A DNA stretch of 64,000 nt from assembly GCF_009914755.1 (NCBI RefSeq), contig NC_060929.1. One strand, written 5' to 3'. This DNA comes from the human T2T-CHM13v2.0 reference genome, Homo sapiens. Both the position numbers and the translations under genes were made by a program. How positions within the stretch are numbered: position 1 is the stretch's first letter; each line of letters starts with the position of its first letter. Shown in pieces: positions 1 to 64,000 of the stretch. The notes beneath the pieces are model-generated. The model was not told where the DNA came from. It made no database searches and was given only the letters and a program-made list of their open reading frames with translations.

Positions 1-1061
1 CCCTATTGAGCTCAAGAATCAAAGTCAGATAACTTTGTCGATAAATCCCTTCCTTTCTACACCCTTGCTACTCACTGTCTCAAGACCCAAACTCACTGGG
101 ACAAGGCGCTGCCCCTCCTGATTCAAGCCTGGTGTCTGCCTCTCACTATGCAAATCAGGAGCCAGACAGCCGCGGAGAGGGCGGCGGTGAGTGCACAGAG
201 CACACGCATGCGTTTGGCTTGCCCCCACGCCGCCCCCATTATCTCTGTGGGTGTGAAGGTGAGAATTTTTCACTTTTCCAGTGAGTTACTGTACTGCTTT
301 GACTCTCACAAGCGTGTCGACTTGATGGATTTTTGTAAATATAGCCGTCAGCGGATGCCTCTTGTCCCCATCTCGGGAACCATAACCCAGATTCCCAAAG
401 GGGAGCTTGCCCACATGGATGGAAACTGAGGCCCTCAGAGAGGCCATCGGCCTTGATCCCTTGCTCCTATTCAAAGATCTCAACATTATTGCAGCCTTCC
501 TTGGGGCAGCCGGACATTCCCGTGTGGAGGAAGCGTCCACTCACGTGCCATGGGAACTTTGTAGATTTCACGGTGATGCAAACAGCTCCCCGTGAGGCCC
601 TCAGTGCCCAGGGCCCGTTGTTGGGTGCTTTTGAGGGTGGGAGGTGGAGGGGTTTCCATTTTGCTTGGGGGATCAGCATCACCCATTCTTTCTCCTTTTC
701 CTCTGGGCTGGTGCTCAGATGGTGAGAGCACTGTGCTGATGAGGTGGGCCCTGGGGTGGAACCCATGGCCCCCTCCGACTCCCAGGAGACCTGGCCAGCT
801 GCAGCGGCCCCCGTGGACCAGCAGAGGGACAAGAGAGGAGCTGACGTGGAGGAGCCGAGGCCCACTGGGGGCTCCTGGAGAGTCCGTCCGCCTGTGGACA
901 GCAGCTCAGGTGTTCAGCTGCTTCCAGAGAGGAAGCACCTCTTCCTAGACTGAGGCATCGTTTTGATTAAAAAAAAAAAAGTTGATTTTTTTCACCTTGG
1001 TGTAAATTTTTGTTTGTAACAATATGTTAGTTGTCACAGTTACCACTATTTGTTTTTCTTT

Positions 1062-1221
1062 CTTTCTTTTTTTTTTTTTTTTTTTACATTTTTGAAATTA
1101 TTTACAGAGATGGGCTCTCGCTACGTTGTCCAGGCTGGTCTCAGACTCCTGGCCTCAGTGGTCCTCCCACCTTGGCCTCCCAAAGTGCTGGGACTACAGG
1201 TGTGAGCCGTGGCACCTGGCC
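1062..1221 (-). mobile_element. Alu left-monomer fragment (FLAM/AluJ-like)
   Basis: Poly-T followed by reverse-complement Alu left arm (ccttggcctcccaaagtgctgggactacaggtgtgagcc). Confidence 0.85.
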
Positions 1222-1374
1222 TGTTTTTCTTTATTACTACAGATATTATCTGAAGCTTTAAATCCTCCTGGAGTGAAAGCTAGTTCATAACCACGCTGTT
1301 TGGAGCGAAGAAAACTACCTGGAATTCTTGTTCTCCAAAGATATGGAATTATCCCAGCAACAGCCATCCTTCGC

Positions 1375-2670
1375 TGCTCTGTCCTGAGGACCCTCAGGTG
1401 TGGCCCATCCAGCCCCTCAGTGTTTACCTCTGTCCTAAGGACTCTCAGGTGTGGGCGGTCCAGCCCCTTAGTGTTTCCCTCTGTTTTGGAGATCCTCAGG
1501 TATGGTCAATCCTATTAGTGTTTTCCTTTGTACTGGGGATGCTCAGGTGTGATCTATCCATCTTCTCAGTGTTTTACCTCTTTCCTGGAGACCCTCAGGT
1601 TCCATCCATCCATCCAATTGGTTTTTACCTCTGTCCTGGAGACCCTGAGGTGTGGTCTATCCATCCCATTAGTGTTTACCTCTGTCCTGGGGACCCTCAG
1701 TTGTGGTCAATCCATCCCATTAGTGTTTTTCCATTGTCCTCGAGACTCTCAGGTGTAGTCTATCCGTCCCATTAGTGTTTACATCTATCCTGGGAACGCT
1801 TAGGTGTGGTCTATCCATTTCTTTAGTGTTTACCTCTGCCTTGGGCCCCTCAGATGTGGTCGATCCCCAAAGTGTTTTATCTCTATTCTGGGGAATCTCA
1901 GTTGTGGTTCATCCATCCGCTTAGTGTTTACCTCTGTCCTGGGGACCCTGAGGTGTGGCCCATCCCCTTATTGTTTACCTTTGTCCTGGGGGCCCTCAGA
2001 TATGGCCCATCCATCCCCTGAGTGTTTTACCTCGGTCCTCGAGACCCTCAGGTGTGGTCTATTAATTTAGTGTTTACCGCACCCTGGGGACTCACAGGTT
2101 TGGTCTATCCCAATAGTTTTTTTATGTCGGCCCTGGGAACTCTCAGATGTGGCCCATCCATCCCGTCAGTGTTTCCCTCTGTCCTGGGGTCACTCAGGTG
2201 TGGTCCATCCACCCCCTCAGTGTTTCCCTCGGTCCTGAGGATGCTCAGGTGTGGCCCATCCAGCCCCTCAGTGTTTTCCTCGGTCCTGGGGATGCTCAAG
2301 TGTGGTCCATCCATCCCCTCAGTGTTTCCCTCGGTCCTGAGGATGCTCAGGTGTGGCCCATCCAGCCCCTCAGTGTTTTCCTCGGTCCTGGGGATGCTCA
2401 GGTGTGGTCCATCCAGCCCCTCAGTGTTTCCCTCGGTCCTGAGGATGCTCAGGTGTGGCCCATCCCTCCCCTCAGTGTTTTCCTCGGTCCTGGGGATGCT
2501 CAGTTGTGGCCCATCCATCCCCTCAGTGTTTTCCTCGGTCCTGAGGATGCTCAGGTGTGGCCCATCCATCCCCTCAGTGTTTTCCTCGGTCCTGAGGATG
2601 CTCAGGTGTGGCCCATCCATCCCCTCAGTGTTTTCCTCTGTCCTGGGGATGCCCATCCCCTTAGTGTTTT
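1375..2670. repeat. 51-bp minisatellite, ~25 copies; diverged on the left, near-identical at 2150-2660
   Basis: Unit gtgtggcccatccagcccctcagtgtttccctcggtcctgaggatgctcag; gives a 17-aa periodicity in the ORF track. Confidence 0.95.
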
Positions 2671-2980
2671 ACCTCCAACTTTCTCTATTTTTTGTTTCCA
2701 GTCTTCCCACACAGGTTGAGAGAGGAGGGGATCCAATTGCCTGTGAGGAGGACACGGCTCCTGGGTGGACCCTGCAGATTGTGAAGTTCAAGTCACAGCT
2801 CCTGGGAAGGTCTCTGTGTGTAAAGATCATGGGGGTGAGACAGATTCAGGGACCACACTCTGCTCTGCTCTGTACCTCTGAGTGTCGATCCAGCTGCCTT
2901 GTGACCAGGACACTTAGAAGAAGCATGGACCCTGCAAGAGGGTAGGTTCGGAGAGTGAGATGAGCACGCTTGAGGGATTA

Positions 2981-3397
<417 letters not shown>

Positions 3398-3869
3398 ATT
3401 TTTTTTTTTGATCAATGTTGACACACGTACGCACCCGCAAAACCATGACCAGGAGCATCATGACTCCCAAAGCTTCCTTGTGATTCTTTGGAATCCCTCC
3501 CTACTGCCCCTCCCACCCCATCCCCCCCATCCCAAGCAGCCACTGATTTGCTTTCTGTCACAGTCAGTAGATTTGTAATTTCCTTAATACCATGTCTGAG
3601 CCCAGGAGGCAAATACTTTCTTTTTATTGGGTAGACCTTTCGTGGCATGTTCAAGCTTTTGAATTCAGAGAGTGAGAGAATGAGAAAGAAAAGGCTGGTC
3701 TGGGTCACTCCTGGGAGGCCTGGCCCTAAGCACAGTGTGGCTCATGTGCCCTGGAGCCCCTGTGCACTGGACAGCCTTGACTGCCCTGCCGCAAGCTTTA
3801 TAGCTCCCCCATCACCTTTCCCGGACCAGCTGGTACAATCTCAAACTTTTCACCAATTCTGACATCTAA

Positions 3870-4283
<414 letters not shown>

Positions 4284-4874
4284 CAGGTGCGTCCTTCTTT
4301 CTCCCTTTCCAGGGAGAATGCTCTGCTCTTCTTCCTGCTGGATCCCTCCTCTACCTGCTTCTCTCCCACCTCCTGCAGCCCCCGGAACCCCATGGCGATG
4401 CAGGCAGACTCATCTGTACCCTCATTCTGTTTGCAGAACCACATCTCTGGGCTGGCTCTGCCCAAGGACACCACACCTTCTCCATTCCTCTTGCCCTTTC
4501 CCCGTGGGGTGCAGGTGGGGCTGGGCCCATGATGGCATCAGGCCCACTCTCTCTCATGCAGGAAGGGATCAGATGCCGGGAGCCATGGAGATTGTCCTCA
4601 TCCCGATCATCTCCCAGCTTAGCAAATGATGATGAAGACAGTTTTCCCACAAGATAGGCATAGCCTCTGGGACAGTGCCTCGTTTATTTTCTAGCACAAA
4701 ATAGACGTTAGAACAGTGGGGCTTTGTGGGCATATGGAGATTTGTAAAGCTCCTTAAGAGGCAGGTAAAAATTTCTTCAATAAGACAAAACACTATCCCC
4801 AAAGAAAATGATTGATACATTGGATGATAGTAAAATTAAGAATTTTTTCATCAATAAGAGAGTAAAAAGATGGG

Positions 4875-5196
<322 letters not shown>

Positions 5197-5359
5197 TCAC
5201 ATGTAGAGTATAAAGAGAATTCCTGTAAGTTAATAAAAATGCATGCGGGGCTTAATACCTAGGTGATGGGTTGATAAGTGCAGCAAACCACCATGGCACA
5301 TGTTTACCTATGTAACAAACCTGCACGTTCTGTACATGTATCCCAGAACTTAAAGTAAA

Positions 5360-5652
5360 ATTTTTTTTTTTTTGAGACGGAGTCTCGCTCTGTCGCCCAG
5401 GTGGATTGCAGTGGCGTGATCTCAGCTCATTGGAAGCTCTGCCTCCTGGGTTCACGCCATTCTCCTGCCTCAGCCTCCTGAGTAGCTGGGACTACAGGCA
5501 CATGCCACCATGCCCAGCTAATTTTTGTATTTTTAGTAGAGACGGGGTTTCACCGTGTTAGCCAGGATGGTCTCGATCTCCTGACCTCGTGATCCACCTG
5601 CCTCGGCCTCCCAAAGTGCTGGGATTACAGGCATGAGCCACCGCGCCTGGCC
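5360..5652 (-). mobile_element. AluY/Sc-like inserted in L1 tail
   Basis: Antisense Alu flanked by the duplicated target taaagtaaaat. Confidence 0.92.
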
Positions 5653-6538
5653 TAAAGTAAAATAAATTTTTTAAAAAATTAAGAAAAAAGCTGGCAGACC
5701 AATAGGACAATGGGTGAAAGAAATGAAGAGGGACACAAAAGGGAAAGAAGAAAGGGAGGGAGGAGGGGGGAGGGAGGGAAGGAGGGAGAGGAAAGAGCAA
5801 ATGAACATCCAAATGGCCAAAAAGCATTTAAAACATGCTCAGCCTCATAAGCCATCAAGTTTAAACCACAGTGAGAAATCAATATTACACCTACCAGAAT
5901 GGCTAAAATTAAAAACACTGTTGATACCAAGTTTGGGCAAGAATGTGGAGTAACTGAAACTTCATATACTATTGGGAATGTAAAATAGCACAACTACTTT
6001 GGAAAACCCCTGGGTAATACCTACTAAAGGAGACCACACCTGTGATCCCCACATTCCACTCCTGTGCATAGACCCAAAAGAACTGTGCACTGTGCACGTG
6101 TTCACCAAATGACGTGCGACGTGCACTAGAATGTTTATACCAGCACCCTTCACAATAGCCCCAACTTCCAACAGGAGAATGGATAAGTACCTCTCAGTAT
6201 ATTTATAGAGTAAAGTTCTTACAGCACTGAAAATGGATTAACAGCCGCCATGCACAGTTGGTGAATCTCAGCAACATAATGTTGAGCAGAAGCAGCCAGA
6301 CACAAATGAATGCGTACGGCACGATTGTGTTTCTGCGAAGCCCTAAAACAGGCCAAAGAAACATCTGGTGAGAAGTCAGGATAGCGATGATCTTAGTGCT
6401 CTGGGGGAGGGTGGCTCTGGTATTATTCTATTTCTTGATCTGAGGGCTGGTGTCCCAGACGTATTCACTCTATGATAATTTACCAAGCTGCCCTCTGGGG
6501 ACTGGTGGCTTCTCTGTATGAATATTACACTTCAATTA

Positions 6539-7080
<542 letters not shown>

Positions 7081-7513
7081 CTAGAAAACAGTAAGGCAGT
7101 TCCTCGGAAATTATACCTAGGGACGCTCCAGCAATTCCACTTCTGGGTTTATATCCCCCAAAAATTGAAAGCAAGGAAATAAAGAGACACTCACCCATCC
7201 CTGTTGATAGCCGTGTTATTCAAAATAGATAAAAGGTGGGAGCAACTCATATCCATTGACAGACGAAGGGATCAATAACATGCGGTATGTACATACAATG
7301 GAATATTATTCAACCTTACAAAAAAAGGGTATTTGGACCTAGGCCTCAACATAAATGAATCTTGAGGACTATGCTGAATGACATAAGGCAGACACAAAAG
7401 GACAAATATTGTGTATTTCCACTCACATGAAGTACCTAGTATATTTCATAGAGACACAAAGTAGAATGTGTCTATGAAGTATACAGGGGCATGCTTGAAG
7501 TATACTAGGTCTA

Positions 7514-8143
<630 letters not shown>

Positions 8144-8758
8144 TCAGGACCTCCTCACCAGAGCTATACTTTGAGTGCACAGTAGCCATATGTCTATACT
8201 GCAGAAAACATTTCCATCCTCCCAGAACCTTCTCTCATGCAGCTTCTGTGAGCCTCGCATCAGTTGTGTTCACTGAACTCATCTAACTCAAAGCACATGC
8301 ATCAAAGCTGGAATTTCAGGGTTATCGGTTTGCAGGTGAGAGCCGTAATGGTCCAGTGGAAGTGTACAGCTGGAAGGGAATGTCGTCAGCTCCTCCTCCT
8401 CACCTGAAGGCTCTCGACTATGAGCCGTGCCTTGTTGACAGCCTCTGAGTCCACAGAGCACAGGGAGAATCTGAGGACACAGGACAAGGCAGGGGACCTT
8501 GTGTCCTCCACGTGGTTGCACGTAGAGTAGAAGAGCTGGGTGAGTAACTCTCTGGAATCACCTTTCTGCTGATGTTTGTGTCTCTACAGATGGGCTCAAG
8601 GACAGCTTGCCTGACTGCAGCCATAAGGGTGAAGCCTCTTCAGGTAGAGAAGGACTCCAGGTGGGGCCTGTGCAGAGGGTTCTTACGGGCGCAGTAGGAT
8701 TGGGGCTATAAAATCAGTAAATGGAAAAGGAGCCAGGTGCAGAAGTCTGATTTATTCC

Positions 8759-9061
8759 TTTTTTTTTTCTTTTTCTTTTTGGAGACAGGGTCTTACTCTG
8801 TCACCCAGGCTAGAGTGCAGTCAGTGTGCCACTGTGGCTCAACCTCCGTCTCCTGGGCTCAATCAATCGTTCCACCTCAGCCTCCAGAAAGTAGCTGAGA
8901 ATACAGGTGCATGCCACCATGCTTGGCTAAGTTTTGTACTTTTTGTAGAGACAGGGTTTCGCCATGTTGCCCAGGCTAGTCTTGAAATCCTGGACTCGAG
9001 ATCTGTTCACCTCGGCCTCCCAAAGTGCTGGGATTATAGGCAAGAGCCACCGAGCCCGGCC
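8759..9061 (-). mobile_element. AluJ-like
   Basis: Diverged antisense Alu. Confidence 0.9.
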
Positions 9062-10770
9062 TCCTTTTGTATTTTAATTAAGACAGAGTCCTAAGAGGTT
9101 GTGTTTGCATGGATGTTGTGTGTGCTCTGCTTGTCATATTCATTTCTTGCTCTGGTGTTTAAAGATGACCTTTTGCAGAAAACCAGATCTTTCCTGCCTG
9201 TGCCACAGAAAGCACTAAATCCTTGGGTTTTGATGGGATGGCATCCTTTGTGAATGGAGAACACGGGATTAGTATGTGGGTGTGGCGTTTGGTGCTATGC
9301 GGGGAGTGATGTGGGACACAGCCCCTCACAGCCCCTAAGTCTCCCTGGAGACAAAGTCTCCCACGTGTGTGCCAGGAGGTGGGAGGAGTCCACCCTCTCC
9401 CTCTGCACCCTTGGGACCTGCAGCAGCACCTTCCTGTCCCGTCCTCACCATCGGCTCCGGGTTGAAAGGCACCCACAGGGTTGGATGATGCAGAGAATCC
9501 TTCCTCTGGGATGAATATGTATGCCCCCGCTGTGGAGGCACGAGGGGAAGCCCACGCTTCACCCGCCGTGGGGTCGCGAGGGGAAGCCCACGCTTCAGCA
9601 TGTTTCTGGCCACTCCTCACCCAATCCCAAATCCTTGGGTTAGGAATGAAGCCTTAATTGGGTTTCATTTGAGAAGTCAGCGTCCAGCTGTCACCGAGGC
9701 CCTCCGTGGCTGGCAGGAATCCTAGGGGACATGCGTGGAGGGGCTGCTGTGTTGCTGCAGGCACTGGCTCTCACCCTCCCCGTGACCTGGCTCCAGGAAT
9801 CCACCACGCCCAGGACGGGGCCACTGGGCAGCCGGCACAGGGCTCAATTTTTTGTCACGCCCTTTGCTCTGGCCTGGCAGCCTTGTCCTGTTCCCCACGC
9901 TGCCATCAGGCCCAGCGTGTTCCCTGGGTCAGGCCGGCCAGGTGCCCTTCCGCCCAGTCCTCCCACAGCTCAGGCAAACCCTGGCAGGGCCCCTTCGTTC
10001 ATATGCTAACAACCACGGCTTCACCTGCGGATTAAGGCAATGGGAAAATCCCGTTCTGTCCTTGCCAATCATTGAGATGCTAGTGGGATTCTTGTTAGGC
10101 TTGAATAGTTTACATTTCCAGGGTCATCCCAGGCTTTGGTCATCATCATCTCTCACAGATCCCAACACAACCCAGGCCTGTGGCCATGTCCCTGACCTAG
10201 GGTGGGATCCATGGATTTACTGGAAGGACTGGCAGTGCCCTTCTTTCCAATGTTGTTCTATTGGAGACCAGTAGCATTGGTGGAGGTTGACATGGAGAAA
10301 GGAAACGGGCATCAATCAGGAGAACAAAATCAGGCCCTAACGGTTAGAGCAGAGAGGGAAGTCTGTGCCAGGCACAGAGCATCATGGAGACAGTGGCCGC
10401 CTCCTGGGGAAAGGGGATGACACGGGCCTCCCCTCCCTGGGGAATTTGAGGGTTATGGAATTTGAAGGCTGGGAAAGCATGTGGGAAATCAGAGGCCCCT
10501 CCCTCGCTGTAGGGAGGAAGTGATCCAGGCTGTGGAAAGGACTCTAGAGATGAGCACACTAGAGCCTCTGGGGTTGGCGTCACAGCCCCAGGACAGCGGG
10601 GCCCAAATGGCCCCTCGACTCTAACTCTCCCCTTTCCTTCCCATGGCTGCCCCATCACCGCTGCTGCTCCGGACACCCTGAAGGTCATTTGGCCAATTTA
10701 ATGCCGACAGAAGAGGCCACCATCTGAATGTAATTTATCTCCTCTTTCATCTCCTTTCATTCCCCTCCTC

Positions 10771-10966
10771 CTTTTTTTTTTTTTTTTGGGACAGAGTCTC
10801 ACTCTGTTGCCCAGGCTGGAGTGCAGTGGCGTGATCTTGGCTCACTGCAAGCTCTGCCTCCCAGGTTCACGCCATTCTCCTGCCTCAGCCTCCTGAGTAG
10901 CTGGGACTACAGGCACCCGCCACCACGCCCAGCTAATTTTTTGTGTTTTTAGTAGAGACGAGGTTT
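10771..10966 (-). mobile_element. 5'-truncated AluY-like
   Basis: Antisense right arm and linker only. Confidence 0.9.
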
Positions 10967-11208
10967 AGCGTGTCTATGTGACACCCCAGGATTTTAGCAG
11001 ATACACAAGTGAAAAACCATGTTGCTAAAAAGTATTTCCCATCTTCCAATTTTCTTATCATCATCTTGGAAATAAAATCTGTACGTACTTGGGAATAAAA
11101 TTTATTGAATTATCAAAAATATGTATGCTAATGTATGTGAGTCATTAGCTATATCCACATTGACATAAAATTTGTGAAGACTCTTCAAAATCTCTTAAAG
11201 ATTTATTT

Positions 11209-11618
<410 letters not shown>

Positions 11619-12119
11619 TCAGTGGGATTTAGCGTCAGTGATGAGGTGCGCCACTCACTGTGTGACTTCAGAGTGTTTCTGGGGAAAGAAAATGAAGTCC
11701 TGTGAAGTATGCGGAGCACCCTCAGCAGCAGCCGTGGATCTGAACAGCCTCCCAGACACAGACGCCATGGGTGTGAAGTGTGTCAGGAACAAGCGAAGTC
11801 ACCCACAATGGAGAGGAACACCCTAGTGTGCTAGAACTTTTGAACCACTTTTCCTCCTGTCTTGGGTCAGGCCTCATAGCTAACCCTTTGGTGCGCGGTA
11901 CTCTCTCTGGCTATTGGAGAGATGTGAGAAGCTTAAGAAAAGCAAATGAGAAGACGTGGAGCAGGCAGATGGCCGGTCCCCATGGAAGAGTCCCCATTGT
12001 GAGGCCTCCCTGGGGATCTGGCGGTGGCCACAACACACTGGCCGGTGAGATTGGTTGTGATTGTCATTGTTGTGGAAAATGATTATCATCTGTCCTCAAT
12101 GGTGCCAATGCTGACTCAC

Positions 12120-15100
12120 CTGGAGGTGGAATGATGGCCATGGTGACACTGAGGAGGGAGCGTGGCAGAGGGAATGATGGCCGTGGTGACACTGAGGAGG
12201 GAGCGTGGCAGAGGGAATGATGGCCGTGGTGACACTGAGGAGGGAGCGTGGCAGAGGGAACGATGGCCATGGCTGACATTGAGGAAGGAGCTGGCAGAGG
12301 GAATGATGGCCGTGGTGACACTGAAGAGGGAGCGTGGCAGAGGGAATGATGGCCATGGTGACACTGAGGAGGGAGCGTGGCAGAGGGAATGATGGCCGTG
12401 GTGATATTGAGGAGGGAGCGTGGCAGAGGGAACGATGGCCATGGTGACACTGAGGAGGGAGCGTGGCAGAGGGAACGATGGCCATGGTGACACTGAGGAG
12501 GGAGCGTGGCAGAGGGAACGATGGCCATGGTGACACTGAGGAGGGAGCGTGGCAGAGGGAACGATGGCCATGGTGACACTGAGGAGGGAGCGTGGCAGAG
12601 GGAACGATGGCCATGGTGACACTGAGGAGGGAGCGTGGCAGAGGGAACGATGGCCATGGTGACACTGAGGAGGGAGCGTGGCAGAGGGAACGATGGCCAT
12701 GGTGACACTGAGGAGGGAGCGTGGCAGAGGGAACGATGGCCATGGTGACACTGAGGAGGGAGCGTGGCAGAGGGAACGATGGCCATGGTGACACTGAGGA
12801 GGGAGCGTGGCAGAGGGAACGATGGCCATGGTGACACTGAGGAGGGAGCGTGGCAGAGGGAACGATGGCCATGGTGACACTGAGGAGGGAGCGTGGCAGA
12901 GGGAACGATGGCCATGGTGACACTGAGGAGGGAGCGTGGCAGAGGGAACGATGGCCATGGCTGACATTGAGGAGGGAGCTGGCAGAGGGAACGATGGCCA
13001 TGGCTGACATTGAGGAGGGAGCGTGGCAGAGGGAACGATGGCCATGGTGACACTGAGGAGGGAGCGTGGCAGAGGGAACGATGGCCATGGTGACACTGAG
13101 GAGGGAGCGTGGCAGAGGGAACGATGGCCATGGTGACACTGAGGAGGGAGCGTGGCAGAGGGAACGATGGCCATGGTGACACTGAGGAGGGAGCGTGGCA
13201 GAGGGAACGATGGCCATGGTGACACTGAGGAGGGAGCGTGGCAGAGGGAACGATGGCCATGGTGACACTGAGGAGGGAGCGTGGCAGAGGGAACGATGGC
13301 CATGGTGACACTGAGGAGGGAGCGTGGCAGAGGGAACGATGGCCATGGCTGACATTGAGGAGGGAGCTGGCAGAGGGAACGATGGCCGTGGTGACACTGA
13401 AGAGGGAGCGTGGCAGAGGGAACGATGGCCATGGCTGACATTGAGGAGGGAGCTGGCAGAGGGAACGATGGCCGTGGTGACACTGAGGAGGGAGCGTGGC
13501 AGAGGGAACGATGGCCGTGGTGACACTGAGGAGGGAGCGTGGCAGAGGGAACGATGGCCGTGGTGACACTGAGGAGGGAGCGTGGCAGAGGGAACGATGG
13601 CCGTGGTGACACTGAGGAGGGAGCGTGGCAGAGGGAACGATGGCCGTGGTGACACTGAGGAGGGAGCGTGGCAGAGGGAACGATGGCCGTGGTGACACTG
13701 AGGAGGGAGCGTGGCAGAGGGAACGATGGCCGTGGTGACACTGAGGAGGGAGCGTGGCAGAGGGAACGATGGCCGTGGTGACACTGAGGAGGGAGCGTGG
13801 CAGAGGGAACGATGGCCGTGGTGACACTGAGGAGGGAGCGTGGCAGAGGGAACGATGGCCGTGGTGACACTGAGGAGGGAGCGTGGCAGAGGGAACGATG
13901 GCCGTGGTGACACTGAGGAGGGAGCGTGGCAGAGGGAACGATGGCCGTGGTGACACTGAGGAGGGAGCGTGGCAGAGGGAACGATGGCCATGGCTGACAT
14001 TGAGGAGGGAACTGGCAGAGGGAACGATGGCCATGGCTGACACTGAGAAGGGAGCGTGGCAGAGGGAACGATGGCCATGGTGACACTGAGGAGGGAGCGT
14101 GGCAGAGGGAACGATGGCCATGGTGACACTGAGGAGGGAGCGTGGCAGAGGGAACGATGGCCATGGTGACACTGAGGAGGGAGCGTGGCAGAGGGAACGA
14201 TGGCCATGGTGACACTGAGGAGGGAGCGTGGCAGAGGGAACGATGGCCATGGTGACACTGAGGAGGGAGCGTGGCAGAGGGAATGATGGCCATGGCTGAC
14301 ATTGAGGAGGGAACTGGCAGAGGGAACGATGGCCATGGCTGACATTGAGGAGGGAGCGTGGCAGAAGGAACGATGGCCATGGTGACACTGAGGAGGGAGC
14401 GTGGCAGAGGGAACGATGGCCATGGTGACACTGAGGAGGGAGCGTGGCAGAGGGAACGATGGCCATGGTGACACTGAGGAGGGAGCGTGGCAGAGGGAAC
14501 GATGGCCATGGTGACACTGAGGAGGGAGCGTGGCAGAGGGAACGATGGCCATGGCTGACATTGAGGAGGGAGCTGGCAGAGGGAACGATGGCCGTGGTGA
14601 CACTGAAGAGGGAGCGTGGCAGAGGGAACGATGGCCATGGCTGACATTGAGGAGGGAGCTGGCAGAGGGAACGATGGCCGTGGTGACACTGAGGAGGGAG
14701 CGTGGCAGAGGGAACGATGGCCGTGGTGACACTGAGGAGGGAGCGTGGCAGAGGGAACGATGGCCGTGGTGACACTGAGGAGGGAGCGTGGCAGAGGGAA
14801 CGATGGCCGTGGTGACACTGAGGAGGGAGCGTGGCAGAGGGAACGATGGCCGTGGTGACACTGAGGAGGGAGCGTGGCAGAGGGAACGATGGCCGTGGTG
14901 ACACTGAGGAGGGAGCGTGGCAGAGGGAACGATGGCCGTGGTGACACTGAGGAGGGAGCGTGGCAGAGGGAACGATGGCCGTGGTGACACTGAGGAGGGA
15001 GCGTGGCAGAGGGAACGATGGCCGTGGTGACACTGAGGAGGGAGTGTGGCAGAGGGAACGATGGCCATGGCTGACATTGAGGAGGGAGCTGGCAGAGGGA

Positions 15101-16315
15101 ATGATGGCCGTGGTGACACTGAAGAGGGAGCGTGGCAGAGGGAATGATGGCCGTGGTGACACTGAGGAGGGAGCGTGGCAGAGGGAATGATGGCCATGGT
15201 GACACTGAGGAGGGAGCGTGGCAGAGGGAACGATGGCCATGGCTGACATTGAGGAGGGAGCTGGCAGAGGGAATGATGGCCGTGGTGACACTGAAGAGGG
15301 AGCGTGGCAGAGGGAACGATGGCCATGGCTGACATTGAGGAGGGAGCTGGCAGAGGGAATGATGGCCGTGGTGACACTGAAGAGGGAGCGTGGCAGAGGG
15401 AACGATGGCCGTGGTGACACTGAGGAGGGAGCGTGGCAGAGGGAACGATGGCCGTGGTGACACTGAGGAGGGAGCGTGGCAGAGGGAACGATGGCCGTGG
15501 TGACACTGAGGAGGGAGCGTGGCAGAGGGAACGATGGCCGTGGTGACACTGAGGAGGGAGCGTGGCAGAGGGAACGATGGCCGTGGTGACACTGAGGAGG
15601 GAGCGTGGCAGAGGGAACGATGGCCGTGGTGACACTGAGGAGGGAGCGTGGCAGAGGGAACGATGGCCGTGGTGACACTGAGGAGGGAGCGTGGCAGAGG
15701 GAACGATGGCCGTGGTGACACTGAGGAGGGAGCGTGGCAGAGGGAACGATGGCCGTGGTGACACTGAGGAGGGAGCGTGGCAGAGGGAACGATGGCCGTG
15801 GTGACACTGAGGAGGGAGCGTGGCAGAGGGAACGATGGCCGTGGTGACACTGAGGAGGGAGCGTGGCAGAGGGAACGATGGCCGTGGTGACACTGAGGAG
15901 GGAGCGTGGCAGAGGGAACGATGGCCATGGCTGACATTGAGGAGGGAACTGGCAGAGGGAACGATGGCCATGGCTGACATTGAGGAGGGAGCGTGGCAGA
16001 GGGAACGATGGCCATGGTGACACTGAGGAGGGAGCGTGGCAGAGGGAACGATGGCCATGGTGACACTGAGGAGGGAGCGTGGCAGAGGGAACGATGGCCA
16101 TGGTGACACTGAGGAGGGAGCGTGGCAGAGGGAATGATGGCCATGGCTGACATTGAGGAGGGAGTGTGGCAGAGGGAATGATGGCCATGGTGACACTGAG
16201 GAGGGAGCGTGGTAGAGGGAATGATGGCCATGGTGACATTGAGTCAGCACTTATTAGGTTCCACGTGTACATGGTCAAGTTTTCCTGTGGTTTTTCTCAG
16301 AAAGGAGCCATGATC
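12120..16315 (-). ncRNA. Candidate 4196-nt exon containing the whole 43-bp VNTR
   Basis: Minus-strand acceptor CTTTTCCTGTTTCACTGTTGCAG|G (AG at 16317-16316) and donor CAG|GTGAGT (GT at 12119-12118). No transcript evidence is available. Confidence 0.4.
12125..16243. repeat. 43-bp VNTR, ~96 copies, with variant units
   Basis: Unit gagggagcgtggcagagggaacgatggccatggtgacactgag; variants gccgtgg, ggctgacattg...gagctgg, ctgaagagg, gaatgatg. Confidence 0.98.
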
Positions 16316-16324
16316 CTGCAACAG

Positions 16325-16650
16325 TGAAACAGGAAAAGTGCTAACAAAACTGACTCCATTTTTATTTAATGGGCTTTTTCTCATCCCTGCATATAAGCTA
16401 GCATAATTTTAGAGCGCTAAGATAAAACGCAAAAGCGGTAATCATGTAGTTTTTGCAACTAACTGTGGGATTAATGGAAAGTATGTAAACAGCTAACTGT
16501 GGTTTGTTAAAGATTTATAGGAGCATTGTGATCTGACCAAGGAGAAAGAAGGTCCCAGCCTCCTGGGACCATTGCTGGCACCTGGATGTGTGAGGTAGTC
16601 AGGTACCTGTTGATCCCAACCCTCTCCTCTTCCACCCTCCGTTGAACCAG
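16325..16650 (+). mobile_element. ERV1/MER4-group LTR fragment
   Basis: TG start, actgactccatttt motif and LTR-like composition; subfamily not determined. Confidence 0.5.
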
Positions 16651-16865
16651 ATAAGCGCTTGTCAGTGCTGTTTTGGGAGTATTCTGCCCTGTGGTTAAAT
16701 AGGTGTGAGTGCTGGAGAGTCCTGCAGCAATCTGGGGCTTTCTGGTGCTGTGAAGACAGTTACTCTAAAAGTCCTGATGCCATCTCTGCACTTGGGTACA
16801 GTCGTGTGACTCTGGGTTTATGACAGATCCTTCAGCTACCCTACCTGCCACTCCATATCTGCTGA

Positions 16866-17183
<318 letters not shown>

Positions 17184-17224
17184 TGAGATTTTCATAATGT
17201 GTTTGAGACATGCTGTTTATTTCT

Positions 17225-17880
17225 TCTTTTTTTTTTACTTTTAATTGAAATATTGTATACATAGCAAAAAGTCATTCCTGTCATAAATGTACAGCTCAAT
17301 GAATTTTCATGAAATTTAATCATTAACCAGATTGAAATGAAAACCACAACAAAACCCATGACTGGAAGCCATCCCCGATAAGTCTTCTGCGGCCAGCTTC
17401 CTGTGGTGAGCCTCCCCATCAAGGGTAACTGCAGCCTCCTTGGAAATAAAGGAGATCAGGACTCCTTTTGTGTGAGCTTCATTTACTCTGTTTTGCGAGA
17501 TTGGCCCACATTGTCGCACGTGTTTAAGGATCTGTCCTTCCCGCGGGGACATAGCGTGCCAGGGCTGAAATGTCCTAGAATCTGTTCACAGGTTCTACTG
17601 TCAGTGAGGGTTTGGGTGGTTATGGCTTTGGGAGGTGATGAAAGTGCTGCTTTCCTGTGAGTGTCTTTGGGGAGCACACACGCTCTTTTCTGCCGGATAT
17701 TCTCCACCCAAGGGGTCGCCGGTCATCGCAGATGTGCTTGTCCACTTTCAGCAGCTACTGACAGAGTTTCCCAGGTGGAGCGTGCAACGGATATCACGCC
17801 AGCTGAGGAAGACAGTTTGGTTGCTCCCCAGCCTCTCCAACAATTGGTATTTTCTGATGTCTTCATTCTGGCCATGCTGA
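17225..17880 (-). mobile_element. Ancient L1M 3' fragment
   Basis: Antisense L1M-like 3' end (ttaattgaaatattgtatac...gtacagctcaatgaatttt) with decayed interior. Confidence 0.55.
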
Positions 17881-18587
17881 GGGATGCATTAAAAGCACAT
17901 AGAAAGTCCAGATGCCTCTGGGCAGCTCACAGATTCTGAATGTTGGGAGACAAGGACAACTGTCAATCTCTGTCAGTGCTAGGACTGATTCTCAGTATCT
18001 GACCCAAAACTAGGAACTGAGGCGATGGTTTGTGGTATTCGATAACGTTGTCAGCATATGCCCTAGAAGTGCTCAAATCCTGGCACATACACAACCTAGG
18101 GACGGGACAAACGTGAACTCGGCATGGTCGGTTATAGCTTGCGTCTAGCACCTTGTTTTTGCAACTCTCATGTCCAGCTGGGGTGGGGCCATGCACGGGC
18201 AGCATCCCGATGTCCCACCACCGCCCCGTCCACCCAGCTCCTCCAGAGGATGAATTACAGTGGCTTCCTAGTGGCAGGACAGATGAGGGGTCCCATCTAA
18301 TGCCAGGTTAAGATTGTCTTTCTTTTTCTGAGGTAGAAGCGGTGCTTTGCCGTTTTATCAATTGAGTTCAGTTATGGAAACGTGGCCACATACATTACAG
18401 AGGTTAGCGGCTGTTTCCTCAAGGGCTTGGGAAAGAAGTCTCTTACCAAACGAGGCCTGATTCAGGAGGGCACATAAGCCGGGTTGTGTCAGGTTCTTCA
18501 CTGTGCATAGAGAGCCTTTTCCTCAGTAGCAATTATTTCCTCCGTGGGTTAATAATTTTGCAACTGCTGATTGAAATAAACATGACA

Positions 18588-19319
<732 letters not shown>

Positions 19320-19829
19320 TTATCCTCTTGTTTTATAAAGTCAACAGGAAGAAACAAACAAACAACAAAAAAAAAACCCACCTGTGCTTAGAGAACACAT
19401 CGGAACCTATGGTACTGTAGTGCCTTCTTTTCTGTCACTGTAGGTGGCCTCAGAGGGGAAAATTCATGCATATTCTGCATGTGCCACTTGTGAAGGAGAA
19501 ATCTAGATGATAGGGAAGGTGAGTCTTCCTTGCTGGCTTTCGTCTGGGGAGCCACCCTGACTCCAGCTTTCTGGTTAGAATGAGGATTGGTGGTGATGAA
19601 GGAACATTATTTTCCAGGTAAAGCACTGTGACCGTGTTTCCACAAGCAGTTGCGTTTCCTTTAGCTGGTATGAGTTTGTGCGCGTGGGCGGTGGGGTGTG
19701 TCTGTGTGGGGTGGGATTTGTGTGGGGCGGCCGTGTGTCTGTGCCCACGTCTGTTTCCGCTGGTGTTATACTCCGCCTAGACAGCAGAGTTGCAGGTGTA
19801 AGCTTTCTCAACAAGGAATGCCGTCCCCA

Positions 19830-20851
19830 TTACTCCACAGCGTATATGTGGAGCCTAACCGGGTGGACTGCAAGGCAGTTCCGACCCTCACCACTCAGGG
19901 TTAGCACCAGATTCCACAACTCCAGAGCTGAGTCCCACAAAACTGCCCTTACTTCAGACACCAGCTGAACTTTGGGAGTCCCCAAGCCACCTGCACTTCT
20001 GACAAACTGGCTATAAATTCAAGGATTACCATGACTTCCTCAGGTTCAAAACTTCACTAGAAATGACTCAGAGAATTCAGAAAAGGGCTATATTTACAAT
20101 TTGATTAGAAATGATCTGCATAGAGCAAGGCGTATGGGGCTGGGGGGTCCTGGATGCATGGCTTCCATGCCTTCTGTCTGGGGAATCGGGTGGCGTGCTG
20201 GGGGTGGGTTCCAGGTCACAGTTGGATTCAAAGGTTTCTTGATTGGCAGTTGGTTGAAAGGGTTAAACTCTGTCTTAAAAGTTGAAATCAGCTTCAATTA
20301 GGTAACATGGTGTGGTCGGGGGTGGGAGTTTGGGAAGTTGTGGGAGCCAAGGTTCTTGTCACGTAAATGACACTTCCAGGCAGAGGGCTTCAGAGAGGAT
20401 AGACGTAAACGTCTCTTATTGGACTTAAAAGGTAACAGACTTTCTGGAAAGACCTAGTGATGGAGCCATATGCTCTACAGATTGCAAATTTCCCACAAAG
20501 AGACAGCTGTGTTGGGCCATTCCAAAAAATGTCAGAGAAATCTGTCTCGGGGTAAAATACTCAGACTTCCTTCAGGACCTGCTTTCAGGTGATGCTATAC
20601 CAGAGCGCATTTGAAGTTGGGTATCTTATTGCTACAAGGCGTTTCTTCCGTCAGTCTTAGGATCTCTATTTTCATGTCACTGCTGCTCAGTTGGGTCTGA
20701 ACCACAAAGGGTGGAGGGAATACTGAGGCGTGCCCGACCCCTCTTCTCCCTCATGGCCTGAATGAAGTTTTCAGGTTTATTTGGGTCCCCTTGGCTGAGA
20801 GGAGGATCCGTTCAGTTCATTGAGGGGCTTAGAAATTTAATTTTAATTTAC
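19830..20851 (-). mobile_element. MER21-like LTR (~19830-20190) and MER4-like LTR (~20195-20851)
   Basis: Recognised MER21 (cccacaaaactgcccttacttcagacaccagc) and MER4 (ttcttgattggcagttggttgaaag...gaggggcttagaaattt...tttaca) stretches; orientation is inferred. Confidence 0.65.
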
Positions 20852-21292
20852 ATTGTAAAGTGTAAACATATACAATGTTGATCAGTTATACCTGAATAGA
20901 GCTGAGGGAAAAGAGAATAAAAGGAACCATGACTAACAACAATGAAAAGAAATGGAAGCTGAGTCACATTTAAAATATTTATTAATCTGTTTTCAAATAA
21001 CAGAAACAAGACCATTACAGAGCAACATAAATAGCATCTTTTTGTGAAAAATATTTTCCAAAGCAAAAGTGATTTGTGGGAAAAGTGGCATTGCTTTCCC
21101 ATTCTCCGAGAGTCTGTCACATCTGACAACAGGAGCTGGGACCCTGTGCCTGCCTCAGTCGGGGCACCGCACTCCCCACAGCACACAGCCTCTGGGCACT
21201 TGGCCAGGCATAGTAGCTCATACTTGTAAACCCAATTTTTTCCTTCCTCCCTCCCTTCCTTCTTTCATCTCTCTCTCTCTCTCTCCCCCCGC

Positions 21293-21584
21293 TTTTTTTT
21301 TTTTTTTTTTAAGATGGAGTCTGGCTCTGTTACCCAGGCCGGAGCCTAATCTCGCCTCACTGCAACCTTTGCATCCCAGGTTCAAGCAATTCTCCTTCCT
21401 CAACCTCCCAAGTAGCTGGGATTACAGGCATGCAACGTGATGCCCAGGTAATTTTTGTATTTTTAGCAGAGACGGGGTTTTGCCACGTTGGCCAGGCTGG
21501 TCTCCAGCTCCAGATCTCAGGTGATCTGCCTGCCTCGGCCTCCCAAAGTGCTGGGATTACAGGCATAAGCCACCACACCTGGCC
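21293..21584 (-). mobile_element. AluS, preceded by a short sense Alu 5' fragment at ~21202-21236
   Basis: Antisense dimer. Confidence 0.9.
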
Positions 21585-21758
21585 CCAGTTTTCAATCATA
21601 AGGTACTATTCCCAAAATATGAAATGCTAAATGTCTCATATCACCTTTGGCATTCAAATGTCCAACATCTCAGCGTTTTGTCTTATTAAAGACTGCAAAA
21701 ATGTACAAGACTTTAAAACCATGAAATTAACTAAGTAAAACTAAGGAGACCCAAATAA

Positions 21759-22516
<758 letters not shown>

Positions 22517-22756
22517 TACACCCCACCCTGTGGGGCCATGCTGCTGTGTCCTGCCCCTCCCAGTTGCTGTGGCACCCTAGCCGTTGGGGCCTGAGCTGAT
22601 TTGTGCCCTGCTTTCCAGAGAATCAATGCCTTGGTCAGCCAGAGAAATCACAGTCCCTAATGCAAGAGCTGAACAAGTGCCTCACTTGATGGGAAGTCCC
22701 CAGGCTGAGCTGAGACGGATGGAAAAGAAAGCTCCTCTAAATAATAAAGTCCGCCT

Positions 22757-24350
22757 CTAAAAAACCCACAGCTAACATCATAATCAATGGGGAACAATTG
22801 AAAGTCTTTCCACTAAGATTGAGTTCAAGACAGGGATGCCTAGCCTTGTCACTTTTATTCAACATAGTACTGGAAGTACTAGCAAGAGCAATTGGACAAA
22901 TTTAAAAAAAGGCAACTAAAAAAAGAAACAAATTATCTCTATTTGCAGATGACATGATCCATATGAAAAAACCTCAGATTTCCCATAAGAAAATGTTAAA
23001 ACTAAATGAATTCAGTAAAGTTGCAGCATACAAACTCAACATACAAAAATCAGGAGCGTTTCTATACACAAATAACAATCTAGCTGAAAAACAAATCAAG
23101 AAAACAATCCCATTTACAGTAGCACCAATCAAAATAAAATACTTAGGAATAAATTTAGACAAGAAGGTGAAAGACTAGTACACTGAAAACTATAAAACAC
23201 CGATGAGAGAAATTTAAGAATACACAAACAATGTAAAAACATCCCACATTTCTGAATTGGAAGAATTAAAATTGTTAAAATGGCATGCTATCCAAAGCAA
23301 ATATACAGTTTTTAAGACAATCCCTATCAAAATTCTAATCGCATTTTTCACAGACATAAAAAAATACAATCCTGCAATTGACATGGAACCACAAAAAACC
23401 CCAAGCTAACACAATACAGAGGAAAAAAATTAGTGCTGGAGGCATAACACTACGTGATTTAAAATTACATACAAAGCTATAGTAATAAGAACAATATATG
23501 GTATTGGCATCAAAACAAAAACATAGACCAATGGAACAGAATAAGAAGCCTAGAAATAAATCAAAACATACACTGTCAACTAACTTTCAACAAGAGCAAC
23601 CAAGAGGACACAGTGGAAAAAAGACAGTTTCTTCAATAAATGATGCTGTAAAACTGGATTTTCACAGGCCAAACCATGAAATTGGGCCCTTATCTTACAC
23701 CCTATAGAAAATCAACTCAAACTAGATAAAAGACATAAATAAGATATGAAACCATGAAACTCCTAGAAGAGAATGTAGGGGACAGCCCCCTCGACGCTGG
23801 CCTTAGCAATGATTTTTCAGATAATCCACCAAAAGCCAGGCTGCATGCAAAAGTCAACAAGGAGGACCGCATCAAACTAAAACCCTTCTGCGCAGCAAAG
23901 GAAACAATCAAAAAAAGGCAACCTACAAACTGGGAAAAATATTTGCAAGTCACTAACTGATCAAGGGCTAATATCCAAAATCAATGAAGAACCCTTACAA
24001 CTTAAGCAGACAAATAACCCTGTTAAAAAGCTAACAAGAGACCTGAACAGACATTTCTCCAAAGACGACAAAAACAATCAGCAGGAAGTGGGGAGATGAA
24101 GGCCAAAACACGCAAAGTAGCAGACGTCGGATGAACAAGGCCAGAGACCTAATGTATAACATGAGGACACTGTCTTGGGATTTTTGTTGAGTAAGTAGAT
24201 TTTCGCTGCCCTTGACACACAAAAAAGTACCTATGTGAGATGGTAGGTATGTGAACTTGCTGACTATAGTAACCATTTTACTACTGACGTGTACCTTTGA
24301 CATCATGCTGTCACCTCAAATATACACAGTAACATTTAGTTTTAAAAAAG
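22757..24350 (+). mobile_element. L1MA-type element, 5'-truncated (RT region to 3' UTR) with internal deletion
   Basis: Decayed ORF2 RT motifs (aaacccacagctaacatcata, tttgcagatgacatgat) followed by an L1MA-like 3' UTR. Confidence 0.85.
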
Positions 24351-24358
24351 AAAAGTTT

Positions 24359-24659
24359 GGCCAGGAGTGGTGACTCATGCCTGTAATCCCAGCACGTTGG
24401 GAGGCTGAGGTGGGTGAATCAACCTGAGGTCAGGCGTTTGAGACCAGCCTGGCCAACATGGTGAAACCCCGTCTCTACGGAAAATACAAAAATTAGCCGG
24501 GTGTGGTGGTGGATGCCCGTAATCGCAGTTATTCAGGAGGCTGAGGCAGGAGAAGTGCTTAACCCCGGGAGGCAGAGGTTGCAGTGGGCTGAGATTGCGC
24601 CGCCGCTCTCCAGCCTGGGTGACAGAGTGAAACTCCATCTTGAAAAAAGAAACAAAAAA
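24359..24659 (+). mobile_element. AluS directly abutting the SUDS3 retrocopy
   Basis: Full dimer with A-tail. Confidence 0.93.
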
Positions 24660-24661
24660 GT

Positions 24662-27309
24662 TGGCGGGGGGCGGAGCTCGGCGGAGACGGGAAGGGGTCG
24701 CCGTGGCTGCCGCTCCTCGAGTTGGGGGCCCCCTCGGACACCGCCAGGCAGACGGCGAGTACCGAGCGTGGGTGGCCGCGGTGTCCGTGGGCCACGCTCA
24801 GCTGCGGTCAGAGGCGACATGAGCGCCGCGGGGCTGCTGGCCCCGGCCCCGCCCGGGCTGGAGCGTCCCCGGGGAGGACGACGAGCGCAGCTGCCGGGCC
24901 GCGAGTCGGACGAAGACACTGAGGATGCTAGTGAAACTGACCTGGCAAAGCATGATGAAGAAGACTATGGGGAAGTGAAGGAACAGATGTATCAGGACAA
25001 ACTGGCTTCTCTCGAGAGGCAGTTGCAACAACTACAAGAAGGTACATTACAGGAATATCAGAAGAGAATGAAAAAACTAGGTCAGCAGTACAAAGAGAGG
25101 ATACGGAATGCTGAACTCTTCCTCCAGCTGGAAACTGAACAAGTGGGACGAAATTACATGAAAGAAAAGAAGGCAGCAGTGAAAGAATTTGAAGACAAGA
25201 AGGTTGAGCTGAAAGAGAACCTGATTGCTGAGCTAGCAGAAGAGAAGAAAATGATTGAAAACGAAATGCTGACAATGGAACTGAATGGAGATTCCATGCA
25301 GGTGAGACCTATCATGACCAGAAAGTTGCGGAGGCGACCAAAATGATCCCGTCCCCATCCCAGACAAGAGGAGGAAACCTGCTCCAGCCCAGCTAAACTA
25401 TTTGTTAACAGATGAACAGATCATGGAGGATCTGAGAACATTAAATAAGCTTAAGTCACCCAAGAGACCAGCATCTCCATCCTCTCCTGAGCACTTGCCT
25501 GCGACACCCGCGGAATCTCCAGCCCAGAGGTTTGAAGCTCGGATAGAAGATGGCAAACTGCACTATGACAAAAGATGGTACCACAAGAGCCAGGCCATCT
25601 ATCTGGAGTCAAAGGACAACCAGAAACTGAGCTGCGTGATCAGTTCTGTAGGAGCCAATGAGATCTGGGTGAGGAAGACAAGTGACAGCACCAAGATGAG
25701 GATCTACCTGGGCCAGCTTCAGCGCGGGCTCTTCGTCATCCACCGGCGCTCAGCTGCTTGACTTTCTACAGTGCTCTTCTCTTGACCCTTTTTCTGGAGT
25801 GGGTTTTATTTTTGTTTTGTTTTGTTTTCTTCTTAACAGAAAAATGTTAACTTACTGGGAGTAGCTACTCAGCCTTAGAAATGGAGAGCATTGTAGTGGA
25901 TTCTTTAAGGCACTTTTGTGGCCAGCCCCTTCCAACTTCCTCAGTCTTTTCTGCCTCAACTTCTTCCAGACATCAGTCACCATGAGACTGTTTTACTTTC
26001 AGGAGTATTGGGGGGTTTGATTTACTTTCCTTTTATTTCTTTGTTTTTTGCTTATACTTGTTTTTGAAAACCTCCTCTGAGTTTGAAGGGACAGCTATTT
26101 TTATTAATTATCTTTAAGTCTCTCTGCCATGGAGAAGAGCAGGAAGGCATACACTGTCCAGTGCATTTTCATTAGTGGATCACGTAGCTACTTTCCCTGT
26201 CGAGTCCAATTCACTATTTCCTCAGAAGCTTGGGGCAGAGGTCCTAGCAGAAGGAGATGAATTCTCCTGGCTCTCAGCCTTCTTGGAGAAATAAATGCTT
26301 TGTGTAACATCTGGTGCATGCCATCCATTCCACTGGCTGAGCGATGGAAAAGCTTGCCTGGGAGACTCTGTGCACTGAAGTAAATGGGGTTGGGGGAGGG
26401 GACATTTCATATTTATAATGTGCTGAAGGTACCATATTTTAAATGTTATTTAATGCGGTGATTTATTCAAACATTTATTCTAGCTTAAGCTGGAATAAGA
26501 AGTGGTCATTTCAGAAGTTTTCATTTGTAATTCCTTCCTCTCCCTCGTTCCCAAGTAGGTAGTAGTAGTATGTGCCACAGGCTGATTATCTGGGTAATCT
26601 CTTATGGGTGGGAGGTGAGATTGATAGTGCAGTAATCAGTGATCTATAGACCCGCATGCACGATTCAAGTTTCACTCTTGTGGCTGATGCCATCATTGCA
26701 CATTGGCCATTCCAAACCTGCGGAGAAATTTGTTGTCAGGCCCTCAGCACTCAGAGCTTCATTTGGCCCAGGTTGAAGACAAGGAAAGCTCTGCCGTGGC
26801 TGCCTCTGCACTGACACCCTCCCTAATGAGTCCTGATGAAACAGCCTTTCCTACATCCTTCCCTCATTCCCATGATTGGAGAAATGATTCATTGGGTGAT
26901 GAGTGTTGGGGTTTTCCATACTCATGTTGCCATCTTGAGATGTTTAAAAAATTTGGGGTTAGAGCAACTGTTAGCGTCTCCATGGGCAATCAGTAGAACT
27001 TACACATTCCAGGAAATCTTTCTTTGTAAGTAATTCTTTTGGTCTCAAGTGATTCCCTTCAAGTTGTCTCTTGATGTACAAACCCCAAAGCAAGTTGGGG
27101 GGCTGTGATGACAATTAAATCACCTTCTCTGAAGTTCTGGCTCTACAGAGACCAGAACTTACTGACTTGTGCAGACTTGTACAAGTAAAGACTTATACAG
27201 ATAGATTTTTGTTTTAACTTATAATCTGTTTTTTCCTCTTTTTTTTTTTTCTGGTGTTGGAGTCTTATTTAGAAAACAGGATAAATGACGCTGTTATAAA
27301 AAAAAAAAA
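24662..27309 (+). pseudogene. SUDS3P1: Processed pseudogene of SUDS3 (Sin3-HDAC subunit SDS3)
   Basis: Intronless; GC-rich 5' UTR, ATG at 24819 ([11 protein letters not shown]), SDS3 peptides ([38 protein letters not shown]); +1 frameshift at ~25341 gives TGA 25344-25346; parental stop at 25761; ~1.5 kb 3' UTR and poly-A at 27298-27309. Confidence 0.93.
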
Positions 27310-27394
27310 TTATCTCCAATCGAGAGAAAACCACTATTACCATGTTTTGTGTTCCTTTCCAAAATATTTTATGAATAAACAATTGTTCAGTCAA

Positions 27395-27867
27395 ATTTAT
27401 TTTTATTTTATTTTATATATATATTTTTATTATACTTTAAATTCTAGGATACATGTGCACAACGTGCAGGTTTGTTACATATGTATACATGTGCCATGTT
27501 GGTGTGCTGCACCCATTAACTCGTCATTTACATTAGGCATATCCTAAGGCTATCCCTCCCCCCTCCCCCCACCCCACAACAGGCCCCGGTGTGTGATGTT
27601 CCCCTTACTGTGTCCAAGTGTTCTCATTGTTCAATTCCCACCTATGAGTGAGAACATGCAGTGTTTGGTGTTTTGTCCTTGTGATAGTTTGCTGAGAATG
27701 ATGGTTTCCAGCTTCATCCATGTCCCTACAAAGGACATGAACTCATCCTTTTTTATGGCTGCATAGTATTCCATGGTGTATATATGCCACATTTTCTTAA
27801 TTCAGTCTATCATTGTTGGACATTTGGGTTGGTTCCAAGTCTTTGCTATTGTGGGTAGTGCCGCAAT
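27395..27867 (-). mobile_element. L1PA 3' end (5'-truncated)
   Basis: Antisense L1PA 3' UTR (tacatgtgcacaacgtgcaggtttgttacat, ccctccccccacccc). Confidence 0.92.
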
Positions 27868-28116
27868 GTGAGACCTTATACCTGAAAATTCGAAGCATGT
27901 AACACATTACCTATAAAAGTGTCTGATCTCCTCTTTTCCTGTTTGAATGCCCTTTATTCATTTCTCTTGTCTGGTTGTTGTGGCCAGGATTTCTGATGTT
28001 GAAAAGGAGTGGTGAGAGAGGTGATCCTTATCTTGTGCTGGTTTTCAAGGGGAATGCTTCCACCTTTTGTCCATTCAGTACGATGTTGGCTGTGGGTTTG
28101 TGACAGATGGCTCTTG

Positions 28117-28478
<362 letters not shown>

Positions 28479-29819
28479 TAATATGAAGGGATGTTGAATT
28501 TTATCAAAAGCCTTTTCTGCATCTATTGATATGATCATGTGGTTTTTGTCTTTAGTTCTGTTTATGCAATGAATCACATTTATTGATTTGCATATGTTGA
28601 ACCAGCCTTGCATCCTGAGGATGAAGCCTACTTCATCATGGTGGACAAGCTTTTTGATATGCTGCTGGATTTGGTGTGCTAATATTTTGTTGAGGATTTT
28701 TACATCAATGTTAACCAAGGATATTGGCCTGAAGTTTTCTTTTTTGTTGTGTCTCTGCGAGGTTTTGGTATTAGGATGCAGACAACATGATTCTACGTCT
28801 GGAAAACCCCATATTCTCGGCCCCAAAGCTTCTTAAGCTGATAAACAACTTCAGCAAAGTTTCAGGATACAAAATCAACATACAAAAAAAATCACTAGCA
28901 TTCTTATACACCAGCAACAGCCAAACCAGGAACCAAATCAAAACTCAATTCCATTCACAATCACCACACACACACACTCCTAGAAATACAGCTAACCAGG
29001 AAAGTGAAAGATCTCTACAAGGAGAATTATACAACACTGCTCAAAGAAATTAGAGATGATACAAACAAATGGGAAAACATTTCATACTCATAGATAGAAA
29101 AATTGCCCAAAGCAATTTATAGATTCAATGCTATTCCTATCAAACCACTAATGATATTCTTCACAGAAATATAAAAAACTATTTCAAAGTTTATATAGAA
29201 CCAAAAAGGATCCCAAATGGCCAAGACAATTCTAAGCAAAAAGAACAAAGTTGGAAACATCACACTACCCAACTTCAAACTACACTACAGGGCTATAGTA
29301 ACCAAAACAGCATGGTACTGGTATAAAAAAAGACACATAGGCCAATGAAACAGAATAGAGGATCTAGAAATAAGGCCACATACCTATGATCATCTGATCT
29401 TCAACAAAGCTGACAAAAACAAGCAATGGAGAAAGGACTTCCTATTCAATAAATGGTGCTGAGATAACGGGCTAGCCATATGTAGAAGATTGAAACTGGA
29501 TCTCTTTCTTACACCATATACAAAATCAACTCAGGGTGGATTAAAGAATTAAATGAAAACCCAAAACTATAAAAACTCTGGAAGGCAACCTAGGTAATAC
29601 CATTTTGAACATAGGAACTGGCAAAGATATCGTGATGAAGACGCCAAAAACAATTGCAACAAAAGCAAAAATTGACAAATGGGATCTAATTAAACCAAAA
29701 AGCTTGTGCATGGCAGAAGAAACTATCAACAAGAGTAAACAGCCTACAGAAGAGGAGAAAATATTTGCAAACTATACACGTGACAAAGGTCTACTATCCA
29801 GCATCTATAAGAAACTTAA

Positions 29820-30908
<1,089 letters not shown>

Positions 30909-32292
30909 GCTCGATATTACTGATCATTAAAGAAATGCAAATCAAAACCACAATGAGATACCATATCGTATCAGTCAGAATGGCTATTATTAAAAAATAA
31001 AAAAATAACAGATGGTGGCGAGGTTTTGGAGAAAAAGGAATGCTTATACACCGTTGGCAGGAGTGTAAATTAGTTCAACCATTGTGGAAGACAGTGTGGT
31101 GATTTCTCAAAGATATAAATACAGAAATACCATTCCACCCTGCAATCCCATTACTGGGTATATACCCAAAGGAAAATAAATTGTTGTTATAAAGACACAG
31201 GCACAGGTATGTTTATTGCAGCACTATTCACAGTAGCAAAGAAAAAAAAAAGACTCCAGGAGGCGTCCCTGGGAGACTTTCTCCAGCCTCATAGCCCATC
31301 TTGCGCCCAAGTGACAGCACGTGGCTTTCCTTTTGTGAGGGGAGCCCATGGGATTCACTCCCTTTTCCTATTTCCTCCGGGGTGAAGCCTCATGTGTCGG
31401 GACAATGTGGGATCAGGGACTGTCTGGGTGACCCTGGCGAGCCTCTCCTCACGGAGTTCTAGCGGCCATCAGGGAAAGGGGAGCACGCCCAGGGCGGCCG
31501 CCCCCAGGGGTGTTTGGATACAGGCCAGGAGCAGGCTGCTCTGTGATGGTGGGGCGGGGGGTGATAAGACTCCCCTGAGAGGCTCCCTTCGGTGCTGGAA
31601 AGATGGGACATGGGGAACCGCCTCCTGCCTGGACCTGTTGATGCCCAGAGCCACTCCCCTGGGTCCTCATCGCTCCTTCCAGGCAGTGAGGATGTGGGTT
31701 TCCAGGGGAATCCAGGCCTTTAGGGAGAGTGGGAATCTGACTTTGATCTTGCAGCTCCGCATTTTTCCTGCACATTTGCTGATTAGTTTATGCCTGTCAG
31801 GGGCCTCAGGGCCAGTGCTAAGTCCCAGGGTCTTAGGGTAGGAAAGATGATTCCCCAGATTTCCTGCAGGCATTTGAGCATGGTGGAAGGATCAGTGGAG
31901 CCTCCAGTGAAACTTGGCAGATTGCGCACTTCATTTATTTTCACTCTCCCAGGATCCTTCCCAAATTATCATAAATAAACAGAGAATTCTGAAACCTACA
32001 AAGAAAAATACAGCAAAAGAACAATGAATCAGTTTCAAAGCCTAGGCAGAGAGGCCGTAGGGTGACTGACAGCAGCCCCTGTGGGACTGGAGAGCAGACG
32101 GTTTGGTGGAAACAGCGCCCAGTTCCACAGAGGGAAATTGAGGAGAAGCAAAGTGACTGACCCAGCAGAGCCGGGCCCCAGACCCCCACCCCAGCCTGTG
32201 GGAACTGCAGGTGTGATCTGGGAACACACTGTTCTGTCCCTTCTATTTTTCTCTTCATATAAGCTCTGGTTCTAGAAACAACTCACCTGCAG

Positions 32293-32294
<2 letters not shown>

Positions 32295-32352
<58 letters not shown>

Positions 32353-32384
32353 GACACAGAGCACGTGGGAGCTCATTTCTCCCC

Positions 32385-32424
<40 letters not shown>

Positions 32425-32458
32425 CAGACACAGAGCACGTGGGAGCTCATTTCTCCCT

Positions 32459-32495
<37 letters not shown>

Positions 32496-32530
32496 ACACA
32501 GAGCACGTGGGAGCTCATTTCTCCCTGGGG

Positions 32531-32566
<36 letters not shown>

Positions 32567-32659
32567 CACAGAGCACGTGGGAGCGCATTTCTCCCTGGGT
32601 GTGTGTGTGTGTGTGTGTGTGTGTGGAGACACAGAGCACGTGGGAGCGCATTTCTCCCT

Positions 32660-32696
<37 letters not shown>

Positions 32697-32791
32697 AGAC
32701 ACAGAGCACGTGCGAGCTCATTTCTCCCTGAGTGTGTGTGTGTGTGTGTGTGTGAGAGAGACACAGAGCACGTGCGAGCTCATTTCTCCCT

Positions 32792-32829
<38 letters not shown>

Positions 32830-32974
32830 AGACACAGAGCACGTGGGAGCGCATTTCTCCCTGTGTGTGTGTGTGTGTGTGTGTGTGTGACACACAGAGC
32901 GCGTGGGAGCGCATTTCTCCCTGGGTGTGTGTGTGTGTGACACACAGAGCACGTGGGAGCGCATTTCTCCCTGG

Positions 32975-33018
<44 letters not shown>

Positions 33019-33104
33019 CACAGAGCACGTGCGAGCTCATTTCTCCCTGGGTGTGTGTGTGTGTGTGAGAGAGACACAGAGCACGTGCGAGCTCATTTCT
33101 CCCT

Positions 33105-33140
<36 letters not shown>

Positions 33141-33173
33141 AGACACAGAGCACGTGGGAGCGCATTTCTCCCT

Positions 33174-33211
<38 letters not shown>

Positions 33212-33473
33212 CACAGAGCACGTGCGAGCTCATTTCTCCCTGGGTGTGTGTGTGTGTGTGTGTGTGTGTGGAGACAGAGCACGTGGGAGCGCATTTCTCC
33301 GTGTGTGTGTGTGTGTGTGTGTGACACACAGAGCACGTGGGAGCGCATTTCTCCCTGGGTGTGTGTGTGTGTGTGTGTGTGACACACAGAGCACGTGGGA
33401 GCGCATTTCTCCCTGGGTGTGTGTGTGTGTGTGTGTGTGTGTGAGACACAGAGCACGTGGGAGCGCATTTCTC

Positions 33474-33508
<35 letters not shown>

Positions 33509-33540
33509 CACACAGAGCGCGTGGGAGCGCATTTCTCCCC
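32295..33540. repeat. Compound VNTR: 19 units of (GT)n plus a ~36-bp core
   Basis: Core gagacacagagcacgtgggagcgcatttctccctgg separated by variable GT tracts. Confidence 0.97.
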
Positions 33541-33880
33541 GGCTCCAGATGGCGGCGAGGAAAAGCGAGATCGCACAGGATCCAGGTTCTTTGAGGCCTG
33601 ATGCCCATTGTCCCACCCTCAGCCTTGGCCTGTCCCCAGCTTGCTGCTGCCTCAAACTACAGGCTTCCAAGCACTTACTGGAGCCATTTTTTCTCACGTA
33701 GCCCTCCAACTGTTAGTCAGGGTTAGCCAGGCTCTGTCCGCCCCCAGCCAATCAGACAGTCAGTTTCCCCAGCCAGCGGGGAGTTTCTGGTTTGCCAAGA
33801 CTCAGAGGCTGGTGGAAGCCAGACTGGGAAGGGGGTGGCTCTCCTGGCTGAGCGGGGGAGAGAGATGGGGCGGGCTGTCT
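33541..33880. promoter_or_regulatory. Candidate promoter (YY1-like, GC box, NF-Y CCAAT)
   Basis: CAGATGGCGGCG at ~33546-33557, CCGCCCC at 33738-33744, AGCCAATCAG at 33746-33755, GGGGCGGG at ~33868. Confidence 0.45.
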
Positions 33881-34489
33881 TAGAGGAGGAGGCCAGAGTC
33901 TCTGACGAGTAGGGAGCCAGCCGTGCCGGGACTGGGCAGAGCGTGTTCACAGCACAGGTGGATGCAAGTGCAGAGCCCTGAGGGTGAAAGGCAGGGCTGC
34001 GGTGGGGCTTAGAGAGGAGAACAAGGGGTGGAGAGAAGTGGGGCAGAGTGGCTAGCCGCCCAGTCGGACCAGGCCTCATGGACTCTGGTGGCCACTTCAG
34101 ATTCTCTTTTGGCTGCAGGTTTTAATCCCAACAGCAGTGCAACCTGGTCACACTTGAGAAACATGGGCAGCTGCCGTGGCAAGCACAAGTTGAAGCGGAT
34201 GGACGTTAGTGGGCTTTGCTGTGGTGGGAGTGGGCATGATGACGGCATGGGCTGGGCATGGTGGGAAGGCTGGAGAGAAGCGGGAAGACTGGGTGCGTGA
34301 AGTGACCTCACCTGCCCACAACTCGCTGAGGTCACGGCAGGTGTGTGAGGAGGAATGGAGTATAGGAACTCCCGGGTCTTGGCCTGTGCAGCGGGTAGCG
34401 GGGGTGTCATGGGGACAGCCGCGGATAATGAGGGAGGGGCTCGGTGGACCCCTTGCTAGGTGGGGCCAGGCTCTGGCCCTCTTGTGCAT

Positions 34490-34780
34490 CGCTTTTTGTA
34501 CATCACGGTGTGGGCAGTGCTGTCCTGGGGCAATGTGGATCCATTATTCACTGCAGCACGGCACTACTGTTATCTTCTTATTTATTTGTTTAGTTATTGT
34601 TTATCCCCCAAATAGAATGAATGGCTTGCTGAAGTATCCCTTGTGCCTAGAACAACATTGGCACAGGGCAGGGGCTCGATGGATATTTGCTGAATGGACG
34701 GATAAAAGGATGGATGGTGGACACATGGATGGTGGATGGATGGCCGAATGAATGGATGGATGGATGGTGGATAGATGGCT
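34490..34780 (+). mobile_element. L2 3' end followed by (TGGA)n
   Basis: gtgcctagaacaacattggcacag...atatttgctgaatgga, then tgga repeats. Confidence 0.7.
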
Positions 34781-37700
34781 CTGACGGGGGAATGGGAAGT
34801 TTGATACGTTGCTTCAGAGCCCAGAGAGGTTGGGGGGGTGGGGGTAGGAGCAGCGGCCCTGCCATCCTTCCCTCCCTGAACCACCTGACCCTCACAGCCC
34901 GTCTCAAATGGGCAAGGGGTTCAGGCATCCAGGGAGACGCACAGCTGCTGCCACACCAGGGCTCAGCAGTCTAGTCTTCTGCCCACCACACCGTCTCTCC
35001 TGCCTGCAACACCACTCTCCCTCCCACCCCCAGGGCACGGGACCTCCCCTGGGATCTGACCCCTCACCTCCAACGTGGTCCCCAGAGGGCAGGAAGGAGT
35101 GCCTGGGACATTTTGCATAGCCTCCAAGGAAGCAGCAGCCAGGAGGCGCCACAGACCTGAGGTTTTGCAGAGGCGGGACAGCTGCCAGCACCCAGGGCCC
35201 CGCCCTGGCGACACGGAGGTGCTGCGGCCAAGAGGGTTCCCCTTTGGGTTCACTGCTGCTGCCCACCACCCGGATCTGGGACGGCAAGGCTGCTGGGGAC
35301 ACTTAGCTTAGCTGGGACAATGTCTCAGGAAGCAGGAAACAGTTGGATCTGCATAGTGGTGGCTGTGGAAAGTCAGCACACAAGGGAAGTCCCCTGCCCA
35401 TCAGTGTGTAGAAGGAGGTCCTGTGTCCAGTCACGGCTTTCAGGACCAAAGGCTTCCGCAGGGGCCCCAGGCCAGGGCTGCTCTGACCCTCCCATTCCTT
35501 TCCCCTCCAACCCCCTCCAGTGTACAAAACGCAGCGCCTGCAGGTGTGCTCAGAAGAGGAACTCCGCAGAGTGGAGCTAAGTCTCCGACATGGGAGAGAG
35601 GGAGAGGATCCCCTCTAGAAACCTGGCCTGGGCTCACATGATCCTGTCCTGGTATGTCCCAGTGTCCAGCAGGAACTTCTTGGGTCCAAGACAAATCTCC
35701 AGCTTCTGGCTCCCTGCTGGGCACTCGGTAGGTGCCTGATAAATATTTGCAGGATTCTGTAAGAATCAGAATTCCAGTTGTGCTATCTGAGGAGTCCGAC
35801 AGAAAAGCAGAAGAGGTTATACCAGTGGAGGGAAGGTGGTCTTGGGGTCTGAACAGTTCGTCCACTGCTGCTCAGGTAGGTGGTTTCACCCAGGGTCAGT
35901 TTTGTCTTCTGGAGATAGGCCAGGTGACCTGACTTCCTTCACCCTGGGGCACCTATCCCTTCCCTGCAACTGGAGAGCCGGTGTGGTCAGGAGCTGGCTG
36001 TCAGCACCCCAACCCCTTTCGCCTTGCCAGCACTTAGGCCTCAGGCCCTGGTTCTTGGCGTGCCTTGTGTCCTCCTTTCCCTGGGGCAACATGGGCCCAT
36101 CACACTGTAGAAAATGCTGGATTCTCCCATAGGTAACCTGTCTACTAGACAAAATACAGTGACTACCTATGTCCCATTCAGAGGAACAAGGACGCCAGGG
36201 CTCAGGTGACTCAGGAGTCCTGCAACCAAATTTGATTGGTCCCTAAGCCCCAAAGCCTTCAGCCATATAGCTTGCTAGCCATATACAGATACTGATGACC
36301 CCCCCAAACACACAGTCATTCTCTTCCCAACCTCCCCGACATCCACATAACCTGGGCAATGGCCACTCTGTGCAACTGACTCCTACCCCTCCTCCACCTT
36401 GGGCTGCTTGTAGGGTGCCATTACGGCAGTAAGGCGCTCCCTGGGCATCCAGATGCTGGTTGTGAGGGGGTGAATTGAGGGGCAGGCTGGAGGGAGGGGT
36501 GATCTTGGTGGGGTGGGAACTTGGAAGACTTCCAGGCTAATTTTGCCCACATTCAAAAGAGGAGTCTTAGAGAGCCTCTTTAGTTCAGCTTCTTCTTCCA
36601 GCTAATAGGAGAGAGTGTGCGTGCTCCAATTTCGGGGGAGAGGTTCAGATAATTTCAATAAAACCTGGAAAAAGCCATTGTAATGCCCACACAGCACAGT
36701 CTTAGAGCAGGCAGAGCCCCTGCTGTGAGGCCAGTCTTGGAGAGCCGTGGGCCTCCTGCAGTAGCGCCTCTCTGGAGGAGCGGGGCGAGTAGTTCCGGGA
36801 GCATAGTGGGTAGTTCTCAGGGTCCAGGGCATGTGCCACCCGGAGTCGCAGCCCCTTCTCCCACTTCTAGCCCAGGGTCCCAGTACTGGGATTCCCTGAC
36901 CGAATGGCACCCATCCTGCTATTCCCGGATTCCATCTTGCCAAGGGCAGGCCGAGCCTTAGGCCCCAGGAAGCCAAGTGGGGGCACCATTTGCGGAGGTG
37001 GGGGGTGTAGACCGCTCCAGGACTGGCAAGTGGCGTCCACTCTCCAGCTGGGAGAGCCCTCTCCTGGTACCAGAGGGAGCCGAGCTGGGTAGAGACGCAG
37101 GACAGGCAGTGGGCCGGGCTTTTCACTTGTCCTCTCCGATCTTGGGAGCCAGGCGCCCGTTTCTGGAAGAAAAACCAAAGCTGGACTGGGAAGGACTCTT
37201 GTGGAGACCCGGACGTCAGGCGTGGCGCGTTGGGGAAGCAGCTCCACGGGGACCCAGGAGGCGCCGGCCGGGTTGAGCCGGGTTGGTTCCGACCCAAGAG
37301 AGCTCGTCCCACGACGGAGCAGGTCCCTTTGCATCCCGCGGGGCCGCCAGGTGCAATTTTCGCTGGGCCGACGGCGCGGAGATGGGCCAGAGTCCGGCCA
37401 TCCAGAAGTGCCTGGAGCGCACAGCAAGGCCCTGCCCTCGGCTCCGTGAAGGTGAGGGGGTAAAGTCGGCCCGGAGTCCCCGGGGGTGCAGGAGGGGCCC
37501 CGCGGGTTCCAGCAGACCCTCGACGGAACGTTCCAGGCAGGCGAGATCTCGCACAGAATCTGCCCTTTTAAAGGCTCGGCTTTGTCCTCGTTAAACTTGC
37601 GTCTGGCAACGCGACCGCTGCGGCTCCCGAGCAAGATTAGAGGGTTTCCGCTCGCAGGGGCGCGCCGGGGGACCGCGCCTCCCCGCCTGGTCTCGGCGCC

Positions 37701-38065
37701 CCGGCCCAGGGGTCTTCAGTGGTGAGGGACGCCCAGATCGCTGCATCCCCTGGAGCTCTGCGCCCGGCCGAGCCACTCAGAGCTCCCGCCCCGCACACCC
37801 ACTTCGAGCTCCAAGTCCTTCCTTTTCTATACTCCAAGTTGGATCCTGCTGGGAAGGAAGGGCCCTTCCTGAGAGACCAGGGATTGCGATTTCCCAGCAC
37901 AAAGTCGAATTCATGACTTCAGCTTCAACGGGGCTGCATTCTCCCCTTGGCAGGAATGGGATGGAGCGAGGGTGAAGCTGCTGGAAAGACACTCGTTTTA
38001 TTTTTTTAATCGTAAACGGGGCAACTTCCAACTCTGCCAGTTTTAAGCTTCTAGAGTATCTCCTC

Positions 38066-38681
<616 letters not shown>

Positions 38682-38685
38682 TCAG

Positions 38686-38832
38686 GGGCGAGTGTGGGCA
38701 GGGCGAGTGTGGGCAGGGCGAGTGTGGGCACGGCGAGTGTGGGCAGGGCGAGTGTGGGCAGGGCGAGTGTGGGCAGGGCGTGTGGGCACGGCAAGTGTGG
38801 GCACGGCGAGTGTGGGCACGGCGAGTGTGGGA
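38686..38832. repeat. 15-bp G-rich minisatellite, ~10 copies
   Basis: Unit gggcgagtgtgggca. Confidence 0.95.
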
Positions 38833-39686
38833 GACCCTAGGTCTGCGCCACCGCCGGCGTGAGCCTGAAAAGCTGCTGGGAGAACCAGCTCCGAAACAGA
38901 GTGCCCGGAAGAGATTGTGACACCTATGGAAATTTAATGAATTGATAAAGGGATCGATTCGATTCAATGTGAGAATGTTAGTTTATTTAATAAATAGTGC
39001 TGGTATAGTTGTCGATCTAGAAGAAACTCAATCCTCTGGTTTTCGGTATACACAAAATTGGTTCTGGATTTATTATAGGTTTTTTGTTTTGCTTTACTTT
39101 TAGTCAAATCGTTGAAGAAATATTATGGGGCATTTTTCTAGGCTTTATTATTAACTATTATTATTCGATGAGACAACATCCTAAACTACACTTTTTGGCA
39201 AGCTACTCAGGCAGTATCTCTTACCATTTTAAATAAACATAACGTTTAACACAGCAATCCTAACTTGGGACAGCTATCCCACAAAAACAAAAGCACCTGG
39301 ATAAGAGGAAACTGTAGGGGAAAGTGTTTTGATGGAAACCGGCATGAGGGCCCTCCTTTCCGGTTTTGATTCTATCGGGTCTCTGAGGCCTTCCGGGCTT
39401 TTGGGCTATTTTACAACATTGTAGCTGATTGCAATGCAAAAATAGCCCGGCCCCTAGACAGGTACGTGAATTCTGTTCCGTGGAGATTCGGTTGATTACG
39501 CTCCCCAACTGTGGAAGAGGCCAGCTGTGTGTCCATTTACACGTTCACTTTGCTATTCATCTATAAATGTGTCTGTTCTTTGGATTGTCCTTGGTTTAAA
39601 CATCTTCATTATTGCCTCAATAATGAATTAAGATATTTAGTACACAATTATTTTGCATCTCTGAGTCATGATTTTACCTTTAATAA

Positions 39687-40134
<448 letters not shown>

Positions 40135-40320
40135 CAGGATCCCATTTTCAATTTTAAAAAGGAAAAAGCCATTAGCCTGGGCTATATAACAAACACAAAG
40201 CCACCCAGATAGCACTGAGTACCCCTCGGTTCAGATCCTGTGTTACACTGTGCTTTCCACTTCTAAGACATGCTGTCATTTGTGTGCCTGTCTTCCGAGT
40301 TTACTTCCTGTGTATGCACT

Positions 40321-41034
<714 letters not shown>

Positions 41035-41169
41035 GCGCTCTAACATACGCCATGCAAAAGTAAACATATAATCATTTTTAAACCTTTACATAATGTTTAT
41101 TTTGCACATTTAAACACTTTATATAAAGGGTATGATATATGGAAGTTGTTTTTTAAATAAAAATTCTGA

Positions 41170-41473
41170 TCAGGCGCAGTGGCTCATGCCTGTAATTGCA
41201 GCACTTTGGGAGGCTAAGGCAGGTAGATCATTTGAGAACAGGAGTTCGAGACCAGACTGGCCAACATGGTGAAACCCATCTCTTCTAAAAAAAAAAAAAA
41301 AAAAAATACAAAAATTAGCTGGGTATGGTAGCATGCACCTGTAGTGCCAGCTACTCTGGAGGCTAAGAGAATTGCTTGAACCTGGGAGGCGGAGGTTGCA
41401 GTGAGCCGAGATCTCACCATTGCACTCCAGCCTGGGCAACAGACCAAGACTCGGTCTCAAAAAAAAAAAAAAA
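41170..41473 (+). mobile_element. AluS
   Basis: Full dimer with an expanded middle A-tract. Confidence 0.92.
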
Positions 41474-41668
41474 TGTTTTTTTTAAATTCCTGAAGGACAT
41501 AACAGAAGTCTGGAAGAAACGACAAGACACACCTTGTGTTTGGATAAGAAAATTAAATATTTTAAAGGTATTGATAATTCTTACATTTCAATCATTAAAA
41601 GACTGTAGTGCTGGAACTGGAATAGAGAAACTGATTGATGAAAAAGAATGAGGAGTCCACAGCTGTCC

Positions 41669-41802
41669 CATATATATATATATACACATCGGTATATATA
41701 TATATACACATCTGTATATATATATATACATCTGTATATATATACACATCTGTATATATATATATACATCTGTATATATATACACATCTGTATATATATA
41801 TG
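41669..41802. repeat. (TA)n interrupted by cacatctg
   Basis: tatatatacacatctg repeated ~6 times. Confidence 0.92.
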
Positions 41803-42226
41803 AGAACTCAGTATATGAAAAATTATGATTTTACAAATCAATAGGGTGAAGTTTGACGATTAAGTAAATAACAATGGAATAACTAATTAGCTGATTGAGG
41901 GAAATTGCATGACTATTTTGCTGCACATAGCAAAATAAATTTCAGGTGATTCAAGTTGTAGCCTTTTGATCCAAATAATAAAGAAAACATAGATCAAACC
42001 ACTAAAAACAGATTTCTCACCCGGGGCTCTTCATCTGAACCACACAACACAGAAAATGAACTGAGTGACTAATTTCTAAAACATCTACCAGTTCTACAAA
42101 ACTGGTGTCATTCTAGATGTTTCAGACAGAAGTTAATGCCTTACATACAACAGGTGTCGGAAATTCGTGTTAATTCTCTCAGGAAAACTTCACTGCGAAA
42201 GGCTAAAAGACAAATAACCAACTTTA

Positions 42227-42577
<351 letters not shown>

Positions 42578-42998
42578 CTAATCCACAAAGCTCTCAGACG
42601 CTAATAAAAGATGACTATATCAATATACAAATACACAACACAGAGGCAATGCAGAAAAGAAAAATGTAAATTGCCAATAAACATGAAACTTTTAACTCTC
42701 ACTAGCAATTAATGAACATTTTAAAATAAGCAAACAAGAAGACATCACTCTCAGTTAACAAATTGTCAAAAATGGTACAGGTTAACAAGGAGGTGCTGAA
42801 ACCAATACTCAGGTTCTTTTGGTGGAATTCAAACCAGTGTAATTTTTCTAGAAGGCAGTCTGGCTCAAGGAGATAATTAGGTAGGAGTGCAATTGTGTAA
42901 TACAGGGGTTGTGATTCCAGACTTTTTAATAATATATATAAAAAACTACTCACAACTTGAGTATCCATCACTAAAGGCCCGTTTAAAGATTATTCTAT

Positions 42999-43733
<735 letters not shown>

Positions 43734-43941
43734 CTACCCCTTGCCCTGCTTCTGCAGGAGGTAACCCTGCTGAGGGTCGGGGAGCAGGGCTGCAGGCACA
43801 GGGAAACTTCCTTCCCACTAAATGGGTAGCAGGGATGGGACAGGGAAGAGGAGTTGGAAGAGAGGAGAGAGATGAAAGAGGGAGGGGAAAAAAACCAAGA
43901 ATAAAAATCATATCTAGAGGCACATGAAAAAATAAAAATTA

Positions 43942-44377
<436 letters not shown>

Positions 44378-44797
44378 CTAGGCTCCATGCTGTTTCTTTT
44401 GAGAGGGTTCAGACCAAGGCGTTTCCCAGACGAGGCAGGTCCCTTCCTGGGAATGACCCCTCATCAGCCTCAGACGGTTTCGTCTTAGAAAAGTTTGCCC
44501 TAAATCAAATGGTTTCTTCTCTATCAGAAACCACATATGTTAAAATGTGCCGCTGATTTAAAAGTTGAAGGCAGATGTTGAAGACTTCTACAGGCAAAAC
44601 TAATCAAATCTGATTGATGTGTTTTTTATAAGACATTGGAGAGCATTCCTTGATGTTGAGATTTGCACAGGTTTGTTGGAAGTGGGATAGACTAGAGTTA
44701 AGGGAACCTATGCGACAATAAGTCAGAAAATACGGGGTCAGAAAAAGCCAAGTGTCTGCTGGAATGGAAAGGAGGGGACACTCTGAAGAGATATTTC

Positions 44798-45193
<396 letters not shown>

Positions 45194-45575
45194 TTAAGTC
45201 AGAAGCCTTACTGAAATCAGCCAGAAAGAGCTGGGATCTTCTTCAATCGTGATCTCAATTAATGAAGGCCCTCACCTCCTAGCCCTTCAATCATCTCCAC
45301 TCACCAGCAACTGTCTTCATCAATATCACCCTTCAGCAGGCAGCTCCACCGAGGCATCTTGCCCTGTCTCTTCCAGTAGCTCACCTCCCCAGACTTCCTC
45401 CACTAATCACCCCAGTGAGAATTCACCATGATCTCCCATTTTTAAATTTCTAATCGCTGAGCTGACCCTCACCATGCATCTGCTTCACCCATAGATGGAA
45501 AGGAAGCCACCCCATTTTCTTGTCTTTTCACGAGGGCCGCAGGCTGGGGATCACCTTGGTGGTACTTGTTTGACC

Positions 45576-46148
<573 letters not shown>

Positions 46149-46432
46149 TCAGCTTCCACCAAGGAGATAAATATGGTGACAATGACATTTCCCTTCCCCA
46201 GAGAATGGGAAATTTCCCCTAGGGTTAAGTTTAACGATTAAGACTGTAGATAAATGTAATTGCTATAGACAAGCTTGAATTTAGGGTAGGGTTTACACTT
46301 AAGGCTAACCAACCCTGGGGTTAGGATTGAGGGAGCATTTGGCTCATTGAGTTTCAAGGCTATGGTTAGGGACAAGCTTCTGTAAGAATATGGACAGTTA
46401 GGATTGAACTTCTGTTGGAATTGGCATCACTA

Positions 46433-46734
<302 letters not shown>

Positions 46735-46886
46735 GGAATTGGCATCACTATTAAATATTGAGGGTAGGTGTTGAAATTCAAGTTAGATTAGCTTATAGCT
46801 AGGGTTAAACTCAAGTGATATGATATTCTCAATGCAGTTGCTCTGATGCTGGTGGTGAGATGAGGCCTGTGTCTGGTGACCATTTA

Positions 46887-47606
<720 letters not shown>

Positions 47607-48120
47607 CCTGCCCCACCGGGAATCTTTTAGCTGCCATAGCCTGGTTCCTGCACCCTGCTCAGCCTCGGCCCCTGGTTGCCTCTGAGTCTCTGACACCAGG
47701 CTGTGCTGTCTACACAGGGCACACCCTCAGACTCATTCCTGGCCCTGGCACTCATGCACTGTCTACCTGGCAACTCTACTGTCTGCCCACTTCCTATTGC
47801 ACCGCCAGACACATACCCCTCCATGTACGTTCACCCTTCTGGACACACACGACCACCTGGGGCTCACCCTGTGGGTCTGCTGTGTGCACCTGCACCCTAA
47901 CAATCGTCCCAGCTGTCTACGGAAGACCCTAGTGCTTGTCCCCTGCTGGCGAGGCTCCTGTTCAACCTGTGCCTTCTTCAGACTGCTGCCATCTCCCGCA
48001 CCCCTCACCTGGGAAGATGGGCACCCCCCTCTTCCGCTCAGACACACCCTCCCCTACTTACTTTTCATCTCCTCCCTACCCCTGCCCTGGCCCAGCCACC
48101 AGGCTGCAGGAACTTGAGCT

Positions 48121-48175
48121 CGTGGGAAAGGCTTGCCTTCCTCCCCACAGGCTCCCTAAGCCCCCACACTAATTA
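48121..48175. promoter_or_regulatory. PROP1 intron-1 enhancer candidate: RBPJ site and homeodomain palindrome
   Basis: CGTGGGAA at 48121-48128 and TAATTA at 48170-48175; Notch/RBPJ control of Prop1 through intron 1 is known in mouse. Confidence 0.6.
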
Positions 48176-48687
48176 GTCTGAGAGCTGTTGGGGAGGAGAG
48201 AACGGGGAGGGAAAGGACACACCTGGAAGGCGCACACCAAGAAAAGATGTCTGGAGCCGAGGCACCATCCCCATGGGGCCCAAGGGCGTGGACCCTCCTA
48301 GAGCTCACTGTCCACCATGGGGGACACACACACGGAGCCCGCCCTCCCGCCCTGGACCCAAAGCCCTGGCCCCTCCAGCTCCCTTCATCAGAGAAGGCAG
48401 TGCCTTGGGCTAACCAACTCTGAGGTCAGGAGTGAGGGGACAGAGGTAACTGTCTCACATCCCCACTGCGATGTGAGCTGTTCAGCCGCCCCCTCCTGCC
48501 AAGGGCTCAGTTCCCCAGTCTGTAAAGCCAAGGGGTGCTCCAGTCCCTTTTACTTTCAAAGGTTCCCACAGTTTTAACATGATAGGATTCGGGTTTTAAT
48601 TTCTCCTCCTAACCTTCTTCATGGAGCCTATGCTTTCAGCCTCACACCCGCTGCCTCCTCAGGGACCCACGCACACCGGGACGGTCA

Positions 48688-48987
<300 letters not shown>

Positions 48988-50199
48988 CTAATTGTTTCCT
49001 AATTCCCCCTTCCTTGGCTTGAGTGTCAGCTCAATCTCCTGCCTCAGCCTCACCTGTTGCTCTGTTTCTGACTACTTTTCTCTGCCTGGCCCTTCTCCCC
49101 ACCGGGATGCTGCTCCCTTCTGTCAGCTGCCTACTTTCCCATCCCACACCTGAGTCTTGGAGGAGTGACCTCCTCCTCGCCCCTGTGGGCCCATCCAATC
49201 ACTACACGGTCACCAGAGCCCCCTTGCTCAGGGAGGATCACAAGCCGGATGAGGGAAGGTGTTCTGTCGGAGGGTCCAGGGACTGGGGCCAAGGGCTCGT
49301 ATTCCCAGAGGACCGGATTCTTTTGTCCTGTTAAATCCCCTCCTGGGAGCAGGCAGGGGGAGGAGGAGAAAATGCATTCCTCCCGAGACCCCCTCCTCAC
49401 AACCCCACTGTGGGGAGAGGAACGAAGAGCAGGGGAAAGGGACCCAGGAGTGGAGCCTGCCTGGCGTCTCAGCATGGGGGTGACACTCAAGGATCTGCTT
49501 CCAGGAAACTAAAAAAGGAGAAGTCACAAGTGCATGCTGGCCCCTCTCAGATACCCTGATAGTTCAGAACACACCAGCCAGTGCTCAGGCCAACCTGAAC
49601 CCACTCCGGAGAATGGGCCTCCAGGACACCTTAGCTCTCAAGTACTTTCTGATTTCCTCCCTCAAACACCACTTCCTCATTCACCCAGAACCCCCAGGAC
49701 ACCATGACCTTCCAAGGTCACCCAGACTCTCCGAAAACCCTGACCTGAACATCTGCATTCCAGCTGCATCCTGACCCCCAAACCCACTCCAGACTCCAGG
49801 ACTTGGAAAGAGACTGAGATTCCCGTGACATACTACATTCTGATTCTTCAAGAAAATCCTGACACCGGGAATCTCTGAGCAGTCAGGACAGCCTGGTCCC
49901 ACAGTACTCTGCCCCTTGAGGTTACTTAGACCTGGGAAGTACATTCTGACATCCCCAGGACACTCTGACAGTTTAAGGATGATGCAACAGCCCAGGACCT
50001 TAGGATCCCCTGGGACACGCTGACACCCAGAACACTTCACCTCTGCTTCTCAGGATACACTGACCCAGTGAGAACACATGGACCCCCTGGAACACACTGT
50101 ACCCACAGGACAGTCTGATTCCCAGGGTCATGCCGTCATACAGGTCCTTTAAAAACACGCTGGTGATTCAAGACAGGAAATCAGAATCCTTTAGGATTT

Positions 50200-50752
50200 C
50201 GATGCTTACCGTGTGGTCCATGGATCAGCAGCAGCAGCAGCACCAGCAATGGGAGCATGTTGGAAATGCAGATCCCTGGGCCCCACCTCCATTCTACTGA
50301 GTCACAATCTGCCTTGTATCAAGATCTCCAGGAGAACCGAGTGCACGTGGGTCTTAGTCAGCTGGGGCTGCCATGACAAAATAGCATAGACTGTGTGGTT
50401 TAAACAATAGACTTCTATTGCTCACAGTTCTGGAGGCTGGGAAGTCTAAGATCAAGGGGTCCGCCTATTTGGCTCCCCTGTGAGGGCTCTCTTCCTGGCT
50501 TGCAGGTGGCTGCCTTCTCTCGGTGCCTTCATATGGTGGAGAAAGAACCAGCTCTGGTTTCTTTTCCTCTGCTTGTAAGGACACTAATCCCATCATGGGG
50601 CCTCACCCTCATGAGCTCATCTAAACCTAATCACCTCCCCAAATCCCCACCTTCAAATACCATCACGTTGGGTGTTAGGACTTCAACGTAGAAATTTTGG
50701 AGGGACACAAACGTTTAGTCCATAGCAACGTAAAATTGGGAAACACTGCTCT
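50200..50752. mobile_element. MER5A-like DNA transposon with an MLT1 MaLR LTR (50351-50726) nested inside
   Basis: gtgtggtcc...ggaaatgcaga...gggccccacc, then gctcacagttctggaggctgggaagtctaagatcaagg...ccatagca, then gggaaacactgctcta. Confidence 0.78.
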
Positions 50753-51570
50753 AATTTTAACCCTTCTCCCCTACCCTAGGACACACTTTGACCTCCTGGA
50801 GCACCCTGAACCCCATGGCAGTCCTAACCTAGCAAGACCCAGTGACATGCAGTCAGCTTGGACTCACAAGAGAACACTGAATTACAATGCATCCTGCTGC
50901 CTGGGGTACCCATTCTGGCCCTGTCAGGTCCTTGAATGCTGAGGGCACTGAGGATGCATTCACTCTCCAGGACACACAGACCCTCCAAGAGGCTCTGACC
51001 TCTGTACCTTACACTCAGCACAACATCTTGGGCTCACAATCACTCTGTGACCCTCTAAGTCACCCAGACCATGAGGACATGGTGAGATTTGGGAAATTCT
51101 AACCTTTTAAGGAATTCCTGACCTTACAGAATCTAGACCGTCAAGGGCATCTTGTCTTCCTGCCTGTTCAGAGCCCCCAATTTGCTTGAATCTTGCAAAG
51201 TGCTGTTGACACTGAAAAACCACTCAACATGCCAACCCCAACCCAGGAAATACCCTGACCACACTAGCCTGATCCATAGGATATTTTGACGAAGAAAAGA
51301 CATATCCAGGTCTCCCAAAGCACTCTGACCATCCAACATGCCTTTGACACAGGGGATGTCTTAATGCCAGGGCTCTCCAACCTTCCAGTGTACTCTGGTT
51401 GTCTCAGCCCTAGAGTTGTCAGTAGGCACCCTAGTCACTGTCACTCTCCCACTCTCCCAATACACAGACAGCCCAGCACAGCTTCAACACACTAGGACCC
51501 CCTGAATCCAAAAGGTGATTATTCTAACTCTTGAGATTCTGTCCTCTCAAGGCAACTATTCCCTGCAAGA

Positions 51571-52178
51571 CCCTCTGTAGAATACACATTCCCAGAACTA
51601 CCGGAACATCTTCACCTCTACCATACTCTCACCCCTCTGTAGAATACACATCCCAGAACTGCCAGGACACCTTCACTCTGCCATACTCTCACCCCTCTGT
51701 AGAATACACATTCCCAGAACTGCCAGGACATCTTCACTTCTGCCATACTCTCACCCCTCTGTAGAATACACATCCCAGAACTGCCAGGACACCTTCATTC
51801 TGCCATACTCTCACCCCTCTGTAGAATACACATCCCAGAACTGCCAGGACACCTCCACTCTGCCATACTCTCACCCCTCTGTAGAATACACATCCCAGAA
51901 CTGCCAGGACACCTTCACTTCTGCCATACTCTCACCCCTCTGTAGAATACACATCCCAGAACTGCCAGGACACCTTCACTCTGCCATACTCTCACCCGTC
52001 TGTAGAATACACATCCCAGAACTGCCAGGACACCTTCACTCTGCCATACTCTCACCCATCTGTAGAATACACATCCCAGAACTGCCAGGACACCTTCACT
52101 CTGCCATACTCTCACCCGTCTGTAGAATACACATCCCAGAACTGCCAGGACACCTTCACTCTGCCATACTCTCACCCC
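51571..52178. repeat. 60-bp minisatellite, ~10 copies
   Basis: Unit ccctctgtagaatacacatcccagaactgccaggacaccttcactctgccatactctcac. Confidence 0.97.
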
Positions 52179-52749
52179 TGCCTAGCACACTGTGCTCATC
52201 CAGGACCCTCTGATTTCCTGAAAATGCTTTGATTGCACAAGAATACCTTGGCACTCTACTCCATGACAGATCCATTCAAGTCTACCCAAACCTTCAAGGA
52301 CCACCTGAGCTCCAGAAAACCTTGATCTCCCGCATTCAAATACCAAAAGTATATGCTGACCTACCTGAAAACCTTCACAGCTCTGGACTCCCAGAACATC
52401 CAGGAGCCTCTGAATCACGCAGCCAGACCAACCTCCAAAACATCCTAACTCCATGCAAGTGGTGTGATCTTCCAGGACAGTCTGACCTCGAAGCTGGTGA
52501 TGTTGTAAGGATACTTCAAGTGTTCTGACATGATGAAAATGCCTGTAGGCCCAGAACACCTGCCTGCCCTGACGCCCTGTCTCTCCAATACCCCTGCCTT
52601 CCCAATACCCCTGCCTTCCCAAGATGCTCCAAGTCTCCCAGACTCTCTGACTTTCACCATTAAGATCTCATCTGATCCTATGTGATCTCTTTGGATCCTC
52701 TTAACACCCTGTTCCCCAGGGTCCTCTGACCTTTTAAAATCCTACAAGA

Positions 52750-53504
52750 TGCCGGGCACGGTGGCTCACGCCTGTAATCCCAGCACTTTGGGAGGCTGAG
52801 GCAGGCAGATAGCTTGAGATCAGGAGTTCAAGACTAGCCTGGCCAACATGGTGAAACCCTGTCTCTACTAAAAATACAAAAACATTAGCCAGGCACAGTG
52901 GCACGTGCCTGTAGTCCCAACTATTCAGGAGGCTGAGGCTGGAGAATCGCTTGAACCTGGGAGGCGGAGATTGCAGTGAGCCGAGATCACGCCACTCACT
53001 GCACTCCAGCCTGGGCAACAGAGCGAGACTCTGTCAAAAAAAAAAATCCTACAATACACTTGGAACCTACATGGGCATGCTTATCATCCAGAAACAAGGC
53101 AAACCCACAGGACACTACTCTGACCATACAAGGATGCCCTGAGTCTCCAGTGGATCAGATCTCTATGAGGACACACTGATTCCCCTGAACACCATAAATC
53201 CTAGCTTACTTTGAGCATATGAACACCCTACCTTCTAGGTTATTTGACCCTAGAGGATTACGTGTGTGTGTGTGTGTATACGCACATACATATATGTATA
53301 CACCTTTTTTGAGACAGGGCCTTGCCCTGTCACCCAGGCTGGAGTGCAGTGGTGTCATCATAACACACTGCAGCCTCAAACTCCTGGACTCAAGTGATTC
53401 TTTCACCTCAGCCTCCTGAATGGCTGGGACTACAGGTGCGCACCACCATATCCAGCTAATTTTTGTATGTTTTTGTACAGACACAGTCTCACTACAATGC
53501 CCAG
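52750..53504. mobile_element. AluS (+, 52750-53047) and partial AluJ (-, 53304-53504)
   Basis: Recognisable Alu arms. Confidence 0.9.
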
Positions 53505-53729
53505 AGGAATATCTTACTGTACCAAGTGACTCTGATTCCTAGAGCATTTTAGCCATCCAAAGTTACTTAGACCTTCCAGTGCCTCTGACACCTCAGGAAA
53601 CTCCACCCCCATCCGGACACCCTCCCTATCTAGTCCACTGTGATGCTGCAGAAAAGTTATTGAATAGTAAAGAAATTCTGTGGGAAGAGTGTCCCTTAAG
53701 GATACTCTGATCCTAGAAGAACATCCTGC

Positions 53730-53860
53730 AAGTCGGGTTGTCTGAATTCAAATTCTAGAACCAGCCCTTGCTTGCTGTGTGACCACAGCAAGCAATTTCA
53801 TCACTTTAAGCCTTACCTTCCTCATTCGCAAAATGAGCACAATACTAGAACTTTCCTTCT
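53730..53860 (+). mobile_element. MIR fragment
   Basis: tgaattcaaattc...gctgtgtgacc...agccttaccttcctcattcgcaaaatgag. Confidence 0.6.
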
Positions 53861-54144
53861 GTGTTTGAGCAGGTATGAAGAATGCCCTATGAAGGCTCTA
53901 TCAAAGAAAGGAATTCAAGTTTTTGTTTAGCTCATCTGTTCAGAAAAGACAATGTAAAGATACTAGTATATTGAACAAAAGGAAATATATAAGACATACG
54001 AGTAGAATGACGTCCTAAAAGGCTAAGGTTTACACCTTAGCAAAAAGAAGAGAATAAGAATAGGCTCATAGTAAATAATTCATCACATCAACCAATAAAA
54101 AACCATATGATTATCTAGCATTTGATAAAACTCAACACTTATTC

Positions 54145-57355
<3,211 letters not shown>

Positions 57356-59877
57356 CAAGGGACTTTGGTCTTTCTTGCTTGGGGCTGGGATGAGTGTGTC
57401 CTGTGTGAGAAGAAGGAGGCACAAGGCAGATTGGGTGGCCACAGCTGTAACCTGGAGCCACAGAGCGGGCTTCTGTTACACACTATTCTTCTTTTCTTCA
57501 CTTTAACAGAACCATCCCTTGAGGTTTAGCTGGGGGCACCTGGCTGCCCAGCTACAGACTAGATTTTCCAGACTAATTTATATCAATTTTCTTTATTCCT
57601 TTAAAAGTTGTTTATTTATTGCACTTACATACTAAGATACCATTCTCAAAGGACCACGAAAGCAGAAATGGTTAATAGATGAAGCTGTCTATAGGCATGA
57701 TAGAATAAAAAGTTTAAAAATTATTTGGGTCAGGCTTAAATAATTTTAACAGGTAAAAAAAGTGTTTGACAATATTCAACAAATAATTCTTCACCTAATT
57801 TCTTATTGAAGCAATCACCTTAATATTCATTGGCCTTGATAAATGTGAACACTGGTCATATTTATGTAAATAATGGTCATGTGGCTTTCTTGGCATATCT
57901 AAATTCATGTTAGATCTGGCTTAACCTGTGCTTATGTATGTATATGTTACAGTTATGTACATTAAATGTGTGTGTAAGAGTTGGAATTATTTGAAAGATA
58001 GCAAAATTTTAACTAGAAAAAATAAGTTAATATCTAATGATTGTTGACTCATTGATTAAAATAAGTAGTTATTATGAAAGAGAAAAAAGGTGATTTCAAA
58101 TTGATTCAGAAGAACTGGCCCAGCAACTAAGATTGTATGCTTTCCTTTTAAAAAAAAAAAAAAAAAGAACTGATACAATGTTATGTGACAATTAAGTACA
58201 GAAATTACAAAACTAGTTAAATTGATGTTGCCATTAAAGCAACATTAAATAGTTTTGGGGGAGAAGAAAGAAGCCGAGAAGATGGTATCTGTGCAGTTAA
58301 GATGGTCATGTCATTTGATACATGTAAACAGAAAGCAGCCTGAGGCCCACACCTGCACCATGCTGAAAAAGCTGACCAGCGTTATATGTTCAGTCCTAGA
58401 TGAAATGCTGCATTTATTTTTTAAACACTGGTATGCATTGTTTTAAAAATGTATAAAATAACAGTGAAAAGTTAAAGAATCGTAAGAATGTAGCTAAATG
58501 TAAAAAAATTTTGCAAAGCCATAATTTTTATGATGAAACAAATATGTTTTTTATCTTTTATGTGTAATGTTTTAATGCTTTTTTAACCCAATGAAATGTG
58601 GAAGTGTTTTGTGATTTTTATCTTACTATAGCGATTGTTTTATAAACAAAGAAAAAATTAATTCAGGGTTGCAGAGATGGTAAACTATTAAAATAGTTTG
58701 GTTATTAAATTATGCAATAATTGGGTATTAAATAATTCAAAATCGAAGAGCTGCGATTGAACAAACCTGTAGGCATAGGTAAGTGCTGAGGTGAAAGTGC
58801 CAACCAAAGCCGTTAGATTGAACATTTATGCCTGGAGGGAATCAGTAGAGGAACTGGCTGTGGACCTTCACCTCTGCATCCCCTTTGCTTTCTGCTGTAG
58901 CTGGGTATCACAAAAACAACAACAACAAAAGCCACTTATTTCTTAAAGACAGAGAAAGCATAGTTCCTTCCATTTAGGCATTCCTAAATTGCCTCCCCGG
59001 TGGCCCCTGCGCTCTTGGAGGAGGTCAAGGCAGAGCAGACCCTCAGGTGGGTGAGCGATGCACTTGACCCTGAGGCCATCAGGTACCAGGCCCACTAGCC
59101 CCCGCAGGCGCGGAGCTGCGGCTGCAGCCACCAGCCTAGACGTGGCGCGCCCGCAGCAAGTGGCTGGACACCGTAGACCAGGCCCGCGTCCCCAGCAGCG
59201 CGGATCCCGGGGCCAGCCGCCCAGGCAGCAAAGTCAGGCGGTCGGCTTCGCCAGCAGCCGATGAGTCTCATCCTGTGGATTGCCCAGCGCCAGGGATCAG
59301 GATCCGGAGAGGTGTCCAGGAGGAGCAGACCCTCAGACCAGGTAGGCTGTGCACTCGGTGACCCTGACGCCATCCAAGGGAAGCTCCGCCATCCCGCGCC
59401 AGTGCCTGAGCTGCAACTGCAAACTGCGCGTCCTGGCACGAGCAGCGGTGGGGGCGGGTGGGGGAAGGAGCGAGTGACTCTCCAGGCGTCTTCCGCTACC
59501 TGACACCAGCCAGGCAGCCCCCAGGGCCAGAGCGTCAGCGCCGAAGCCAGGCTCATCCGGGAAGCCACTCCGGTGGCCGCGGGGTGCCCATGCCAGCACC
59601 AGATCTCTCTTCGGAAGGAGGAGCGGGGCGGGCTACACGGCCAGGCGGGCCCTCCCCTTAAGGCGGGGTGGGCCGCGCGCCTGCGATTTTCCGTCCGTGG
59701 TCCTGGGGCAGCCCGGGCCAGCCCAGGAGAACCCGCGAGCCCAGCGGCGCCTGCACCTGCGGCCTCCGGGAGCCGGGCGGCCCCCGCGGTGCAGGCGCGC
59801 GCCTAACGGCTTTGCGAGGCTCACTAGGTCCGAGAGGTCGGAGGCCGCCAGTGTCGCTGCTGAAGGGTGGACCAGGC

Positions 59878-60550
59878 GGGATCGCGGATTCTGGGCTAGA
59901 TCGCAGACTTGGTATCGCGGATTGGGATTTGGATCGGGGATTTTGAGTTGGATCACGGATTGGGGGTTGGATCACGGATTGGGGGTTGGATCGCGGATTG
60001 GGGTTTGGATCGCGGATTGGGGGTTGGATCACGGATTGGGGGTTGGATCGCGGATTGGGGGTTGGATCACGGATTGGGATTTGGATCGGGGATTTTGAGT
60101 TGGATCACGGATTGGGGGTTGGATCGCGGATTGGGGGTTGGATCACGGATTGGGGGTTGGATCGCGGATTGGGATTTGGATCGCGGATTGGGGGTTGGAT
60201 CCCGGATTGGGATTTGGATCGCGGATTGGGGGTTGGATCGCGGATTGGGGTTTGGATCGCGGATTGGGGGTTGGATCGCGGATTGGGGGTTGGATCGCGG
60301 ATTGGGGGTTGGATCGCGGATTGGGATTTGGATCGCGGATTGGGGGTTGGATCGCGGATTGGGATTTGGATCGCGGATTGGGGGTTGGATCGCGGATTGG
60401 GGGTTGGATCGCGGATTGGGGGTTGGATCGCGGATTGGGGGTTGGATCGCGGATTGGGGGTTGGATCGCGGATTGGGGTTTGGATCGCGGATTGGGGGTT
60501 GGATCGCGGATTGGGGTTTGGATAGGGGATTTGGAGTTGGATTGGGGATT
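59878..60550. repeat. 19-bp CpG/G-rich minisatellite, ~35 copies
   Basis: Unit ggatcgcggattgggggtt. Confidence 0.97.
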
Positions 60551-60646
60551 TGGGGCTGGGTGTGGGGCGAGGGGGAGTGAAAGGGTGACACGGAGCTGCC
60601 GCGGCTCAGGAGCCAGTGGTTGGGGGTCTGAGAAGAACTCACCACC

Positions 60647-60834
60647 TTGAAGAAGTTCTTCGGCTTTGGGAGCCGCAGGGGCCGGCGGTCCGGGGCTCCC
60701 TAGGCCACGTCTACAGGGGTTCGGGGTACCGAATCGGAAGATCCACAGGGCGCTGTCAAGGGCGAAGCCGCGGAAGTGGAGCGCTGCCTGGCGCGCAGGA
60801 GCGGAGACCTGGAAGCCGGGGACAGGCAGCACAG
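60647..60834 (+). pseudogene. Decayed ANKRD20A/ANKRD18-type coding exon 1
   Basis: Across frameshifts reads (L)KKFFGFGSRRG..GSLGHVYRGSGYRI..RKIHRA.VKGEAAEVERCLARRSGDLEAGDRQHR; ATG is replaced by TTG after CACCACC; donor reads GC. Confidence 0.82.
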
Positions 60835-61138
60835 GCAGCGGGGTGTGGGCTCAGCCCAGGGTGGGAGGGGGTCCCCAGGCCCGGCTTCCCCGCAGCCCCT
60901 GGGATGGGGCCTCGGAGGGCACCCTCAGAGGGGTGGTGCCAAACGGAGCCTCAGCTGCTCTGCATCCCCCATAATTCCCCAGCTGGAGCGCTTGGTGGAG
61001 AATGTGAGTGATTTAACTCACCAAGCTAAGCATACACAGTGTTATTTTTAACCTACACGTTTAAAACATGATGTTATATACATTATAGGAGGTGCCTAAT
61101 GAGAGAACTCATTCCTCTATCAAAAAATACCGTGAGTC

Positions 61139-61487
<349 letters not shown>

Positions 61488-61741
61488 TCACCTAAAACTG
61501 TCCGTTTTACATCCGTATCCACCTGTGTAGATCGGTTCTTTACTGAAGGTTCTTAGAAGGAAACTTGGAAGTGGGAGGTGGGTTCTGTGTTCCTGAATGG
61601 GAAGACACATTTTTCTCAAAATGTGAGCTCTTTCTGTGATTATCAATTTTACATAAGCCGAATGAAAAAATCAAGGTTTTAACATTTTTGCATGACACCT
61701 ACTGTCTTTTACTATTGTAATGATATTTGTAAAACTTTTAG

Positions 61742-62036
61742 GGCTGGGCGCGGTGGCTCAGGCCTGTAATCCCCGCACTTTGGGAGGCCGAGGTGGGCGG
61801 ATCACGAGGTCAGGAGATTGAGATTGAGACCATCCTGGCAAACACGGTGAAACCCTGTCTGTACTAAAAATACAAAAAAAAAAAAAAAAAATAGCCGGGC
61901 GTGGTGGTGGGCGCCCATAGTCCCAGCTACTCCGGAGGCTGAGGCAGGAGAATGCTGTGAACCCGGGAGGGGGAGCTTGCAGTGAGCCGCCATCCAGAAG
62001 TGCTGGGATTACAGGTGTGAGCCACCGCGCCCGGCC
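61742..62036. mobile_element. Truncated AluY fused to an inverted Alu 5' fragment
   Basis: Sense Alu stops at gtgagccgc; antisense aagtgctgggattacaggtgtgagccaccgcgcccggcc follows. Confidence 0.88.
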
Positions 62037-62651
62037 TGAAAAGTGCATCTTCATTTTACAGGGAATTCTTTCAAATCAAATAATCAAAAACTGTAAAAGG
62101 GGGCAAAGTACTTTTTTGCAGATCTACAAGTTTCTTATGTAAATAGGAAAAAAAGCCTTTGCTTTTCTGGTATAAGCATTTAAATTAAAAGAGGAATGAA
62201 ACTGTTTTCTATCCACAATGTGTGAGGATGTTTTTTATACTGCTGCCTGAAGTTTAAGTTGCTGATTACTTTTTAAATAGATAATTTGGTGGTAAGTACT
62301 ATATTTTAAAAATGCGTATGCCCGTTACCCTTCAATTCCATTATACTAAAATACCCTTGGGAAATAGAGATACATGCACTTTGTTTTTCACAGCACTTAT
62401 TTTAAAAAGAACCCATAGAATGGATCTTATAAGTAAATTTCAGTTGCATCCATAGGATGCAATAATATGTGACCATCAAAGGTGACAATAGATATAGAAG
62501 TACGTTGATGTGCAAAGATGTATTTTGTTTTAGCCAGCGAGGAAAAAAGAATCAGTTTGATTATACATTTACCAAACATTAAGAATTTAATATGGTAACT
62601 TTTATTTCAGTATTAAAATAGCAATTTTATTTATTACTTTTTTATATATAG

Positions 62652-62707
62652 AATTCGACACCAAATTTTGGAACTTAAAAAGAAGATTCTTAAAACTTAC
62701 AATCCAG
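62652..62707 (+). pseudogene. 56-nt exon homologous to the post-ankyrin exon of ANKRD20A/18 (probable FAM153CP 5' exon)
   Basis: tttttatatatag|A ATT CGA...CCA G|gtaaga; reads IRHQILELKKKILKTYNP. Confidence 0.68.
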
Positions 62708-63131
62708 GTAAGACTTCTGATAGTGAATTTCTCATTTCTCGTGGTGGTCCTACTCTTGGTTTAAAAAAATTAAGATGTAAGATTAAGGTAGTTTTGAAGG
62801 AAAAGAAAAGTTTAAAAAGATGTGTAAATTGCATGTATATATACATATATACATACATGTAAATTAGTTTCTTATATTTAACTTCTTTAGTTTGGAATTA
62901 AGAGTTATTTAAGAAGGTAGTTGTAGCTGATTTATAATCTCAAACAGTATTATCTGAAAAAAAATCATTTACTTAATTATGATCCCGAAAATCCTATATA
63001 ATATTTATGTTTTCTCTATAGTCACATTGTAACAAATTGGACTTGTTATACATATGGATCTTCTAGTTCATTTTTGTAATAAGTTGTTTATTTTTATAAT
63101 AAATTGTTTATATTTAGTAAATACATAATTA

Positions 63132-63559
63132 CAGTTGACCCATGAATAATTTGGGGGTTAGGGGCTCTGATTCCAGTGCAGCTGAAAATCTAAGTATAAC
63201 TTTTGATTTTCCCAATTTAGCTACTAATAGCCCACTATTGACTGGAAGCCTTCCTGATAACATAAACGGTCGATTAACACCTATTTTATTTGTGCTGCAT
63301 TATTATATACTGTGTTCTTACAATAAAGTAAGCTAGACAAGTGAAGCTGTTAGAAAGAAAATCTGCAGGAAAAATATATTGACTTTTCATAAAGCGTAAA
63401 TGGATCCTCACAAAGGTCTTCATCTTTATCATCTTCAGGTTGTTCAGGCTGAGAAGGAAGAGAGGTTGGTCTTGCTGTCTCTGGGTTGCAGAGGCAGAAG
63501 AAAATCTGCATATAAATGAACTCCTGCAGCTCAAACCCTTGCTGTTCAAGGGTGAACTG
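63132..63559. mobile_element. Tigger2a (MER28)-type DNA transposon
   Basis: Terminal inverted repeats cagttgacccatgaa...ttcaagggtgaactg with TA duplications; ~430 bp. Confidence 0.85.
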
Positions 63560-64000
63560 TATTACCTGTTAATTTGTGTCACTAAGGAAGTATCTTTAGA
63601 ACCGGGAACTCAACAATCCCTTTCTCGTAGAATAAATAAATGGCAGTAAGAACTGTAAAAGTGAACCAGTGTGCACCCATACGAATAGGAGATTATTTTT
63701 TGAAGATACCTACTGAGTGCAGAAAACAGAAAAGCAATTCCTTTGTGAGAAGCACAAGTTATGTTACATATTCTTACATAAGCAAAATGGTTTTATCTGT
63801 CATAGTTTACACACACACGTGCACATACACACATGTGCGTTCGGGTGCGCACACACACACACACACACAAAGTTAAAAGTCCTGCTGATTGTTAATGACC
63901 AAATCCACTGCTTGCAGGGAGTAGTGGATAACACAGCCTACAGCTTGCATGCAATTCTTTTGGCTTTTTGACTTGTTCTGTGATGAACTGCCTTGAATGG

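What the first reader, a model, noticed from the sequence alone, without database searches (positions are those of the whole stretch)
12114..16345. A 4.1-kb VNTR framed by strong splice sites: candidate giant VNTR exon
Seen on the minus strand: acceptor CACTTTTCCTGTTTCACTGTTGCAG|GATC (exon start 16315, ~70 nt before the array) and a perfect CAG|GTGAGT donor (exon end 12120, at the array edge). A given 9-mer is expected about once per 262 kb per strand under uniform composition. Without the expansion the exon would be an ordinary ~100-150 nt. The pyrimidine tract comes from the end of the adjacent LTR relic. Inference: a minisatellite expanded inside an exonised segment, so exon length (4196 nt here) and inclusion would depend on VNTR allele.
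Basis: partly seen in the sequence, partly recalled or inferred. Interest (0 to 1): 0.8.

Follow-up and report, generated by a model that had tools for sequence, protein, structure and literature searches.

The report
Large minisatellite framed by splice-site motifs
A 4.1-kb tandem repeat on human chromosome 5 sits between two very strong splice-site motifs that come from old mobile elements, inside the span of a little-studied non-coding RNA gene, so it may be one giant exon of variable length, but no RNA data could be checked here.

Summary
A 43-bp x 95.6-copy array lies at 12128-16243. On the minus strand a pyrimidine-tract/CAG|G acceptor gives exon start 16315 and a perfect CAG|GTGAGT donor gives exon end 12120. 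By a crude scoring matrix these rank 48th of 9,136 AG sites and within the top 2 of 6,838 GT sites in the window.

The acceptor tract is the 3' end of an old ~500-bp LTR-like element. The donor motif predates the expansion, because a chr12 paralogue without an array carries TAG|GTGAGC at the same place.

RefSeq shows no gene here. However, a supplementary table of Lu et al. 2023 lists GENCODE gene RP11-423H2.3 (ENSG00000249684) at hg38 chr5:177951413-177963960. My coordinate bridge puts this at about window 4875-17422, so it spans the array. Its strand and exons were not seen, because paper reading closed. Sequence hints favour a minus-strand start near 17422.

Exon use remains untested. I put it at about 0.4; rivals are an intronic or skipped array, or a plus-strand gene. 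A coding reading is rejected: the unit is 43/44 bp and no Pfam family matches. This is an ordinary kind of element (TE-derived splice sites, repeat-rich lncRNA) and a moderately interesting candidate.

The parts
12128..16243 (-). 43-bp minisatellite: 95 whole units (90 of 43 bp, 5 of 44 bp) in 17 variants, with long runs of identical units. On the minus strand it is 72% pyrimidine with no stop triplets.
   Evidence: single locus in the genome (all 13 matches lie in this array)
16316..16340 (-). Acceptor motif CACTTTTCCTGTTTCACTGTTGCAG; the first exon base would be 16315.
   Evidence: matrix score 8.2, rank 48 of 9,136 AG sites
16244..16315 (-). 72-nt non-repeated lead-in between the acceptor and the array. 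It is about 69% identical over 74 nt to chr12 locus L030 401-470.
12114..12122 (-). Donor 9-mer CAG|GTGAGT; last exon base 12120. It lies in the first bases of an old sequence whose chr12 paralogue has TAG|GTGAGC.
16317..16636 (-). 3' 320 bp of an old LTR-like element. The family is about 500 bp, starts TGTAACC... and ends ...CACTGTTACA.
16361..16370 (-). ATTAAA/AATAAA poly(A) signals of the LTR-like element, about 50 nt upstream of the acceptor.
16857..17195 (-). Alu, in sense orientation on the minus strand.
16840..16848 (-). Donor-like CAG|GTAGGG (last exon base 16845). It is the best minus-strand donor between 17422 and the acceptor.
17422..17504 (-). Mapped right end of GENCODE gene RP11-423H2.3 (about 17422), with TTTATTT at 17444-17450 (-28) and CCAAT at 17500-17504 (-82) on the minus strand.
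11436..12126 (-). Old sequence 66% identical over 739 columns to chr12 (L030 1378-2100). It starts at the array edge.
11205..11510 (.). Alu, 89-93% identical to other copies.
12036..12050 (+). Plus-strand donor-like CCG|GTGAGA (last exon base 12044), 84 nt before the array.
16279..16303 (+). Plus-strand acceptor-like GTTTTCCTGTGGTTTTTCTCAG|AAA (first exon base 16301), 58 nt after the array. Together with 12044 this is an intron-like frame on the other strand.

Best explanation
A single-locus, GC- and CpG-rich 43-bp minisatellite grew at the junction of two old sequence fragments. It lies inside the span of the GENCODE lncRNA gene RP11-423H2.3.

The most likely single reading has four steps:
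- The gene is read on the minus strand from about 17422.
- A first exon ends at the donor-like site at 16845.
- The intron removes the LTR's poly(A) signal.
- The next exon starts at the LTR-derived acceptor (16315), runs through the whole array because the array holds no donor and no poly(A) signal, and ends at the old, perfect donor (12120).

Exon length would then equal 80 nt plus the allele's array length.

Shown: the array, the motifs and their ranks, their origin in mobile or old sequence, and the absence of donors, poly(A) signals and stops inside the array. Inferred: the gene's placement on the window, its strand, and any use of the two sites.
For: - The array and motifs are confirmed.
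- The motif ranks are 48 of 9,136 AG sites and 2 of 6,838 GT sites, above most annotated sites in the window.
- Apart from the 12120 donor 8 nt beyond the array edge, the scanned span 12100-16330 holds no donor-like site scoring 4 or more on either strand. There is no AATAAA/ATTAAA between 16361 and 11500 on the minus strand.
- Lu et al. 2023, supplement file 3 (passage seen), has the row 'ENSG00000249684.5 RP11-423H2.3 chr5 177951413 177963960'.
- Coordinate bridge: the same row's VNTR start 177985816 matches the 15-mer array at window 38686. Course et al.'s PROP1 VNTR, 177978833-177980671, matches window 32295-33541. This gives a right end of about 17422 and a left end of 4875 minus the array-length difference between the two assemblies.
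- At 17422 the minus strand has CCAAT at -82 and an A/T heptamer at -28. That configuration holds at 569 of 128,000 strand positions (0.44%; 1.5% with 20 nt of slack).
- The only plus-strand AATAAA nearby (17445) lies after the mapped end, so it does not fit a plus-strand 3' end.
- RefSeq's LOC100128340 is on the plus strand and overlaps the mapped span. A separate overlapping gene is more often antisense (inference).
- From 17422 downstream on the minus strand, the best donor is 16845 (score 4.8) and the next strong acceptor is 16315.
Against: - No RNA evidence of any kind was seen.
- The RefSeq annotation of this assembly has no minus-strand gene between 10766 and 24682 (hub table).
- The gene's strand and exon table were not seen. 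The promoter-like test was defined after looking at the sequence.
- The coordinate bridge assumes no further insertions or deletions between 17.4 and 32.3 kb. It also rests on my reading of unlabelled table columns.
- Internal exons of 4.2 kb are rare and are poorly recognised by exon definition (recalled: Sterner, Carlo and Berget 1996).
- 91 acceptor-like sites scoring 2 or more lie inside the array. The commonest score (2.9) is reached by 413 of 8,541 AG sites outside the region, about the top 5%. The sites nearest the donor would give exons of 29, 72, 115, 171, 201 and 244 nt.
- The plus strand also frames the array, as an intron (donor 12044, acceptor 16301).
- The LTR's AATAAA at 16366 could end minus-strand transcripts before the acceptor.
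Confidence: 0.4

Rival explanations
1. The lncRNA is read on the minus strand, but the array is intronic or skipped. Splicing would go from 16845, or another upstream donor, to an acceptor beyond the array (for example 11678, score 9.0, or the Alu-derived 11483, score 8.5). Alternatively the strong donor at 12120 pairs only with nearby in-array acceptors, giving short exons of 29 + 43n nt. The 16315/12120 pair would then be an unused or rarely used decoy.
For: - Strong acceptors lie just downstream of the array.
- The array holds 91 acceptor-like sites, giving exon sizes of 29-244 nt near the donor.
- Exon definition has a size limit (recalled).
- RefSeq has no model with this exon (hub table).
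- One equally strong, unannotated pseudo-exon exists elsewhere in the window.
Against: The 16315 acceptor is the first and the strongest one after the 16845 donor. In-array acceptors score about 5 bits lower.
Confidence: 0.3
2. The GENCODE gene is on the plus strand. The array would then be an intron between donor 12044 and acceptor 16301, or part of a long 3' exon. The minus-strand motifs would be chance.
For: - The plus strand has donor-like CCG|GTGAGA at 12044 (score 4.7) and acceptor-like ...TTTTTCTCAG|AAA at 16301 (score 7.9), framing the array.
- AATAAA at 17445 would fit a plus-strand end if the coordinate bridge were about 45 nt off.
- LOC100128340 shows that the plus strand is transcribed up to 10765 (hub table).
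Against: - The mapped end (17422) lies before that AATAAA, not after it.
- The bridge anchors agree within a few bases at three points.
- The minus strand has CCAAT and an A/T box at the right distances.
- A same-strand gene overlapping LOC100128340 would usually be merged with it (inference).
Confidence: 0.15
3. The array is a plain polymorphic minisatellite with no transcript through it that matters. The gene span mapped here is misplaced or reflects one poorly supported cDNA, and the motif pair is a coincidence of old mobile-element sequence.
For: - Both motifs are inherited from older sequence: the LTR end and the chr12 paralogue's TAG|GTGAGC.
- RefSeq has nothing here.
- Rough extrapolation: one 8/8 pseudo-exon per 128 kb of strand gives tens of thousands genome-wide. 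With more than 55,000 VNTRs (abstract of PMC8327921), some arrays are expected to sit inside such frames by chance.
Against: 12 papers name the lncRNA or its Ensembl id, including expression studies (listing only), and it appears in a tissue-by-gene (eQTL-style) table, here for sun-exposed skin. The locus is therefore expressed at a measurable level.
Confidence: 0.13
4. The array encodes a repeat protein. Three minus-strand ORFs of 1320-1402 aa cross it, and many units carry CACCATGG.
For: - ORFs lie at 12064-16272, 12096-16058 and 12116-16231.
- The minus strand has 0 stop triplets in 4116 nt.
Against: - The unit is 43 or 44 bp, not a multiple of three, so every copy-number change and each of the 5 44-bp units shifts the frame.
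- All three frames are open simply because the unit lacks stop triplets.
- No Pfam family reaches its cut-off. The best is zf-NPL4 at 15.7 bits against a cut-off of 25, in 3 of 3 frames tested on a 516-nt sample.
Confidence: 0.02

Closest known systems
Exonised mobile-element sequence (splice sites donated by LTR, Alu or MIR fragments) in lncRNAs (recalled general knowledge)
   Same: The acceptor's pyrimidine tract and the CA of CAG are the 3' terminus of an LTR-like element. 7 of 7 aligned copies from other loci share ...TTTCACTGTT(A/G)CA-like ends.
   Different: Use of the site is not shown. The body of the would-be exon is a 4.1-kb minisatellite rather than the element itself.
Coding VNTR exons such as MUC1 (recalled)
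   Same: A tandem array lies wholly inside one exon, so exon length follows the allele.
   Different: The unit is 43/44 bp, not a multiple of 3. There is no protein family and the context is a non-coding gene.
ABCA7 intronic VNTR that affects splicing (PMC5954066; title and abstract start seen in the listing)
   Same: A kilobase-scale minisatellite whose length is tied to the splicing outcome.
   Different: That array is intronic in a protein-coding gene. Here the array would be the exon itself, and no splicing data were seen.
Repeat-rich lncRNA exons (XIST repeats, FIRRE, NORAD, PNCTR; recalled)
   Same: If transcribed on the minus strand, the RNA would carry about 95 near-identical C/U-rich units, a multivalent layout like those RNAs.
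   Different: No binding or function data exist, and the copy number would be polymorphic.
The 'PROP1 VNTR' of Course et al. 2021 (PMC8327921; passages and supplement file 2 seen)
   Same: It is a neighbouring large VNTR in the same window (32295-33541), also with a CAGGTGAGT 9-mer 6 nt outside its low-coordinate edge.
   Different: It is a different array: the unit has an internal GT run and the flanks share no homology except Alus. The 43-bp array is not among the rows of their file 2. A word-start search for '1779' found only the PROP1 row's coordinates and unrelated numbers. File 1 was not searched.

Membership tests
Minisatellite / VNTR | Head-to-tail units of about 10-100 bp at one locus | tested here: met
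   Period 43, 95.6 copies, 96% matches. All 13 genome matches fall in this one array.
Minisatellite / VNTR | Copy number varies between individuals | not testable with these tools
   Only one assembly is held, and the hg38 array length was not seen. Runs of up to 12 identical units suggest recent block changes.
Internal exon of a spliced transcript | Acceptor with a pyrimidine tract and AG, and a GT donor close to consensus | tested here: met
   ranks 48 of 9,136 and 2 of 6,838.
Internal exon of a spliced transcript | Lies in a transcription unit on the same strand | tested here: inconclusive
   The span of RP11-423H2.3 maps over it. The strand was not seen; minus is favoured by the motifs at 17422.
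Internal exon of a spliced transcript | Junction reads or cDNA that use both sites | not testable with these tools
   No RNA data are reachable. Paper reading closed.
Internal exon of a spliced transcript | Size within the usual range for exon definition (below about 500 nt; recalled) | tested here: not met
   4196 nt in this assembly. It would be 123 nt with one unit.
Mobile-element-derived splice site | The splice motif lies inside the terminus of an interspersed repeat | tested here: met
   The family homology ends at 16317. Family ends are TGT...ACA and the length is about 500 bp. The family name was not determined because no repeat library was available.
Coding VNTR exon | Unit length a multiple of three, with a recognisable protein | tested here: not met
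   Units are 43 and 44 bp. No Pfam match is above its cut-off.
CpG island (Gardiner-Garden criteria, recalled: GC above 50%, observed/expected above 0.6, longer than 200 bp) | Composition thresholds | tested here: met
   The array has GC 62.7%, 205 CpG and o/e 0.67. The flanks have o/e 0.36 and 0.38. Methylation state is unknown.

The most novel reading that the evidence does not exclude
The array is the body of a 4-kb exon of lncRNA RP11-423H2.3, so each person's RNA carries a genotype-set number (tens to hundreds) of identical C/U-rich 43-nt units. This would be a multivalent platform for C/U-binding proteins or for triplex contacts with GA-rich DNA. Its dose and its inclusion (by the exon-definition limit) would both depend on VNTR length.
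Probability: 0.12. Interest if true: 0.6.

Novelty: new member of a known kind. Interest (0 to 1): 0.33.

Why it matters
If the two sites are used, this locus would be a clean natural test of two things:
- how exon length limits splicing, because alleles differ only in copy number;
- how repeat number sets the valency of a non-coding RNA.

It would also explain why expression measures of RP11-423H2.3 from short reads may be unreliable. If the sites are not used, the case is a useful warning. Consensus-grade splice motifs inherited from mobile elements can frame a minisatellite without any exon, on both strands at once.

Tried and rejected
- **Strong in-array acceptors.** I expected them to outcompete the flanking one. 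By the crude matrix they score only about 2.9 against 8.2, although both have 13 of 16 pyrimidines. I kept them only as a weaker argument.
- **Coding reading.** Rejected.
- **Known RNA family.** 0 Rfam matches at gathering score in 11000-17600.
- **PRDM9 13-mer CCNCCNTNNCCNC in the array.** 0 exact matches on either strand.
- **Paralogy between this array and the TG-rich array at 32.3 kb.** Only Alu-Alu matches were found.
- **MIR origin of the 72-nt lead-in.** This is suggested only by my memory of the MIR consensus. One match (L030) was found in 124 kb searched sensitively, and none in the genome word search, so it is left open.
- **Literature searches.**
  - The unit as a 40-mer is in 0 papers.
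  - 'AC136604', a clone name recalled from memory, is in 0 papers, so the recollection is probably wrong.
  - 'VNTR' + 'PROP1' led to a different array.
  - (any-term search of 'VNTR' and 'LOC100128340') listed no paper holding 'LOC100128340'; its listing only supplied the ABCA7 VNTR paper cited above.
  - only served to find the Lu et al. 2023 paper.
  - One search was badly framed (any 2 of 6 terms) and gave nothing on the lncRNA.
- **Papers and supplements not reached.**
  - Sulovari et al. 2019 is not held.
  - The supplements of PMC11614882 were not reached.
  - File 1 of both the Course and the Lu supplements was not searched. Lu file 4 was cut when stored.
- **Earlier findings of this scan.** Closed.
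Full report
**What is there**

Tandem Repeats Finder reports one array at 12128-16243: period 43, 95.6 copies, 96% matches, 1% indels.
- Cutting it at a fixed 7-mer gives 95 whole units, 90 of 43 bp and 5 of 44 bp, in 17 variants. Two variants that differ by one C/T at a CpG make up 63 of the 95.
- The units stand in long identical runs (for example 12, 8, 12 and 12 in a row), which is the pattern of recent block duplication.
- The array is 62.7% GC with 205 CpGs (observed/expected 0.67, against 0.36 and 0.38 in the 5-kb flanks). It is 72% pyrimidine on the minus strand.
- It is a single locus. A 473-base piece found 13 matches in the 3.1-Gb genome, all inside this array.

On the minus strand the acceptor text CACTTTTCCTGTTTCACTGTTGCAG|GATC puts an exon start at 16315. 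CAG|GTGAGT puts an exon end at 12120.

**Is it more than chance?**

CAGGTGAGT occurs twice in the window's 128 kb of strand. I scored all AG and GT sites with a simple matrix. Its frequencies are recalled from memory, so only ranks are meaningful.
- The acceptor ranks 48 of 9,136 and the donor 2 of 6,838.
- Of the annotated sites in the hub's table that could be scored, the acceptor beats 5 of 7 acceptors and the donor beats 7 of 7 donors.
- Under independence, such a pair around one given array is a 1e-5 to 1e-4 event.

Two things temper this.
- The motifs were not made by the array. They are older than it (see the next section).
- Framed segments of normal length with both scores of 8 or more do occur without annotation. 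There is one in this window (+ 19444-19518).

Extrapolated roughly, tens of thousands of such frames exist genome-wide. With more than 55,000 VNTRs (abstract of PMC8327921), some arrays will sit inside a frame by chance.

**Where the parts come from**

- The 320 bp upstream of the acceptor (16636-16317) belong to an interspersed family. It had 159 first-look candidates, of which 40 were scored at 75-81% identity.
- Copies from other chromosomes are about 500 bp, begin TGTAACC... and end ...CACTGTTACA. These are the hallmarks of a solo LTR.
- The window copy lacks the first ~175 bp.
- I could not name the family because no repeat library was available.
- The element carries ATTAAA/AATAAA at 16370-16361 on the same strand.
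- The masked stretch at 16857-17195 is an Alu, and so is 11205-11510.
- The sequence that starts at the array's low edge (12126-11436) is 66% identical over 739 columns to chr12 (L030 1378-2100). The 72-nt lead-in is 69% identical over 74 nt to L030 401-470, in the same order and orientation.
- The chr12 locus has no array and reads ...CCCCTCTGCCTCTAG|GTGAGCC at the homologous point.
- The donor motif therefore predates the expansion. The repeat unit (…CATCATTCCCTCTGCC…CCTCAG…) looks like the old junction sequence multiplied.

**Inside the array**

On the minus strand there are no stop triplets, no AATAAA/ATTAAA and no donor-like site scoring 4 or more. A transcript that enters it would run on to 12120. 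There are 91 acceptor-like sites scoring 2 or more, most of them CTCCCTCCTCAG|TGT at 2.9. That score is reached by 413 of 8,541 AG sites outside the region. The nearest ones would give exons of 29, 72, 115, 171, 201 and 244 nt with the 12120 donor. I had expected these to be stronger than the flanking acceptor, and by this matrix they are not.

**Transcription context**

RefSeq on this assembly has nothing on either strand between 10766 and 24682 (hub table). However, a supplementary table of Lu et al. [quoted passage not shown]

I bridged hg38 to the window in three steps.
- 177985816 is the start of the 15-mer array found at window 38686.
- The PROP1 VNTR of Course et al., 177978833-177980671, is the GT-run array at 32295-33541. 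It is 592 bp shorter here.
- Left of that array, the window coordinate equals hg38 minus 177946538.

The gene's right end then falls at about 17422, 1.1 kb beyond the acceptor. Its left end falls at 4875 minus the unknown difference in array length between the two assemblies. The span therefore encloses the array unless large rearrangements intervene.

The strand was not seen. Three hints favour minus.
- At 17422 the minus strand has CCAAT at -82 and TTTATTT at -28. That pair holds at 0.44% of strand positions in the window, or 1.5% with 20 nt of slack. This test was defined after looking at the sequence.
- The nearest plus-strand AATAAA (17445) lies after the mapped end.
- The gene overlaps plus-strand LOC100128340 yet is kept as a separate gene.

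If the gene is on the minus strand, the best donor after 17422 is CAG|GTAGGG at 16845, and the next strong acceptor is 16315. That intron would remove the LTR's poly(A) signal. A minus-strand AATAAA at 4688 would fit the left end if hg38 has 5 fewer units, but some whole number of units would give such a fit nearly half the time by chance.

**Rivals**

- The array may be intronic or skipped. Strong acceptors lie at 11678, 11596 and 11483.
- The gene may be on the plus strand. There a donor-like site at 12044 and an acceptor-like site at 16301 frame the array as an intron.
- A protein-coding reading is rejected. The three ORFs of 1320-1402 aa exist only because the unit lacks stops, 43/44 bp is not a multiple of three, and no Pfam family passes its cut-off.

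**Literature**

- 12 papers name the lncRNA or its Ensembl id (11 listed). They include a prostate-cancer study (45 mentions) and an eLife paper on human-specific lncRNAs (14 mentions).
Whether these papers describe the array is unknown.
- No paper prints the unit.
- The 43-bp array is not in file 2 of Course et al.'s 467 human-specific VNTRs.

**Verdict**

The exon itself remains a candidate. I put use of both sites at about 0.4, an intronic or skipped array on the minus strand at 0.3, a plus-strand gene at 0.15, no meaningful transcript at 0.13 and a coding reading at 0.02. One database look-up (the ENSG00000249684 exon table) and one junction query would settle it.

Noticed in passing
window 32295-33541: A VNTR whose unit holds a GT run of variable length. 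It is the 'PROP1 VNTR' of Course et al. 2021 (hg38 chr5:177978833-177980671, 1838 bp). This assembly's allele is about 1247 bp.
   Followed up: partly
window 32281-32289, minus strand: The window's only other CAGGTGAGT also lies on the minus strand exactly 6 nt outside the low-coordinate edge of a VNTR (the GT-run array), as at 12114-12122. The flanks of the two arrays share no homology except Alus. This is an unexplained coincidence.
   Followed up: partly
window 19444-19518, plus strand: An unannotated 75-nt segment framed by an acceptor and a donor that both score 8 or more on the crude matrix. It is the only such pair of 40-300 nt in the window and lies about 200 nt from the RefSeq enhancer 19736-20236.
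   Followed up: no
window 38686-38831: A 15-mer array (GGGCGAGTGTGGGCA, 9.9 copies). It matches hg38 chr5:177985816-177985991, the VNTR listed on the RP11-423H2.3 row (sun-exposed skin) of Lu et al. 2023's supplementary table. It is 30 bp shorter here.
   Followed up: partly
window 17687-17953 and 11436-12126; loci L031, L030: Two non-Alu stretches on either side of the array each have their only detected relative on chr12, 120 kb apart there (107.856 and 107.977 Mb) and in the same order and orientation. This could be an old low-copy element or an ancient duplication; it is not resolved.
   Followed up: partly
window 1377-2649, 51571-52179, 59909-60559: Three further sizeable minisatellites: 51-bp x 25, 60-bp x 10 and 19-bp x 34. 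The window is dense in VNTRs, as expected near a chromosome end.
   Followed up: no
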